A stretch of DNA of 64,000 nt from positions 28,886 to 92,885 of the forward strand of contig CAZBWV010000088.1 in assembly GCA_964495805.1 (NCBI GenBank). Direction: 5' to 3'. Position numbers and translations under genes: made by a program. The notes below the pieces were generated by a model. The model saw only the letters and a program-made list of their open reading frames with translations, searched no databases and was not told the DNA's origin. Shown piece by piece: positions 1 through 64,000 of the stretch (position 1 is the stretch's first letter; each line of letters starts with the position of its first letter). Source of the DNA: an uncultured Calditrichaceae bacterium. GTDB lineage: Bacteria > Calditrichota > Calditrichia > RBG-13-44-9.

Positions 1-108
1 GTTAAAGCAAGAATAAAAAAAGTGGGGATACGACCGCACGTACCCCCATCTATCTTCTGGCTTACTGGAACCTGGCAGCGAACAGTGACTGCCGCCTACC
101 CACACTGG

Positions 109-480
109 TTAACTGGTGATTTTTTCTTCCGGAGTATTGGCCGACCGGGAAGCCTCTGCCGTTTCCGGTTCTTCCTTCGGCGGTGATTTTTCCTGCTGCG
201 CCCGACGCTCTTTTTCGTATTCATCCACATAATTCAATTTCAGGTCGGTCAGGGTCTGGGTCAACATACGTTCCTCTTCCGCCGTCAAATTCCCCCGTGT
301 TTTTTCCTTGAGCATATCCAGCATATCAATGCTCAGTTTGGCTAAGTCCAGATTTCGCTCAATTTTATCGGTATTCGGATTTTTCAGCTTCCCCAGACTA
401 ATCCAGGCCTGCATCTGATACTGCTGGACCAGGGTAATAAACAGATAGCTGTTTTTCTGCTCATGATTCATCTTATCCAT
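109..480 (-). CDS. hypothetical protein with an acidic/Lys-rich tail, DUF1844-like
   Basis: 123-aa ORF with no catalytic motifs. The LGKLKNP...DLAKLSIDMLDMLKEKTRGNL core resembles small conserved DUF1844-type proteins as I remember them. Confidence 0.35.
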   Translation of the reverse strand: MDKMNHEQKNSYLFITLVQQYQMQAWISLGKLKNPNTDKIERNLDLAKLSIDMLDMLKEKTRGNLTAEEERMLTQTLTDLKLNYVDEYEKERRAQQEKSPPKEEPETAEASRSANTPEEKITS

Positions 481-617
481 ACCGTTGCCTCCTGAAAAAT
501 TACCTTATTTGTATAACCGTCCCATTTGTGAAAAAGTTTCCAATTTGCTCCGGGAAACTTTTTCCGTAATTTTCCGTGAATGGTTGGGTAAACAAAACAA
601 GGTGGACCTGGAATCGA

Positions 618-1667
618 ATGGAAAAGATTTCTTTTGTCGGATTAACTCCGGAACAGATGGCCAGAGAGTTAGAGCCATTGGGTGAACCGGCGTATCGGGC
701 CAGGCAAATTTACAAATGGGTCCATCATCAGAATGTGGATTCGTTTCTGGAGATGACCAATATTCCCAAAACGTTGCGCCAGGAGCTGGAACAGCGGTTT
801 GCTTTAAAAACGCTGAAACTGGCCCGGCGCCAGATAGCCAGCGATGGAACAGAAAAATACCTGTGGCAGCTCCCGGATGGTCGGTATGTGGAAAGCGTGC
901 TCATCCCGGAAGCCCGCCGAAATACCATCTGCATTTCCTCTCAGGTCGGTTGCGCGTTAGGATGTAAGTTCTGTGCTACCGGTGCCATGGGTTTCATCCG
1001 GAACCTAACCACGGGAGAGATTGTAGAGCAGGTACTGCAGGTGCAAAAGCGAACACCGCGTCGCATAACCAATGTGGTTTTTATGGGTATGGGCGAACCG
1101 TTTCTGAACTATTCGCGCTCCGTTCAAGCCAGCCGCATTTTAGCCGACCCGGAGGGGGTGGCCATCGCCACCCGACGAATTACTTTTTCCACCAGCGGTA
1201 TTATTCCTAAAATCTACCAGTTCACCGACGAAGGTCACCCGTACAGCCTGGCAATCAGCCTGCATGCGCCCAACCAGCAGATTCGGGAATCCATTATGCC
1301 AATGGCAAAGAAATTTCCCATGGACGAACTGTTTAAAAGTGTGTACCATTATATGCGTGCCAAAAAACGCAATCGGGTGACTTTCGAATATGTGCTACTG
1401 GCTGGCATCAATGATTCGGTGGAACATGCCCGGGAACTGGTTCGACTGCTCTCTCCCATTCGCTGCAAGCTGAACGTGATTCCCTGCAATGAGAACTATC
1501 TGGGATTTAAACCGCCTACACCGGAGCAGGTTCAGCGATTTGTGGATGTACTGATGGACGCACCGTTCACGGTTACGGTACGGAAAAATCGGGGGGAGGA
1601 AATCACTGCCGCCTGCGGACAACTGGCAGTGGAGGTGAAAGAAGAGGTGAGGTTTATTCGGCTTTAA
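618..1667 (+). CDS. rlmN: 23S rRNA (adenine2503-C2) / tRNA m2A37 methyltransferase RlmN, radical SAM
   Basis: Radical-SAM motif CALGCKFCATG. The N-terminal GEPAYRARQIYKWVHHQ region is conserved in RlmN and the length of about 350 aa fits. I moved the start to the MEKISF Met, which has an AAGGTGGA SD upstream; the ORF track starts at 576. Confidence 0.9.
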   Translation: MEKISFVGLTPEQMARELEPLGEPAYRARQIYKWVHHQNVDSFLEMTNIPKTLRQELEQRFALKTLKLARRQIASDGTEKYLWQLPDGRYVESVLIPEARRNTICISSQVGCALGCKFCATGAMGFIRNLTTGEIVEQVLQVQKRTPRRITNVVFMGMGEPFLNYSRSVQASRILADPEGVAIATRRITFSTSGIIPKIYQFTDEGHPYSLAISLHAPNQQIRESIMPMAKKFPMDELFKSVYHYMRAKKRNRVTFEYVLLAGINDSVEHARELVRLLSPIRCKLNVIPCNENYLGFKPPTPEQVQRFVDVLMDAPFTVTVRKNRGEEITAACGQLAVEVKEEVRFIRL

Positions 1668-1765
1668 AAAAGATGCTCCTTTTTTACCTTTCCGCAAAAA
1701 AATTAACCGGTTCGACCTCTATCTTAGCACCTACCAATCTGTTTCCATTCCGTCTGCACACAATT

Positions 1766-2380
1766 TCAGGAGGAACCGTACCAATTGCGTAATGTTTGCT
1801 GTAATTGCTGAAAAGCCGGATCGGTACAATGGCGAAAACGAACACTCTGGGCAATTTCTTTATAAATAGAAGATGAGCGTGGAATGCCCTTTTCTTTTAA
1901 CAAACTCTCAAATGCCTCTTTGGGACGATCTGGTTTAAATTTGCCTTCCTTCCAGAAACCTTTTTGGATTAAAAAGCTTCGAATAGAAGACACATCCGGC
2001 CATTCAACGTGTTCCGCCAAATGGGGAGAATCCACCCAAGCCCATATTTCCAGTTCCGGATCGAAAACGATCACTTCAACGCGATTCCGCCATCCGTTAC
2101 GCTCTAAATCAGTTCGAATTTTCAGGGAAATTTCATCAGCTGTATCACTTTCGTGCCCACTTCCTTCCCGATCCAGAAAAACCAGGGCGTGGTGATAATC
2201 ACTGATAAATTCCCTTAAAAACTCCACAGACTCATTATACACCCCCGGATCCCGCTTTGGATGTATAAAAATTTTATACTGGATAGCGTGGATATTCAAT
2301 GCCTGATAACGTCCCAACAAACCATCCAGAGTAAACTTAGCATTCTTATCCGCAACTAACACGATCAGATCTTTCGGCAT
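1766..2380 (-). CDS. small partner protein of the AAA_21 ATPase; TOPRIM/DUF4276/RloB-like acidic motifs, candidate effector
   Basis: 204 aa, starting 18 nt downstream of the ATPase stop on the same strand. The N-terminal beta-strand LIVLVADKNAKF sits where OLD-family TOPRIM partners carry ilvEGxtE. Later acidic strands are ALVFLDREGSGHESD and VEVIVFDPELE. There is no HNH or Cys cluster. Confidence 0.5.
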   Translation of the reverse strand: MPKDLIVLVADKNAKFTLDGLLGRYQALNIHAIQYKIFIHPKRDPGVYNESVEFLREFISDYHHALVFLDREGSGHESDTADEISLKIRTDLERNGWRNRVEVIVFDPELEIWAWVDSPHLAEHVEWPDVSSIRSFLIQKGFWKEGKFKPDRPKEAFESLLKEKGIPRSSSIYKEIAQSVRFRHCTDPAFQQLQQTLRNWYGSS

Positions 2381-2398
2381 TCCCTCTTTCCCAATTTT

Positions 2399-3649
2399 TC
2401 ATTGCAAGATGCCCGCTGCATGAAGCGTTGCCAGATCGACCCCTTTTTTCCAGTTCTTCAACCCGGGATGCTCAGGCCCCCAAACCACATCAATTGCCCC
2501 GGATTCCGTTTTAGAAAAGCACAAAATATCTTTCGGCTCAGCCAATCGCAATATCACAGGAGAATGAGTGGCCAGAATGACCTGATTGTGATACACCGAG
2601 GAAAGAGATTGCATGACTGTTTCAATAGCCAGGGGATGCAACCCGTTTTCTGGTTCCTCAATTATGTAAATTCGATCCTGTTCCGGGAGGTAAGCAATGA
2701 TGGTATGGGCTAACAATCGCAAGGTACCATCGGATAACAACCACGAAGGAATATTACTATTTCGATAGCGAACGATTAAATACAGATATCGATCTTCCGG
2801 TCGTTCCTGCACTTGAATTTCCTGAACGTCGGGTAGCGCCGTTTGAATATGTTGAACCCAGCGTTTGAACATTTTCGGATAATTTTTTTGTAAAAACTGA
2901 ATTACTTTGGGCAGATTACTTCCGTCATGCTGAAGTGTAATTGAGGCATCGGGCCGACATGGCCATCTCATAGGAATGCTATTCAATTGAAGAAATTGCA
3001 CACCTTCCATTAACACCGTTTTAACCCACAACGATATAGGAAACCGATTTTCATCTTCCGGAATTCGTGCCAATGAAGCTTTGTGAGGTCCGAAACGATA
3101 GGTAATATTCCAATTTGTTTTTTCAGATCGAAAGTAATCATTTCCCTTAGCGCTTTTAGAAATGATTTTACGCCATCCGGAAGGAGTTCGGCTTCTTTGT
3201 GCCACAATATGTGACGGCGGAACAACTTCGCGGGGAAATAAATTTAACTGCTTTTGCGGAGCCCTATCACGATTCCGTAATTCCGGTTCCTTACGGATTA
3301 GCCAGAGGTTTTCATTCTCAATAATAATCCCTTCTTTTTCACTGGTACTTAAAGCAATTTCGTAGCGAGCAAACCGATAAGTTTTATTGAGTTTTGTCGG
3401 AATCTGGAATTCCACGGCAATTTCAAAATAGTCTCGTTCCTGGTTCCAGACCAGTTGCCGAAAACTACCACATCTTTTTTCAACCGCTGCGACAGGTCCA
3501 TTATTTAGCACATCCTTCAAAAAAAGCAAAATATCCAGCAAAGAGCTTTTTCCGCTGGCATTGGGACCTATCAGGATATTAAACGGTTGCAAATTGACAT
3601 GAATATATTTGAATCCTTTATAAAAAAGAGCTTCAATTCGGTGAATCAT
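2399..3649 (-). CDS. AAA_21/AAA_15 family ABC-like ATPase (OLD / RloA / AbiLi / AriA-type)
   Basis: Walker A GPNASGKSS, signature-like LSDGTLRLL, Walker B IYIIEEPENGLHP and the hallmark ATHSP motif. Length is 416 aa. Confidence 0.75.
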   Translation of the reverse strand: MIHRIEALFYKGFKYIHVNLQPFNILIGPNASGKSSLLDILLFLKDVLNNGPVAAVEKRCGSFRQLVWNQERDYFEIAVEFQIPTKLNKTYRFARYEIALSTSEKEGIIIENENLWLIRKEPELRNRDRAPQKQLNLFPREVVPPSHIVAQRSRTPSGWRKIISKSAKGNDYFRSEKTNWNITYRFGPHKASLARIPEDENRFPISLWVKTVLMEGVQFLQLNSIPMRWPCRPDASITLQHDGSNLPKVIQFLQKNYPKMFKRWVQHIQTALPDVQEIQVQERPEDRYLYLIVRYRNSNIPSWLLSDGTLRLLAHTIIAYLPEQDRIYIIEEPENGLHPLAIETVMQSLSSVYHNQVILATHSPVILRLAEPKDILCFSKTESGAIDVVWGPEHPGLKNWKKGVDLATLHAAGILQ

Positions 3650-3673
3650 AATTTACTCTCTCAAAATGTTCCA

Positions 3674-5014
3674 TCAATGTTCCAGTCCAAACCGTTCCAT
3701 CATGGAATACAACCGGCGGCGGGTGATTCCTAACAATTCCGCTGCCCGGGTTTTGTTGCCGCCAGTACGTTCCAATGCTTGCTGAATTAAAAATTTCTCA
3801 AATTCATCCAGTCGGAAGCCATCGTCCGGGATGCGAAAAGCATACGCCTCTTCCTGTTGTCCGTGCAAAGGCGGCAGGTCTTCCACCCGAATCACCGAAT
3901 CGGCCAGAATGGAGGCGCGCTCAATGACATTCTGCAGCTCCCGCACATTTCCCGGCCAGTCGTATTCCATCAGCCGACGCAATGCCCGGGGTTCAATGCC
4001 CACCACATCGCTCTCCTTCAAAAAATGATTCACCAGCTCAGGAATATCCTCCTTTCGCTCCCGAAGCGGAGGAATAACGATGGGAAACACATTGAGCCGG
4101 TAAAACAGGTCCTGGCGGAAACTGCCTTCCCGAACCATCTCTTCCAGATTGCGATTGGTGGCGGCAATTACCCGGGCATGCACCCGAATTCGTTCGTTGC
4201 CACCCAACCGATACAGTTCTTTGTTCTGAAGCACACGCAACAATTTGGATTGGAGCGCCAGACTCATGTCACCAATCTCGTCCAGAAAAATTGTGCCGTA
4301 CCCTGCTGATTCGAACTTCCCGATTTTCCGCTGGGTAGCGCCGGTAAATGCGCCTTTCTCATAGCCGAACAGTTCACTTTCCAGCAAGTTATCCGGGAGT
4401 GCAGCACAGTTGATTGCCACAAATGGGTGGTTCCTTCGTTTGCTTTGTTGATGGATGGTCTCCGCCACCAATTCCTTACCGGTGCCACTTTCCCCCAGAA
4501 TCAGCACCGTGGCATCCTTCTCCGCCGCCTTGCGAATCAGCTGATACACCTTGCGCATCTTCTCGCTGCGCCCAACAATGCGATTGAACAAAATCGGTTG
4601 TTCCGGTGCCGATTTGAGAGACCGATTTTCTTCCAGAATTCGCTTCTGTTCAATGATCCGGCGAATGCGCAGGATGAGCTCGTCCATTTCAAACGGCTTA
4701 ATCAGATAATCAAACGCTCCCTGCTTAAGCGCCTCCACTGCGGTTTTCTGGGTGGCAAAGGCAGTCATGATAATCACTTCCACATCCGGGTAACGGGATT
4801 TGATCTCTTTCAGTAATTCCAGTCCATCCATTCCGCCCATGCGCAGATCCGTTAGCACAATCTCCGCCCGATTTTGCTCCAGCCAGGTTAATGCTTCTTC
4901 GCCGGAGAGCACATAATCGGATTCAAAATTTTCCAGCTCCAGTGCCGCTTTAACCACCCGGCAGAATTTCTCTTCGTTGTCAACTATCAGTATGGGATAC
5001 ACGTCTCTGAACAA
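3674..5014 (-). CDS. sigma-54-dependent response regulator (NtrC/AtoC family): REC + AAA+ + Fis-type HTH
   Basis: Receiver domain with ILIVDNEE and the phospho-acceptor region VLTDLRMGGMDG. Sigma-54 activator motifs GESGTGKE and KGAFTGA. C-terminal HTH (RAAELLGITRRRLYSMM). Confidence 0.9.
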   Translation of the reverse strand: MFRDVYPILIVDNEEKFCRVVKAALELENFESDYVLSGEEALTWLEQNRAEIVLTDLRMGGMDGLELLKEIKSRYPDVEVIIMTAFATQKTAVEALKQGAFDYLIKPFEMDELILRIRRIIEQKRILEENRSLKSAPEQPILFNRIVGRSEKMRKVYQLIRKAAEKDATVLILGESGTGKELVAETIHQQSKRRNHPFVAINCAALPDNLLESELFGYEKGAFTGATQRKIGKFESAGYGTIFLDEIGDMSLALQSKLLRVLQNKELYRLGGNERIRVHARVIAATNRNLEEMVREGSFRQDLFYRLNVFPIVIPPLRERKEDIPELVNHFLKESDVVGIEPRALRRLMEYDWPGNVRELQNVIERASILADSVIRVEDLPPLHGQQEEAYAFRIPDDGFRLDEFEKFLIQQALERTGGNKTRAAELLGITRRRLYSMMERFGLEH

Positions 5015-5143
5015 CCTTTGGTTAAATGTGTCGATTTCCAGAAAATTGGTTTAAAATATCGCCAGACATTTAGAGGTCTTGTTTGAAAGGAAACACCGTT
5101 TAAGCTAATTGGTGACTTGCCAGATGATTAGCCGAAACGCCGC

Positions 5144-6289
5144 TTATTTTAAAATTGCCCGCAGAAGAATCATAAAACCTTTTTCGTTGCTCTTAATCAT
5201 GTCCCGATACCGTTTGGCCTCGTTGAAATTGGGAGAAAGCTCAATGGCTTTTTCAAACTCCGACAGCGCGCGCAGATACAGGCTACGGCTTTTGATTAAG
5301 TGAAACACTCCTAAATCGTTCCAGTAATCGGGATATTTCTGAATATTCCCGCCCTGGGCGTGGAAAAAAGCTTCATATTTCTCAATCGTTTCCGGGGTAA
5401 ACTCCTCTCCTCCAAACAGAAAACGCAGGTAAAATTCGTAAATTTTGTCTTTCTCCGAAGAGAAATCCACCAGCTTCAACTGAAAATTCTCAATTTCCGG
5501 AATAATCACATCGTGGTTATTATCTTTCAGTAATTCCAGCAACTGGTTGAATTCCTTCTGCCAGTGTTTCACCTGGTAACGTTCCAGATCGCGAACCTGT
5601 TTCAAATAAATAATCACCCGCGCCGGTACAGCGACAGCACGAGGATCTTTGACTCCCTCCAGGGCAGATTTGTAAAGGGCTACCCCCATATTGAACTGGC
5701 ATTCGTAATAATTGGGATTGATGTTAATGGCTTCTTTAAACAAAGTGGTGGCGCGGTGGTATTCCCCCAAAAACAGATAAGCTAACCCGGTGTAATTAAT
5801 CAGATCGGGAAATTTTTCTCCTAAAGTCAGTGCTTTTTCAAAAACTTTCAGGGCTTTGTCGTACATGCGAGATTTCAGATAGGAGATACCCAGACCAATG
5901 TAGGCACGGACATATTCCGGGTCCTGTTCAATGGCTTTGGTAAACTGCTTGATCGCTTCCGGATAAAGATTGCGTTTTAGAAATAAAGTGCCCAGATGAT
6001 AACGAGAAACCGGATGCTTAAATTTATCCAATTTCTCTTCAATCCGGTACAGAGCTTTCAGTTCCTCGATAACCGAGTTATGAAATTTTCGGGTAATGTC
6101 ATTCAGAAATTCATAGTTGACCTGGCGGGTTTCGCTGCGAAGTTCAATGGAATATTCGTGGGAGACCAAAAACATTCCCTGCTCAAATACTTCGGAAATG
6201 ATTTTCCGGTGTTCGGTAAGGGTTCCCGTGTGGATGTGAAATTCACGGCCGTCAATTTCAAGTTTATCGTGTAACCCAAAATCCTCCAA
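5144..6289 (-). CDS. TPR-repeat protein with a divergent N-terminal domain
   Basis: Several 34-aa TPR-like units, for example YPEAIKQFTKAIEQDPEYVRAYIGLGISYLKSRMYDKALKVFEKAL. It lies between the cytochrome gene and the NtrC-type regulator on the same strand. Confidence 0.5.
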   Translation of the reverse strand: MEDFGLHDKLEIDGREFHIHTGTLTEHRKIISEVFEQGMFLVSHEYSIELRSETRQVNYEFLNDITRKFHNSVIEELKALYRIEEKLDKFKHPVSRYHLGTLFLKRNLYPEAIKQFTKAIEQDPEYVRAYIGLGISYLKSRMYDKALKVFEKALTLGEKFPDLINYTGLAYLFLGEYHRATTLFKEAININPNYYECQFNMGVALYKSALEGVKDPRAVAVPARVIIYLKQVRDLERYQVKHWQKEFNQLLELLKDNNHDVIIPEIENFQLKLVDFSSEKDKIYEFYLRFLFGGEEFTPETIEKYEAFFHAQGGNIQKYPDYWNDLGVFHLIKSRSLYLRALSEFEKAIELSPNFNEAKRYRDMIKSNEKGFMILLRAILK

Positions 6290-6370
6290 AGGAGCCTCCT
6301 GAATGCATGGCCAGATATGAAAAAAGGGCTTATTAAGATAAGCCCTTTTTTCACCGAAATCAAAATTATT

Positions 6371-6922
6371 TTAATGTTGGGGAACCGGATGGGCGATTTT
6401 GCTCCAGAAAGTTTTGAAATCGAACTTTTTGTACGTGGGCGATTTTTCGTTGTGGCAGGTTTTGCAATGATTCTCATCCGGCATCATCAAACCGTAATCT
6501 TCCGCTTTCAGTTCCCCTTTGTAAATGCCCTTCATTACTTTCATGGATTTATACTCGCTACCAGGACCGTGGCATGCTTCGCAACCCACACCTTCTTCCA
6601 TTTTGAAAGAGCTGGCAAACATGGAAGCATCTTTTCCGTAGCCGGTTACATGGCAAACCAGACATTTGTCACTCTTCTGGGGATCCTCGATTCCCATCTT
6701 TTTGGCAATTGCTTTTGCCTCATCGGTGCCCAGGGTTTCGTAGGCTTTGGCGTGGGGAGAGGCTGCCCAGATTTTAAACTGCTCACCGCTCCGCTTGGAA
6801 TTGTGGCACATCTTGCACTTTTTCACACCAATGTACTGAGGCGTTTTGGCGAATCCAGCCATGTCCAGCGCAAAGAAAATCATGACTGTTAACGCCAGGA
6901 TGATGCTCAGGGATTTCTTCAT
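6371..6922 (-). CDS. tetraheme c-type cytochrome, secreted
   Basis: Signal peptide MKKSLSIILALTVMIFFA. Four CxxCH haem-binding motifs: CKMCH, CLVCH, CEACH and CKTCH. Confidence 0.8.
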   Translation of the reverse strand: MKKSLSIILALTVMIFFALDMAGFAKTPQYIGVKKCKMCHNSKRSGEQFKIWAASPHAKAYETLGTDEAKAIAKKMGIEDPQKSDKCLVCHVTGYGKDASMFASSFKMEEGVGCEACHGPGSEYKSMKVMKGIYKGELKAEDYGLMMPDENHCKTCHNEKSPTYKKFDFKTFWSKIAHPVPQH

Positions 6923-7124
6923 GGTTTAATACCTCCTCTGACTTTGATTAAAATTTCTTTTATTTTAACCTGCCGGACAAAAAAATGCAAGTTAAATCTA
7001 AATTTAGGAACAAATGAAAAAATCTGCAAAGTGCTATATTCACATATGAATTTCCTATTCCATAAAAATAAAAAAATCCATTTCAAATGGTAAACGTCCC
7101 TTTTCTTCAGAAGTTCAATCGTCG

Positions 7125-7454
7125 CTACGATTCCCCCAACTGATGTTTCGCCTGGCTTAAATCGTTCTGGAAGCGGAGATCATGTGCAAACATTTTCCGT
7201 AATGCGTCGTGGAGTTCGGCTGGTACATCGGGATGGATTCGGTAGTACACCCATTTGTCGCGTCGGCTGGAAGTCACCCAACCCGCCAGACGAAGCTGAG
7301 ACAGATGGTGGGAGACATTACTCTGAGGTAACCGAAGAATCTCGCACAACTCATTAACATTCAACGGTCGCAAATGGAGCAAAAGATTCAAAATTCGCTG
7401 CCTGGTCTCATCCGTGAGTCCTTTAAAGAAAGTAACCAGATCAATATTATTCAT
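7125..7454 (-). CDS. ArsR/SmtB-family metalloregulatory transcriptional repressor
   Basis: Winged-HTH signature ETRQRILNLLL...LNVNELCEILRLPQSNVSHHLSQLRLAGWV. Length is 109 aa. Confidence 0.8.
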   Translation of the reverse strand: MNNIDLVTFFKGLTDETRQRILNLLLHLRPLNVNELCEILRLPQSNVSHHLSQLRLAGWVTSSRRDKWVYYRIHPDVPAELHDALRKMFAHDLRFQNDLSQAKHQLGES

Positions 7455-7592
7455 TTGAACAGGAACCCTGCTTTATTTCAAATTTTTCAACAAATTATAT
7501 CCTGGTTTCGCCCGTTGCAAGATATTTTTTGAACCCATCAATTCGGCCTTACCTGCCTCTGCTGTTTTTTTCTGTTTCATTGAATAAAACAA

Positions 7593-7621
7593 TTGACACT
7601 TTCAGGAAAAAGCGATAAATT
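7593..7621 (+). promoter_or_regulatory. sigma-70-like promoter for the YHS lipoprotein gene (TTGACA, 17 nt spacer, TAAATT)
   Basis: TTGACA at 7593-7598, a 17-nt spacer, then TAAATT at 7616-7621, about 28 nt upstream of the GGAGG SD and the ATG at 7649. Confidence 0.4.
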
Positions 7622-7648
7622 TGTTCGGCAAAAAAAATTGGAGGTCCT

Positions 7649-8005
7649 ATGAAGAAGCTCGTCATTGTTTTGCTCGTCTTAACGGTTAGCCTTGGGATGC
7701 TTGTTTCCTGCGGTGGTGAGAAAAAAGCGGAAAAGGCCCAGCAACCCGCTGCTGAGAAAAAGATGAACATCACCACCGATATGCTCACCATTGCCAAAGA
7801 CCCGGTTTGCGGCATGGATCTTACCAACACCACCATCGCGGATACCGCTATTTACGAAGGACATCTCTACGGTTTCTGCAGTGCGGAATGTAAAGCGAAA
7901 TTCAAAGCCGATCCGGAGAAATATCTGGCAAATGTAGAAGGAACGGAAGAGCATGAAATGCACGAAGGTGCCGAGGAAGAAGCCGGGGAAGAACATCATC
8001 ATTAA
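7649..8005 (+). CDS. YHS-domain metal-binding lipoprotein with a His-rich C-terminus
   Basis: Lipobox LVSCGG. YHS/TRASH motif DPVCGMDL...YEGHLYGFCSAECKAKFKADPEKY. Tail HEMHEGAEEEAGEEHHH. Divergent from the ArsR gene. Confidence 0.7.
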   Translation: MKKLVIVLLVLTVSLGMLVSCGGEKKAEKAQQPAAEKKMNITTDMLTIAKDPVCGMDLTNTTIADTAIYEGHLYGFCSAECKAKFKADPEKYLANVEGTEEHEMHEGAEEEAGEEHHH

Positions 8006-8030
8006 TTGTCTCTTCCCGGTCGAAATTAGA

Positions 8031-8067
8031 AACGGGCTATTCCATGGAGGAAATAGCCCGTTTTTTT
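8031..8067. terminator. rho-independent terminator, probably bidirectional (after the YHS gene, before the pspC end)
   Basis: Stem AACGGGCTATT ... AATAGCCCGTT followed by TTTTTTT. Confidence 0.6.
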
Positions 8068-8112
8068 ATCCGACAGATCATCCCGAATCTTTCGGGGAAA
8101 ATGCGATACAGC

Positions 8113-8778
8113 CTATGCTGCTTCATTTTCTTCCGCTTCCGGGAAAACCAGAATCAGTAGCACATATACCAGAATTCCCAGACCAATGGAAGCCAGGGAA
8201 GCCAGCACCCAGAGAAGCCGCACAATGGCCGGATCGATATTGAGATACTCGGCGATACCACCGCAGACACCGGCAATCATCCGATTCTTCCGACTGCGAC
8301 GAATTTTATTGATATCCGGTAGCGCACTGGCTGTCTGTTTCTCCTCTCCTTCCACGTTTTTGGCTTTACTGGAAGAAAAAATCAGTAGCAAACCAATGGC
8401 AATTAAAAAGATTGCCCAGATGGTGGACCAGGGAATAGCCCAGATATTTAAATATCGGAATAATCCCAATTCCCGGAATAATAGTAAAAATCCCAGCACA
8501 ATAAATAACAACGCCCAGAAGAGCGTTTTATCTTCGGTTGTTTTACGCGGTTGCTCCACCTGATCCGGGTTTTCCGGGACGATGATGATGGCAATGACAT
8601 ATAGAATCAGACCGATGCCACCAATGAATGTAAATACCAGAAAGAGCAATCGAAAAATATTAGCATCCATCTGAAAATATTCACCCAATCCACCGCAAAC
8701 ACCGAACAAATAGCGATCGGCTTTCGAACGATACAACTTTTTCGTTACCTGTTTTTCTTCTTGTTTTGTCTCTGTCAT
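8113..8778 (-). CDS. PspC-domain membrane protein with two tandem PspC domains
   Basis: Two copies of the LYRS..R.L.GVCGGL..Y motif: LYRSKADRYLFGVCGGLGEYF and IRRSRKNRMIAGVCGGIAEYL. Each copy is followed by TM helices. Confidence 0.75.
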   Translation of the reverse strand: MTETKQEEKQVTKKLYRSKADRYLFGVCGGLGEYFQMDANIFRLLFLVFTFIGGIGLILYVIAIIIVPENPDQVEQPRKTTEDKTLFWALLFIVLGFLLLFRELGLFRYLNIWAIPWSTIWAIFLIAIGLLLIFSSSKAKNVEGEEKQTASALPDINKIRRSRKNRMIAGVCGGIAEYLNIDPAIVRLLWVLASLASIGLGILVYVLLILVFPEAEENEAA

Positions 8779-8883
8779 GGCGCCCCTCCAGGGTTATTGC
8801 CTCGTTTTATGAAAATCTTATGAACAAATAAACGAAATATCTTCCAGATTGTTGCACCAGTCACATCCCGGATATCCCCGGTA

Positions 8884-9363
8884 TTAAATGGTTAGTTTGA
8901 TATCCAGAATTTTATATTTTAATATTCCGGCGGGAACCTTAATCTCCACCACGTCACCCACTTCCTTTCCCAGCAGAGCTTTCCCCACCGGCGAGGTGGT
9001 GGAAATTTTATTCTGACTAAAATCGGATTCCTCGGGAGCCACCAGCGTATAGGTAAACTGCGTCCCACGATTTAAATCCTCGATGGTCACCTGAGAAAGG
9101 ATGGTGACTTTATTTTCGGCCATGTCTTCTTTTTTCAGAATTTTTGCACGGTGAAGGGTTTGTTCCAGCTGGGTAATCTTTGCCTCCAGAAGGGTCAGAG
9201 CTTCCTTGGCAGCATGGTATTCAGCATTCTCCCGCAAATCGCCAAAATCGCGCGCTTCGGATATTTTTTGCGACAGTTCCGGACGCTTTACCTGCTTCAG
9301 TTCCTCCAATTCCTTCTTTAATTTTTCATAACCTTCCCGCGATAAATAAACGTAGTCTGCCAT
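8884..9363 (-). CDS. greA: transcription elongation factor GreA
   Basis: The N-terminal coiled coil plus the DLRENAEYHAAKE motif is canonical GreA. I trimmed the start to MADYVYL. Confidence 0.9.
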   Translation of the reverse strand: MADYVYLSREGYEKLKKELEELKQVKRPELSQKISEARDFGDLRENAEYHAAKEALTLLEAKITQLEQTLHRAKILKKEDMAENKVTILSQVTIEDLNRGTQFTYTLVAPEESDFSQNKISTTSPVGKALLGKEVGDVVEIKVPAGILKYKILDIKLTI

Positions 9364-9389
9364 ACACATCCTCTCCTTTTTATTTTAAT

Positions 9390-11621
9390 TTAATTATGCA
9401 CTGCTTTCTTACGGACAAAATTTTCCACCCGTTCCACGCTGATCATTCCACGCACCTTATTGATTGCGTTGATTACCCGGGTAAGATGAGGTAAATTTTT
9501 TACTTCCACAATAATTTTCCCCATCATCAAACGGTCCTTTGCTTTTAAATCCACATGAATAATGTTGGTATTAGCCGAAGCAATGGCATTGGTAATATCC
9601 CGCAACAGATTTTTCCGATCCTCTCCCAATAGTTGTAACTGAACCTTAAAGCGCTCTTCCGCTTCCACTGTCCAGTTGACTTCGATGGTGCGGTCTTTTT
9701 TGTTTTTATCCAGCAAACGCTGGACGTTGGGACAGCTGGTGCGATGGATGGTTACCCCTTTTCCCTTGGTCACGTAACCAATGATTTCGTCCCCGGGAAC
9801 CGGCTGGCAGCACTTACCAATGTGCACCACCATGTTATCAATTCCCTCCACCTGAATGGCCGAGTGCTTTTTGCTCCGACGAAAAATTCGGTCGATGAGG
9901 GAGTCCCGGGATTCTTCGATTTTCTCTTCTGAAATGGCCGAAAATACTTTTTCGATGGTAATTTCTCCCCGACCGACCGCCGCTTTCAGGTTCTCGAAAT
10001 CATCGAAATGGAGTTTGCGCAGCATCTCAGCAATTTTCTGATCATCCAGTTTAATATGGTACCGCTTGAAGTATTTGTTCAGGATTTCCTCACCCAATTT
10101 TACGCTGTGTTGAAACTGCACCACCCGCAGGTATTTGCGAATATGATGCCTCGCTTTGCTGGTTTTCACAAAGGTAAGCCAATCCTGGCTGGGATGCTGA
10201 TTCTGACTGGTGATAATCTCCACCTGATCACCACTCATCAATTCGGACTTCAGTGGGACAATCCGTCCGTTCACTTTGGCACCGATACAATGCATCCCCA
10301 CATTGGTATGCACGGCGAAGGCAAAATCCACCGGTGTTGCCCCCTTGGGGAGCTTAATTACATCACCCTGAGGAGTAAAAACAAATACTTCATCCTGAAA
10401 GAGATTAATCTTCAGGCTATCCAGAAAATCTTTGGCGTCCACCGTCTCGCCATCTTCAAACTGTTCCAGTAACTGCCGCACCCATACCAGTTTCTGGTCG
10501 ATGTCGTCCTTGTTCTCCACTCCCCGACCTTCTTTGTACCGCCAGTGAGCTGCAATACCCATCTCGGCTATCCGGTGCATCTCCCGGGTGCGAATTTGCA
10601 CCTCCACCATGCGACCGGAGGGATCCACCACCGTGGTGTGCAGGGATTGGTATCCGTTAAATTTGGGCATGGCGATGTAATCCTTAAACCGTTCGTACAC
10701 CGGAATGAACAGATTGTGAATAATTCCCAGCACGTAATAACATTCTTCCACACTATCCACAATAATGCGAATGGCAAACAGATCATAAATTTCTTCTAAC
10801 GGTTTATTCCGGGTGCGCATCTTCCGGTAAATGCTGTAAAGGTGTTTGGGACGTCCCTGGACTTCCGCTTTTACATTGTGAGCATCCAGCTCTTTTTTAA
10901 TGGGTTCAATGATTTTACGGATGTAAGCTTCCCGCTCTTCTTTTTTCTCCCGCAGCCGCCGTGCCAGATCGGTGTACGCTTTGTTGTCGATAAACTTGAA
11001 CGCCAGGTCTTCTAACTCGCTTTTCACCTTTGCCATCCCGAAACGATGGGCCAGCGGAGCGTACACATCCCGGGTTTCCAGCGCAATGCGGAGCCGTTTC
11101 TTAGCCGCCACATGCTGAAGCGTACGCATGTTGTGCAGACGGTCGGCAAATTTAATGATTATCACCCGGATGTCCCTGGCCATGGAGAGCAACATCTTTC
11201 GGAAGGTTTCCGCCTGCCTGAGTTCCAGACTGATGGATTTGCGCCCGCTGATTTCGCTGATTTTGGTAACCCCATTTACCAGATTGGCAATATCCTTATT
11301 AAACAACTCTTTCAGGTCATCCAGAGTAAAACCAGTATCTTCCACCACATCGTGTAGTAATCCGGCGGCAATGGTGGTGCTATCCATACGCAATTCAGCC
11401 AGAATCTTCGCCACATTAATGCAATGCTCAAAATAAGGTTCACCGGAATACCGGTACTGATCGCGGTGTGCCCACAAGCCAAACCGAAAGGCTTTGTCCA
11501 GCAATTCCCGATTGCAATTGGCATTGTACTGGCACACCGAATCCACCAATTCCTGGAACTCCGGTTGGTATCTCTCTAAAAGTTCTCGATATCTTTTATC
11601 ATTTTCATCAATGCGAAACAT
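9390..11621 (-). CDS. rel: bifunctional (p)ppGpp synthetase/hydrolase RelA/SpoT (Rel)
   Basis: HD hydrolase motif HDVVEDT, synthetase domain, then TGS and ACT regions. Length is 743 aa. Confidence 0.9.
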   Translation of the reverse strand: MFRIDENDKRYRELLERYQPEFQELVDSVCQYNANCNRELLDKAFRFGLWAHRDQYRYSGEPYFEHCINVAKILAELRMDSTTIAAGLLHDVVEDTGFTLDDLKELFNKDIANLVNGVTKISEISGRKSISLELRQAETFRKMLLSMARDIRVIIIKFADRLHNMRTLQHVAAKKRLRIALETRDVYAPLAHRFGMAKVKSELEDLAFKFIDNKAYTDLARRLREKKEEREAYIRKIIEPIKKELDAHNVKAEVQGRPKHLYSIYRKMRTRNKPLEEIYDLFAIRIIVDSVEECYYVLGIIHNLFIPVYERFKDYIAMPKFNGYQSLHTTVVDPSGRMVEVQIRTREMHRIAEMGIAAHWRYKEGRGVENKDDIDQKLVWVRQLLEQFEDGETVDAKDFLDSLKINLFQDEVFVFTPQGDVIKLPKGATPVDFAFAVHTNVGMHCIGAKVNGRIVPLKSELMSGDQVEIITSQNQHPSQDWLTFVKTSKARHHIRKYLRVVQFQHSVKLGEEILNKYFKRYHIKLDDQKIAEMLRKLHFDDFENLKAAVGRGEITIEKVFSAISEEKIEESRDSLIDRIFRRSKKHSAIQVEGIDNMVVHIGKCCQPVPGDEIIGYVTKGKGVTIHRTSCPNVQRLLDKNKKDRTIEVNWTVEAEERFKVQLQLLGEDRKNLLRDITNAIASANTNIIHVDLKAKDRLMMGKIIVEVKNLPHLTRVINAINKVRGMISVERVENFVRKKAVHN

Positions 11622-11636
11622 AAAAAACCATTATTT

Positions 11637-11894
11637 CTAATTTTTCGATCCTACTCGAATCAATCCCCGCTCCCGTAAAACCCGGAAGAAGCGCGGAGTG
11701 TAAATTAATTCGAACTCCCGCTCCTTATCAGGAAACAGGAACAGAGCAAAATGGCGGACATTCTCGATGTATTGCAACGCTTCCGGTAAGGTCAGGTCGC
11801 GTACCTGGCTGAGCAACTGAAGGGTCATATCCACCATCAACTGCAAACGGCGAATCTTGCGATTCTCTTCCCGAATCAACTCATTTTTATTCAT
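11637..11894 (-). CDS. hypothetical small protein, first gene ahead of rel
   Basis: ORF on the same strand directly upstream of rel. I took the start at MNKNELIR. It does not match the RpoZ signature. Confidence 0.3.
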   Translation of the reverse strand: MNKNELIREENRKIRRLQLMVDMTLQLLSQVRDLTLPEALQYIENVRHFALFLFPDKEREFELIYTPRFFRVLRERGLIRVGSKN

Positions 11895-12141
11895 ATCCGC
11901 CCCATGTTTATTAAATAAAAAACTACGGAAACAATTCAGAAAATTCAAGCAGTTATTTCCAGTTTTTCAGACAATTCATGTTTTTATACCCAACCCATCC
12001 AATAAGTTTCCCCATCTCCCTCGCTTTCCTCTTTCATCTTTTCTCTTTTCTCTTTTTTTATTGGATACCCATAGATTTTCTCCTAAATTCGCACAACTTT
12101 TGCATTACAGCAAAATACATTTAACACAGGAGGAAATTCTC

Positions 12142-12666
12142 ATGCGATCTTTCATCATGTTTCTGGTTATCTTCTCGCTGGCCATGTTCGGTTGCGGGAA
12201 GAAAAAAAGCGAACAGACAGCCAAACCAACCGCCAGTAAACAACCAATGGCTACCCAACCGGAGGAACAAAAAGTGGGGGTAGCAGTGGATAAGCCTCAT
12301 GACATTCCGGAAGATCAGTTTACCACCACTGCCAGCGGTTTGAAATATGCAGATATTGTGGTGGGTCAGGGAGAACAGCCGGAAAAGGGTGATGTCGTGG
12401 TGGTGCACTACACGGGCTGGTTAACCGATGGCAAGCGGTTCGATAGTTCGGTTCTACGCGGCAAACCGTTTAAATTTCCGCTGGGAATGCACCGGGTAAT
12501 TGCCGGTTGGGACGAAGGTGTAGCCAGTATGCATGTGGGTGGTGTGCGCCAGTTGATTATTCCGCCGGAACTGGCCTATGGTGGTCGCGGCGCCGGTGGG
12601 GTGATTCCACCCAATGCCACCCTGATTTTTGAAGTCCAAATGCTCGGTATCGAAAAGGCCAAATAA
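12142..12666 (+). CDS. FKBP-type peptidyl-prolyl cis-trans isomerase, lipoprotein
   Basis: AGGAGG SD at 12128-12133. Lipobox FGCGKK. FKBP domain GDVVVVHYTGWLTDGKRFDSS...GWDEGVASMHVGGVRQLIIPPELAYG. The ORF-track start at 11857 is a spurious 5' extension. Confidence 0.85.
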   Translation: MRSFIMFLVIFSLAMFGCGKKKSEQTAKPTASKQPMATQPEEQKVGVAVDKPHDIPEDQFTTTASGLKYADIVVGQGEQPEKGDVVVVHYTGWLTDGKRFDSSVLRGKPFKFPLGMHRVIAGWDEGVASMHVGGVRQLIIPPELAYGGRGAGGVIPPNATLIFEVQMLGIEKAK

Positions 12667-12671
12667 TGAAA

Positions 12672-12699
12672 GGGCGAAATCCGTTTCGCCCTTTTTTTC
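12672..12699 (+). terminator. rho-independent terminator after the FKBP gene
   Basis: GGGCGAAAtccgTTTCGCCC followed by TTTTTTT. Confidence 0.7.
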
Positions 12700-12948
12700 T
12701 TTCATGATGATCTCACTTGCCACATATCAAGCAAAAACAAATTCTCCCTCTGCCATGGTTGAATAGTCAGAATTTCGTTATTTTCCGCATCTCAATCTCT
12801 CAAAGAGAACCGTCTGCCCCCTTTTCATCCAGATGGCTAAATTGTATTTATTCGGACAGAAGCATATAAGATTACACAAACTAACCACTATTCATATACA
12901 CACTTTTTCACACTAAATATGGAATATCTTTGCTTTCGCCATTACCCT

Positions 12949-13359
12949 TTACCCCAATCCTGTCTCATCCTTCCGCAGGAATAACATGAAAGCGTCGTTC
13001 ACGTCTTCGAATTCCAGCGCGTGGCGCTTGCAGCCGTTGCGGGAACAGATTTTAATCGTTCCACCATATTCCAGTTGCAAGCCAATCATGGGTGCTTTGC
13101 ATTCACATATCTGTAGAACCGGAAAAGGTTCGTGGCAGTGGGGACAGGAAAAAGCAGCAATGGCACCAACCACGTCTTTCACACCTTCAAATTTTTTTTC
13201 GTAGCTCCCGTAAATCTGACTTAAATAAATTTTCCCCAGTTTACCGCCCATCTTTGCTTCCAGCTCAATAGCCGGTAAACCATCCAGCTTCACTTTATCG
13301 GTCAGTAACGATTTGCCACAATTCGAACACTTAACTGGTATGTTAATCTGGTGGCCCAT
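12949..13359 (-). CDS. Cys-rich zinc-ribbon protein, last gene of the NuoEF-fusion operon
   Basis: Four Cys pairs: CSNCG, CPHCH, CEC and CSRNGC. It starts 88 nt downstream of the fusion gene on the same strand. Confidence 0.5.
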   Translation of the reverse strand: MGHQINIPVKCSNCGKSLLTDKVKLDGLPAIELEAKMGGKLGKIYLSQIYGSYEKKFEGVKDVVGAIAAFSCPHCHEPFPVLQICECKAPMIGLQLEYGGTIKICSRNGCKRHALEFEDVNDAFMLFLRKDETGLG

Positions 13360-13447
13360 ACCACCTCCCGGATTATTGATTTCGTATTTTTTTAAACTTC
13401 CCGGATTCCGGGAAGTTCTTCCCGATACAGTTATTTCAACGATTCCC

Positions 13448-16400
13448 TTATACTTTTAGCACAAAATGCAAATCGTCGGTTCGGTATTTCACATTTCGAG
13501 AGGCCGAAAACGAATCGAACCACTTGAGCAGGAAGTTTCCGCCATAAGGCACCGTCTGAATACGGGCTTTTTTCAGAAGCTCCGGTTTCGGGATGTACCC
13601 ATTCCGGAACAGAGCAATTTCCTGGCGATATTCCGGAATCATCTGCTCAATTTCTGCGGTTACTTCCTCTCCGCGTTGCAATTTAAATATTCGCCCCAGA
13701 GATGCGCTCAAATCCACCAGAATTTGCCAGTTCTCCCGACCAATCCTGGAGGGAAGGGCGGCTCGAAATCGTTGTACCCGACCTTCTGCATTGGTGATGG
13801 TTCCGCTGTTTTCCGCAAACGGTGCCAGAGGGAATACAACATCCGCCTGTTTTGCCGTTTCGGTCATAAACATATCTGCAACAATCAGGAATTGGTGGTC
13901 TGATTTTTTCCATTTCATCTCAGCGGTTCCCAGCGGATCCTGTGCCCAGAAGATGGCTGCAGGAATTCGACCCAATCGCCACTCTTTCAGCAGTGCTGCT
14001 GTGGAACGCCCCGGGCGTCGGGGTAACTCTGCTTCCCACTCCTGATTAAACCGCTCGATAACCTGGGGATTGTCCACCCGCTGGTAGCCGGGTAAATATT
14101 CCGGTAACATCCCCATATCCAGCATCCCCTGGAAGTTTACCTCTTCGGGAACCGAAAGCAGAATTTCGCTTTTACCCAGCACATAAGCCAGGGTATTCAA
14201 CCAGTGCACGGTTTCCGCATCTCTGCGCGAACGATGACACACAAAGAGAGGACGTTCCGCTTTCAGCAGTTTTCGGAAGAATTTTTTCAACTCACCGGTA
14301 CTCAAGCCAAAATCGCTCGCTTTCTTTTTACGCGAGATTTCTCCAAGCTCGTTGCGCAGCATCTCCAGGGTGGAAGCGGGAATATGGCGGGCATATTTCT
14401 CCTGTTCGATTACAGAATCCACCAGAAATTTAAGGAATTCCACCCGATGTTCTTCAGAAACGGGTAAATTCTCGCCCCAGCGCGCCAGACGGGAATCCGG
14501 TTGATTCAGGATGTAGAGCGGTTGCCCGCGTCGGGCGGCTTTGTGCAGTTTAATGTAAAGCACGGGATGCGTTTCCATGGGGTCGAAATTGCCCACCAGC
14601 AGGAAGTCGCTGCTTTCAATCTTCTCGAATGTAGCATTGGACATGGAAGCGCGGAGCAACTCCTCGGGTAGTTCATTGAGATTGGCCAGTGAGCCCACAT
14701 TGTTGGTGCCCAGCACCACACGGGCAAACTTTTGTAACAGATAGTTCTCCTCATTGGTTACCGTCGGAGAACCAAAGACTGCCCATTCGGTATCTTCTTT
14801 TTGCAGATCCATAATACGTCGCGCAGTAAACAGGTACGCCTCGTCCCAGCTCACCGGTTGCAACTCACCATCTTTGCGGATATGGGGTTGAGTGAGCCGT
14901 TCATCGCTATTCACATAGCGGAACCCATACCGTCCCTTCACGCACAGATTGCCAAATTCGTTAACCACTGCTTCGCGGTCGGCAGAAGTTTTCATCCAGC
15001 GGTCGTCCAGAATTTCCGCCTGCAGGCTGCAGCCCACACTACAATACTGGCAGATGGTTTTCTCCTTTTCCAGAATCCACGGACCGGGTTTTACGGCATC
15101 CGGTTTGTCCACCAGAGCACCGGTGGGACAGGTTTCCACGCACTGTCCGCAGGAGATGCACTGGCTCTCTGCCAGCGGAACTTCCAGCGTCGGTTTGACC
15201 TTGGTGTCGAATCCACGCTTCACAAACCCGAACACACCCAATCCCATCACCTCGTCGCAGATGCGCACACAGCGGCCGCAAAGGATGCACTTATTCAATT
15301 CAATCTTAATGAAAGGATGACTGTCATCGGGTGGCAGGTCATGGAATTCTCCCTGAAATGCAGTCTGGTCCGCCTGATAATCGGTGGAATGTTTCTGTAA
15401 GTCGCACTCGTAGAATGCCTGGCATCCACACTCCAGGCAGCGCAGGGATTCCTGATACACCTGCTCTTCACTGAAGCCCAGTTCCACTTCTTCCCAGCTG
15501 TGCGCCCGCTCCCGGGCATCCCGGACGGGCATCTTCTGACGCGGAATTTTTGGAACATCAGCAAAATCTTCCGGTTGCGGCGGTCTCAGATTTTCCCGAC
15601 GACTGATGAACGGCTTCCTGGGATAGGCCAGTTCCTCTCCGGTAATGTATTTGTGAATGGCCTGGGCAGCTTTTCCTCCCTGAGCGATGGCTTCGATGGC
15701 AGTGGCTGGTCCCAGCACTACATCTCCCCCGGCAAACACACCGGGAATGTTGGTTTCCATGATTTCCGGTTTGACTTCCAGAGTACCCCAGCGGGTGGTT
15801 TTAATCTCCAGCAGCTTGCCATCCTTCCCGGCATACTCCAGGTCCGGCTTCTGCCCGATGGCGGCAATGACCCAATCCACCTCAATAACATAGTTGGAAC
15901 CCTCGATGGGAATGGGACGGCGACGTCCACTGGCATCGGGTGGTCCAAGCTCCATTTTCACACACTCAATGCCGGTTACCCGATTGTTTTCGTCGGTAAG
16001 AATTTTCACCGGTGCGGTCAGAAAGGTGAATTTGACTCCTTCTTCCCGGGCTTCTTCGATTTCAATTTTATTGGCAGGCATTTCTTTGATGGTGCGCCGG
16101 TAAACGATGTTGACCTCATCGGCTCCCAGGCGCAGCGCAGTCCGGGCGGCATCCATGGCTGTGTTTCCACCACCAATTACAGCTACTTTGCCAGAAAGCT
16201 TTTTCACCTTGCCCAGCTTTACCTCTTCCAGAAACTCGATTCCAGCCAGCACTCCTTCGGCATCTTCATTCTCCACACGCATACTGGTGCTGGCTTGCGC
16301 ACCCAATCCCAGAAAAATAGCTTCGTAACCGTCGTCAAATAGCGAATCGATGGTGAAATCCCGTCCCAGAGCTTTATTGCAATAGATTTCCACCCCCAGT

Positions 16401-17164
16401 TTTGTGATGCCTTCAATTTCTTTATCCAGGATTTTTTCCGGAAGGCGGTATTCGGGAATTCCCCAGCGCAGCATGCCACCGGGTTTGGGCTTGGCATCGA
16501 AAATGTGCACAGTGTGGCCTTCCTGACGCAGGTAATAGGCAGCAGAAAGTCCCGCCGGACCGGCGCCGATTATGGCAATCCGATGACCGGTATCCGGTTT
16601 TACCTCGGGGAAGTAACGGTCGGGACTCTCCAGATCGTAGTCCGCCAAAAAACGTTTAACGTGGTCGATGGCTTCCGCTTCATCCACCAGATTTCGCCGA
16701 CATGCCAGCTCGCAAGGTCGCGTACACACCCGACCGCATACCGTGGGGAGCGGATTGGTTTGTTTGATGAGCGCAATGGCTTCCTTGTATTTGCCCAGGG
16801 CGGCCAGCGCCAGATATCCCTGTACATCCACCCCGGCAGGACAGGTTAGTTTACACGGTCCCAGACAATCTGCATAATGGTTGCTCAGCATCAGCTCCAG
16901 CGCCATTTTGCGCGCTTCGCGAATCGCCTCGCTGTTGGTGGTAATCTTCATCCCGGGGTTTACTTTAGTGGCACAGGACGGTACAAACGTTCGGGCACCC
17001 TCCACCTGCACCACACATAGAAAACAGGAGGTAAACGGTTCCAGCTGATCATCGTGGCAAAGTGTGGGAATGTGAATTCCCTGTTCCCGACACACCTGCA
17101 AAATCGTCTGACCGCTTTCGGCAATCACCGTCTTCCCGTCTATAAATACCTGCACTTTGCTCAT
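13448..17164 (-). CDS. multidomain FeS flavoprotein: 2Fe-2S ferredoxin + GltD-like NAD(P)H oxidoreductase + NuoG-type FeS clusters + degenerate formate-dehydrogenase-like (MopB) domain
   Basis: N-terminal 2Fe-2S fold (CHDD...C..C). GltD motifs CLGPCKLTCP...NPLPTVCGRVCTRPCELAC, FAD/NAD folds IAIIGAGPAGLSAA and VAVIGGGNTAMDAA. Cluster motifs CLECGCQAFYEC, CILCGRCVRIC and CISCGQCVETCP. MopB N-terminal cluster CQYCSVGC...LCVKG. The catalytic Cys/Sec-His region is replaced by SLANLNELPEEL. Confidence 0.8.
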   Translation of the reverse strand: MSKVQVFIDGKTVIAESGQTILQVCREQGIHIPTLCHDDQLEPFTSCFLCVVQVEGARTFVPSCATKVNPGMKITTNSEAIREARKMALELMLSNHYADCLGPCKLTCPAGVDVQGYLALAALGKYKEAIALIKQTNPLPTVCGRVCTRPCELACRRNLVDEAEAIDHVKRFLADYDLESPDRYFPEVKPDTGHRIAIIGAGPAGLSAAYYLRQEGHTVHIFDAKPKPGGMLRWGIPEYRLPEKILDKEIEGITKLGVEIYCNKALGRDFTIDSLFDDGYEAIFLGLGAQASTSMRVENEDAEGVLAGIEFLEEVKLGKVKKLSGKVAVIGGGNTAMDAARTALRLGADEVNIVYRRTIKEMPANKIEIEEAREEGVKFTFLTAPVKILTDENNRVTGIECVKMELGPPDASGRRRPIPIEGSNYVIEVDWVIAAIGQKPDLEYAGKDGKLLEIKTTRWGTLEVKPEIMETNIPGVFAGGDVVLGPATAIEAIAQGGKAAQAIHKYITGEELAYPRKPFISRRENLRPPQPEDFADVPKIPRQKMPVRDARERAHSWEEVELGFSEEQVYQESLRCLECGCQAFYECDLQKHSTDYQADQTAFQGEFHDLPPDDSHPFIKIELNKCILCGRCVRICDEVMGLGVFGFVKRGFDTKVKPTLEVPLAESQCISCGQCVETCPTGALVDKPDAVKPGPWILEKEKTICQYCSVGCSLQAEILDDRWMKTSADREAVVNEFGNLCVKGRYGFRYVNSDERLTQPHIRKDGELQPVSWDEAYLFTARRIMDLQKEDTEWAVFGSPTVTNEENYLLQKFARVVLGTNNVGSLANLNELPEELLRASMSNATFEKIESSDFLLVGNFDPMETHPVLYIKLHKAARRGQPLYILNQPDSRLARWGENLPVSEEHRVEFLKFLVDSVIEQEKYARHIPASTLEMLRNELGEISRKKKASDFGLSTGELKKFFRKLLKAERPLFVCHRSRRDAETVHWLNTLAYVLGKSEILLSVPEEVNFQGMLDMGMLPEYLPGYQRVDNPQVIERFNQEWEAELPRRPGRSTAALLKEWRLGRIPAAIFWAQDPLGTAEMKWKKSDHQFLIVADMFMTETAKQADVVFPLAPFAENSGTITNAEGRVQRFRAALPSRIGRENWQILVDLSASLGRIFKLQRGEEVTAEIEQMIPEYRQEIALFRNGYIPKPELLKKARIQTVPYGGNFLLKWFDSFSASRNVKYRTDDLHFVLKV

Positions 17165-17436
17165 TTCTTGCTCCCATTCTTTAAAAAATTCCCGACATTC
17201 ATCCCCTCACCTCCGCTTTTCCGTCTATCTCTCAAAGCCATAACTTGCTCGCAATTCATTTCCATGTAAAAACCACATGTGCACAAAAATGAAACAGCTT
17301 CACCCCATCATCCCGTTCATTTTTTCCTGATCCACAATTTCCAATTCCCCAACACCTGGACTCCCCCACTTCTTTCAACCCTTTAAACCCCCATTCCCTT
17401 ACATCCCTTTCATTTTACATTTTACATTTCAACACC

Positions 17437-17520
17437 TCCCCTATCCCCCCATTTCCCCTATTCCCCTTATATCCCTTATATCCCCTATATCCCCTACATC
17501 CCCTATATCCCGTATTTCCC
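17437..17520. repeat. tandem 9-bp repeat, about 9 copies of ATCCCCTAT on the top strand (GGGGATATA-type G-tracts on the operon mRNA strand)
   Basis: Direct read: tcccctatc cccccattt cccctattc cccttatat cccttatat cccctatat cccctacat cccctatat cccgtattt. It lies in a 385-bp pyrimidine-rich non-coding spacer between the nuoF-like gene and the fusion gene. Confidence 0.7.
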
Positions 17521-17550
17521 TTCTACCCCTCACCTCCCTCCAACCCTTCC

Positions 17551-19371
17551 TCACGCCTCTTCCACTTCCTCCTTCACACCGGTTAAAATTTCGATGGCAT
17601 CGAACTTACACACATCGTAACAGGCGCCGCAGCGGGTACACATCTCTTCGTTGATGTAGTGCGGTTTCAGTTTTTCGCCGGTGATGGCGCCCACGGGACA
17701 GGCACGCAGGCACACCATGCAGCCAGTACAGGCGTCGGCAATAACCCGATAGGTAATCAGCGCCCGACAGCTTTTGGCGGGACATTCCTTGCGATAGATA
17801 TGGGCTTCGTACTCTTCCCGGAAGTATTTCAGCGTGGTTAGCACCGGATTGGGAGCCGTTTGCCCCAGACCGCACAGCGAACTTTTTTTGACGTTCTCCG
17901 CCAGTTTTTCCAGCTTATCCAGATCTTCCGGTTTGCCTTCGCCATTGGTGATGCGTTCCAGAATTTCCAGCATTCGTTTGGTACCCAGGCGGCAGAAGGT
18001 GCATTTACCGCACGATTCTTCCTGGGTAAAATTCAGGAAGAACTTCGCCACATCCACCATACAGGTGCGATCGTCCATGACCACCATACCACCGGAGCCC
18101 ATGATGGCGCCGGTTTTATTCAGCGATTCATAATCCACCGGTGTATCCAGCAGCTCTGCCGGGACGCACCCGCCGGAGGGACCACCCAACTGCACCGCTT
18201 TGAACTGTCGGTCGTCCTTGATGCCACCACCAATATCGAAAATGACTTCTTTCAGGGTCATTCCCATTGGTACTTCCACCATACCGCCGCGTTTAATTTT
18301 ACCGGCCAGAGCAAACACTTTGGTGCCCTTGCTTTTTTCCGTACCATAGCGGGCGAACTGGTCGGCGCCGTTCAGGATAATCCATGGCACATTGGCGTAG
18401 GTTTCCACATTGTTGATATTGGTGGGCTTCCCCCACAATCCTTTCACGGCAGGGAACGGCGGACGCAGGCGGGGCATACCACGCTTGCCTTCCACACTGG
18501 CAATCAGTGCTGTTTCCTCGCCGCACACAAACGCACCCGCTCCCAGCTTCAGCGAAATATCGAAAGAGAAATCGCTTCCCAGAATCTTCTTCCCCAGGAA
18601 TCCCTTTTCCCGCGCTTGCTGGATGGCAATTTCCAGCCGTTGCACCGCCAGAGGATACTCCGCGCGCACATAAATAATCCCTTCCTGCGCACCGATCGCA
18701 TATCCGGCAATCAGCATCCCTTCCAGCACGCTATGCGGGTCACCTTCCATGACGCTGCGATCCATAAAAGCGCCGGGGTCTCCTTCGTCTCCGTTGCAGA
18801 TGATATACTTGGTTTTTCCCGGTGACTGGCGGGCAAATTGCCATTTGATACCGGTGGGGAAACCGGCACCACCGCGTCCGCGCAAACCGGACTGCTTAAT
18901 CTCTTCAATGACCTCCTGCGGACTCATCCGGAACAGCACCTTGCGCAGCGCCTGGTAACCTTTTTGTGCCAGATAATCGTCGATATGCTCGGGATTGATT
19001 TTCCCGGCATTGCGCAGCACAATGCGAACCTGCCGCTCGAATAGCTCATTTTCCGCCTGCTCAATCCCCTCGCCTTTCACCACCCAATCTTCAATAATTT
19101 CCCTGTTCCGGAGGTGTTTTTCCAGAATCTGGGGCAGTTTCTTGGGAGTCACATCCCCGTAAATTACCGGGGGCATATCGGGCATCTGGATTTCGATGAG
19201 CGGTTCGCGGTAGCAGGCACCGATACAGCCGGTTTTTTCCAGTTCAACGGGTAAATTTTCCTGAGCAATCTTTTTCTCCAGCGCAGCGTACACATCGGCT
19301 GCTCCGGCAGCAATGCCACAACTGGCCATTCCCACCAATATCTTTATTTTTCCGTTTTTCGGGGAATTCAT
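17551..19371 (-). CDS. NuoF-like NADH-binding FMN/FeS flavoprotein (HydB/HndC/StnB-type) with a C-terminal 2x[4Fe-4S] ferredoxin domain
   Basis: GAGGAGFPTGIKW, CGKCTFCRLGT, and C-terminal motifs CTGCMVCLRACP and CTRCGACYDVC. Length is 606 aa. Confidence 0.85.
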   Translation of the reverse strand: MNSPKNGKIKILVGMASCGIAAGAADVYAALEKKIAQENLPVELEKTGCIGACYREPLIEIQMPDMPPVIYGDVTPKKLPQILEKHLRNREIIEDWVVKGEGIEQAENELFERQVRIVLRNAGKINPEHIDDYLAQKGYQALRKVLFRMSPQEVIEEIKQSGLRGRGGAGFPTGIKWQFARQSPGKTKYIICNGDEGDPGAFMDRSVMEGDPHSVLEGMLIAGYAIGAQEGIIYVRAEYPLAVQRLEIAIQQAREKGFLGKKILGSDFSFDISLKLGAGAFVCGEETALIASVEGKRGMPRLRPPFPAVKGLWGKPTNINNVETYANVPWIILNGADQFARYGTEKSKGTKVFALAGKIKRGGMVEVPMGMTLKEVIFDIGGGIKDDRQFKAVQLGGPSGGCVPAELLDTPVDYESLNKTGAIMGSGGMVVMDDRTCMVDVAKFFLNFTQEESCGKCTFCRLGTKRMLEILERITNGEGKPEDLDKLEKLAENVKKSSLCGLGQTAPNPVLTTLKYFREEYEAHIYRKECPAKSCRALITYRVIADACTGCMVCLRACPVGAITGEKLKPHYINEEMCTRCGACYDVCKFDAIEILTGVKEEVEEA

Positions 19372-19383
19372 CGGAATCGTCCT

Positions 19384-19872
19384 TTATTTTTGGTATTTCT
19401 TGAGAATTCGTTTGGTTTCCCGGTCGGTTAAACGGCCGTAAGTGGTGTCGTCTATCATCATCACCGGGGCCAGACTACAACACCCCAGGCAGGCCACCGA
19501 TTCCAGGGTAAACATGCCATCCGGTGTGGTATCCCCATCGGAGATGCCCAGAAATTCCTCGCACGCTTCGGTGATGCGTTCCGCACCGCTTACATGGCAG
19601 GCCGTTCCGTGACACACTTTGATGATATGCTTACCTACCGGTTTCAGACGAAATTGAGAATAAAATGTGGCAACCCCATAAATCTGACTCACATCGGTTC
19701 GGGTGGCCTCGGCTATGCGTACAATGGCTTCTTTAGGCAGATAACCATAAATTTTCTGCGTTTCCTGCAAAAGCTGAATAATCGTACCCGGTTTTTTGGC
19801 CAATTTTTTAAGAATACGATTCAGGGGTTTCAAATCGATGGATTCGGCGGTTTGTGCCAGACTTTCTGCCAT
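19384..19872 (-). CDS. NuoE-like thioredoxin-fold 2Fe-2S protein (HndA/StnA-type)
   Basis: CHGTACHVSG ... CLGCCSLAPV motifs of the 24-kDa subunit family. It starts 12 nt upstream of the nuoF-like gene. Confidence 0.85.
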   Translation of the reverse strand: MAESLAQTAESIDLKPLNRILKKLAKKPGTIIQLLQETQKIYGYLPKEAIVRIAEATRTDVSQIYGVATFYSQFRLKPVGKHIIKVCHGTACHVSGAERITEACEEFLGISDGDTTPDGMFTLESVACLGCCSLAPVMMIDDTTYGRLTDRETKRILKKYQK

Positions 19873-19976
19873 GGATATGCCTCGATAATTTTAATTCGGA
19901 ATATTTGTTTTTACTGAAAATAGAACTCCTGCTAAATAGCTGTTTCACACTGCCTGGTTCAGAATATGTGTAAAAT

Positions 19977-19992
19977 TGCACAATTCACAGAT
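19977..19992. promoter_or_regulatory. candidate CRP/FNR-family site TGTGT-N6-GCACA upstream of the nuoE-like operon
   Basis: Imperfect palindrome TGTGTaaaattGCACA about 105 bp upstream of the nuoE start, in a 420-bp AT-rich leader. Confidence 0.25.
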
Positions 19993-20295
19993 GGAAAATA
20001 AAAAAGAAAAAGCAAATGTTTCAATAGAAAAAATATTTTTACCATTCGGGAGCAAAAATGGCCTGTTGTTCAAACGATATTAAAATATTTTTTCATTTTC
20101 TTATGATATTACACCATACTTACTGTGTTGTGAATGATGTTACTTTTACAAATCAATCTCAATAACAATTAATCCCGGGAATAGAATTCGACAAACCATG
20201 CATTCGCTCCGGCAAAGCCATTTCTATTCTCTGAGTCGGATTTTACGCAGGGGAGGAGAATTCAGTGAAGTGCCAGGATTTCACTCCGATTACCA

Positions 20296-21207
20296 TTAAT
20301 ACAGCTTCCGCCGCTTAATCAGATACCGCAGCAGGGCTCGATCGAATGGTTCATCTATGAAAATTTGCTGAAAGTCGATGCGAAACTTCAGGCACTCCCT
20401 TTGAAGCAACCCGTAGAATGCTTCCACTGCCTGGCGATATCGCTGCTGTAAAAAATAGGGTTGCGTTTTTATCCGTTCTCCGGTTTCCATATCCACAAAC
20501 ACCGCATCATCGGTAAAATTGAAATAACGGTCGTTGGGGTCCAGGATGTTAAACACCAGGATTTCGTGCTTGTAGTGCCGGAAGTGCTTTAGTCCCTGCA
20601 AGATTCGCTCCGGATCTTCAAACAAAAAATCGGTAAGCAGGACGATCAACCCGCGCCGTTTAATTTTTTCCGCCAGTTCGTGCAGGGTATCACTTACCAC
20701 GGTGCGCCGCTGTACCGGCTGAAGTCGGGCAAGTTCCTGTAAAATAAAATGGAGATATGCCTGCGACGATTTGGGTGGTAAAAATTTTTCGATCTTATCG
20801 GAAAAGGTCACCAATCCTACCGCATCCCGCTGTTTGACGAACAGATAACTAAACGCAGCAGCCAGATAGGTGGCATACTGCAGTTTGGTCATCTTGCCGC
20901 TGCCGTAGCCCATGGAGCCAGACACATCCATTAACAGGTAAGCGCGTAAATTGGTTTCCTCTTCGTACTGCTTGATGTAGTAGCGATTGGTACGGCCATA
21001 CACCTTCCAGTCGATATCCCGGATGTTGTCGCCGGGATTGTAGGGGCGATGCTCACTGAATTCCACGCTGAAACCGTGATAGGGACTTTTGTGCAATCCT
21101 ACCAGAAACCCTTCCACAATAAAGCGGGCAATCAGCTCCAGATTTTTCAGACTGGCTACCGCTTCCGGCAAAATGGCGGCAGCCGCAGATTTTTTTTCTT
21201 CTGGCAT
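20296..21207 (-). CDS. DUF58-family protein (vWA-like, MoxR-associated family), orphan copy
   Basis: DUF58 core YHGFSVEFSEHRPYNPGDNIRDIDWKVYGRTNRYYIKQYEEE. There is no MoxR gene adjacent. Confidence 0.7.
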   Translation of the reverse strand: MPEEKKSAAAAILPEAVASLKNLELIARFIVEGFLVGLHKSPYHGFSVEFSEHRPYNPGDNIRDIDWKVYGRTNRYYIKQYEEETNLRAYLLMDVSGSMGYGSGKMTKLQYATYLAAAFSYLFVKQRDAVGLVTFSDKIEKFLPPKSSQAYLHFILQELARLQPVQRRTVVSDTLHELAEKIKRRGLIVLLTDFLFEDPERILQGLKHFRHYKHEILVFNILDPNDRYFNFTDDAVFVDMETGERIKTQPYFLQQRYRQAVEAFYGLLQRECLKFRIDFQQIFIDEPFDRALLRYLIKRRKLY

Positions 21208-21367
21208 CGTGCCGTATTTCTCCTAAATTCTCCCACAAGAAATAATCTTTTTTTTGTGGAATCAAGACTTTATTTTTAAATTCCTGTTCTTGATTCCGGA
21301 TACCCTGTAACTTCTGGTTTCGGGAAAACATCACACATGCAGCGATTTTAACAAAGGAGAGAACTAT

Positions 21368-22327
21368 ATGGCAGAGACGAAGCACTACAAGGTGATTATC
21401 ATCGGTTCCGGCCCGGCCGGTTTAACGGCAGCCATTTACACCGCACGCGCCAATTTAAATCCCCTGGTTGTGGAAGGAACCCAGCCGGGTGGTCAGCTCA
21501 CCATTACCACCGAAGTGGAAAACTTCCCCGGCTTCCCTGAAGGCATTCAGGGTCCGGAGCTGATGGATAAAATGCACGAACAGGCAGAGAAGTTCGGTAC
21601 GGAATTCTATTACGGTACAGTCACTAAAGCGGATTTAAGCAAACGACCATTTGAACTGGAGGTGGAAGAGGTCAATTTTACCTGCGACACCTTAATTATT
21701 GCCTCCGGTGCGACCGCCCGGTTGCTGGGACTGGAATCGGAAAAGCGTTTGATGGGACACGGCGTGTCCGCCTGTGCCACCTGCGATGGTTTCTTCTTTA
21801 CCGGTAAAGAAGTGGTCGTGGTGGGCGGTGGCGATTCCGCCATGGAAGAAGCAACCTTCCTGACCAAATTTGCCTCCAGAGTAACCATCATCCATCGACG
21901 CGACAAATTGCGTGCTTCCAAAATCATGCAACAACGCGCATTCGATAATCCCAAAATCGATTTTCTGTGGAACAAGGTGGTGATCGACATTCTGGGAGAT
22001 GAGGAAACCGGTGTGACCGGGGTGCGCCTGAAAGACACCATTACCGGCGAAGAGAGCGAATTCAAATGCGACGGAGTGTTCCTGGCTATCGGCCATGTAC
22101 CCAATACACAAATTTTCCGGGGACAACTGGAAATGGATGACAAGGGTTACCTGATAACCAAACCGAAAAGTATGGCTACCAGTGTACCGGGAGTGTTTGC
22201 TGCCGGGGACGTGCAGGACCCCATTTACCGCCAGGCGATTTCCGCCGCAGGAAGCGGCTGTATGGCTGCCCTGGATGCCCAGCATTATCTGGAAGAACAG
22301 GAATATCGGGAGAAAGAAGGAAAGTAA
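21368..22327 (+). CDS. trxB: thioredoxin-disulfide reductase
   Basis: FAD fold [14 protein letters not shown], redox-active [14 protein letters not shown] fold [12 protein letters not shown]. Confidence 0.9.
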
Positions 22328-22352
22328 CGTACAACTGGTTGACGACGTTCAC

Positions 22353-22386
22353 GGCGTATCGATCTCTCAACGATACGCCGTTTTTT
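22353..22386 (+). terminator. rho-independent terminator after trxB
   Basis: GGCGTATCGatctctcaaCGATACGCC followed by TTTTTT. Confidence 0.65.
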
Positions 22387-22481
22387 GATTACTCTCCACT
22401 CCATCGCACGGGGTTGAGCAAACAACCAATTCACAAGATTTGTTCGGACCGCTTACCGCCTACTTTTTTATCTTTATGATC

Positions 22482-22715
22482 TTAAGCATCTTTTTTCTTT
22501 AGCATTTCCAGAATCTCCCCATGTTCCGGGAAGCGGAAAGCTTGCTTTTTGGAGAAGATTAGACGTCCATCTGCCCGAACATCGAAAACTCCGCCCCGGG
22601 AGGCGATGAGTTCCGGCTTGATGCCGGTTGCCCGTTCAATTGCTTCTGCCAGCCTGGCAGCTTGCGGATAGTAGTTTCACTCCGTGCAATATTCAATACT
22701 GACCTTTTTTACCAT
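22482..22715 (-). CDS. SelW/Rdx-family selenoprotein with an in-frame UGA (Sec) in a CxxU motif; absent from the ORF track
   Basis: Minus-strand translation is MVKKVSIEYCTE-U-NYYPQAARLAEAIERATGIKPELIASRGGVFDVRADGRLIFSKKQAFRFPEHGEILEMLKKKDA. The TGA is at 22679..22677. It matches the Rdx consensus IEYC..U ... GG.FEV..DG.LI.SK...G.FP. Confidence 0.75.
22646..22660 (-). other. candidate bacterial SECIS hairpin inside the selenoprotein mRNA
   Basis: CUGCC-AGGCU-GGCAG hairpin beginning 18 nt 3' of the UGA, which is the spacing expected for a bacterial SECIS. It is not validated. Confidence 0.3.
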
Positions 22716-22783
22716 TTCACCACTCCCCTTTTTGAATCATCCCATTGATATCACATCATTTTCGAATTGTCGCCTGTAGCACG

Positions 22784-23716
22784 TTAAACAATGATATTCA
22801 CACCGGTATGATAGTGCAAATAATCCCGGAAAACAACTGTAAAATTGTGCAGAAGTCCGTGGCGACTATTGATGATGTACACGTGGTGGTTCAAATGGAA
22901 AATCTGGTCTTTCACCCGCTCAATGGGCATGGTGTGCAGCGATTCAATACCTTTAAGCCGAATCAGCTCCTCTTCGAACATCAGCACAATTTTGTCTTTT
23001 ACTCGCAGATGGGTATCGTCCAAAAACACAGCCAGATCGGGAAGCAGAGCCCTCACCCGCTGGAAAAAGGCAGCCACCTCCGGATTGTGAATTCCCTTTG
23101 GCGGGGCAGTTTTGGTTTCCACAAAAAGTAACTTCCCCTGCCAGAGGGCAAGCACATCGTAATCTCCACCCGCATCGCCACCCTGCAGGGAAACACTACT
23201 GATTGCCGACATCCCCAATTCACGCTGCAAAAGCAACGCCACATAATGCTCCAGAACATCGCCGATGCGGGGTGTGCCCTGCTGACGGAGCCGAACCCCC
23301 TGCTCCACTTTTTCCACCACACCAATTTCCGCAAGGGTGGTTAACATTTCCCGAATGCTCCCCTCCGAAGCATAATGGCATAACTCTTCCGTACGTTTCG
23401 GAGTGGTCGGTTCCTGCAACAAATCGTGCAGCAACAGCCGAAAAGAATATTTCTGCAGAAGTCGATAGAAAACTTGCCGGTGTTGCGAATCGGTCAGTCC
23501 AAACAACCGAAACAGTTGCTCCGGGGATTCGTATTTTACCGGAGTCAACCCGCGTGGCTGTAGCGCTTCCTTCCAGAATGTTGCCAGTTCCGGTTCACTC
23601 ATTTCATCTCCCCGATTTTTTGCCCACCATCCCGAAATCATCTGCCATCTCACCATCCGATCAATATCTTTTGAATGAATGGCAATCTGCGGGGTATGAT
23701 TCACCGTAGATTTCAA
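22784..23716 (-). CDS. hypothetical protein with a winged-helix region plus a PD-(D/E)xK nuclease-like motif
   Basis: GSIREMLTTLAEIGVVEKV looks like a wHTH. GDYDVLALWQGKLLFVETK has D ... E-x-K spacing typical of restriction-endonuclease-fold proteins. Confidence 0.4.
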   Translation of the reverse strand: MKSTVNHTPQIAIHSKDIDRMVRWQMISGWWAKNRGDEMSEPELATFWKEALQPRGLTPVKYESPEQLFRLFGLTDSQHRQVFYRLLQKYSFRLLLHDLLQEPTTPKRTEELCHYASEGSIREMLTTLAEIGVVEKVEQGVRLRQQGTPRIGDVLEHYVALLLQRELGMSAISSVSLQGGDAGGDYDVLALWQGKLLFVETKTAPPKGIHNPEVAAFFQRVRALLPDLAVFLDDTHLRVKDKIVLMFEEELIRLKGIESLHTMPIERVKDQIFHLNHHVYIINSRHGLLHNFTVVFRDYLHYHTGVNIIV

Positions 23717-23934
23717 GGGATGAGTTGGAAACCGAATAAATGACCACTATATTCCATCGCACCTGCAGTTAAAGAAAGGAGGCAGACCATTCCTGCACAG
23801 ATAGATCTTTCCGAAAATGATTTTTCCGCGCTGAGCATCGCTGCCAGTATTTTACCCTTTTCGAACCTGCGGAGACGATGCACCCATCAAAAAATAAATG
23901 TTCTGTACCATAAAATCAACCAAGGAGGTTCAAC

Positions 23935-24915
23935 ATGGATCAGCAGGCACCATTTGATCTGAACCAGTTTCGTCCCCCACAGGTGAACAAACATTTGATT
24001 AAATGGGGACTTCTGGGGCTGATTGTGCTGGTGATACTCTATTCTTCGTTTTTCACGGTGGGTCCGGAGGAAGTGGGCGTCATTTTGCGCCTGGGAAAAT
24101 ACACCCGCACGGTTAATCCGGGATTAAATTTTAAACTTCCCCTGGGAATTGAGCAGGTGTACAAAGTACCGGTGGAACGGCAGCTAAAGGAGGAATTTGG
24201 CTTTCGCACTGCCCAGGCGGGCGTACGAACCCGCTACGAAGAACGTCCCTACAAGGAAGAGTCGCTGATGCTCACCGGCGATTTAAATGCGGCGGAAGTA
24301 GAATGGATTGTGCAGTTTCGCATCAAAGACCCGTACAAATTTCTTTTCCGCGTGCGCAATGCCATCAAAACGTTTCGGGATATTAACGAAGCGGTGATGC
24401 GCGAAGTGGTAGGCGACCGCACAGTGAACGAAGTGCTTACGGTAGGACGCCAGGAAATTTCCACCACTGTCATGGAAAAAGTACAGAAGCTGTGCGACCA
24501 GTACGAAACCGGACTAAAGGTGGAACAGGTGGTTCTGCAGGACGTAACGCCACCGGACCCGGTAAAACCGGCCTTCAATGAAGTAAACGAAGCCCAGCAG
24601 GAGAAAGAGAAGCTGATTAACCAGGCCTGGTCGGAGTACAACAAGGTGATTCCCAAAGCCAAAGGGGAGGCAGCCCGCACCATTGAGGCAGCCCGCGGAT
24701 ACGCTCTGGAACGGGTTAACCGGGCCAAAGGCGAGGTGGCACGTTTCAACGCCCTATTCCGGGAATATCGGAAAGCCAAACAGGTAACCAGGGATCGTAT
24801 CTATCTGGAAACCATGCAGAATGTTCTGAAACAGGTGGGACGGACCATCATTACCGACGAAAAAGCCACGGGCATTCTGCCGCTGTTCCAATTTAATCAG
24901 GAGGGCCAGAAATGA
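23935..24915 (+). CDS. hflK: protease modulator HflK (SPFH/band-7)
   Basis: N-terminal TM then SPFH domain (VGPEEVGVILRLGKY...). AAGGAGG SD. The stop overlaps the hflC start (ATGA). Confidence 0.85.
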   Translation: MDQQAPFDLNQFRPPQVNKHLIKWGLLGLIVLVILYSSFFTVGPEEVGVILRLGKYTRTVNPGLNFKLPLGIEQVYKVPVERQLKEEFGFRTAQAGVRTRYEERPYKEESLMLTGDLNAAEVEWIVQFRIKDPYKFLFRVRNAIKTFRDINEAVMREVVGDRTVNEVLTVGRQEISTTVMEKVQKLCDQYETGLKVEQVVLQDVTPPDPVKPAFNEVNEAQQEKEKLINQAWSEYNKVIPKAKGEAARTIEAARGYALERVNRAKGEVARFNALFREYRKAKQVTRDRIYLETMQNVLKQVGRTIITDEKATGILPLFQFNQEGQK

Positions 24916-25862
24916 AAAATACACGCACCATCATCATCGCCATCGTTTTGTTTGTTGTTCTGTTGCTCCTGAATTCCGCCGCTTTTGTGGTTAACGAGCG
25001 GGAACAGGCTATTATTACTCAGTTCGGCAAACCGGTGGGCAACCCCATCACCACACCCGGCATTCATTTTAAGATGCCGTTTGTGCAGCGAGTGCACTTT
25101 TTCGATAAACGATTTTTAGAATGGGATGGCGATCCCAATCAGATTCCCACCCGGGACAAGCGATTCATCTGGGTGGACACCTACGCGCGCTGGCGCATCA
25201 GCGATCCGTTGCTCTTTTTCCAGCGGGTACGGGATGAGCGCGGCGCCCAGAGTCGCCTGGATGACATTCTGGATGGCGAAACGCGTAATGCCATCGCCAG
25301 CCACGACCTGGTGGAGATTATCCGATCCACCAACCGGACACCACAGGTGGCCGAAGACCTGGTGGAAAAATTAGAGGACATCTTCCCCACCATCAGCGTG
25401 GGACGGGAAAAAATTACCCGCGCCATTATCGAAGCGGCTTCGCAGAAAACCCGGGAGCTGGGCATCGAGCTGCTGGATTTGCGCTTCAAACGAATTAATT
25501 ATGTGGAAGATGTGCAGCGGAAAATTTACGAACGCATGATCTCCGAACGAAAACGGATTGCCGAAAAGTTCCGCTCCGAGGGTCAGGGCGAGGCGTCGAA
25601 AATTTTAGGTGATAAAGAACGGGAACTAAAGCGGATTCAGTCCGAAGCTTACAAAACCGCCGAGGAAATCCGCGGAAAAGCCGATGCGGAAGCCACTGCA
25701 ATTTATGCCTCCGCCTACAATCGCAATGCAGAAACCCGGGAATTCTATCGCTTCCTGAAAACGATGGAAACCTACCAGAACACCCTATCGGAAAAAGACT
25801 GGCTGGTGCTTTCCACCCGTAGTGACTTCTACAAATATCTGCAGAAATACATCAATAAATAG
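24912..25862 (+). CDS. hflC: protease modulator HflC (SPFH/band-7)
   Basis: TM then SPFH domain FVVNEREQAIITQFGKPV. Translationally coupled to hflK. Confidence 0.85.
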   Translation: MKNTRTIIIAIVLFVVLLLLNSAAFVVNEREQAIITQFGKPVGNPITTPGIHFKMPFVQRVHFFDKRFLEWDGDPNQIPTRDKRFIWVDTYARWRISDPLLFFQRVRDERGAQSRLDDILDGETRNAIASHDLVEIIRSTNRTPQVAEDLVEKLEDIFPTISVGREKITRAIIEAASQKTRELGIELLDLRFKRINYVEDVQRKIYERMISERKRIAEKFRSEGQGEASKILGDKERELKRIQSEAYKTAEEIRGKADAEATAIYASAYNRNAETREFYRFLKTMETYQNTLSEKDWLVLSTRSDFYKYLQKYINK

Positions 25863-25910
25863 AACGTTGAGTTCTGAGGGAAACGATACGGAATGAACAT
25901 CCCCGGTAAT

Positions 25911-25940
25911 TTTATTGCCGGGGATTGTTTTACAGTACCT
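25911..25940. terminator. hairpin between the convergent hflC and parvulin genes (bidirectional terminator candidate)
   Basis: CCCCGGtaattttattGCCGGGG. Confidence 0.45.
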
Positions 25941-27336
25941 ACCACATGTACCGATTTTTCAGCACCACCGGAATGGGCGGATCGACCATGACGCTTTCCG
26001 GATGAGCAATGTGGCGGAACAATTGATCGCGGCGCACCTGCACAGGGAATTCTTCCTGCACCCGGAACCACACCTCCCGATACCGCTTCCACTCTTCCGG
26101 ATGCCAGGCGCGAAATTCGCCGGACAAACGGCTGGCAAACTGCCTGGCCAGGAAATACTTTTGCTGGCGATGGATGCTTTGTCGCACCTGAGGATCGCCG
26201 TCCAGCCCCTCCTTCCGCGCTGCCTGCACAATTAAATCCTCCCGAATAAAATTGATGATCGCCTGAACCAGTCGGGAGCGAGTGTTCAGGTAGGGGCGCT
26301 GCAGGGGCGGCGTCTGGCGCAACCGCTTGAGCAGTTCCCGCACGGTAACGGTTCGCCGACCAAAACGAACCAGTGGCTCATCCAGCACCTGGTGAACTCC
26401 CCGATGAATTTGCTCAATCTCTGCATCCTTCATGGGGGGCACGATTCCCTGATTGGTGCGGTAGTTCTCCCCCATCACCCGGAGGATACCCTCTTCCACC
26501 ACCTTCAGCACCCGGTTGTTCACTGCAATCCGGCGTTCACCGGCTAACCTTTTCAGATACGCACGGATATTCCGATCGGCACGGCGCTGCTTGATGATGT
26601 CCCGCACCTGTGCCATCACCGCAGCCGGGGGCAGGTACTGTGCAGCGGGATTCGTCACCACACTATCCACCTGCAAAATATGGTAGCCATGGGAGGAGCG
26701 CACCACCGGCGACACTTCGCCGGAATTTAACCGGTAAATTACCTGCTCCAGTTCCGGTTCCAGATCGCCAAATGTGACATATCCCAGATCGGTTGCGTGG
26801 ACGGTATCGTTGTGAACACCGGATAAGCGGGTAAACAGCACATCAAACGAGTGGCGGTGCATCTGCTGCTGAATCCTCCGAATTGCTGATTCATCCGGGG
26901 CAAAAATCTGTCGAACGCGTCGCTTCTCCCGGAAGCGAGTCAGTCCCCGGCGCAACTCCGCCTCCGGGACGGTCAGCGTATCCAGAAAATGGCGTTTGAT
27001 AAAGGCTTTAAAAAGCTCCTGCCGTTCGATAAAATTCAATTTATCCCGCACATCGGGTTGCTGATTCAGTTTGCTTTCCACGGCAGCCAGATACTGAAAA
27101 TTCCGCTGAATCAGATAATTCAATTGACTCTGGTACACCCGAGTTAGCGGTGCACGCACGTGGTATTGCGGTTCCAGAATCAAACTTTCCTGAAGTTCCT
27201 TCGCAGAGATGGTCTCCTGCCCTACCCGGGCAATCCAGTCCGATTCTTCGGTGTGGTGCTGGCAACCCATAAGTCCAGCAAGCCAGATTCCCCACCCGAG
27301 CACCAGCCAGCCGATATGAATTCCAAAGCACTTCAT
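25939..27336 (-). CDS. parvulin-type peptidyl-prolyl isomerase / periplasmic chaperone (SurA/PpiD-like)
   Basis: N-terminal signal/anchor, a long chaperone-like helical region, and a PpiC rotamase domain (VRSSHGYHILQVDSVV). Confidence 0.7.
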   Translation of the reverse strand: MKCFGIHIGWLVLGWGIWLAGLMGCQHHTEESDWIARVGQETISAKELQESLILEPQYHVRAPLTRVYQSQLNYLIQRNFQYLAAVESKLNQQPDVRDKLNFIERQELFKAFIKRHFLDTLTVPEAELRRGLTRFREKRRVRQIFAPDESAIRRIQQQMHRHSFDVLFTRLSGVHNDTVHATDLGYVTFGDLEPELEQVIYRLNSGEVSPVVRSSHGYHILQVDSVVTNPAAQYLPPAAVMAQVRDIIKQRRADRNIRAYLKRLAGERRIAVNNRVLKVVEEGILRVMGENYRTNQGIVPPMKDAEIEQIHRGVHQVLDEPLVRFGRRTVTVRELLKRLRQTPPLQRPYLNTRSRLVQAIINFIREDLIVQAARKEGLDGDPQVRQSIHRQQKYFLARQFASRLSGEFRAWHPEEWKRYREVWFRVQEEFPVQVRRDQLFRHIAHPESVMVDPPIPVVLKNRYMW

Positions 27337-27351
27337 TTTTTACACCGTTCC

Positions 27352-27387
27352 GGATAAAAATTCCCCGACCGTTGAAACAAGTCGGGG
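27352..27387 (-). terminator. rho-independent terminator after ccmF
   Basis: On the minus strand, CCCCGAC ... GTCGGGG is followed by AATTTTTAT. Confidence 0.5.
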
Positions 27388-27432
27388 AAGATTTCGTGCA
27401 TGATTCAGAGAAAAATGTTGGACATTTTTTTA

Positions 27433-29655
27433 TCACTCTTCCGGGTGAACATTGCGGTCTAACAGCGAAACAGCAATTCCCAGAAGCAACAGGATGGAGC
27501 CTATCCACAACACGCTGATGAGCGGTTTCTCACTCACTTCAATCGCTAAAATATCCCGCGGTTCCTGCTGACCCGGTGCCGGAGCATGCAACACCAGATT
27601 GACCCGGTGAGAGGAAGCGTCCAGCGACTCAATTTGAACCTTATATGGCGTTCCGGGTATATCCACCCGATCGGACTGAAGCTTGCCGTTTTCGTACCAC
27701 ATGGCTGGCTGAAGGGTGTATTCGTGGGCACCATCCTCCCCGGTTACCGAAACGGTCAGCTCCGCTTTTACCGTCATGGGGGCACTGGTGCTGTGTTCCC
27801 CCACAATAAACCGGTTAAAGGTAATAATCAGGTTATCGATGGTCTGGGTTTCTCCATGGGTCAGGCTAATTTTGCGCGAATTCCCGAATTTGGCAGGCAT
27901 AAACGAAATAGGCGAAATGTAAATGTCCTTTTTCAAGCCCACCTGCACGTGGGGAGAAATCATGTAGCTTTTGGTGTAATCGCTGTAGTAAAACTGAGGT
28001 TCTGCTTCGTACACCCGGTTTCCCTGTTTCACCAGCAGTTTCACCCGATCCTTGCCATCCGGTTTACGCACAAAGTTGACGAATTCCACCTCATAACCGA
28101 AGCGGGTTCGTACAAACTCCCCCGCTGGCAGGGTAACTTTTTCGCTGGTATCGTACCAGGAGGAAGTGATGATGCCAATAATCATAAAAGCCAGTCCGGC
28201 ATGGGCCAGATAAGCACCGGCTTTCACCGGAACTTTTCGCAGGTAGCGAAAAATCACCCATCCGTTGGTAAAAATGGTAAACAGAGCGAGAAAGGTAAGC
28301 AAAACAGACATGGGTTGGTTCATCCCCAACAGCACGGCCACCACGGTAATCACCAGTGCCAGGCCAGCACTCACGAGAATTACGTTCCATTCGCGCAGAC
28401 GGGCGACCCTCCAGGCCAGCAGGGGAGCCAGGGCCATGGAAAGCAGCAAAAAAATTGCTACCGGCTGGCTGATGGTATTGTAAAAACTGGTGGAAACGTT
28501 GGAGGGTTGCCCCAGCAATCGGGTGTAAATGGGTGAGGATGTGGCTATGAATACGATAATGCCGGTGAACAGCAGGGTTAACATACCAATCAGAATAAAG
28601 GTCTCCCGGCTGAAAAGCCCCTCAGCAAATTTGTTCCCTTCCATGTAGCGAAAGGTTTTAAAAAAGAGGTACAGAAAGAGTCCGGCAAAGAAGGTAACAA
28701 ACGCCACCAGATACAGGTTCAAATCGGTTTCGGCGAAGGAATGGACGGAAAAATCGCCCAACACTCCGGAGCGAGTCAGAAATGAGCCCCACAGCACGGC
28801 AATAAAGGACATGCCTGCCAGGAACAGATTGGTGCGTACCAGTCCCCGTTGCCGCTGCTGAATGATCAATCCGTGGAGCAATACGGCGGTAAACAACCAG
28901 GGCACCAGGGAGGCGTTTTCCACCGGGTCCCAGGCCCAGTAACCACCCCAGCCCAGAGTTACATAGGACCAGTAGCCGCCTAAAATAATCCCGGCACCTA
29001 ACATCAGGGTGGAGAAGATGACCCAGGGGCGCGCGTCACGAATCCAGCCGTAAAAATCGCGGATGGTCATGGCGTTCAGCGCCATGGCAAATCCCACCGC
29101 AGTGGCGCTGTATCCGATAAACATTACCGGGGGATGAATAATCATCCAGGGATTTTCCAGCAAAGGATTCAGTCCGGCTCCATCGGCCGGTGTGAAACCC
29201 ACCGGTACTTCCGCATGGGTGTGCCAGATGTATGCAAAAGGACTTTTTTTCATTAAAATAAGCAGCAAAAACAGATTCACCAGCATGAAGTAGAACATCA
29301 CCAGCGGCTTTTGTCGGGTGACGGTGGAAATCAAAATCATTCCGTAAACGGTCGCAAACACCAGCCACAGCAAAAAGGTTCCTTCCTGCCCGGCCCAGAA
29401 GGTGGAAATCAAATAATACGTGGAAAGCTGGGAGGAAGTATAACTGTACACATAATTCAATTGAAAATTGTGGGTAAAAATATTGAAATAAAGCAGTGCG
29501 GAGGCAATTATCACACCGATTCCCATAAAACTGAAACCGGTGTTGGCCAGCCGCAGAAACCGCTCATCTTTTTCCTGATAATACAGCCAATACGCCGCGG
29601 TAGAAACCGCCGCAGCAATAAACGCCAGAGAAATGGATAAAATACCGCTTATCAT
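27433..29655 (-). CDS. ccmF: cytochrome c-type biogenesis protein CcmF (haem lyase component)
   Basis: WWD domain WGGYWAWDPVENASLVPWL and a multi-TM protein of about 740 aa. I took the start at MISGIL, which overlaps the ccmE stop by 4 nt. Confidence 0.85.
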   Translation of the reverse strand: MISGILSISLAFIAAAVSTAAYWLYYQEKDERFLRLANTGFSFMGIGVIIASALLYFNIFTHNFQLNYVYSYTSSQLSTYYLISTFWAGQEGTFLLWLVFATVYGMILISTVTRQKPLVMFYFMLVNLFLLLILMKKSPFAYIWHTHAEVPVGFTPADGAGLNPLLENPWMIIHPPVMFIGYSATAVGFAMALNAMTIRDFYGWIRDARPWVIFSTLMLGAGIILGGYWSYVTLGWGGYWAWDPVENASLVPWLFTAVLLHGLIIQQRQRGLVRTNLFLAGMSFIAVLWGSFLTRSGVLGDFSVHSFAETDLNLYLVAFVTFFAGLFLYLFFKTFRYMEGNKFAEGLFSRETFILIGMLTLLFTGIIVFIATSSPIYTRLLGQPSNVSTSFYNTISQPVAIFLLLSMALAPLLAWRVARLREWNVILVSAGLALVITVVAVLLGMNQPMSVLLTFLALFTIFTNGWVIFRYLRKVPVKAGAYLAHAGLAFMIIGIITSSWYDTSEKVTLPAGEFVRTRFGYEVEFVNFVRKPDGKDRVKLLVKQGNRVYEAEPQFYYSDYTKSYMISPHVQVGLKKDIYISPISFMPAKFGNSRKISLTHGETQTIDNLIITFNRFIVGEHSTSAPMTVKAELTVSVTGEDGAHEYTLQPAMWYENGKLQSDRVDIPGTPYKVQIESLDASSHRVNLVLHAPAPGQQEPRDILAIEVSEKPLISVLWIGSILLLLGIAVSLLDRNVHPEE

Positions 29656-30026
29656 GAGGAGGCTCCTTCCGCTTGATATTTCGAAGGACATTTCACCAGT
29701 AGCTTATCCGCCAGAAATTTACCATCTTCGTACCGGCCAACTACCACCACTTCCGTGGCCTGTTCCAGATTGGCTGGTTTCACTCCGTGATACACCACTT
29801 CAAACTCTTCGCCCGAATCATCTTTCATGCGAAACATCAACACCTTCCGCTGTAAATCGTAAAATTCGCTGCCCTCAATCCGCTTCCCCTTCACCTGAAC
29901 CGTAGATTGACTCTTCTTAGCCTCTTCCAGAGAAACATACGGGGTTAACGACTTGCTCAAATTGATCGCAGCAAATATGATGAACACCAGAATAATCCCT
30001 ATTCCAATGATGTATTTCGGTTTCAT
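29652..30026 (-). CDS. ccmE: haem chaperone CcmE, CxxxY variant
   Basis: N-terminal anchor then OB-fold (FRMKDDSGEEFEVVYHGVKP...VVVGRY...FLADKLLVKCPSKY). The haem-binding position carries C-P-S-K-Y instead of the canonical H-x-x-x-Y. Confidence 0.8.
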   Translation of the reverse strand: MKPKYIIGIGIILVFIIFAAINLSKSLTPYVSLEEAKKSQSTVQVKGKRIEGSEFYDLQRKVLMFRMKDDSGEEFEVVYHGVKPANLEQATEVVVVGRYEDGKFLADKLLVKCPSKYQAEGASS

Positions 30027-30044
30027 TCACAGCACTCCGCTATT

Positions 30045-30188
30045 TTATGACTTTTCTTTTTCTTCTTCCTGCAGAAAATCCAGTTGAAGTTGCAGCTTCT
30101 TCAACTGGCGGTCCAGATAAAACAGATAGGAAAAGACCCCCGCCCAGATAATCAGGCAAACCACCAGAACCACGTAAATATCGCTCAT
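30045..30188 (-). CDS. ccmD: CcmD-like small membrane protein; not in the ORF track
   Basis: 47-aa ORF MSDIYVVLVVCLIIWAGVFSYLFYLDRQLKKLQLQLDFLQEEEKEKS between ccmC and ccmE. One TM helix followed by a charged tail, as in CcmD. Confidence 0.5.
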   Translation of the reverse strand: MSDIYVVLVVCLIIWAGVFSYLFYLDRQLKKLQLQLDFLQEEEKEKS

Positions 30189-30203
30189 TCCGGAACCCTT
30201 TCT

Positions 30204-30872
30204 TTATTCTTTCAATGCTTCCAGTTTGCGTTTCATGAATACCGCGTGTACCTTCAGGCGAAGCATCCAGTAAAACAGGACGGTAAATCCGGCCAGAGAG
30301 GCCAGAAACACCTGCAGCATGCGAGCATCCATGTTGATTTTTCCCTGCTGGTTAATTAACGGATCGGGATGCAGGGATTGGTACACCCGGGGAATGATAA
30401 ACACAAAAAACGGTACGGTAACAAAGGCGATGAGAGAATAGACCGCAGAAAGTCGTGCCTTTTGTTCTTCCGTTTCGATGGCGGAGCGCAGGGCAAAATA
30501 AGCTGCGTAAATAAGCAAGAGAATAAAAATGGAGGTTTCGCGCGGGTCCCAATTCCAGAACGAATGCCAGATTTTACTGGCCCAGATGGAACCGGTCACC
30601 GTGGCTAAAATGGTGAACATTAATCCGATTTGCGCCGAGGAGGCTGCCCAAACATCGTAGCTGGCCAGCGGATTCCGCAAATAGCGAAAAGAATAAACCG
30701 CTGAGATCAAAAAAGAGAGGGTAGCTACCCAGGCACAGGGTACGTGAAAGAAAATGATTCGGGAAGTTTGCCCCAGCCCCTTTGCCGGTGGTGCATACAA
30801 AAACGCCCCGGCAATCACCAGCATCATCCAGAATCCTGTCAGATATTTCCACCAATCTTTCCGCCAGCTCAT
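30204..30872 (-). CDS. ccmC: haem exporter protein CcmC
   Basis: WWD motif WHSFWNWDPRETS and 6 TM helices. Confidence 0.85.
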   Translation of the reverse strand: MSWRKDWWKYLTGFWMMLVIAGAFLYAPPAKGLGQTSRIIFFHVPCAWVATLSFLISAVYSFRYLRNPLASYDVWAASSAQIGLMFTILATVTGSIWASKIWHSFWNWDPRETSIFILLLIYAAYFALRSAIETEEQKARLSAVYSLIAFVTVPFFVFIIPRVYQSLHPDPLINQQGKINMDARMLQVFLASLAGFTVLFYWMLRLKVHAVFMKRKLEALKE

Positions 30873-31534
30873 TATTTTCTCCAGATGAACTCAAACAGAA
30901 TCAACGACAGCGTGATAATGACCACAGAAAAAGAAAATAACACCTGCAAATCGGATATACAATTAGAAAATGTTGTACCATCCATACTCAATCGGGTTCC
31001 GTGGATAGCGGAGATGAGAATGGGAAGCGCAATAGGGAACGAAAGCACGGCGAACAGAGCTCCCCGCGCACTGGCCTGGGAGATGATAGCCGCAATCAGG
31101 GTGGAAACCGATGCCAGCCCAATGCTCCCCAGCACCAGAAATAAAAAGAATAGCCCCACGCTCTCCACGGAAAGGTTCATCATAGCAAAAAACAGGGGAA
31201 TAATAATCAGCTCCAGAGCAAACAGCAGCAACACATTAAAGAACCACTTCCCCAAAAACACTGTGTTGGGGGTGGTAACCAGTCGCAACGTATCGGCGGT
31301 TTGCTGTTCCTCCTCCCGCACAAAAATGTGAGAAAGACCGGACATGGCCGAGAAGAAAAGAATAATCCACAGCAGCGGCGCCAGAATTTCGCTGCGCAAG
31401 CGTACCGGCCCCAACGAAAAACTGATCGCAGTCAGTGTGGTGATGGCGAACATGAGAATGGCGTTCATGGCATAGCGGGTACGGAATTCCAGATGCAAGT
31501 CCTTTAAAAACACAATGTACGCTTTACCCAGCAA
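30872..31534 (-). CDS. ccmB: haem exporter permease CcmB
   Basis: Aligns with CcmB from the IVFLKDLHLEFRTRY region onward. I propose a TTG start 7 nt after a GGGAGGTG SD, overlapping the ccmA stop. The ORF-track Met start at 31585 would overlap ccmA by 62 nt. Confidence 0.7.
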   Translation of the reverse strand: MLGKAYIVFLKDLHLEFRTRYAMNAILMFAITTLTAISFSLGPVRLRSEILAPLLWIILFFSAMSGLSHIFVREEEQQTADTLRLVTTPNTVFLGKWFFNVLLLFALELIIIPLFFAMMNLSVESVGLFFLFLVLGSIGLASVSTLIAAIISQASARGALFAVLSFPIALPILISAIHGTRLSMDGTTFSNCISDLQVLFSFSVVIITLSLILFEFIWRK

Positions 31535-32141
31535 GATGCACCTCCCGATCGCCAAAGCGGATTTCCTGCGGTTCGTTGGTGGCAAGAATCAGAATCTTTT
31601 CTTTCTTTTGCTCCTGCATAATTTCGTACACAGTGGCGGTGCCCTCTTCATCCAGATTGGAGGTGGGTTCGTCCAGTATCAAAATGTCCGGCTGATGGAA
31701 CAGCGCCATCACATATTTCACCCGTTGCAGCATGCCGGAGGAATATGTACGCAGTTCGTCCATTTCGCGCCCCTTCAGCCCTAACCGCTCCATCCAGCGG
31801 CGAAATAACGATACATCCACCGGAAGTCCGCGAATGCGTGCGAAAAATGTGTAATTTTCCAGTGCGGTTAAATTGTTGTACAGCTGAAGGTAAGGACCCA
31901 CCAATCCGATATGGGGATAGATTCTCTCATTGGGAATCGCCCGGTTATCGCGCAAAAAGCGCACCTGCCCGCGATAAGGTCGAATCAACTGGCAAATGAT
32001 ACGCACCAGTGTGGTCTTTCCCGAACCGTTATGACCGGTAAGCACCAGAGATTCCCCGCTGCTTACCCGAAAAGAAATGTCCCGAAAGATAATCCGGCGG
32101 TTAAACTGCTGAGTAATATGTTCCGCTTCAATTTGCCACAT
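31524..32141 (-). CDS. ccmA: haem exporter ATPase CcmA (ABC)
   Basis: Walker A GHNGSGKTT, signature YSSGMLQRV, Walker B ILILDEPTSNLD. Confidence 0.85.
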   Translation of the reverse strand: MWQIEAEHITQQFNRRIIFRDISFRVSSGESLVLTGHNGSGKTTLVRIICQLIRPYRGQVRFLRDNRAIPNERIYPHIGLVGPYLQLYNNLTALENYTFFARIRGLPVDVSLFRRWMERLGLKGREMDELRTYSSGMLQRVKYVMALFHQPDILILDEPTSNLDEEGTATVYEIMQEQKKEKILILATNEPQEIRFGDREVHLAG

Positions 32142-32439
32142 GGTGTACTTTCTGCTTGCTGGAACCGGTTCTCAATAAGGCCAAATATAATGTATTTCGG
32201 GGAATGAAAAAAGGGATTTCGGGGAAAGAAGGTTCAAGGGGTTTATCTGACCGGAATGCGTGAAAGACCCGTGGGAGCTGGTAATCGGGTATCCCCCATC
32301 AGGCCAAAATATTTTACCGTGAGGATGGTCGGATGCCAGAGGGTCAAACGAATCGGTGCAGAGGAAACACCTTCAACCCGGGAAAATCCCGAAAATCCGG
32401 TTCCCTCTGATGAACCCATCAGCAATCATCTCCCCTGCC

Positions 32440-32679
32440 CTACTTGCGAAACTTTTCCAGAATCAGCTCTTCTAACATTTCTTTGAGGTGCGGATTGTCT
32501 ATTTTGACCATGTCCACATATTTTCCGGTACGAGTACGTTCGGAGGGCATGCCCACAAACAGACCGTTTTCTCCTTCCACCACCCGAAATCCACGAATGA
32601 CGAATCCCTCACTGGTCCGAACATCCACCAGTGCTTTTACCTTCCCATAGTTTACTTTCCGAACACCAACAATTTCCAT
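32440..32679 (-). CDS. spoVG: SpoVG-family regulatory protein
   Basis: MEIVGVRKVN...FVIRGFRVVEGENGLFVGMPSERT matches the SpoVG core. I trimmed the start to MEIV. Confidence 0.8.
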   Translation of the reverse strand: MEIVGVRKVNYGKVKALVDVRTSEGFVIRGFRVVEGENGLFVGMPSERTRTGKYVDMVKIDNPHLKEMLEELILEKFRK

Positions 32680-32756
32680 TGCGTCCCACACATCCTTTTT
32701 AAATGATCAACGCCTCCGCAGAAAGGCAAAAACAGACCTTCCCCGGTGGTAATCCA

Positions 32757-33524
32757 TTAAATAATCCCCAGCACCTGCTGCTTCACCCAACCCACTTTGC
32801 CATCCGGCAGGCTAATCTCCGCCCATTCATCCCGTACCTCTTCGATATGCACTTTCACTCCTTCGTGCAGAACGAACACATCAGCGCTGTCTTCGTTAGG
32901 AGCGCTAAGGACGGTGACCGACGGAGTCAGCACAATGGCTTCGCGGTGGGTTTTTAGCTCATCGATGCGCAGGGAGTAAATGTACGCAGCAAACACAAAC
33001 AGAATTCCCAGCACCACAGCCACCGAAACCGCCAACCGGCGAATCCGATCGTTTCGAATAAATAGCCACAGAATTAAAAATGCCACCGCCAGTACAAAAA
33101 GGGTCGGAAGCAACCGGGTGAGCTGACGAATGGAGAAGAGATACTTGACCGCATCCCACCATTCCAACAGAAAGAAACGGGGCGGTTGGTCCACTTTATC
33201 CAGAATACGCAGGTTGGCCAGTTCCAGATTGTAGCGGATGTCCGGGTCGTTGGGTGCCAGTTTGCGCGCTTTTTCGTAATACAAAATGGCTTTGCCGATT
33301 TTGTTGAGCCGGTAGTAACAGTTGCCAATATTGTAGTAAAGTTCCGGGCTTTCGTACCCCTGCGCCAGAATCTGCTGATACGCCTGCAATGCCTGCTGGT
33401 AATCCTTTTGCTGGTACGCCAGGTTCCCCTGCCGATAGAGCTCCTCCACATTGCTGGCCAACAGAGGAAAGACCATCAGAAGCAACCAGAGCCACAGGTT
33501 TGTATGTTTTCCGTTCCGAATCAT
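32757..33524 (-). CDS. batE: BatE-like protein (TPR + TM + SH3b)
   Basis: Signal, TPR units (LYYNIGNCYYRLNKIGKAILYYEKARKLAPND), a TM segment and a C-terminal SH3-like region (GKVGWVKQQVL). Its size and its position last in the cluster fit BatE. Confidence 0.65.
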   Translation of the reverse strand: MIRNGKHTNLWLWLLLMVFPLLASNVEELYRQGNLAYQQKDYQQALQAYQQILAQGYESPELYYNIGNCYYRLNKIGKAILYYEKARKLAPNDPDIRYNLELANLRILDKVDQPPRFFLLEWWDAVKYLFSIRQLTRLLPTLFVLAVAFLILWLFIRNDRIRRLAVSVAVVLGILFVFAAYIYSLRIDELKTHREAIVLTPSVTVLSAPNEDSADVFVLHEGVKVHIEEVRDEWAEISLPDGKVGWVKQQVLGII

Positions 33525-33557
33525 GTTTCCCGCTTTTCTTTGGATTTTCCGTTTGAG

Positions 33558-35423
33558 TTAAAAATACTTTGCCATTTGCACCAGAATTTTTTCCGCTCGC
33601 CGGTAGAATTGTTCCATTTCTTCCCGGTTAGGTGTCCCCGGAGCAAAGCGGCGGAAGTCCGCTTCATCCAGGCATTTGAGAAATTCCCGGGTCAGTTCAT
33701 CGTCCACCTGTTTTTCGCGGAGCAGCTGAACCACCTGCTCCCTGAGCAACCCGGCAGCTGGCTGATTGGTTTTATCCGCCAGGTAACCAATCAGTGCCCG
33801 GGAAACTTCGCCATAAAAATCACTGGCAAGCTCAGGTTTGAGCAATCCGCGGGCTTTTTTCAGATGGGCACGTGCCTGCCGGTGCGCTTTGCGACTGCGT
33901 GCGTACCGCACATCCCGGCTCATCCGCTCCAGATGCATCCGGTAACTCCAGGCCATACCCAGCAGCATCAGAGAAAACAGGGGAATTCCCCAGAACCACC
34001 ACACCCGATATGGCATTTCGCCAATTTCGTAAAAAGCAGGTAGCCGATCCTTGATGAACCGAATATCCCGACCAAGCAATTTCACCGCTTCTTTTGCCAC
34101 ATATCCGTCGCCTGCCGGAGTTCCGGCAATGGTTTTACCCGGTAAAACGTGCACTACAAATTCCGGCACGGTTAAATCGTGGTACTGACGATCGTCGGGA
34201 TTAAAATAGCTCAAATGCATCTCATCAATTTTCAAATCGCCCGGTACCCGGGGAATGAGCACATATTCGAATTCCTTGTTGCTCACCACTACGGAGCCGC
34301 TTTTACTCACCGATTGGGTGATTTTCGGCTCGTACACTTCGAAATCCGGTGAATGTTTCAGCGGCAATTCATTCAGTAACTTCAGCAACCCCTTGCCAGA
34401 GAGTTTGACTTTGTAGGAAATCGCCTCGTTGGTTTTGCAGGTTTGCTTATCCAGGGAATAATGGATTTTAAAATCGCCCACCAGTCCGGTAAAATCGGCG
34501 GGTTTTCCTTCCTGAGGTAGTGGTAACACATTAAGCTGCAGGGCACCGGAGCTTACTTTTTTACGTACCACCTGCCCGAACGGATCGCTAAAGAACTGAT
34601 CGAAAATATCCATAGGATTGCGCCGCCGGGGCACTACCAACTCCAGCATCAGCTCCATAGGCGAAATGGTAATTTTGCCCGGTCGGGAGGGAAACAGGGC
34701 AATTTTGCGTACTTCCGCCACGTTGTACTGTTTTCCGTTCACCACTTCGGTGTGCACGCTTAACCGCTGCGGTTGGGGAAATTCCTCCACCCAGCAACCG
34801 ACCGCTTCGGGCAGTTTCAGCACTTTACTATCGTTAATATTCACCCGAAAGTAGATTTTGTAGCGCAGCAACACCTGCTGGTTAACGTAAACGGTTTTTT
34901 GCGATGGGATGACGCGCAGGAAGACCAGATCGCTCAAATTTCTGCTTTTGCTTCGGCGGGAGGTGCCTCCCGGAGCGGGAGCTGTGCTCCGTGGCCGGGC
35001 ACCGGATTTAACCACCTCCACGGTAACGGAGTTGGAACGAATGGTTTTCCCCTTGTATTTCGCCCGGGCAGGGGCAATGGTAAACCGCCCCACCGATTTG
35101 GGCATTAATATAAAGGAGTACGTCTTGCTGGCACTCATTTTAAAATTAATAATCTGGAAGGATGTGGAGACGTTGGGACCGGAAAGAATGTCGAACTGGC
35201 TTAAATCGGGGAATTCTACATCGGGTAGATTTTGCTGGGAACCGCTGATCTCCACCTCGTACACGAATTGCTCGTCTTCCGGTACAGGATTTTTATCCAC
35301 CCGGGCAATGAGCTGGATGTCGCCCGCTGAGGCACCCGGAGAAAACATGAATATCAGCAACAGGATTCCCCCAATCCAGGATGTGATTCCTACTCTGTTC
35401 ATATCACCAGTCCTTTTCCACAT
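33558..35423 (-). CDS. batD: BatD-like membrane protein
   Basis: 621 aa: N-terminal BatD-type secreted domain, a central TM segment, and a C-terminal helical domain. It follows batC. Confidence 0.65.
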   Translation of the reverse strand: MWKRTGDMNRVGITSWIGGILLLIFMFSPGASAGDIQLIARVDKNPVPEDEQFVYEVEISGSQQNLPDVEFPDLSQFDILSGPNVSTSFQIINFKMSASKTYSFILMPKSVGRFTIAPARAKYKGKTIRSNSVTVEVVKSGARPRSTAPAPGGTSRRSKSRNLSDLVFLRVIPSQKTVYVNQQVLLRYKIYFRVNINDSKVLKLPEAVGCWVEEFPQPQRLSVHTEVVNGKQYNVAEVRKIALFPSRPGKITISPMELMLELVVPRRRNPMDIFDQFFSDPFGQVVRKKVSSGALQLNVLPLPQEGKPADFTGLVGDFKIHYSLDKQTCKTNEAISYKVKLSGKGLLKLLNELPLKHSPDFEVYEPKITQSVSKSGSVVVSNKEFEYVLIPRVPGDLKIDEMHLSYFNPDDRQYHDLTVPEFVVHVLPGKTIAGTPAGDGYVAKEAVKLLGRDIRFIKDRLPAFYEIGEMPYRVWWFWGIPLFSLMLLGMAWSYRMHLERMSRDVRYARSRKAHRQARAHLKKARGLLKPELASDFYGEVSRALIGYLADKTNQPAAGLLREQVVQLLREKQVDDELTREFLKCLDEADFRRFAPGTPNREEMEQFYRRAEKILVQMAKYF

Positions 35424-36222
35424 GTCGTTTTCCTGCCGGTAATCGCATCCGGCGCAGTTTCTGGTTTTCTTTTTCCTTGCTACGCAGCGCCTGCAAAATG
35501 CGTTCGGCTTCCTCTTTGCTTAACGCTTTTTTCTTCCCATGCTGAGCTTGTTGCTGCTCCCCTTTTTTATTTTTCTGCTGCTGGTTGCCCTGCTGAGGTG
35601 TTTGCAAGCTATCCCGGCGTGTTTGATTCTGTTCTCCGCTTTGCGGATTGGGTTTATTTTTCTGCTGCTGTTTTTGCTGATCGTTCGGCTTTTGTCCGGA
35701 TTGTTGTTGCTGGTTCTGGCGGGAATTCTGCTGCGAATTGGACTGTTGTTGGGGCTGTTTTTGCGCCATTTCCTTCAGCCGGGCACGAACCAGCTCCAGA
35801 TTGTGTTTGGCGTCCAGGTCATCCGGATTTATTTCCAGCGCTTTTTTATAGCTCTGAATCGCTTCCTGAAATTTGTTCATGAAATAGTAAGTATTCCCCA
35901 TGTTGTAATATATTTGCTCGCGCAGTTGCGGGTCTTCCGTCGCCAGGGCTTTCTGGTATTCCTTCAGCGCATCCTGGTACCGCTTTTTCTTGTACAGGGC
36001 TTCGGCCAGATTATAGTGCCCGATCGGATCGGTGGGATCATCCAGCTGGGCATCCTGAAAGAACTTGAGCGCTTCGTCCCACTGCTCTTTCTGAAAAGCT
36101 TGAACCCCTCGATTGGTTTTTCCCCGATCCACATCCGCACGAAGGGTGCCCACTCCCGCCATCAAAAGCAGGCATACGGCCAAACTGTTACGAAGCCATC
36201 GATACATCACTGCTCCCTGCAA
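35404..36222 (-). CDS. batC: BatC-like TPR protein with a Q/N/K-rich low-complexity tail
   Basis: TPR units (HYNLAEALYKKKRYQDALKEYQKAL...) followed by about 90 aa of QQQ/NQQ/KNK repeats. Confidence 0.6.
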   Translation of the reverse strand: MQGAVMYRWLRNSLAVCLLLMAGVGTLRADVDRGKTNRGVQAFQKEQWDEALKFFQDAQLDDPTDPIGHYNLAEALYKKKRYQDALKEYQKALATEDPQLREQIYYNMGNTYYFMNKFQEAIQSYKKALEINPDDLDAKHNLELVRARLKEMAQKQPQQQSNSQQNSRQNQQQQSGQKPNDQQKQQQKNKPNPQSGEQNQTRRDSLQTPQQGNQQQKNKKGEQQQAQHGKKKALSKEEAERILQALRSKEKENQKLRRMRLPAGKRHVEKDW

Positions 36223-37243
36223 TTTTCATTTGACGGATTCGTTTTCGTTCGCTCAGTACGGATTCCAGCACCAGCACCAGCAGTGCCAGCAACAGAAAAA
36301 TCTGAAACCGGTCCTCGAACTGACTGAACTTCCGGGAGGCAAGCTCTTTTTTCTCCATGGCAGAAATTTCGCCGTAAATCTTTTCCAGCTCGCTTTCGCC
36401 AGTGCTACTAATATAGTATTTTCCTCCCGTTTCGAAAGCAATCTTTTCCAGTGTTAACACATCCAGTTTGGTCGTCACAATCTGCCCCTGACGATCCTTT
36501 TTGTAACCAATCCGATTGCCATAGCGGTCGTACTCCGGAATGGGAGCACCCTGCGGCGAACCGATTCCGATAGTATAGATGACAATTCCTTCCTGAGCAG
36601 CTTCCTTGGCGGCTTTCACCGGATCGCCTTCATGGTCCTCGCCATCGGTAATTAAAATGAGCACTTTGTGCTTGTATTCCTTGGTGACGAAGGATTTCAT
36701 CGCTGTGCGGATAGCGCTGGCTATGGCGGTGCCAGGCTGTGGAATGACATCGGTATCCACTGAGCTCAGAAACAGCTTGGCGGCGGAGTAATCCAGCGTC
36801 AGGGGGCACTGTACAAAAGCGATGCCAGCAAAACAGATGAGTCCAATGCGGTCGCCGTTCAGGTGATCGATAAACGTGGCAATTTCATGTTTGGCTTTCT
36901 CCAATCGGTTGGGTGGAACATCTTCTGCCAGCATGCTTTTGGATACATCCAGCGCCACAAAAATATCCACCCCTTTGCGTTTGACCTGCACCAGCCTGGT
37001 ACCAATTTGCGGATCGGCCAGCGCCAGAATCAGCAACGAAACAGCCAACACCACCAGCACACTTTTCCACACCTGCTTTTTACGGCTTACTGTACCCGTC
37101 AGCCTTGCCACCAATTCTTCGTCTCCAATCCGCTTCAGAAGGCGACGCTTTTCCCGGAAGCTCCACCAGAAAAACAGGATGAGCGCTGGCACCAGCCAGT
37201 ACAGATGAAAAAAATATGGATTGGCGAAACGCAACATAGTCAA
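36188..37243 (-). CDS. batB: BatB-like vWA-domain membrane protein
   Basis: N-terminal TM helices and a vWA domain with MIDAS (DVSKSM ... ITDGEDHEGD). Confidence 0.75.
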   Translation of the reverse strand: MTMLRFANPYFFHLYWLVPALILFFWWSFREKRRLLKRIGDEELVARLTGTVSRKKQVWKSVLVVLAVSLLILALADPQIGTRLVQVKRKGVDIFVALDVSKSMLAEDVPPNRLEKAKHEIATFIDHLNGDRIGLICFAGIAFVQCPLTLDYSAAKLFLSSVDTDVIPQPGTAIASAIRTAMKSFVTKEYKHKVLILITDGEDHEGDPVKAAKEAAQEGIVIYTIGIGSPQGAPIPEYDRYGNRIGYKKDRQGQIVTTKLDVLTLEKIAFETGGKYYISSTGESELEKIYGEISAMEKKELASRKFSQFEDRFQIFLLLALLVLVLESVLSERKRIRQMKIAGSSDVSMAS

Positions 37244-37309
37244 TCAACAAGTTTGAACTAAAAATTCTGAACTCATATAAAATCAGGCTCTCAATGAACC
37301 GGAAATTGC

Positions 37310-38305
37310 TCAGGGTAATTTGCGCAAATAGGTATGCGCCAGAGCAACTTCCAGCAACAGCAGCAGGAATCCGATGCCGGCATAGTTTACAAACAGTTCC
37401 CGATATCTGGTAAACTCTTTCACCTCGATTTTGGTCTTCTCCATCTGATTAATCTGCTTGTAAATTTCGCGCAGACTTTCCGTATCGGTGGCACGGAAAT
37501 ATTTCCCACCGGTTTGAGCTGCAATTCGTCGCAAAAGTTCCTCATCAATTTGCACGGGCATGGGCACATAGCGACGTCCGAAGATCGGACTATCGACCGG
37601 ATAAAGAGCTGTTCCCCGCTTTCCGGCACCGATGGTATAAATGCGGATGTTGAATGCCTGAGCAATCTGCGCAGCGGTCATGGGATCAATTTCACCGGCG
37701 TTGTTGCGCCCGTCTGTCAGTAAAATAATCACCTTACTTTTGGCTTTACTGCTTTTCAGGCGTTCCACCGCAGTGGCAATACCGTTTCCGATAGCTGTTC
37801 CGTCCCATTCCTGCGGCGCCACCTGCACTTTGTCCAGTAACTCAATCAGTACGCCGTAATCCAGCGTTAACGGACATTGAGTAAACGCCTCGCCCGCAAA
37901 AATCACCAGTCCAATGCGGTCGTTCGTGCGGCTTTCGATAAATTCTCTGGCGACAATTTTAGCGGCTTCCAGCCGGTCTTTCGGCTTAAAATCCACCGCA
38001 CGCATACTGGTGCTCACATCCAGCACCAGCATGATGTCAATTCCCTCGGTAATAATTTTCTGCTTACGAACACCGGACTGAGGCCGCGCCAATCCCAGAA
38101 TAATCAGGGTCAGAATCATCAGCCGCAGCACAAACAGATAGCGGCGCAAGCGCTGTTTCAGGCTCACCGGCACATTTCGGGCGAATTTCAATGTGGAAAA
38201 TTTGAAATTGCCCGAAAGCTTTTGCCCGTAACGCCAGTGGTACCAGCCTAACAGCGGCACAATGACCAGTAAAATCAAATATTCCGGGTTCGCAAAGCGA
38301 AACAA
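37310..38305 (-). CDS. batA: BatA-like vWA-domain membrane protein
   Basis: TM helices and a vWA MIDAS (LDVSTSM ... LLTDGRNNAGE). Confidence 0.75.
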   Translation of the reverse strand: MFRFANPEYLILLVIVPLLGWYHWRYGQKLSGNFKFSTLKFARNVPVSLKQRLRRYLFVLRLMILTLIILGLARPQSGVRKQKIITEGIDIMLVLDVSTSMRAVDFKPKDRLEAAKIVAREFIESRTNDRIGLVIFAGEAFTQCPLTLDYGVLIELLDKVQVAPQEWDGTAIGNGIATAVERLKSSKAKSKVIILLTDGRNNAGEIDPMTAAQIAQAFNIRIYTIGAGKRGTALYPVDSPIFGRRYVPMPVQIDEELLRRIAAQTGGKYFRATDTESLREIYKQINQMEKTKIEVKEFTRYRELFVNYAGIGFLLLLLEVALAHTYLRKLP

Positions 38306-38449
38306 CCGACCGTTCCTCCTGTTGCCTTTAGCTTATCATGAGCACATCGGTTTGTTCCCCCGATGCGCTTTTTAAAATTCGTTGGCGGAGGGAGCCGACA
38401 CGCAAAGTGTGCTCCGCCCCGCCAATGGACCCCTTCCCATTGAGAAGCA

Positions 38450-39841
38450 TTAGCTCACATTTTGTTTGTCCGAATTATTCGTTTTCGGTTGTTGCCCGGT
38501 CTGGGGCTTCTTCAAAATGTCATCCAATTTCAACTTCAGGCGATCCACATCATTTTTATCCACCAGATACACCGAATCGTTCTGATTGCTCCAGGCATAC
38601 AACTGATTTCCCTTCTGCTTACCGAACTTCATTTCCACCTGCAGATTTCCTTCCTTGTACAGGCAAATTCGGAGCACCGGTTTATCCAGTCCGTATCGCG
38701 CCTGGTTGATGTTTCCGTCCTGAACAAATTTTTTGGCCAGTGTAAACTCCATGTTGGAGAAAAAGTTGTCCATCTTACCATCTTTCAACGGCGTACGGGT
38801 ACTATCGCCGAGCAGCCAGCGTCGGTTAATCTTATCCTTGGTAAATGCCAGAGCAGTACCGTCGTATTCCAGGTACACGCTGTCGATGGCATCCCGTACA
38901 AAGCGGACGATCCGGTTACTGCGGAATTCATTTAACCTTTTGTCCAGCGTCTCCACCAGCCCGTTCCCAATTTCGAAAATTGGTTTGCGCGATTCGTCCT
39001 TCGCATAGTATTTGCCATTGATTTTCCGGCTGACGATGAGCTTCTTCATCCCTTTATCCGGACCCAGATTGAGCTCCACAAAATAAGCCGGATGACTCAA
39101 GCCGTATTTCTTCAGCTGCGTTCCGGTCTCGTCCACAAACTCTTTGGCTTGTTCCCAGCTCAATTTGTTTAAAATAGCCCGAATTTTCCCTTCATCAGCC
39201 AATCGTTTAATCGAAACAATCTGCCACTGATCCGGTCCGATCATCTCGAACTCAAACACACCGTGGGGATTTTTCACCCGAACGCGTTTGACATCGTTCA
39301 CGGTAAACGTGAGCAGATGTTTGTCCCGCAGATCAAACAGTTTCTTATCGAATTGATTGCGGATGTACTCGTTGACCGTAAATACCAGAGTATCCACTTT
39401 GTTGGCGAAGACAAATCCGCCGACCGGTGTTTTGTCGCCAAACCGGACGGAATCCTGTTCACCGCTACGGTCTTTCACCCGAACGGTGAGCGCATTTTCA
39501 CCCAGGCCGTACTCGGAGAGTTCATTCGGTTTAACAGAAAATTCATTGTTCTTTTTCGCCGTTTCCAGATTGCTCAGCATGGAGCGCACATTGTTTTTAT
39601 CCGCATCCGTTTCCACCGGCTGGACAATCTTCCAGCTACCGGCCCGGTTCTCCAGCACGAAATCGCCATACTGGTTGTGAATGGTAATGGTTTGCACGCT
39701 GTCCTTCTGAAAATGGAAAATCTTCTGGGCAACCGCCTTTTTCTGCTCCACCGCTTTCTGGTGCTTAATTTCCACAAAATAGACGTACGCGCCCAGAGCA
39801 ATCAGCAAAATCAGTAATATAAGTGTGCGACCTATTTTCAT
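38450..39841 (-). CDS. DUF4340-like secreted or anchored protein, downstream of the gldG-like gene
   Basis: N-terminal anchor then repeated beta-rich modules. Proteins with this architecture commonly follow GldG-type genes. Confidence 0.45.
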   Translation of the reverse strand: MKIGRTLILLILLIALGAYVYFVEIKHQKAVEQKKAVAQKIFHFQKDSVQTITIHNQYGDFVLENRAGSWKIVQPVETDADKNNVRSMLSNLETAKKNNEFSVKPNELSEYGLGENALTVRVKDRSGEQDSVRFGDKTPVGGFVFANKVDTLVFTVNEYIRNQFDKKLFDLRDKHLLTFTVNDVKRVRVKNPHGVFEFEMIGPDQWQIVSIKRLADEGKIRAILNKLSWEQAKEFVDETGTQLKKYGLSHPAYFVELNLGPDKGMKKLIVSRKINGKYYAKDESRKPIFEIGNGLVETLDKRLNEFRSNRIVRFVRDAIDSVYLEYDGTALAFTKDKINRRWLLGDSTRTPLKDGKMDNFFSNMEFTLAKKFVQDGNINQARYGLDKPVLRICLYKEGNLQVEMKFGKQKGNQLYAWSNQNDSVYLVDKNDVDRLKLKLDDILKKPQTGQQPKTNNSDKQNVS

Positions 39842-39918
39842 GTTCTCCTCCGGAATAATCGTTCTTCTCGTTCCATGAATCCGTTTCTGCCGGGATTCAT
39901 CCTTCCTATTCAGTTAAG

Positions 39919-41457
39919 TTAGCGACGTCGGTAATACACCACAATACCGGCAATGACAATGAGCAACGGCAAAGCAATGACGCTGGTGTAAAGGATGATC
40001 TTGCTATCCTTCATGGAGAGGTTCACCCGGCGATCGTCAATTTCCTTGGGACGGATGGTGATCATGTCTTCCTCTTCAGCCAGCCAGTTCACTATGTTCA
40101 AAAACAGGTCGTAATTCCCGGAATTGCGGATGTAAGCGTTTCCGGCAAAATCGGAATCGCCAATCACCAGAATGCGGGTTTTCTTGTTGCCATTCACCGT
40201 TTTGGTGGAGACCACCGCCAGCGGAACCGGTCCCTTCACATCCCGGTCCGGATCGAATTTCACTTTCGGATTGCGGTAATCGGTTTCTCCCCAGCTACTG
40301 GCAGTGGTTTTAAACAGTTCCAGAGCGGAGTAACCACTCTCCCCTTCGGTGGTGGCCTGCACCGAACAGGCAACCGGGAAGAAGGTCATAATGTTGAAAT
40401 CCTTAAATAACTCGTGTTTGGCATATTTGTTAACCAGCGGAATTTCCGGTCCCATTCCAAATAACTGCCCTACACCGCTGGCATCCACCACAATGTTGTC
40501 GCCCACTTTAATTTTGTACTTTTTCAGAAATTCCGGAAGTGAGGGCTTCCATTCCGGATCAATCATCACAAACAGTTTACCGCCGTTCTCCAGATATTTT
40601 TTTATGGTGTCCAGTTCAAAGGGGAAGAAGTCCGATTTCGGTCCGGCAATCACCAGCACCGCACAATCGTCCGGAATTTTTTTATCCTGAGCCAGATTGA
40701 GGGTTTTCACCACATAGTTCTCTTTTCGAATCCCCTCTGCGGCCTGCTTAAAACCCTGCGGATCGTCCGACTCGATATCCTTTTCGCCATGACCGGTGGT
40801 AAAATAAATCACCTTATCCAGGTCTCGGGTTACTTTGATGATGGCATTGGTCAAATTACTCTCGGTCAGCTCGTCGATGGTTTCTCGCTTACCACCGCAT
40901 TCCACCACGGTGGTGCCGTATTGGGTAATGCCATAACGGCGTGCCATCTGAGGTTTCTGGTTGGGATCAATAATTTCGTACTTAATGTAGCGGGAACGAT
41001 AGGCGTATTCTTCCAGCTTGTCCTTCACCGCCACTTCATCGGACTTCTTAAAAAATGCATAGATGGTCACCTCTTTGTCCAGCCCGTTCAGCACAGATTT
41101 GGTTTGTTCAGAAAGGCTGTACAGGCCTTTTTCAGTCAGGTCTGCCCGCACATGATGGCGGTTGGTAATGAATGCCAGCAGAATAACAATACCAGACACA
41201 ATCAGTGCGGTTAGTAAAGAATTGGCACCGTACTGCAGCGATTTTCGGCTGATTTCCTTCTTTCGAAACCGGGCGCGATAGTATATTCCCACCCCGGTGA
41301 TAAGAATCCCTAAAACCAGAGAAATGGTGGAAACCCAATCCCACAACTGATTCAGGGAAAAGTTCACAAAGCTGTAAAGAAACAGAACAATTCCCACAAT
41401 CAGGGTTATATTGGCATATCGTTTCATTGTTCTCTTCGCCTCCTTATGATTCCACAT
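39919..41457 (-). CDS. GldG-like auxiliary component of an ABC-type system
   Basis: 512 aa with TM segments at both the N- and C-termini flanking a large extracytoplasmic domain. It lies in an operon after an ABC ATPase and an ABC-2 permease, as in the GldA/GldF/GldG arrangement. Confidence 0.6.
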   Translation of the reverse strand: MWNHKEAKRTMKRYANITLIVGIVLFLYSFVNFSLNQLWDWVSTISLVLGILITGVGIYYRARFRKKEISRKSLQYGANSLLTALIVSGIVILLAFITNRHHVRADLTEKGLYSLSEQTKSVLNGLDKEVTIYAFFKKSDEVAVKDKLEEYAYRSRYIKYEIIDPNQKPQMARRYGITQYGTTVVECGGKRETIDELTESNLTNAIIKVTRDLDKVIYFTTGHGEKDIESDDPQGFKQAAEGIRKENYVVKTLNLAQDKKIPDDCAVLVIAGPKSDFFPFELDTIKKYLENGGKLFVMIDPEWKPSLPEFLKKYKIKVGDNIVVDASGVGQLFGMGPEIPLVNKYAKHELFKDFNIMTFFPVACSVQATTEGESGYSALELFKTTASSWGETDYRNPKVKFDPDRDVKGPVPLAVVSTKTVNGNKKTRILVIGDSDFAGNAYIRNSGNYDLFLNIVNWLAEEEDMITIRPKEIDDRRVNLSMKDSKIILYTSVIALPLLIVIAGIVVYYRRR

Positions 41458-41484
41458 TTATTGGCCATTGTGTTTGGTCACTAA

Positions 41485-42267
41485 TCAGGCTTTCCACTTC
41501 ACCGAATCCACAGACTTCATGGTGAAATACACCCCCAGTGTAACAAACAACAGATAGTAGAACACATGTTTGGTGTCGATGACACCCTGGGCGAAATCTT
41601 CGAAATGGTTGATGATGGAAAGATAGTTCAGCAAACCGGCCAGTCCCGGTCCGGAGAAATTCGCTGCCCATCCGATAATCCACAGGAACAGGGAGAAACC
41701 AAATCCGGCCACTGCGGCAATAATCTGATTCTCGGTCATGGACGAAATGAACAGCCCACCGGAAATGAAAGCAGCACCCAGAAGAATCAGTCCGATATAC
41801 CCGCTAATTACCGGCCCGATTTCCGGATTGCCATAAATGAACAGCAACGCCATAAACACCACCGTGGGTAGCAGCATGATAATGTAAAACACCAGTCCGG
41901 CCAGAAATTTGCCCAATACCAGCTGCCACACCTGAATGGGTGAGGTGTACAGCAGCTCCACCGTTCCGGCGCGTTTTTCTTCCGAATACAGACGCATGGT
42001 GACCAGCGGAAGAATGAATAAAGAAATCAGCGCCAGATTCCAGAAATATGGCCGAATCACCTGCAGATTAACATTAAATTTCGGTTGCGGTTGATGAAAT
42101 TGCTGCGCACGAATCATGGCCATGAAGGCGGCTTCCACAAAACTGCTCAGATACAGATAAAAGAAGATTCCCGCAATGACGGTAAATGCCGCAATGACGA
42201 TGTAAGCAATGGGAGAATAAAAGAAATGCTTCAACTCTTTCTGAAAAATGGCCAGTGTCTTCTTCAT
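41485..42267 (-). CDS. ABC-2 family permease (GldF-like)
   Basis: 6-TM ABC-2 architecture, 260 aa. Confidence 0.7.
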   Translation of the reverse strand: MKKTLAIFQKELKHFFYSPIAYIVIAAFTVIAGIFFYLYLSSFVEAAFMAMIRAQQFHQPQPKFNVNLQVIRPYFWNLALISLFILPLVTMRLYSEEKRAGTVELLYTSPIQVWQLVLGKFLAGLVFYIIMLLPTVVFMALLFIYGNPEIGPVISGYIGLILLGAAFISGGLFISSMTENQIIAAVAGFGFSLFLWIIGWAANFSGPGLAGLLNYLSIINHFEDFAQGVIDTKHVFYYLLFVTLGVYFTMKSVDSVKWKA

Positions 42268-42268
42268 T

Positions 42269-43222
42269 TTACGCCACCTCCTCTTTTGTGGTCAGATGCA
42301 GGAAGATATCTTCCAGAGAGTAGGCTTCTTTGCGTAATTCGTACAGATTAAATCCGCGTTCAATCAGAGCTCGGGCAATATCCTTACGAATATCCTGACT
42401 CAGTTCCACCGAAACCTGTAGATGGTTGTTTTCCGGGAGTTTTTCGATGGTGGACGATACGATTTCCGGGAAGCCACTCAGCACGGCATTCAAATCGGTT
42501 TCGTTCCCATCCACTTCGATGATGGTGCGTTCGGTACCGCGCAACCGGCGGGTCAGATTAGCCGGAGTGTCTTCAGCCACCACTTCCCCCTGATTGATGA
42601 TGACTACCCGACCGCAGGTTTGCTCTACTTCGGGCAGGATATGGGTGGAAAGGATAACCGTGTGCTCACCGCCCAGATTTTTAATCAGTTCCCGGATCTC
42701 GATAATCTGGCGTGGGTCCAGCCCCACAGTGGGTTCATCCAGAATCAGAATTTCCGGATCGCTCAACAACGCCTGAGCCAGTCCCACACGCTGCCGATAT
42801 CCCTTGGAAAGGCTGCCGATGACCTGCCGACGCACTTCGCCCAATCCGGCCTTTTCGATCGCCTCATTAATGGCCTGTTTGCGCCGATTTCCGGGAATCT
42901 CTTTAATTTTACTGACAAAATCCAGATATTCAATCACCCGCAAATCGTTGTACAACGGGGGATTCTCCGGCAAATACCCGATTCGTTTCTTTACCTCCAT
43001 AGGCTGCTCCCAGATGTCGTACCCCGCTACGCGCGCCTCTCCGGAAGTCGGTGGCATGTAACAGGTGAGGATTTTCATGGTGGTGGTTTTTCCCGCTGCA
43101 TTGGGACCCAATAACCCCAGCACCTCACCCTTCTTCACATCGAATGTCACATTGTGAATGGCGCGCTTCTCACCGTAATATCTGGTTAAATCCCTTACCT
43201 CAATCACCTTTCTCTCCTCCAT
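42269..43222 (-). CDS. ABC transporter ATP-binding protein (GldA-like)
   Basis: Walker A GLLGPNAAGKTT, signature LSKGYRQRVGLA, Walker B ILILDEPTVGLD. Confidence 0.9.
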   Translation of the reverse strand: MEERKVIEVRDLTRYYGEKRAIHNVTFDVKKGEVLGLLGPNAAGKTTTMKILTCYMPPTSGEARVAGYDIWEQPMEVKKRIGYLPENPPLYNDLRVIEYLDFVSKIKEIPGNRRKQAINEAIEKAGLGEVRRQVIGSLSKGYRQRVGLAQALLSDPEILILDEPTVGLDPRQIIEIRELIKNLGGEHTVILSTHILPEVEQTCGRVVIINQGEVVAEDTPANLTRRLRGTERTIIEVDGNETDLNAVLSGFPEIVSSTIEKLPENNHLQVSVELSQDIRKDIARALIERGFNLYELRKEAYSLEDIFLHLTTKEEVA

Positions 43223-44303
43223 CGCTTTGGTTCAACGTCCAGCTATTTTCTGAGGTAGCTTGTAGTTGATTCTGTGAATTCACCGGTTCCGGAGCAACGG
43301 TTTCTCCGGTCACCCGGGTTGCTTCCGTCTGTTCCGGTGTCTGTTCCAGAATCAATCTGGTGTGATGAATAAACTGCTCTAATTGTTCCAGCGCCTGATC
43401 CAGCTCTTCCCCTTCGGGGATGTATCGGGCAAATTTTACCCGATCAGCCAGCTCCAGAACCGCCATGGCCAGCCGAAAATCCTGCTCGGGTAAATTTAGC
43501 TCCCGAAGCGACTGCTCGATCTCAAACGTCGTTTCTTCCATTGCGGTCATAAAATAACGGTTTTCCAGATATCGACGAAGAATACCGGAAATTTCGGTGA
43601 AAATGATTTTGTATTTCCCCTGCTCCCGGAGCTCCGGCAAAGCGCGCTTCAACTGCTCCAGCTCTTCCAGAGCAATCTCGTGAGCCGGACGAACCGTCTC
43701 GCGCTTCAAAAAAGGAATCATCTGTTTGCGATATTTCCGGAAGTAGTATCCACCCAGCACAGCCGCCACAATTCCTAACACCAGTGCCAGGTAAAGCCCG
43801 TATCGGAAGTACGGAAAGGGAATGCGAACAGGAGGCTTAATATCCTTCAACGTCTGGTTTTTATCGGACAACACACTTCTGACGAAAATGGTCAGCGGTT
43901 CGGAGCGAATGATTTGATACTTCGTGGCGGTATCGGACAGGGCAAATGCCACCGGAAACGGTGGAATCACATACTTTCCGGTATCGAACACAGAAATCTG
44001 ATACTCGTACTTTTCGGAAATTAAGGTATCGGTTTTTTGCGGCGGGTAAATTTTAAAATCTTTGATTTCGAACTGCCCTAAATTGGCTCCCGGTCCGGGT
44101 TGCTGAATATGGATCCCCGGAGCATATTGAATGACCAGCGTGTACGTAATTCGATCGCCGATGGTAATGTTGGACTTATCCACGCTGGCGCGAACCCGAA
44201 TCAGTGAATTACCGGTTCCCCACATCCAGTTAGATAGTACCAGAATAAGCCCGATTCCAATAACGATACTCGTTTTTCCGATGCTAATGAAACTTCTCCT
44301 CAT
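43200..44303 (-). CDS. BatD-domain paralog (short form): secreted N-domain + TM + helical C-domain
   Basis: Signal/anchor, a beta-rich domain sharing the pattern of the BatD N-terminus (SVDKSNITIGDRITYTLVIQ ... KYVIPPFPVAF), one TM segment, and a C-terminal coiled-coil region. Confidence 0.5.
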   Translation of the reverse strand: MRRSFISIGKTSIVIGIGLILVLSNWMWGTGNSLIRVRASVDKSNITIGDRITYTLVIQYAPGIHIQQPGPGANLGQFEIKDFKIYPPQKTDTLISEKYEYQISVFDTGKYVIPPFPVAFALSDTATKYQIIRSEPLTIFVRSVLSDKNQTLKDIKPPVRIPFPYFRYGLYLALVLGIVAAVLGGYYFRKYRKQMIPFLKRETVRPAHEIALEELEQLKRALPELREQGKYKIIFTEISGILRRYLENRYFMTAMEETTFEIEQSLRELNLPEQDFRLAMAVLELADRVKFARYIPEGEELDQALEQLEQFIHHTRLILEQTPEQTEATRVTGETVAPEPVNSQNQLQATSENSWTLNQSDGGEKGD

Positions 44304-45225
44304 ATATCACAACCTGCTCCGCTTTCATTAACCGTTCCATCAGTCGCTGATAGGCTTCCTGTTGCTTTTCCTGAAGAAAATCTTTTGCCACCCTCTCTTT
44401 TATTTCGCTAAACGGGGGAATTCGTTTGATGTTCCCGTTTTTATCTTTCTCTGCGTACTTCTCTTTATTGGCTTTGTAATAAAGTTCAATATCCGCTTCG
44501 GAATATTTATTTAAATTCACTTCCTTTTGGATTTCCTGTTCCAGGAGTTTCTGGGTCATCAGTGCTTTTTCCGCTCGCAGAACCCCTTCGCGTACATCTT
44601 TATCCCTGTCCAGCCCCTTGCGTTTGGCAGATTGGTACAGTAACTCCTGAACGATGTAATTTTTCAGGAATTCCAGTTTTTGCTGCGGGGTTCGAATTTG
44701 CTGTCGAACATAATCCGGTAGTTGATTCAGCTCGTATTCCAGATCGCCGGTGGTAATCTCCCGTTTGCCAATCCGGGCAATCACCTCCCCCGGCCGGGTT
44801 TTTGGCTTCTGGGATTCGTCCAGAGCGGCGGTTTCTTCCATTACCTGCTGGGCATCGGTGGAGCGCTTGAGCCGTTCCAGACATTCCACTATGCGGCGAC
44901 TCACCTCTTTTTGCAGATGACTCTCCGGGTAGAGATACTGGATACGCAGATAATAAGCCAGTGCATTTTCGTAATCGTGCAGCCGTTCGAAGTAGATGTT
45001 GGCAATCATATAAGAAATATTCGCCTGCTCCTTTTCGCTGAGGGGGTAATTCTGTAAATAATCTTTGTACACCTGGATGGCCTGCTGGTACAACTGCTGG
45101 TTGTACAGCACATTAGCCAGTTCCCGTTGCTTTTCGGCAGAAATATTGGGCGTTGCCGAACGCTGGCATCCCATCCCGATGAGTAAAAGCCCTAACAACA
45201 AAATTCCCGGAATCGTTTTGTTCAT
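44284..45225 (-). CDS. lipoprotein with TPR-like region and SurA-N-like chaperone region
   Basis: Lipobox LLIGMGCQ. TPR-like YQQAIQVYKDYLQNYP...YENALAYYLRIQYLYPES. The C-terminal region resembles SurA/PpiD N-terminal chaperone domains. The ORF-track 5' extension to 45459 would overlap the DUF58 gene. Confidence 0.45.
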   Translation of the reverse strand: MNKTIPGILLLGLLLIGMGCQRSATPNISAEKQRELANVLYNQQLYQQAIQVYKDYLQNYPLSEKEQANISYMIANIYFERLHDYENALAYYLRIQYLYPESHLQKEVSRRIVECLERLKRSTDAQQVMEETAALDESQKPKTRPGEVIARIGKREITTGDLEYELNQLPDYVRQQIRTPQQKLEFLKNYIVQELLYQSAKRKGLDRDKDVREGVLRAEKALMTQKLLEQEIQKEVNLNKYSEADIELYYKANKEKYAEKDKNGNIKRIPPFSEIKERVAKDFLQEKQQEAYQRLMERLMKAEQVVIYEEKFH

Positions 45226-45322
45226 TGATCCGTTCCCGATACTTTGAAAAATTGTGTTTCCTGCCTTACAAAACTTCTCAACCCATCTAACCGGTGAAAC
45301 CGGTACCACCATCTTCCTGAGT

Positions 45323-46216
45323 TTAATGGAACCGCTTCTCCCGCATCCGGAAAAAGCGGGTAAGCGGTGGCACATAAGATTTGTTGGTATAAATATCCAC
45401 ATAATCCACGCCAATGGACTTAAAAAGTTTCTCCAGACGGGTACGTTCCCGCAGAGCATTTTCGGAATACGTCTGGCGAATATCCAGCTGGGAAGTGTCC
45501 AGCAACATCACCTCGCCCGTTTCCAGGTCTTCCAGTTCAATGAGTCCCACCTCGGGTAGTTTTTCTTCCAGCACATCCATGATATGAATCGCCACCAGAT
45601 CGTGTCGTTTATTGGCGATCTGCAAATCTCGTTCAAACCCTTCACTCAAAAAATCGCTAATCACAAACACGGTAGCACGACGTTTCAGAATCTGGTTCAG
45701 GTATTCCAGGGCTCGGGAGAGATTGGTGGTACCTGCCCGGGGAACCTGATCGCGTGTAGCAAAGAACAGCAATTCCCGAATGATGCGTAGCATATGCTGG
45801 CGCCCCTTGTGCGGTGGGACAAATTTCTCAATCTCGTCGCTGAAAATGATTAATCCGACTTTATCGTTATTGCGAATGGCTGAGGAAGCCAGCAGAGCCG
45901 CAATTTCCACCGCCATCTCGCCTTTCATCTGATTCCGGCTACCAAAATGTTCCGACGCACTGGCATCGAACAGCAACATCACGGTTAACTCGCGTTCTTC
46001 TTCAAAAATCTTCACATAGGGATGATTCATGCGCGCGGAAACGTTCCAATCGATGGTGCGAACATCATCACCGGGCAGGTATTCGCGCACTTCGGCGAAT
46101 TCCATTCCCCGCCCTTTGAATACCGAATGGTATTCACCGGCAAACACTTCGTTTACCACACCGCGAATGCTGATTTCGATTTGCCGAACTTTTTTCAGTA
46201 GCTCTTTGGTATCCAT
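45323..46216 (-). CDS. DUF58-family protein (MoxR partner)
   Basis: DUF58 core VFKGRGMEFAEVREYLPGDDVRTIDWNVSARMNHPYVK, immediately downstream of the MoxR gene. Confidence 0.75.
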   Translation of the reverse strand: MDTKELLKKVRQIEISIRGVVNEVFAGEYHSVFKGRGMEFAEVREYLPGDDVRTIDWNVSARMNHPYVKIFEEERELTVMLLFDASASEHFGSRNQMKGEMAVEIAALLASSAIRNNDKVGLIIFSDEIEKFVPPHKGRQHMLRIIRELLFFATRDQVPRAGTTNLSRALEYLNQILKRRATVFVISDFLSEGFERDLQIANKRHDLVAIHIMDVLEEKLPEVGLIELEDLETGEVMLLDTSQLDIRQTYSENALRERTRLEKLFKSIGVDYVDIYTNKSYVPPLTRFFRMREKRFH

Positions 46217-46306
46217 TTCCGCTTTTCCAGTCGTCTCGTCCGATTCCTTCTACAAAACGGCTCTTTAAGCCTCACTTTCTGGGGATTCGATAGCTTCCGT
46301 CTTTTA

Positions 46307-47296
46307 TTATGGCACTTCAATCTGATTCAGCACCCGGCGCACCACATCCTCCGGACGCACTTCTTCGGCTTCCGCTTCGTAAGTTACGATGATGCGATGG
46401 CGCAACACGTCCATGCCAATGGCTTTCACATCCTCCGGGGTTACATAGCCCCGCCGACGCAGAAAAGCGTGGGCTTTTGCTGCCAGCTTCAAATTGATCG
46501 AAGCACGGGGAGATGCTCCATACGCAATGAGCGGTTGCAAATCCTTTAAACCGTACTCTTCGGGATTTCGGGTAGCAAAAACGATATCCACAATGTAGCG
46601 GTCAATTTTTTCGTCCATATACACTTCGTTGACCACCTGGCGGGCGCGAATGATATCCTGCGGCGTTACCACCGGATTAACCTGAATTTCCTGACCGGTG
46701 GTCATACGCTGCATGATTTGCAATTCTTCTTCTTTGTTTGGGTAAGTTACCTCTAATTTGAGCATAAAGCGATCCACCTGGGCTTCGGGTAAAGGATAGG
46801 TTCCCTCCTGCTCAATGGGGTTTTGTGTGGCCATTACCAGAAACGGTTCTTCCAGCGGGTAGGTGGTATCGCCAATGGTGACCTGACGTTCCTGCATGGC
46901 TTCCAGCAGGGCACTCTGTACCTTGGCCGGAGAGCGGTTAATTTCGTCCGCCAGAATCAGATTAGCGAAGATAGGACCTTTGCGGACGGTAAACTCCCCG
47001 GTTCGCTGGTTGTAAATCAACGTACCAATCAGGTCTGCCGGTAACAGGTCCGGGGTAAACTGAATCCGTTGAAATTTGGTTTGAATAACTGAGGAAAGGG
47101 TTTTCACCGTCATGGTTTTGGCCAGTCCCGGAACACCTTCCAGCAAAATATGCCCGTTACTCAACAGGCCAATCAGCAACCGTTCCACCATGTACGTCTG
47201 GCCTACAATAACTTTGCCCACCTCGGCGGTAATTTTTTCGACGAATTCACTTTCCTGCTGGATTTTTTCATGAATCGCTTGAATATCGACACTCAT
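46307..47296 (-). CDS. moxR: MoxR-family AAA+ ATPase
   Basis: Walker A GVPGLAKT and Walker B LILADEINR. AAA_3 architecture, 329 aa. Confidence 0.9.
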   Translation of the reverse strand: MSVDIQAIHEKIQQESEFVEKITAEVGKVIVGQTYMVERLLIGLLSNGHILLEGVPGLAKTMTVKTLSSVIQTKFQRIQFTPDLLPADLIGTLIYNQRTGEFTVRKGPIFANLILADEINRSPAKVQSALLEAMQERQVTIGDTTYPLEEPFLVMATQNPIEQEGTYPLPEAQVDRFMLKLEVTYPNKEEELQIMQRMTTGQEIQVNPVVTPQDIIRARQVVNEVYMDEKIDRYIVDIVFATRNPEEYGLKDLQPLIAYGASPRASINLKLAAKAHAFLRRRGYVTPEDVKAIGMDVLRHRIIVTYEAEAEEVRPEDVVRRVLNQIEVP

Positions 47297-48261
47297 TTCG
47301 CCTCCTGTGCTTGAACCGAATCCATTTTTGTTTGCGCTTTACGTTTCAATAAGAAGTTTTCGATCGCTCCATAAATGCCGGTAAATTCTGCCGGATCGAC
47401 ATTTTTTCCGGCAAATTTTATTAAATCCAGACGCTGAAGCACATCTTTCAGTTTGGTCAGTTCCGAATCTTCCAGCCCCAATTTTTCCAGTTCCCTTAAT
47501 AACTCCCGGGTACTTAATTCCCGGGCGGGAATTCCGAAATCCTGATCCAGATATTCCCGAAAGATACGGGAAAGACGCTGGGTCATTTCTGCCAGATTGG
47601 TGCCGCGGGGATCGACCTCCTGGGATAGGCGGGTGAGGAATTTCTCCGGAATGCTAATCACCGGTGCTTCCGGAGAGGACGCTTCTTTTCTTTTGCGGAA
47701 ATACATGACCACACCGTACAGAAGTAAGGCAAAAAACAGAAGCAACAGCACCGAATAAATTATTGCCTTCCCGTGCCCGCTACCGGCTTCGTCCACCGGT
47801 TCGGTAATTTCAATCATGATGCGCTGGGATTTTAACTCATTCTCCTGACCGGTTACCCGATCGGTATATTTCACCACCAGCCCATCGATGTACGCCATCC
47901 CCATTTCCAGCGGTTTAAAACGATAGGTAATGGATTTTACGGCGCGGTGTTCGCCATTGGGCAAAGGTTCCAACCGATTTTCCGCCCCGCTGCCTTCCAG
48001 CAATAAGTTGGTTAAAATTGGTTGGGTGGTTAAATCAATCTGATAATCGCTCAAATCGCCCAGCCAGGACACCTCCAGATGAAAAATAACCGGACGATTC
48101 AGAGGAACACGGCTCTCCTCCACATACGTGCGAAGTTGAATTTGATGAACTCCTTGCCGGGACGAATCGGCTGCAGTCAGAGAATCGGAATGAGTCCGGG
48201 CAACCAATCCCAAAGGAACCAGACCAAGCACCACAAGCGCAATGAATAGTTTCCTCTTCAT
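47293..48261 (-). CDS. BatD-domain paralog (short form) upstream of moxR
   Basis: Signal, BatD-N-like beta domain (HQIQLRTYVEESRVPLNRPVIFHLEV ... AYIDGLVV), one TM segment and a helical C-domain. Its stop overlaps the moxR start. Confidence 0.5.
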   Translation of the reverse strand: MKRKLFIALVVLGLVPLGLVARTHSDSLTAADSSRQGVHQIQLRTYVEESRVPLNRPVIFHLEVSWLGDLSDYQIDLTTQPILTNLLLEGSGAENRLEPLPNGEHRAVKSITYRFKPLEMGMAYIDGLVVKYTDRVTGQENELKSQRIMIEITEPVDEAGSGHGKAIIYSVLLLLFFALLLYGVVMYFRKRKEASSPEAPVISIPEKFLTRLSQEVDPRGTNLAEMTQRLSRIFREYLDQDFGIPARELSTRELLRELEKLGLEDSELTKLKDVLQRLDLIKFAGKNVDPAEFTGIYGAIENFLLKRKAQTKMDSVQAQEAK

Positions 48262-48330
48262 AGGGCCCCATCAATTATCAGTAAGAAATAAAAAAAATTT
48301 AACTCATCTTTTTTCGGAAAGTTTCCATCA

Positions 48331-48363
48331 AACAAAAACCCTGTTTCCGGAAAAACAGGGTTT
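48331..48363 (-). terminator. rho-independent terminator after the TPR lipoprotein gene
   Basis: On the minus strand, AACCCTGTTTttccggAAACAGGGTT is followed by TTTTGTT. Confidence 0.55.
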
Positions 48364-48402
48364 AGCGGATTCAGAAAAAAACACCTTTATCCTGATGCTG
48401 AG

Positions 48403-48828
48403 TTACTTCGAGGTCACCTGTTGCTGAGCATTATTTCCACTCTGTTCACCGGTATCACTATCCTTCAGGAACGGCAAATCGTCGATATTTTTGCCCAGAT
48501 TTTCTAATTCGTAACGGGCATCATCGGCCAGATCGTGATTGGGATATTTCTTCAGGAATTCCGTATAGTATTTCTTTGCCTTGTCATAATTCTTTAAATA
48601 ATTTGCATTGATGAATCCCACCATAAAAAGAGCTTTGGAAGAATACACCCCGTTGGGATATTCATCTAAAATCTTCTGGAAATATTTCTCCGCATCACTC
48701 CACTTCTCTTTACCCATGTATTGATAGGCTAAATCGAAATACTCTTTTTCCCCCACCTTTTTACTACAACCGGTACTCAACATCCACAGAACAGAAATGC
48801 TCAGGAACAATAACACAACTTTTTTCAT
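48403..48828 (-). CDS. TPR-like lipoprotein (YbgF/CpoB- or BamD-like)
   Basis: Lipobox LSTGCSKK. TPR-like YFQKILDEYPNGVYSSKALFMVGFI and YYTEFLKKYPNHDLADDARYEL. Confidence 0.55.
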   Translation of the reverse strand: MKKVVLLFLSISVLWMLSTGCSKKVGEKEYFDLAYQYMGKEKWSDAEKYFQKILDEYPNGVYSSKALFMVGFINANYLKNYDKAKKYYTEFLKKYPNHDLADDARYELENLGKNIDDLPFLKDSDTGEQSGNNAQQQVTSK

Positions 48829-49020
48829 AAGACCTCCAGATTCTTTGATACCGAATTTGCGCCCAAATTTATGGGCATTCCTTAAAAAAATCAAGTTAAT
48901 CCCAAAAATGTTCCATGGAATGAGCAGCCGGAGCGATGGGATATCCTGTCGCGGTGCGATATTGCTCCTTTCGCTCTCCGGTACAGGTGTACATATATTC
49001 CCTATTTTTTCAAAAACTTC

Positions 49021-49049
49021 TTGACAGGAGAAGTGAAATTTGCTAAAAT
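49021..49049 (+). promoter_or_regulatory. sigma-70 promoter of lexA (TTGACA, 17 nt spacer, TAAAAT)
   Basis: TTGACA at 49021-49026 and TAAAAT at 49044-49049 with a 17-nt spacer, about 35 nt upstream of the lexA ATG. Confidence 0.55.
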
Positions 49050-49053
49050 ATAG

Positions 49054-49067
49054 GTGTACGTTTGTTC
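49054..49067. promoter_or_regulatory. candidate LexA operator (GTAC-N3-tGTTC-like) just downstream of the -10 element
   Basis: TGTACgttTGTTCA resembles the GTAC-N3-GTWC class of LexA boxes. Its position is right for autoregulation. Confidence 0.3.
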
Positions 49068-49084
49068 AACACAGGAGAACACGC

Positions 49085-49702
49085 ATGAAAGGGTTAACCC
49101 GTCGGCAGCAAGAAATTTTGCAGTACATTTCGGATTACATTAGCCGTCACCACTATCCCCCTTCGTATCAGGAGATTGCCGATGCGTTTCACATCACCTC
49201 CAAACACGGGGTAGCGCGGCATCTGGAAGCGCTGGAACGGAAAGGTTACATCGAGCGCCACACCACCCGGGCACGTAGCATTCAGATTGTTCATCCGGAA
49301 TTTCAGCCTGCTTCCGGGACGGTGCAACTACCGGTGATCGGGCGGGTCGCAGCCGGTTATCCCGTGCTGGCGGAGGAAAACATTGAGGGATATGTGGAGC
49401 TTCCCCGGGGGATGATTCGTCAGGAGGGGCGCTATTTTGCCCTGCGGGTTCAGGGAGACAGTATGGTTAATGCCGGGATTCTGGACGGAGATCTGGTGAT
49501 TGTTCAGTCCGCTCGCACGGCTCGTCCCCGCGATATTGTAGTGGCGCTGGTGGGCGACGAAGTAACGGTTAAACGCCTGATGCAACAGGACGGACAAACT
49601 TACTTAAAAGCAGAAAATCCTGATTATCCGGATATCTTTCCGGAAGGGGAATGGAGTATTCAGGGGAAAGTAATTGGCCTGATCCGCGAAACGGTGCAAT
49701 AA
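49085..49702 (+). CDS. lexA: SOS repressor LexA
   Basis: N-terminal wHTH (YPPSYQEIADAFHITSKHGVARHLEALERKGYI). Ala-Gly cleavage site VAAGYP. S24 Ser-Lys dyad motifs GDSMVNAGI and TVKRL. Confidence 0.9.
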   Translation: MKGLTRRQQEILQYISDYISRHHYPPSYQEIADAFHITSKHGVARHLEALERKGYIERHTTRARSIQIVHPEFQPASGTVQLPVIGRVAAGYPVLAEENIEGYVELPRGMIRQEGRYFALRVQGDSMVNAGILDGDLVIVQSARTARPRDIVVALVGDEVTVKRLMQQDGQTYLKAENPDYPDIFPEGEWSIQGKVIGLIRETVQ

Positions 49703-49735
49703 CGCGGACCGCCGCCATATCCACAGGAGTCGCAT

Positions 49736-50182
49736 ATGATGAAATTAGTCAGTCAATCTCGAAAGGCATCTTCTTCGCCCTCCCGGGAGGCGGGGGAGGA
49801 ATTTGTTCGGCTGCCCCGGGGAGAGGATTTGCTCAGCGTTTCGCGCGAAATGGAGGTGGACCACCTGGAGGGTTTCATTACCAACACCACCGTGCGCTTG
49901 CCGGAACGGCGCACGCTGCAGGTCACCGACAACTCCATGAGTGGTGCCGACATTCGCGCAGGCGACTTTGTCATCGTGCAAAATCGGAAGGACTACTCGA
50001 ACGGTACCATCGTCGCTGTGCAACTGGGAGAACAGCAGCTTGTCCGGCGCTACTTCTACCGCAGCGGACGCATCCACCTGGAATGCGATCCGCCCCAAAA
50101 ACAATTGCTCATCCTGGAAAAAAATACCCCGGACTTCCAGATTCTGGGGCAGGTGATTCAAATCATCCGGGAAATTAAATAG
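49736..50182 (+). CDS. LexA/UmuD-like S24 peptidase-domain paralog, predicted non-cleavable
   Basis: AGGAG SD. S24 core DNSMSGADIRAGDFVIV retains the Ser. The cleavage-site position has EG in place of AG, and the general-base Lys is Arg (LVRRY where LexA has TVKRL). There is no HTH domain. Confidence 0.65.
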   Translation: MMKLVSQSRKASSSPSREAGEEFVRLPRGEDLLSVSREMEVDHLEGFITNTTVRLPERRTLQVTDNSMSGADIRAGDFVIVQNRKDYSNGTIVAVQLGEQQLVRRYFYRSGRIHLECDPPQKQLLILEKNTPDFQILGQVIQIIREIK

Positions 50183-50265
50183 TTGCCATGGCGACTGAGC
50201 CCTGTAGTCCTTTTCCGCCATGTTTTCCGAATTGTTCGTGATGCTTTAACCAGGGAGGTGTGCCC

Positions 50266-50520
50266 ATGTATTACGAAGAATTATTCGAACCCATCGAGGT
50301 GATCACCTATTTTCGAAACGGGCAGATCATTCCCTTGAAATTTCGCTGGAACGGCCGAGTATATAAAATAAAGCAGGTTGTGGGACACTGGAAGGAGAAC
50401 CAGGGATATGCCCAGCAGCATCACTTTTCCGTTCAGGTGGACAATTCGGATAATTTTGAACTGCTCTTCGATTCGGCCGATTTTTCCTGGCAACTGGCCC
50501 GGGTATGCCTGGAAGGCTGA
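50266..50520 (+). CDS. hypothetical 84-aa protein in the lexA cassette
   Basis: GGGAGG SD 7 nt upstream of the ATG. No recognisable motif. Confidence 0.45.
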   Translation: MYYEELFEPIEVITYFRNGQIIPLKFRWNGRVYKIKQVVGHWKENQGYAQQHHFSVQVDNSDNFELLFDSADFSWQLARVCLEG

Positions 50521-50589
50521 TGTTCCCCTCTTCCGCGGGAAACCCGGTTCTCCGTTAGGGAAACAAATTTAAATCAAGGAGGACGCATC

Positions 50590-50898
50590 ATGAATACAAC
50601 ATTGCAACTTCCTTTGCGCCGAACGCGCCAGCATACCCGGCATGCCGGTCATATCGATTTGAATCCGGACCTGGTGCTTCAACTGTATGAGCTGTTAGAA
50701 GGGGAACGGGACACCATTCGCCTGTACAGCAAAGCGCTGAATGGTGAAGTGCTCTTTGTGAATCCCGAGCGGGTGAATCCGGATCTGTTGGCTCACGATT
50801 GTCCGGTGTACACCACCCGCGAGCTGGCTTACGTGCTTTCCCTGTCGGAAGAGGAATTTCGCCGTTTCCACTACCTGAAAACAAAACTGGTGGGCTAA
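50590..50898 (+). CDS. hypothetical 102-aa protein in the lexA cassette
   Basis: AGGAGG SD. Basic N-terminus (LPLRRTRQHTRHAGH). No recognisable motif. Confidence 0.45.
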   Translation: MNTTLQLPLRRTRQHTRHAGHIDLNPDLVLQLYELLEGERDTIRLYSKALNGEVLFVNPERVNPDLLAHDCPVYTTRELAYVLSLSEEEFRRFHYLKTKLVG

Positions 50899-50989
50899 TC
50901 CGTTACCGGCCGAAATCAATCACTTTTTTGGTTAATCAATTTATTGAAATTCTTATCATCATCGGTAAACCTAAAAGGCATTTTTCCGG

Positions 50990-51709
50990 ATGAAAAACCA
51001 GCTTCTCATTGTGCAAAATATTTCCCGGGAAACGCCAGGTTATTTTCTGGACAGACTGAAGGCGTGGTCGGTTCCCCATTTTATTGTGGATTTGAGCCGC
51101 GGAGAACAATTTCCTGACCTTTCGGACTACCGCGCTCTGGTGGTATTTGGCGGACCGGACAGTGCAAACGATTCTTCCCCTAAAATTCGCTCCGAACTGG
51201 AACACATTGCCCGGGTGGTGGAGAACGAAATGCCGTATCTGGGAATTTGTCTGGGAATGCAATTGCTGGTGAAAACAACCGGCGGGAGCGTCGTTCCATG
51301 TCCGGTGAAAGAGATTGGATTCCGCAATGAACAGGGAACCTGGTTCCGCATTTCCCTGACCGAAGCAGGTCGGAACGATCCTTTATTCCGCGGAATTTCG
51401 TCCCCCTTTCCCATCTTTCATCTCCATGGCGAAACGGTTGTACCATCCCATTCCACTGTTCTTCTGGGCACCTCGCCCGATTGTCCCATGCAAATTGTCC
51501 GGGTGGGTAAAAACGCCTACGGTTTTCAGGGGCATCTGGAACTCACCGAATCTTTGTTAAAACGGTGGTTACAGGAAGACCCCGATTTGCAGCGTCTTTC
51601 TCCGACCCGGGTGGTAAACGACTTTCACTTCCTGTTGGCTGACTATCGGAATACCGCGGAAACCATTTTTCGGAACTTCCTGACCATTTCCGGATTTTTA
51701 TCCGGTTAA
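50990..51709 (+). CDS. class I glutamine amidotransferase-like protein (GMP-synthase-type GATase1, stand-alone)
   Basis: Nucleophile elbow GICLGMQLL and His/Glu region GHLELTE. 239 aa with no synthetase domain. Confidence 0.7.
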   Translation: MKNQLLIVQNISRETPGYFLDRLKAWSVPHFIVDLSRGEQFPDLSDYRALVVFGGPDSANDSSPKIRSELEHIARVVENEMPYLGICLGMQLLVKTTGGSVVPCPVKEIGFRNEQGTWFRISLTEAGRNDPLFRGISSPFPIFHLHGETVVPSHSTVLLGTSPDCPMQIVRVGKNAYGFQGHLELTESLLKRWLQEDPDLQRLSPTRVVNDFHFLLADYRNTAETIFRNFLTISGFLSG

Positions 51710-51754
51710 TCTGCCAATCTTGCACTTCGACATAAAAACATAAGGAGGAGCCCT

Positions 51755-52267
51755 ATGAAACCGTCCGTGCAACTGTATGTCGATGGACTGGAGGCTTACC
51801 CCATCGGTCGAATCGTTCTGGCCAACATCATCATGATACTCTGGATCGCTCTGGGGAGTCTGGCCAGTGCCACCGTCTGGCCTGTAGCGGGCTGGATATT
51901 TTTGATTTACGCAGTGTTCATGGTTTATTTTGTGATGCGTAAACTGGTTTGTACCAACTGTTACTACTACGACAAATGGTGCAACATTGGCTGGGGAAAA
52001 CTGGCAGCCCGCTTGTTTCGACAGGGGAATATTGAACATTTTGCCAGTTGCCGTGGAATAAAAATCGCACCTTTCTTTTACGCCTCCCTGACGGTGATTC
52101 CGCTCATTTTACTGGTCATTGCCCTGATTCAACAATTTACTTTTACCCGATTGCTGATTCTCATTCTGTTGGTGGGAATCGGTTTTTATAGTGGCGCGGT
52201 TAGTCGTGCACGCGCCTGTGCGCAGTGCAAAATGCGTTTCATTTGCCCGGGAAGTGCGGCAAAATAA
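51755..52267 (+). CDS. hypothetical 4-TM membrane protein with Cys motifs
   Basis: AAGGAGG SD. TM helices. CTNCYYYDKWC and CAQCKMRFIC motifs. Confidence 0.5.
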   Translation: MKPSVQLYVDGLEAYPIGRIVLANIIMILWIALGSLASATVWPVAGWIFLIYAVFMVYFVMRKLVCTNCYYYDKWCNIGWGKLAARLFRQGNIEHFASCRGIKIAPFFYASLTVIPLILLVIALIQQFTFTRLLILILLVGIGFYSGAVSRARACAQCKMRFICPGSAAK

Positions 52268-52486
52268 ATCATTTATCGTCCCCAGGATTGGGTGGGAGGT
52301 ACTCAATTTTTCCCTTGCATTTTTAAACAAAATGATTATATTCAATTCAAAGAATAGATTAAGAGGAATCTTTCTATCGCCCGTCTGTTACCATAATTTT
52401 GGCTTCAAAAAAAATAAGGAGAGGAGTCTCGAGTTTTTTGTTACCACGCACTGGGGCAACAACAACCATAAACTGCGGAGGATATC

Positions 52487-52732
52487 ATGCGTGGTAACCC
52501 GTTGCGGGAATTCATTCCCGACGAGCTCTTCTACAAACTGCAAGAAAAGGGATTTTTAAACGAACGCGCTGTACGCGATTATTACATGAAAAAGCAGTTC
52601 GAGAAGCTGCGCAAACACCACCAGCCCAAACGTATTTTCGAAATGTTGCAACAGGAATTCCCCTATCTTTCCGTGGATACCGTGCGGAAGATCATCTACA
52701 GCCGGGAGGTCCTTCCGTTCTGGGGGGAATAA
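52487..52732 (+). CDS. hypothetical 81-aa protein
   Basis: GGAGG SD. Charged helical protein. A candidate promoter, TTGCAT then 16-17 nt then TATATT, lies near 52314-52342. Confidence 0.4.
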   Translation: MRGNPLREFIPDELFYKLQEKGFLNERAVRDYYMKKQFEKLRKHHQPKRIFEMLQQEFPYLSVDTVRKIIYSREVLPFWGE

Positions 52733-52831
52733 AAAGGGACGTCCGGAAAAACCCCGCAAGAAATCCGGTCAGAAATCCCGGAAGAAATCCCGGCGGAAAA
52801 AGAAAAGTAAGTGAATTAATTTTTACTGAGC

Positions 52832-53989
52832 TCACGTTTCTGGTTGGGGAGACAAATCTAAAAAATTGACAATTTTCTCCGCCGCCCGCCGGGATGCCCC
52901 GGGCGTCCCTAAAATGTCGGGGATGCGCTTGAGCTCCCCTGCTACCTTGTGGTAATATTCGGAATCGTTCAGCATGCTCCAGAACCATTCCACAATACAC
53001 TCAGCGCGGGCATCCTGCTGGATCAGTTCCGGCACCACTTTTTTGCCCAGCACGATATTGGCCAGGGCAATTTGGTCAATTTTAACCAGCCGTTTTCCGA
53101 TGAAATAGGTAAGCGGCGAAACACGATAAAGTACAATCATAGGTGTGCCCAGATACCCGGTTTCTAACGTAGCGGTGCCACTGGCTACCACCGCCAGATG
53201 CGCATGCTTCATCAACGCATAGGTATCCCGGGCGATTAATCGAAGGTTTTCCTCCCCCTGCACAATTTCCCGATAAACCGACTCTTCCACCGCATCGGAC
53301 ATTCCCACCACCCATTGGTACCGGTGACTCAAACAAAATTCCTGTTTTGCCTGAACCATCAGGGGCAGCAGTTGCCTTACCTCGTTCATCCTGGAACCCG
53401 GTAACAGCGCAATGATTGGTTTTTCCTTCCCCAGCGAATGGCGCTTCAGAAAAGCCTCCTTCCCGTTTACCTGCTGAAGCTGATCCACCAGCGGGTGTCC
53501 CACAAAATGAGCGACGATTCCGTGCTTTCGGTAGAATGCTTCTTCAAAGCGAAAAATGACCAGAGGTAAATCCACATACCGCCGGATTTTTTCCACTCTT
53601 CTCTCGCCCCATGCCCACAGTTGCGGGCAGATGTAGTACACTACCGGAATCCCCATTTTTTTAGCCAGGCGTGCCAGCTTCAGATTAAATCCGGGGTAAT
53701 CCACTAAAATCACGGCTACCGGTCGATGAGATTTAATCCACTGCCGCAGGTGTCGGAAAACCCGCCGAATAAAGGGCAGATGCCGGATCACCTCCGCCAG
53801 TCCTAAAAAAGCCATCTGCCGAATGTGGTAAAGTAACTCCACCCCTTCTGCGGCCATCCGATCGCCACCAATTCCGGTAAACCGCAGAGCCGGGTGCCGT
53901 TGCTTCAGTGCCTGCACCAGGTCTGCTGCATGCCGATCGCCAGAAGGCTCACCGGCGACAATCAATATTTCCGGTCCGGATTCACTCAT
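52832..53989 (-). CDS. lpxB: lipid-A-disaccharide synthase
   Basis: N-terminal ILIVAGEPSGDRHAADL motif and GT19 architecture, 385 aa. Confidence 0.85.
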   Translation of the reverse strand: MSESGPEILIVAGEPSGDRHAADLVQALKQRHPALRFTGIGGDRMAAEGVELLYHIRQMAFLGLAEVIRHLPFIRRVFRHLRQWIKSHRPVAVILVDYPGFNLKLARLAKKMGIPVVYYICPQLWAWGERRVEKIRRYVDLPLVIFRFEEAFYRKHGIVAHFVGHPLVDQLQQVNGKEAFLKRHSLGKEKPIIALLPGSRMNEVRQLLPLMVQAKQEFCLSHRYQWVVGMSDAVEESVYREIVQGEENLRLIARDTYALMKHAHLAVVASGTATLETGYLGTPMIVLYRVSPLTYFIGKRLVKIDQIALANIVLGKKVVPELIQQDARAECIVEWFWSMLNDSEYYHKVAGELKRIPDILGTPGASRRAAEKIVNFLDLSPQPET

Positions 53990-54145
53990 CTGCCTGTTTT
54001 CCCACTTCCAATCGGTTCTCTAAAAAAATAGCGAGCCGGAGCTCGCTAATCTACCTGAAAAAAGATTGATGAAATCAACCCATCATTTCCCGGAATTATT
54101 TCGAATTCATATTTCTCACCATGGGTTCGGCTGAACCCGTTTCCA

Positions 54146-54706
54146 TTAATCTTCCAGGATTTCCTTTTCTTTCATCTTAAAGAGTTCATCGACTTCTTCA
54201 ATAAATTCGTTGGTGAGTTTCTGGATTTCGTCCAGTTTCAGGTGGCTTTCGTCTTCAGAAATTTCGTGTGCTTTTTCCAGCTTTTTCACATGCTCATTGG
54301 CATCCCGTCGAATGTTCCGGATGGCAATACGGGTTTCTTCACAGAACTTTTTCACCAGCTTCAGCAGGTCCTGACGTCGTTCTTCGCTAAGCTCGGGAAT
54401 GGGAATTCTGACCACGTTGCCATCGTTGGTGGGGTTTAGTCCCAGATCGGACTGCATGATGGCTTTTTCGATTTCGGCAATCATCCGTTTTTCCCACGGC
54501 TGGACCACCAACAGGCGCGGTTCCGGTGCGGTAATAGTCGCCACCTGATTTAACGGCACCTTCTGACCATAATACTCCACTTTGACCACATCTAACAGCG
54601 CCGGTGTCGCACGGCCGGTGCGAATCCGGGCCAGTTCATGCTGCAAATGCTCAATGGATTTTTGCATACGGTTTTTGGCATCCTGATAGATTTCTTTTGT
54701 GGTCAT
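54146..54706 (-). CDS. frr: ribosome recycling factor
   Basis: 186 aa with the typical RRF sequence ([34 protein letters not shown]). Confidence 0.9.
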
Positions 54707-54708
54707 AA

Positions 54709-56023
<1,315 letters not shown>

Positions 56024-56098
56024 TCCTTTGTCTCCTGTTCAAATGGTTTACCACAACTTTCTGTTGCGAATCATTCCTGTATGGGTTCAGGCCAGGCG

Positions 56099-56848
56099 TT
56101 ATCCGCCTGCCACTTCAGCTTTCTGTTTATTTTCCATTTCCGCTTCTTCCGCCGCGCGGGCTTGCATCACCTCGCGCCCTTCAATTACCGCATCGGCAAT
56201 AATGCGGGAAATCAGCGCAATGGATTTGGTGGAATCGTCGTTCCCGGGAATGGGATAATCCACCTCGTCGGGATCGCAGTTGGTGTCCACAATCGCCACA
56301 ATGGGAATGCCCAATTTGCGCGCTTCTTTTACTGCAATATCTTCCTTTTTAATATCCACGACAAAGAGCATGCCGGGCAAACGCTTCATCTCCTGAATAC
56401 CGGCAAATACTTTCTTCATTTTAGCGATTTCGCGTTCGATGCGCAGACGCTCTTTTTTGGTATATTTCTCGATGGTACCATCCAGCACCATTTTTTCCAG
56501 GCCTTCCAGATGTCGGATACTCTTTTTAATGGTGGCGAAATTGGTTAGCGTGCCACCCAACCAGCGTTCCACAATATAGGGTTGTCCGCAACGGATGGCT
56601 TCGTCGCGCACTACATCCTTAGCCTGGTTTTTGGTTCCCACAAACAGAATGGGTTCGTTCTGCATGGCAATTTCTTTTACGGCATCGTAGGCGCGCTGCA
56701 AACTTTTCAGGGTTTTCTGCAAATCGATGATGTGAATCCCGTTCCGTTCCATAAAAATGTACGGTTTCATTTTGGGATTCCAGCGGCGGGTGAGATGGCC
56801 GAAATGGACACCGGCCTTCAGTAGATCTTCCAGTGTTACCTTAAACAT
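56099..56848 (-). CDS. rpsB: 30S ribosomal protein S2
   Basis: LKAGVHFGHLTRRWNPKMKPYIF is a canonical S2 N-terminus. Confidence 0.9.
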   Translation of the reverse strand: MFKVTLEDLLKAGVHFGHLTRRWNPKMKPYIFMERNGIHIIDLQKTLKSLQRAYDAVKEIAMQNEPILFVGTKNQAKDVVRDEAIRCGQPYIVERWLGGTLTNFATIKKSIRHLEGLEKMVLDGTIEKYTKKERLRIEREIAKMKKVFAGIQEMKRLPGMLFVVDIKKEDIAVKEARKLGIPIVAIVDTNCDPDEVDYPIPGNDDSTKSIALISRIIADAVIEGREVMQARAAEEAEMENKQKAEVAGG

Positions 56849-56954
56849 AGCAAACTCCTTGATTTTGGGTTAAACCTCCACCGCCCCATGGCTTTTACCA
56901 TCCGGCGCCTGCCGGACACCCCGTAAAAGCGGCGACGGTGTGTGTGATTTTTAG

Positions 56955-56987
56955 AACAAAAAACCCTTCCATGGTGGTGCAGGAAGG
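56955..56987 (-). terminator. rho-independent terminator after rpsI
   Basis: On the minus strand, CCCTTCCtgcaccaccatGGAAGGG is followed by TTTTTTGTT. Confidence 0.6.
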
Positions 56988-57003
56988 GCGAAATCGTGCC
57001 AGA

Positions 57004-57390
57004 TTAACGTTTGGAGAACTGGAAACGTTTCCGGGCTTTGGGGCGACCGTACTTTTTGCGTTCCACCTCGCGGGGATCGCGGGTCAGGAAGCCGCCAGCG
57101 CGCAGCTCGGGACGCAACTCCTCGTTCCACTTCAGCAATGCCCGGGCAATGCCATGGCGCAGTGCTTCCGCCTGACCGGAGAGCCCACCACCTACAATGG
57201 TGGCTTTCACGTCAAACTTCCCCAGCGTCTCGGTGGCCGCAAAAGGCTGCTCAATCACCATCTTCAAAATAGGACGTTTAAAATAATCTTCCACACTACG
57301 GCCGTTTACAATGATTTCCCCTTTCCCGGGATACAAGCGAACTCTCGCTGTTGCCGTTTTCCTTCTACCGGTTGCGTAATAAACTTCCAT
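57004..57390 (-). CDS. rpsI: 30S ribosomal protein S9
   Basis: [19 protein letters not shown] and a C-terminal [16 protein letters not shown] tail. Confidence 0.9.
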
Positions 57391-57406
57391 GGACAGTTTC
57401 CTCTAT

Positions 57407-57841
57407 TTAAAACTTTAACGGTTCCGGTTGTTGTGCCTGATGCGGATGTTCCGGACCGGCATAGACTTTCAGTTTTTTGAACATTTTGCGACCCAGCGCG
57501 TTCTTGGGCAACATCAGCCGCACGGCATGTTCAATAATTCGCTCGGGATGTTTCTCCAGCATGCGGCGATAAGGAATGTGCTTCTCGCCACCGGGATAAC
57601 CGGAATGGGTAAAATAGGTTTTCTGTTCAGCCTTCCGACCGGTCACCTTCACCTTTTCCGCATTGATAACAATCACAAAATCACCCACATCCTGATGGGG
57701 CGCAAAATTGGGTTTATGTTTTCCCCGTAAAATTCGAGCAATATGGGATGCCAATCGACCCAGTACGTAATCCTGTGCATCCACTACATACCATTTTCGG
57801 TCTTGAGCAATTTCCTCAGGTTTCGAATAATCCGTTCTCAA
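57407..57841 (-). CDS. rplM: 50S ribosomal protein L13
   Basis: [20 protein letters not shown] is a canonical L13 N-terminus. Confidence 0.9.
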
Positions 57842-58155
57842 AGTAATATCCTCCTAAAAAATTTTATAGCCCGCAAATATACGGTTAATGCATAAGTCTG
57901 TCAAGCTTATTTAAATTTTTTAAGGGAACCCGGGAACGAGCAGAGCGCTCATTTTTTCTTGATCTTTTCCGAGCATCCGCTCATTTTCAGGCCGCTAATG
58001 TAAGCAAGAAATAGGATGAATCCAATGATAGAATGGAAAAAATCGATAAATTCATAAAGCATCCATGCAATTGAACAAACGAATAAATCAGAACTTTAAC
58101 GAATTTTTCTCCACTTCTCCATAGTTATCCATCCACCAGTTCAACTTGTAACTCA

Positions 58156-58171
58156 TGGTACCCGGAATGCA
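58156..58171 (+). promoter_or_regulatory. candidate sigma-54 (-24/-12) element TGGTAC-N5-ATGCA upstream of etfBA
   Basis: The GG and GC dinucleotides have correct 10-bp spacing, matching 5/6 and 4/5 to TGGCAC-N5-TTGCA. It lies about 380 nt upstream of the etfB ATG. Confidence 0.25.
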
Positions 58172-58285
58172 GCGCCATTACTCAGCGCCCAACAGCCTTT
58201 CCGGTAATATGATTTTACTTTCCTGCCTAAAATCAGACAAAAATCATTTAGGGCTCACCGTTCGGAATGCAACATTGCCAAAACA

Positions 58286-58320
58286 ATCCCCCCTATATCC
58301 CCTATGTCCCTACTCCCCTT
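58286..58320. repeat. second locus of the 9-bp CCCCTAT(A/G)T G-tract repeat, about 4 copies
   Basis: atcccccct atatcccct atgtccct actcccct lies in the divergent rplM/etfB intergenic region. The G-rich strand is again the minus strand, upstream of rplM. Confidence 0.5.
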
Positions 58321-58550
58321 GCATCCTCCTTCCCCATCACCAAATTTTAAGAAGGTTTGCATTCCGGATTTCGAGTTATTATTATAGAAATGCGTAAGTT
58401 TATCGGGAAAATTTTCGGAAAAATCACCATCAGGAGTCGTTTAGGATTCCGCACACTTTTTTATTTACGAAAAACGATGGTTTTTCCTTGAATCCCGAGT
58501 AAAAAGCTCAGATCAACAACAACCTTTAATTAATTGAAGGAGGTAAGGCA

Positions 58551-59300
58551 GTGAATATTGCAGTGTGCATTAAACAGGTTCCCGATACGGAGACCCGGCC
58601 GAAGATTGCCGAGAACGGGAAAGAAATGGACAAAACCGGGGTGAAATGGATTGTCAATCCCTATGACGAATTTGCTATCGAAGAGGGATTGCAGCTTACC
58701 GAGAAAAACGGTGGTGAGGTCACCATCATTTCACTGGGATCGAAAGAGATTGAACCCACCATCCGGGCGGCACTGGCTATGGGTGCCAAAAAAGCCATTC
58801 GGATTGAGGGACCGGATAATATCACCGATCCCATGGTAACCGCTCGCGCACTGGCCGAAGTGCTGAAACAGGGCAATTACGACCTGATTCTGTTTGGCAA
58901 ACAGGCTATTGATGACGACATGGCTCAGGTTCCGCAGATGGTAGCAGAATTGCTGGAACTACCCTGTGCCACTGTGGTGGTAAAGCTGGAAATTACCGAC
59001 GGAAAAGCCACCGCCGAACGCGAGGTGGAAGGTGGCAAGGAACGGCTATCGTTCTCCCTGCCGGCAGTTATTTCTGCCCAGAAAGGATTGAACGAACCCC
59101 GTTATCGTTCCCTGAAGGGCATTATGCAGGCCAAGAAAATTCCCATTCAGGTGGTGGAAGCCAATCTGGACCAGTCCAGAATTGAAGTGCTGCAATTGAA
59201 GTATCCTCCCCAGAAGCAACCGGGTAAAATTGTCGGCGAAGGTGCCGACGCAGTACCCGAACTGGTGCGTCTGCTTCACGAAGAGGCAAAAGTCATTTAA
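58551..59300 (+). CDS. etfB: electron transfer flavoprotein beta subunit
   Basis: MNIAVCIKQVPDTE start and EtfB AMP-binding architecture. GGAGG SD. Confidence 0.85.
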   Translation: MNIAVCIKQVPDTETRPKIAENGKEMDKTGVKWIVNPYDEFAIEEGLQLTEKNGGEVTIISLGSKEIEPTIRAALAMGAKKAIRIEGPDNITDPMVTARALAEVLKQGNYDLILFGKQAIDDDMAQVPQMVAELLELPCATVVVKLEITDGKATAEREVEGGKERLSFSLPAVISAQKGLNEPRYRSLKGIMQAKKIPIQVVEANLDQSRIEVLQLKYPPQKQPGKIVGEGADAVPELVRLLHEEAKVI

Positions 59301-59333
59301 TTTCAATTTAGAAAATGAAAGGAGGATACCAAC

Positions 59334-60305
59334 ATGGCAAATGTGTGTGTTGTTTACGAAATTCGCGATCATCAAATAAAAAAAGTGTCGTACGAAGCCA
59401 CCAGTGCTGCGGTTAACGTGGCAGATCAGTTAGGAGGTACCGTCAGTGCACTGCTGATTGGTTCGGGCGTATCGGACCTGGCCAGCGAAGCGGGAAAGTA
59501 CGGAGCCAGCAAAGCGTACGTGGTGGACTCACCGGATTTAGCCACCTATAGTCCCGATGTATTCGCCCGACTCATTGCCAGTGCTGCCCGGGAAATGGGT
59601 GCCACCCACATCTTTATGGGGGCAACTGCCACCGGAAAAGATGTGATGCCCCGTGTCGCGCTGCACCTGAACAGCGCACTGGCTCAGGATATCATCGCTC
59701 TGAACGTGCAGGACGGTAATGTAGTGTACACCCGTCCCATTATTGCCGGTAAATTACACTCGGACATTCAGTTGAACTCGGAGGTTCAACTGGCCACAGT
59801 ACGACCCAACGTGTTTACCGCCACTGAGAAACCCACCGAAACGGAAGTGGTAACGCTGTCCCCGGATGTTCCCTCTCCCCGCGCAGTGGTGGAAGAAGTG
59901 GTCACAGAAGCGGGCGGGAAGTTAGACGTTACCGAAGCGGACATCATCGTGTCCGGTGGTCGGGGAATGAAGGGGCCGGAAAACTGGCATCTTATTGAAA
60001 GCCTGGCCGAAGTGCTGGGAGCTGCCACCGGGGCTTCCCGTGCAGCGGTGGATGCCGGCTGGCGCCCACATGCCGAGCAGGTGGGACAAACAGGAAAAAC
60101 CGTCTCCCCCAGCCTCTACATCGCCTGCGGTATTTCCGGTGCCATTCAACATCTGGCGGGAATGTCTTCCTCCAAATACATCGTTGCCATTAACAAAGAC
60201 CCGGAAGCCCCCATTTTTAAAGTGGCCGATTACGGAATTGTGGGCGATGTGATGGAGGTGCTCCCTCGCCTGACCGAAGAAATCAAAAAATTAAAAGCCG
60301 AATAG
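59334..60305 (+). CDS. etfA: electron transfer flavoprotein alpha subunit
   Basis: C-terminal FAD-binding region ([11 protein letters not shown] ... [17 protein letters not shown]). Confidence 0.85.
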
Positions 60306-60331
60306 TTAACTCTTTCAACCGGAAAAGAAAA

Positions 60332-60358
60332 GGGCGGAAAATTTTCCGCCCTTTTTTA
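60332..60358 (+). terminator. rho-independent terminator after etfA
   Basis: GGGCGGaaaattttCCGCCC followed by TTTTTT. Confidence 0.7.
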
Positions 60359-60428
60359 TTGACCGCCTGTCAGTCAGATTGCTAATCAACCCGCCCAGAA
60401 CGTTTCACCGTGCCCTTTTAAATCAATT

Positions 60429-61688
60429 TTACTCCCACGCTTCAAACTTCTCCACCAGATAATCTTTTTGTTGCTCAAAGATCCGGGCCTGCTGCTGGAT
60501 CACTGCTTCAGCTTCGGAATCACTCAGTTCGGCAACCTCCCGACAATACGAACCAACCCGACCGAAATATAGCGGTGTGATAATATCCACCAATCGCCGC
60601 CGGTTTCGCGACCAGGTCTGGTAAATAAACGCAAAATCGTACAAAATGCGCGCCCACAATTCAGACTGAAATTCCAGCACGTGCTCCTTCTTTGCCTTCT
60701 GATACACAGTTTCCAGACCCTCCAGGTTCTCCCGGGTCAGCACGTTTTCGTACAACGGCCGGAACTGCTCGTAGCCTTCGCAAAACTCCCGTTCCATCTT
60801 GCTTAAAGTGACCGCCACCGGCGGAATTTTCGGAATTTTTTTCAGCTCGTTCCAGATGGGTACCGCACTGTACGGCACATGGTCGCGCCATTTGTTTTCG
60901 TAGGTTCCCATTAAATAAAACATGGTGCTCACAACCTGCTGAAACATCGGTCCCAGGTCTTCGGCCGGGTCTTTGGGATCGTGGATTTTTGCACCCAGGT
61001 TGGCCTGTGTCAGCCGGTAACCTTCCGCAATGGCGGAGGTGGTCATCCAGATGTCGATGCCAAAGCGGGCAACATCGGTTAGCCATACATCCTGCCGGGC
61101 GTAAAAAGCCGCCAGCGTGCCGGAAAAACCAAAATCCCCGCCAATGGGCTGACGAATATCTTTACCATACAATGCGCGCGTCATGGGATACACAATGTGG
61201 TTGGTGATGGTGCCATCGTACTTGTGCCGGGTGTAATACGGGGCGACAAAGTCTGCTTTGCCTTCCAGAACAGGATGTACCAGAAAATGCACCCAATCCG
61301 GTTCGATGCTGCGCAAATCGGCATCCAGAACCGCACAGGCATCCGCTTTGGTGAGTACCGCAAATTCGAATACTGCCCGAAAAGAGGTGCCTTTGCCGGG
61401 AATTCCCCGGTAAATGCTCACCCGCCGGTGTATTTTCTCCGGAATCTTTGCCGCCTCCGCCTCTTCGCGGGTGTCATCCAGCGACCCACCGTCAGAAACC
61501 AGAATCGCCGACCGTTTATCCGGATAAAATTCGGCCAGCCCTTCTCCCACCATCTCCAGCACATGCCGAATGGTATCTTCATTATTAAAAGAAGGAATTC
61601 CAATTAAAATGTCAATCTCCCCCAACTCCTTTCCCCATTCCACCACACTTTTTCGTAAAGCAGAACTGTAATATTTCAGCTTTTTCAT
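60429..61688 (-). CDS. family-2-like glycosyltransferase resembling glucosyl/mannosyl-3-phosphoglycerate synthases
   Basis: GT-A fold markers (ILIGIPSFNNEDTI, DxD-like VLDADL). The overall layout resembles GpgS/MpgS-type enzymes. The assignment is tentative. Confidence 0.5.
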   Translation of the reverse strand: MKKLKYYSSALRKSVVEWGKELGEIDILIGIPSFNNEDTIRHVLEMVGEGLAEFYPDKRSAILVSDGGSLDDTREEAEAAKIPEKIHRRVSIYRGIPGKGTSFRAVFEFAVLTKADACAVLDADLRSIEPDWVHFLVHPVLEGKADFVAPYYTRHKYDGTITNHIVYPMTRALYGKDIRQPIGGDFGFSGTLAAFYARQDVWLTDVARFGIDIWMTTSAIAEGYRLTQANLGAKIHDPKDPAEDLGPMFQQVVSTMFYLMGTYENKWRDHVPYSAVPIWNELKKIPKIPPVAVTLSKMEREFCEGYEQFRPLYENVLTRENLEGLETVYQKAKKEHVLEFQSELWARILYDFAFIYQTWSRNRRRLVDIITPLYFGRVGSYCREVAELSDSEAEAVIQQQARIFEQQKDYLVEKFEAWE

Positions 61689-61864
61689 TGTGCCTCCCGT
61701 TCGAATTCTTTTTTCACGTTACAGTATAGCCTTTTTCGATCGAAAATTCAACGGTTTCTGCGGAAAATTCATTTTTAGTCCCCCATCTGCACGGACAGAG
61801 GGATGAAAAAGAAATTGCCTTACCCGGAAGATTTTCGCTATTTTGAAAATAAAAACAATTTTTC

Positions 61865-62374
61865 ATGAAAACTGACACCATCATCATTGACGGATATAAT
61901 TTAATCAAGCTAAACCTTCAGCACTTTCCGGAGAATCTTTCCCTGGAACAGCAGCGGGAACATTTACTTCGTTTGTTGCACTCTTCTTCCCTGTCGCGCA
62001 ACCACCGCATTCTGGTGGTATTCGATGGTTCGCAGCCGGTGCTACCAGGCAACCGCTTCCGTTACCGGGGGATTCAGGTGCTTTTTTCCGGGTCAGGGAA
62101 AACAGCAGACGACCGCATTCGCCAGTACATTCTGAACTCTCCGCAACCCGAATCCATCGAAGTGGTGACCTCCGACCGGGAAATCCAACACACTGCGCGG
62201 AACCTGGGTTGTCAGATCATCTCTTCTTCCGATTTCTGGAAACAGTTAACTCGCTCGGCGGAACCAGAGAAGCATTCCCGGGAAGTGGGTGAGTCCGATC
62301 GGGAACTCTCTGACCGGGAGGTAAAAGAATGGTTAAACCTGTTCCAGCAACGCGGGGCAGATGATGAAGACTAA
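61865..62374 (+). CDS. YacP-like NYN (PIN-like) domain protein
   Basis: IIIDGYNLI ... ILVVFDG ... VVTSDREIQ are the conserved acidic positions of NYN/YacP. Confidence 0.6.
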   Translation: MKTDTIIIDGYNLIKLNLQHFPENLSLEQQREHLLRLLHSSSLSRNHRILVVFDGSQPVLPGNRFRYRGIQVLFSGSGKTADDRIRQYILNSPQPESIEVVTSDREIQHTARNLGCQIISSSDFWKQLTRSAEPEKHSREVGESDRELSDREVKEWLNLFQQRGADDED

Positions 62375-63683
62375 ACCGGCTTTTTCGCGGAAATTGGTGT
62401 ACGGATTGATTGTGCTGGGCTTTGTCGCCGTGGCACTGATTAATTTTCTGTCCTGGTTTTTCCTGCAGGGACTGAAGACGGAAATCACCGGGGAACTCAA
62501 ATCACAGATCAAACACCTGGGCAACATCTCCACGCGACTGATTAACGGAAACGATCTGGAAAAAATCGTTCCGGGGATGGAAAGCCATCCTCTGGTAATT
62601 TATTACCAGCAATTACTTTACGAACTGAAGCTGCAAAACAACCTGGAAAACATCTTGCTGCTGGACCCGGCCGGTCATCTGTTAGTGGACTTTCGGGTCA
62701 ATTTCCGTATTGGCGATAGCCTGCTGGCTTTCCCCATCCAGCCGGAACTCCTTCGGCAGGCTTCGCTGGGGAAAATTCCTGAGCCCCACCTGCTGCACTG
62801 GAAAGGACAATATTTCCTGACCGCTTACTTCCCTATTTTCAATGATTTAGAGGAACCCACCGGGGTGCTGGTGGTGGATGCACCCATGGAGTTTTTCCGC
62901 ACCCTGTACAAGTTTGAACGCGGTAGTTTATTGTTAGGTGCCAGCGGACTGCTGGTTACCTTCTTGTTCGCCGTACTGGTGATCTGGGCAACCCATCGCC
63001 AGTTACTTGCCGAAGCACGCCTGCGGGAGCAGGAACGGCTGGCACAACTGGGACAGATGGCAGCAACCGTCGCCCACGAAATTCGTAATCCCCTGAGCAT
63101 CATGAAAGGCTCTGCAGAGGTGCTGGCACGGAAATTTGGCCAGCAGGGGCAGGAGATGGTCTCCTTCATCATCGAAGAAATTGATCGACTTAACCGCCTG
63201 GTGGACAATTTTTTGCGCTTTGCCCGGCAACCCCAGCTCAATATGGCGCCCATTTCGCTCCCGGAATTTTTCCAGGAGCTGCTTGCACCCATGCAACCGG
63301 ACGGCGTTCGGGCAGAGATACCGGAAGGCCTGCCCCCGGTTCTGGCGGACCGTGACGCTCTGCAGCAAATTCTGCTAAACCTGATTCGCAATGCCCGGGA
63401 GGCCTGCCAGAAGGATTGTACCATTATCATCACCGCGCAAAGTGTCCGGCGTCCCGGGCGCGGGGTGTTGATTCGGGTTGCAGACACCGGTCCGGGAATT
63501 CCCCCGGAAGTGCTCTCCCGGGTGTTCGAACCGTTTTTTTCCACCCGCGCTACCGGCAGTGGGCTGGGCCTTGCCATCTGCAAACAGCTAACCGAAGCCA
63601 TGGGCGGAACCATCCACATCTCCAGTGAGCCTGGCAAAGGAACCACGGTGAGCGTGTGGTTACCGGAGGGAAAAGCCGCATGA
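62361..63683 (+). CDS. sensor histidine kinase (2 TM + periplasmic domain + HisKA + HATPase_c)
   Basis: H-box ATVAHEIRNPLS, N-box LLNLIRNAREA, G-boxes DTGPGIPPE and GSGLGLAI. It overlaps the NYN gene end by 14 nt. Confidence 0.85.
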   Translation: MMKTKPAFSRKLVYGLIVLGFVAVALINFLSWFFLQGLKTEITGELKSQIKHLGNISTRLINGNDLEKIVPGMESHPLVIYYQQLLYELKLQNNLENILLLDPAGHLLVDFRVNFRIGDSLLAFPIQPELLRQASLGKIPEPHLLHWKGQYFLTAYFPIFNDLEEPTGVLVVDAPMEFFRTLYKFERGSLLLGASGLLVTFLFAVLVIWATHRQLLAEARLREQERLAQLGQMAATVAHEIRNPLSIMKGSAEVLARKFGQQGQEMVSFIIEEIDRLNRLVDNFLRFARQPQLNMAPISLPEFFQELLAPMQPDGVRAEIPEGLPPVLADRDALQQILLNLIRNAREACQKDCTIIITAQSVRRPGRGVLIRVADTGPGIPPEVLSRVFEPFFSTRATGSGLGLAICKQLTEAMGGTIHISSEPGKGTTVSVWLPEGKAA

Positions 63684-63724
63684 ACCACATCATCCACACT
63701 TCATAAATCGAATGCGGAGTTTGT

Positions 63725-64000
63725 ATGATAGAGCTTGCCCGGATTAGTGAAATCTCGTTCTCTCTCAAACCCCTTCTGATGCTGGGAGCATTGATTTTTC
63801 TGGCTTATGCGGAAATTCACTTTCGCTATCCGCATCTGCCCAGCCTGATTTTCCGCAAAGAACCGGAAATTTTGTTCGACCTGCCTTTGCGCAGCCTCCA
63901 CGGAGAAGAAGTGCTTCTTTTCCTGCTGGTCAAAGATGCCGATCGCTTTCCCGTTACACTGATCGACGGAACGGTTAGCGTGTCTGCTGACGCAACAGGT
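63725..64000 (+). CDS. hypothetical membrane protein, 5' part only (runs off the window)
   Basis: ATG at 63725 followed by a hydrophobic segment. Incomplete. Confidence 0.3.
   Translation, partial: MIELARISEISFSLKPLLMLGALIFLAYAEIHFRYPHLPSLIFRKEPEILFDLPLRSLHGEEVLLFLLVKDADRFPVTLIDGTVSVSADATG

What the first reader, a model, noticed from the sequence alone, without database searches (positions are those of the whole stretch)
58286..58320. Same 9-bp G-tract repeat family recurs upstream of the rplM-rpsI operon: a dispersed short-repeat element
The same unit occurs as about 4 copies between rplM (minus) and etfB (plus): atcccccct atatcccct atgtccct actcccct. At both loci the G-rich strand is the minus strand and lies upstream of a minus-strand gene. 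The unit is AT(A/G)TCCCCT. Two independent occurrences in 64 kb in the same orientation suggest a genome-wide family. Candidates are a REP-like element, a regulator-binding iteron array or a G4 regulatory motif.
Basis: seen in the sequence. Interest (0 to 1): 0.5.

Follow-up and report, generated by a model that had tools for sequence, protein, structure and literature searches.

The report
Dispersed G-tract nonamer repeat, short copy
The short C-rich repeat between rplM and etfB is a real but small, stable copy of a lineage-specific family of variable 9-bp G-tract tandem repeats in an uncultured Calditrichia bacterium. It resembles the quadruplex-prone repeats known from Xanthomonas and Nostoc, and nothing ties it to control of the ribosomal-protein operon.

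Summary
Window 58286-58320 reads ATCCCCCCT ATATCCCCT ATGTCCCT ACTCCCCT. It shares an exact 21-mer pattern, and a 44-nt alignment, with the larger array at 17437-17520.

The family is real. A third array lies on the same 139-kb source contig outside the window. Two further loci come from contigs of a metagenome sample that holds the same species. A sister species carries a drifted unit (GGGTAAATA) at another site.

The arrays are young. The larger ones change copy number between near-identical strains, and sister species lack them at both orthologous window sites.

On the G-rich strand every array is a canonical G-quadruplex motif. These two loci hold the only such motifs in the 64 kb.

Four of five arrays that have a flanking stop codon begin within about 25 nt after it, with the G-rich, C-free strand as sense. 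The flagged copy is the exception. It sits in a divergent spacer, 445 bp from rplM and about 380 bp beyond its promoter-like site, and 35 bp upstream of a weak candidate etfB promoter. It is invariant in all five other strain-level copies.

The REP and iteron readings fail. The closest known kind is the GGGAATC / GGGGA(C/T)T quadruplex-forming repeats of Xanthomonas and Nostoc. I file it as a new member of that kind, with function unproven.

The parts
58286..58320 (-). The flagged array. It has four degenerate units (9, 9, 8 and 8 nt). The minus strand reads AAGGGGAGTAGGGACATAGGGGATATAGGGGGGAT. Positions 58288-58318 form one minimal canonical G-quadruplex motif.
   Evidence: It is invariant in all five other strain-level copies retrieved.
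58321..58333 (-). Degenerate tail (TGCATCCTCCTTC on the + strand), the 3' end of the stretch that aligns with the flank of the locus-1 array (58290-58333 against 17500-17541).
   Evidence: local alignment score 45 against 21.9 +/- 3.3 for shuffles.
58263..58272 (+). Left arm (CGGAATGCAA) of a 10-bp inverted repeat that brackets the C-rich tract. It is specific to this locus and is not a feature of the repeat family.
   Evidence: The + strand RNA folds as a stem with an 84-nt C-rich loop (z = -2.25).
58357..58366 (+). Right arm (TTGCATTCCG) of the inverted repeat. It overlaps the -35-like hexamer of a weak candidate etfB promoter (TTTGCA-18-TATTAT, 58356-58385).
17437..17520 (-). The main array of the family in the window: 9.4 copies of TCCCCTATA, which is GGGGATATA on the sense (minus) strand. 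Quadruplex motifs cover 17438-17546 and 17379-17407. The tract begins 4 nt after the stop of the nuoF-like gene.
   Evidence: A near-identical strain carries one extra 9-bp unit.
17411..17429 (-). Adjacent heptamer array, (CATTTTA)2.7 on the + strand, AAATGTA on the sense strand. The same 19-mer follows the nonamer array at the third locus.
   Evidence: (+28 bp in strain L113).
17215..17525 (-). Lineage-specific insert of about 311 bp in the spacer between the nuoF-like gene and the 1238-aa gene. Its repeat-bearing part (about 17292-17525) is nearly C-free on the sense strand. The insert is bracketed by the 12-bp direct repeat CCCCTCACCTCC (17203-17214 and 17526-17537).
   Evidence: (the sister species spacer is 69 nt with no repeats). 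No promoter-like or terminator-like site is found inside it.

Best explanation
The flagged sequence is the shortest copy of a young, lineage-specific, dispersed family of tandem repeats in an uncultured Calditrichia bacterium. It has only four G-tracts.

**What the family is.** The unit is the nonamer GGGGATATA on the G-rich strand. Arrays have a homogeneous core and degenerate edges. At two loci they are followed by an (AAATGTA)n heptamer array. Each strand uses only three of the four bases.

**Shown.**
- The larger arrays gain and lose whole units between near-identical strains.
- The arrays are absent from the orthologous spacers of sister species.
- They neighbour unrelated genes.
- Most of them begin directly after a stop codon, with the G-rich, C-free strand as the mRNA-sense strand.
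- Each is a canonical G-quadruplex motif.

**Inferred.**
- Gain and loss of units happens by slipped-strand mispairing.
- The family persists because this composition and orientation are tolerated in untranslated transcript segments. There are no hairpins and no C-rich Rho loading sites, and at most a G4 forms.
- The family does not persist because each copy is a regulator.

**The flagged copy.** It sits in a divergent spacer, far from the rplM promoter and just upstream of a weak candidate etfB promoter. It is most likely a stable relic or minimal copy. Its only plausible effect is structural (G4 or i-motif) on the etfB promoter region.
For: - **Same family.** An exact shared 21-mer pattern with 0 expected by chance, a 44-nt alignment and one repeat finder family.
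- **Organism and relatives.** NuoF homologues at about 80% identity are named Calditrichia. The source contig is 139,218 bp.
- **Third locus.** It lies on the same source contig, and on the same MAG contig as the flagged locus: 10.8 copies of AGGGGATAT at L244 10782-10879, followed by AATGTAAAATGTAAAATGA as at locus 1.
- **More loci from JGI sample Ga0256914.** This sample also holds the flagged locus at 99.8% identity. L173/L226 has tetranucleotide r = 0.89 to the window. L126 carries 15.4 copies. L139 from this sample is a strain copy of the third locus.
- **Copy-number polymorphism.** Locus 1 differs by +9 bp and +28 bp between strains. Locus 3 shows three alleles. The heptamer array after RNase III has 4 copies against 3.
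- **Absence in relatives.** The sister species spacer is 69 nt against 386 nt here. More distant relatives have spacers of 44-229 nt without repeats. The rplM-etfB spacer of the sister species is non-homologous except for the rplM promoter region.
- **Sister species has its own arrays elsewhere**, with units GGGTAAATA and AATTTGG.
- **Quadruplex capacity.** The only canonical motifs in the window are at these loci. With the quadruplex term the predicted energy of the 76-nt G-rich strand of the flagged locus drops from -3.8 to -16.7 kcal/mol, and that of locus 1 from -1.3 to -39.3 kcal/mol.
- **Stop-codon association.** Four of five eligible arrays start within about 25 nt after a stop with the G-rich strand as sense. 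A rough placement model gives P = 3.5e-5.
- **Published parallel.** Rehm et al. 2015 (PMC4692102) describe the same properties for heptamer G4 repeats.
Against: - The flagged copy itself shows none of the dynamic behaviour. It is identical in every strain seen, lies between divergent genes, and is not next to a stop codon. Its membership therefore rests on sequence similarity alone.
- Only about 170 kb of this species could be examined, so 'genome-wide' is an extrapolation.
- Assignment of L126 and L173 to the same species rests on sample of origin, composition and repeat type, not on a shared contig.
- The shared composite (nonamer array, then heptamer array, then GGGATGTRAGGG) at loci 1 and 3 suggests copying of a larger segment. 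Slippage alone does not explain that.
- No transcript, structural or functional data exist.
- The heptamer arrays of the same genomes cannot form G4, so G4 capacity may be incidental.
Confidence: 0.75

Rival explanations
1. The flagged tract is a functional G4 or i-motif switch for the etfBA promoter. A quadruplex on the template strand, 35 bp upstream of the -35 element, would modulate RNA polymerase or activator access.
For: - It has exactly four G-tracts, the minimum for a G4, the unit number preferred in Xanthomonas and Nostoc.
- A predicted G4 forms inside a hairpin closed by the flanking 10-bp inverted repeat.
- A candidate promoter lies at 58356-58385.
- The tract is invariant in the strains seen, while two SNPs lie just upstream of it.
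Against: - The promoter match is weak: 9 of 12, with 5 such sites found in the region against 2.0 +/- 1.2 in shuffles.
- The sister species has a non-homologous spacer with a different, C-free (AATTTGG)n tract at that position, so there is no conservation.
- Rehm et al. could not show regulation for the analogous repeats and found them under-represented between divergent genes.
Confidence: 0.1
2. The arrays are selected transcript elements. As G/A/U-only RNA directly after stop codons they are blind to Rho or form RNA G4. That would allow long untranslated stretches inside operons or stabilise 3' ends. In the inverse, C-rich orientation they act as Rho loading sites.
For: - Four of five arrays abut a stop codon with the C-free strand as sense.
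- The spacer at locus 1 sits inside an apparent operon, is nearly C-free over about 300 nt, and has no promoter-like or terminator-like site.
- The one array with the C-rich strand as sense (L126) sits after a hairpin, between two transcription units.
- All 7-9-mer arrays in the two species use three letters per strand.
Against: - There are no transcript or termination data.
- A mutational bias could give the same orientation, for example R-loop-driven expansion when the non-template strand is G-rich.
- Across other phyla the orientation bias is weak, 13 against 7.
- This does not explain the flagged copy, which is not next to a stop codon.
Confidence: 0.12
3. It is a small non-autonomous mobile element (MITE- or REP-like) that inserts as a unit. 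The tandem repeats would be only its internal filler.
For: - Loci 1 and 3 share an ordered composite: nonamer array, then the same 19-mer heptamer block, then GGGATGTRAGGG.
- The roughly 311-bp insert at locus 1 is bracketed by a 12-bp direct repeat found nowhere else in the window.
- The size of the insert matches the length difference to the sister species spacer.
Against: - Loci 1, 3, 4 and 5 have no terminal inverted repeats.
- There is no homology beyond the low-complexity part.
- GGTGAGGGG-like motifs recur at the edges of different loci, so the bracket is not a locus-specific target duplication.
- No transposase or RAYT gene was seen nearby.
- REP elements are palindromic, and these units are not.
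Confidence: 0.08
4. It is an array of binding sites (iterons or an operator) for a DNA-binding protein that regulates rplM-rpsI or etfBA.
For: It has short direct repeats with about one helical turn of spacing in a divergent promoter region.
Against: - Isolated units are not enriched.
- The same unit occurs after stop codons of unrelated genes.
- Copy number varies freely between strains.
- It is absent in the sister species although the rplM promoter region is conserved there.
- There is no replication initiator gene and no turn in GC skew.
Confidence: 0.03

Closest known systems
G-quadruplex-forming intergenic simple sequence repeats GGGAATC (Xanthomonas) and GGGGA(C/T)T (Nostoc PCC 7120, related to the cyanobacterial STRR heptamers); Rehm et al. 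2015, PLoS One, PMC4692102
   Same: - Head-to-tail repeats of a short unit with a G3-4 tract followed by A/T-rich bases (GGGGAT...).
- Dispersed and intergenic.
- Extensive length variation between close relatives.
- Four units are common.
[quoted passage not shown]
- Neighbouring genes belong to unrelated functional classes.
- No proven function.
   Different: - The unit is 9 nt rather than 7.
- The host is a Calditrichia bacterium.
- Only a handful of loci could be seen here, against a spread all over the genome there.
- Some copies are followed by an (AAATGTA)n array.
- The flagged copy lies between divergent genes, a position under-represented in that family.
- G4 formation has not been measured for this unit.
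REP / BIME elements of enterobacteria and pseudomonads
   Same: Short, dispersed, extragenic, often in 3' untranslated regions and inside operons.
   Different: REPs are imperfect palindromes that form hairpins and are mobilised by RAYT transposases. These units are direct repeats that use three letters per strand and cannot self-pair. No RAYT gene was seen.
Contingency-locus SSRs (phase variation) of Haemophilus and Neisseria
   Same: Slippage-prone tandem repeats whose copy number differs between strains.
   Different: Contingency-locus repeats have units of 1-7 nt inside ORFs or between the -35 and -10 elements of surface-structure genes. Here the arrays lie after stop codons of housekeeping and metabolic genes. 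A 9-nt unit would not shift the reading frame.

Membership tests
G4-forming intergenic SSR (Rehm et al. 2015 type) | Head-to-tail tandem repeats of a 6-9 nt unit that contains a G-tract | tested here: met
   TRF finds period 9: 2.3 copies at 58290-58310 and 9.4 copies at 17437-17520; 10.8, 15.4 and 7.7 copies at the other loci.
G4-forming intergenic SSR (Rehm et al. 2015 type) | At least four G3+ tracts with loops of 1-7 nt (canonical quadruplex motif) | tested here: met
   58288-58318, 17438-17546 and 17379-17407 are the only such motifs in the window; shuffles give a mean of 1.07.
G4-forming intergenic SSR (Rehm et al. 2015 type) | Many copies dispersed over the genome with a bias to non-coding DNA | tested here: inconclusive
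   Three nonamer loci lie on one 139-kb contig and two more on same-sample contigs, all intergenic. The whole genome could not be scanned.
G4-forming intergenic SSR (Rehm et al. 2015 type) | Number of units varies between close relatives | tested here: met
   Met for loci 1 and 3 and for the heptamer array. Not seen at the flagged locus, which is identical in all five other strain-level copies.
G4-forming intergenic SSR (Rehm et al. 2015 type) | [quoted passage not shown] | tested here: met
   Four of five eligible arrays, P about 3.5e-5 under a rough placement model. The flagged copy itself does not meet this, because it lies in a divergent spacer.
G4-forming intergenic SSR (Rehm et al. 2015 type) | Quadruplex formation shown biophysically (CD spectra, K+ dependence) | not testable with these tools
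   Only a ViennaRNA prediction with the quadruplex energy term is available.
REP / BIME | Unit is an imperfect palindrome that forms a stem-loop | tested here: not met
   Each strand of the arrays lacks G or C. Without the quadruplex term the G-rich strands fold at only -1.3 and -3.8 kcal/mol.
REP / BIME | Associated RAYT (TnpA-REP) transposase in the genome | not tested
   None was seen in the gene lists of the loci read. The whole genome was not available.
Iteron array | Direct repeats of about 17-22 bp next to a replication initiator gene or origin | tested here: not met
   The unit is 9 bp, the neighbours are rplM and etfB, and cumulative GC skew is monotonic across the window.
MITE | Terminal inverted repeats plus a locus-specific target-site duplication | tested here: not met
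   Loci 1, 3, 4 and 5 share no terminal inverted repeats. The 10-bp inverted repeat at the flagged locus is unique to it. The 12-bp direct repeat at locus 1 resembles motifs at the edges of other loci.

The most novel reading that the evidence does not exclude
The three-letter arrays are a selected, orientation-dependent transcript module that spreads as a small composite element. Placed directly after a stop codon with the C-free strand as RNA, they would make long untranslated stretches invisible to Rho, or cap them with an RNA G-quadruplex. That would let a 320-nt insertion sit inside an operon without polarity. The inverse orientation would act as a Rho loading site between transcription units.
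Probability: 0.12. Interest if true: 0.6.

Novelty: new member of a known kind. Interest (0 to 1): 0.3.

Why it matters
If the reading is right, the flagged sequence is not a regulator of the ribosomal-protein operon. It is one small copy of a fast-evolving repeat family.

- It extends quadruplex-prone intergenic repeats, so far described as heptamers in Xanthomonas and cyanobacteria, to a nonamer unit in the little-studied phylum Calditrichota.
- The same preference for the sense strand just after stop codons appears here. That recurrence in unrelated phyla suggests a common cause, whether mutational or selective, that has not been explained.
- Practically, one MAG contig ends at the polymorphic locus-1 array, and other arrays sit at or near contig ends. 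The arrays could serve as strain markers.

Tried and rejected
- **Rfam.** Gathering thresholds over the whole window gave nothing. Permissive scans of both spacers gave only chance-level hits.
- **Coding reading.** Only short repeat-encoded ORFs such as IGDIGD or PYIPYI cross the arrays. I rejected them.
- **Replication origin or DnaA-box reading.** GC skew is monotonic across the window. Rejected.
- **Scan of 185,579 species genomes.** The shared 21-mer pattern gave 106 stretches in many phyla (Lentisphaeria, Bacteroidetes, cyanobacteria, Verrucomicrobia, Streptomyces coding repeats). The source species was not among them. My rough estimate of the background rate of 9-bp tandem duplications could yield about that many hits for any unit, so I do not treat the hits as one family.
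- **Stop-codon orientation test on those heterogeneous hits.** The result was weak, 13 against 7. The rule is therefore claimed only for the Calditrichia lineage.
- **Other 3' gene ends in the window.** A survey found no further G-tract arrays.
- **Homology between loci 1 and 3 beyond the low-complexity part.** None was found.
- **Look-up of the L226 aminopeptidase.** After the cluster look-up the last contig look-up went to the locus-3 protein instead, so the assignment of L173/L226 and L126 to this genome stayed indirect.

Full report
**1. What is at the coordinates**

Window 58286-58320 (+) reads atcccccct atatcccct atgtccct actcccct t.
- It lies in the 709-bp spacer between rplM (57407-57841, minus) and etfB (58551-59300, plus).
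- The four units are 9, 9, 8 and 8 nt long. One fits AT(A/G)TCCCCT exactly.
- TRF reports 2.3 copies at 91% over 58290-58310.

The companion locus is 17437-17520, with 9.4 copies of TCCCCTATA.
- It lies in a 386-bp spacer between two minus-strand genes: a nuoF-like gene (17551-19371) and a 1238-aa NuoG/GltD/formate-dehydrogenase-like gene (13448-17164).

The two loci are related beyond chance.
- CCCCTAYRTCCCCTAYRTCCC matches only these two places, with none in 100 shuffles.
- The repeat finder groups them in one family.
- A gapped alignment extends over 58290-58333 and 17500-17541, scoring 45 against 21.9 +/- 3.3 for shuffles.
- Isolated single units are not enriched: 20 found against 25 expected.

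**2. Organism and material for comparison**

- NuoF homologues at about 80% identity are named Calditrichia bacterium.
- The window's proteins sit on a 139,218-bp ENA contig.
- A near-identical strain is MAG GCA_054029175.1.
- A sister species, at 92-93% protein identity, comes from ENA sample ERZ23491094.
- Relatives at 80-85% identity were also fetched.

**3. The family is real and dispersed**

- **Third array.** It follows a 249-aa gene on the same source contig (L244 10782-10879, 10.8 copies of AGGGGATAT). In the near-identical strain it lies on the same MAG contig as the flagged locus, about 39 kb away and in the opposite orientation.
- **Shared composite.** As at locus 1, its nonamer array is followed by the 19-mer AATGTAAAATGTAAAATGA and then GGGATGTRAGGG.
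- **Metagenome scan.** It returned contigs from JGI sample Ga0256914. That sample also holds the flagged locus at 99.8% identity (L220, which is L122).
  - L173/L226: array overlapping the stop of a Xaa-Pro aminopeptidase gene; tetranucleotide r = 0.89 to the window.
  - L126: 15.4 copies.
  - L139: the third locus in another strain.
- **Heptamer-only array.** One sits 12 nt after the RNase III stop.
- **Sister species.** It has (GGGTAAATA)n directly after an M28 peptidase stop, and (AATTTGG)n arrays at two sites.
- **More distant relatives.** About 59 kb examined showed none.

**4. The arrays are young and unstable**

- Locus 1 differs between strains by one 9-bp unit and by 28 bp of the heptamer array.
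- Locus 3 has three length alleles.
- The RNase III heptamer array has 4 copies against 3.
- One MAG contig ends exactly at the edge of the locus-1 array.
- The orthologous nuoF-like spacer is 69 nt in the sister species, and 72, 229 and 44 nt in further relatives. None has repeats.
- The window therefore carries an insert of about 311 bp, bracketed by the 12-bp direct repeat CCCCTCACCTCC.
- In the sister species the rplM-etfB spacer keeps the rplM promoter region but is otherwise non-homologous. It carries a different C-free tract next to etfB.
- The flagged copy is identical in all five other strain-level copies: L109, L110, L112, L122 and L220.

**5. Structural properties**

- All 7-9-mer arrays in the two species use only three bases per strand.
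- About 300 nt of the locus-1 spacer is nearly C-free on the sense strand.
- The only canonical quadruplex motifs in the 64 kb, on either strand, are at the two loci.
- With ViennaRNA's quadruplex term the predicted energy of the 76-nt G-rich strand of the flagged locus goes from -3.8 to -16.7 kcal/mol. For locus 1 it goes from -1.3 to -39.3 kcal/mol.
- These are predictions, not measurements.

**6. Position relative to genes**

- Four of the five arrays that have a flanking stop codon begin within about 25 nt after it, with the G-rich strand as sense: locus 1, locus 3, L173/L226 and the sister-species array.
- L126 has the C-rich strand as sense. It lies after a hairpin and before a symporter gene.
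- A rough uniform-placement model gives P = 3.5e-5.
- Locus 1 has no promoter-like or terminator-like site. I infer that the array is part of an operon transcript.
- The flagged copy is the exception. It is 445 bp from the rplM start and about 380 bp beyond a strong rplM promoter-like site (TTGACA-17-TATATT, 57904-57876). It is 230 bp from the etfB start and 35 bp upstream of a weak promoter-like site (58356-58385).
- A 10-bp inverted repeat (58263-58272 and 58357-58366) brackets it. A third CGGAATGCA sits at 58163. This feature is not shared by the other loci.

**7. Interpretation**

- Best supported: a lineage-specific dispersed family of G-tract nonamer tandem repeats that changes by slippage. 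The flagged site is a minimal, stable copy.
- Function is not shown.
- The strand and position bias could reflect selection (no Rho loading, RNA G4) or mutation (R-loop-prone G-rich non-template strands). Both are inference.
- The REP, iteron, MITE, coding and origin readings were tested and not met.

**8. Comparison with known systems**

- Rehm et al. 2015 (PMC4692102) describe GGGAATC repeats in Xanthomonas and GGGGA(C/T)T repeats in Nostoc.
- Those repeats show dispersal, a non-coding bias, length variation, a preference for four units, and a position within 50 bp after stop codons on the sense strand. No function has been demonstrated.
- The present family matches these properties with a 9-nt unit in another phylum.

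**9. Cross-phylum scans**

- The pattern hits 106 stretches in 185,579 species genomes.
- Some genomes hold several arrays, notably Lentisphaeria MAGs, Oligosphaera ethanolica and a Bacteroidetes MAG.
- The set is heterogeneous, and my rough estimate of the background rate of 9-bp tandem duplication could account for the total.
- Orientation bias there is weak, 13 against 7.
- I draw no family-level conclusion from these hits.

Noticed in passing
window 17161-17202 (-); L114 11853-11891 (+): A conserved 12-13 codon upstream ORF (MNVGNFLKNGSKK* here, MRKIDLTNGSKK* in the sister species). It has a strong Shine-Dalgarno sequence and its stop overlaps the start of the 1238-aa gene as ATGA. This suggests translational coupling downstream of the repeat insert.
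   Followed up: partly
window 17203-17214 and 17526-17537: The 12-bp direct repeat CCCCTCACCTCC occurs only twice in the window and brackets the roughly 311-bp lineage-specific insert. On the sense strand it reads GGAGGTGAGGGG, which is Shine-Dalgarno-like.
   Followed up: partly
window 17411-17429; L244 1015-1056 and 10884-10901: (AAATGTA)n heptamer arrays accompany the nonamer arrays at two loci. One stands alone right after the RNase III stop. Copy number differs between strains.
   Followed up: partly
window 58163-58171, 58263-58271, 58358-58366: CGGAATGCA occurs three times within about 200 bp upstream of etfB and nowhere else in the window (0.95 expected). Two copies form a 10-bp inverted repeat around the C-rich tract. 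It could be an operator or an RNA stem.
   Followed up: partly
window 57876-57904 (-): A near-consensus sigma-70-type promoter-like site, TTGACA-17-TATATT, upstream of rplM. The surrounding 60 bp are conserved in the sister species.
   Followed up: partly
window 12024-12056: (CTTTTCT)4.7, a G-free heptamer array inside a G-poor tract (11953-12090), between the divergent RelA/SpoT-like and FKBP-type genes.
   Followed up: no
window 52743-52799: A 12-bp repeat, about four copies of CCGGGATTTCTT on the minus strand, just downstream of the minus-strand gene 52832-53989 (LpxB-like by synteny).
   Followed up: no
L120 6271-6506 and 15319-15386: The sister species carries long C-free (AATTTGG)n-type arrays, one of them ending about 45 nt before the etfB start. 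It is a different unit with the same three-letter style.
   Followed up: partly
L111 end (5859) and L113 start: Two contigs of MAG GCA_054029175.1 break at the edge of the locus-1 array and overlap by about 127 nt. This is consistent with an assembly-graph branch caused by copy-number alleles.
   Followed up: partly
L035, L037, L044, L079 (cyanobacterial MAGs): In Coleofasciculus and Oscillatoria the CCCCTACAT arrays start at or inside one arm of a GC-rich inverted repeat (for example GGGGCGAGTCG...CGACTCGCCCC), which looks like a REP-type palindrome with CTAC/GTAG.
   Followed up: no
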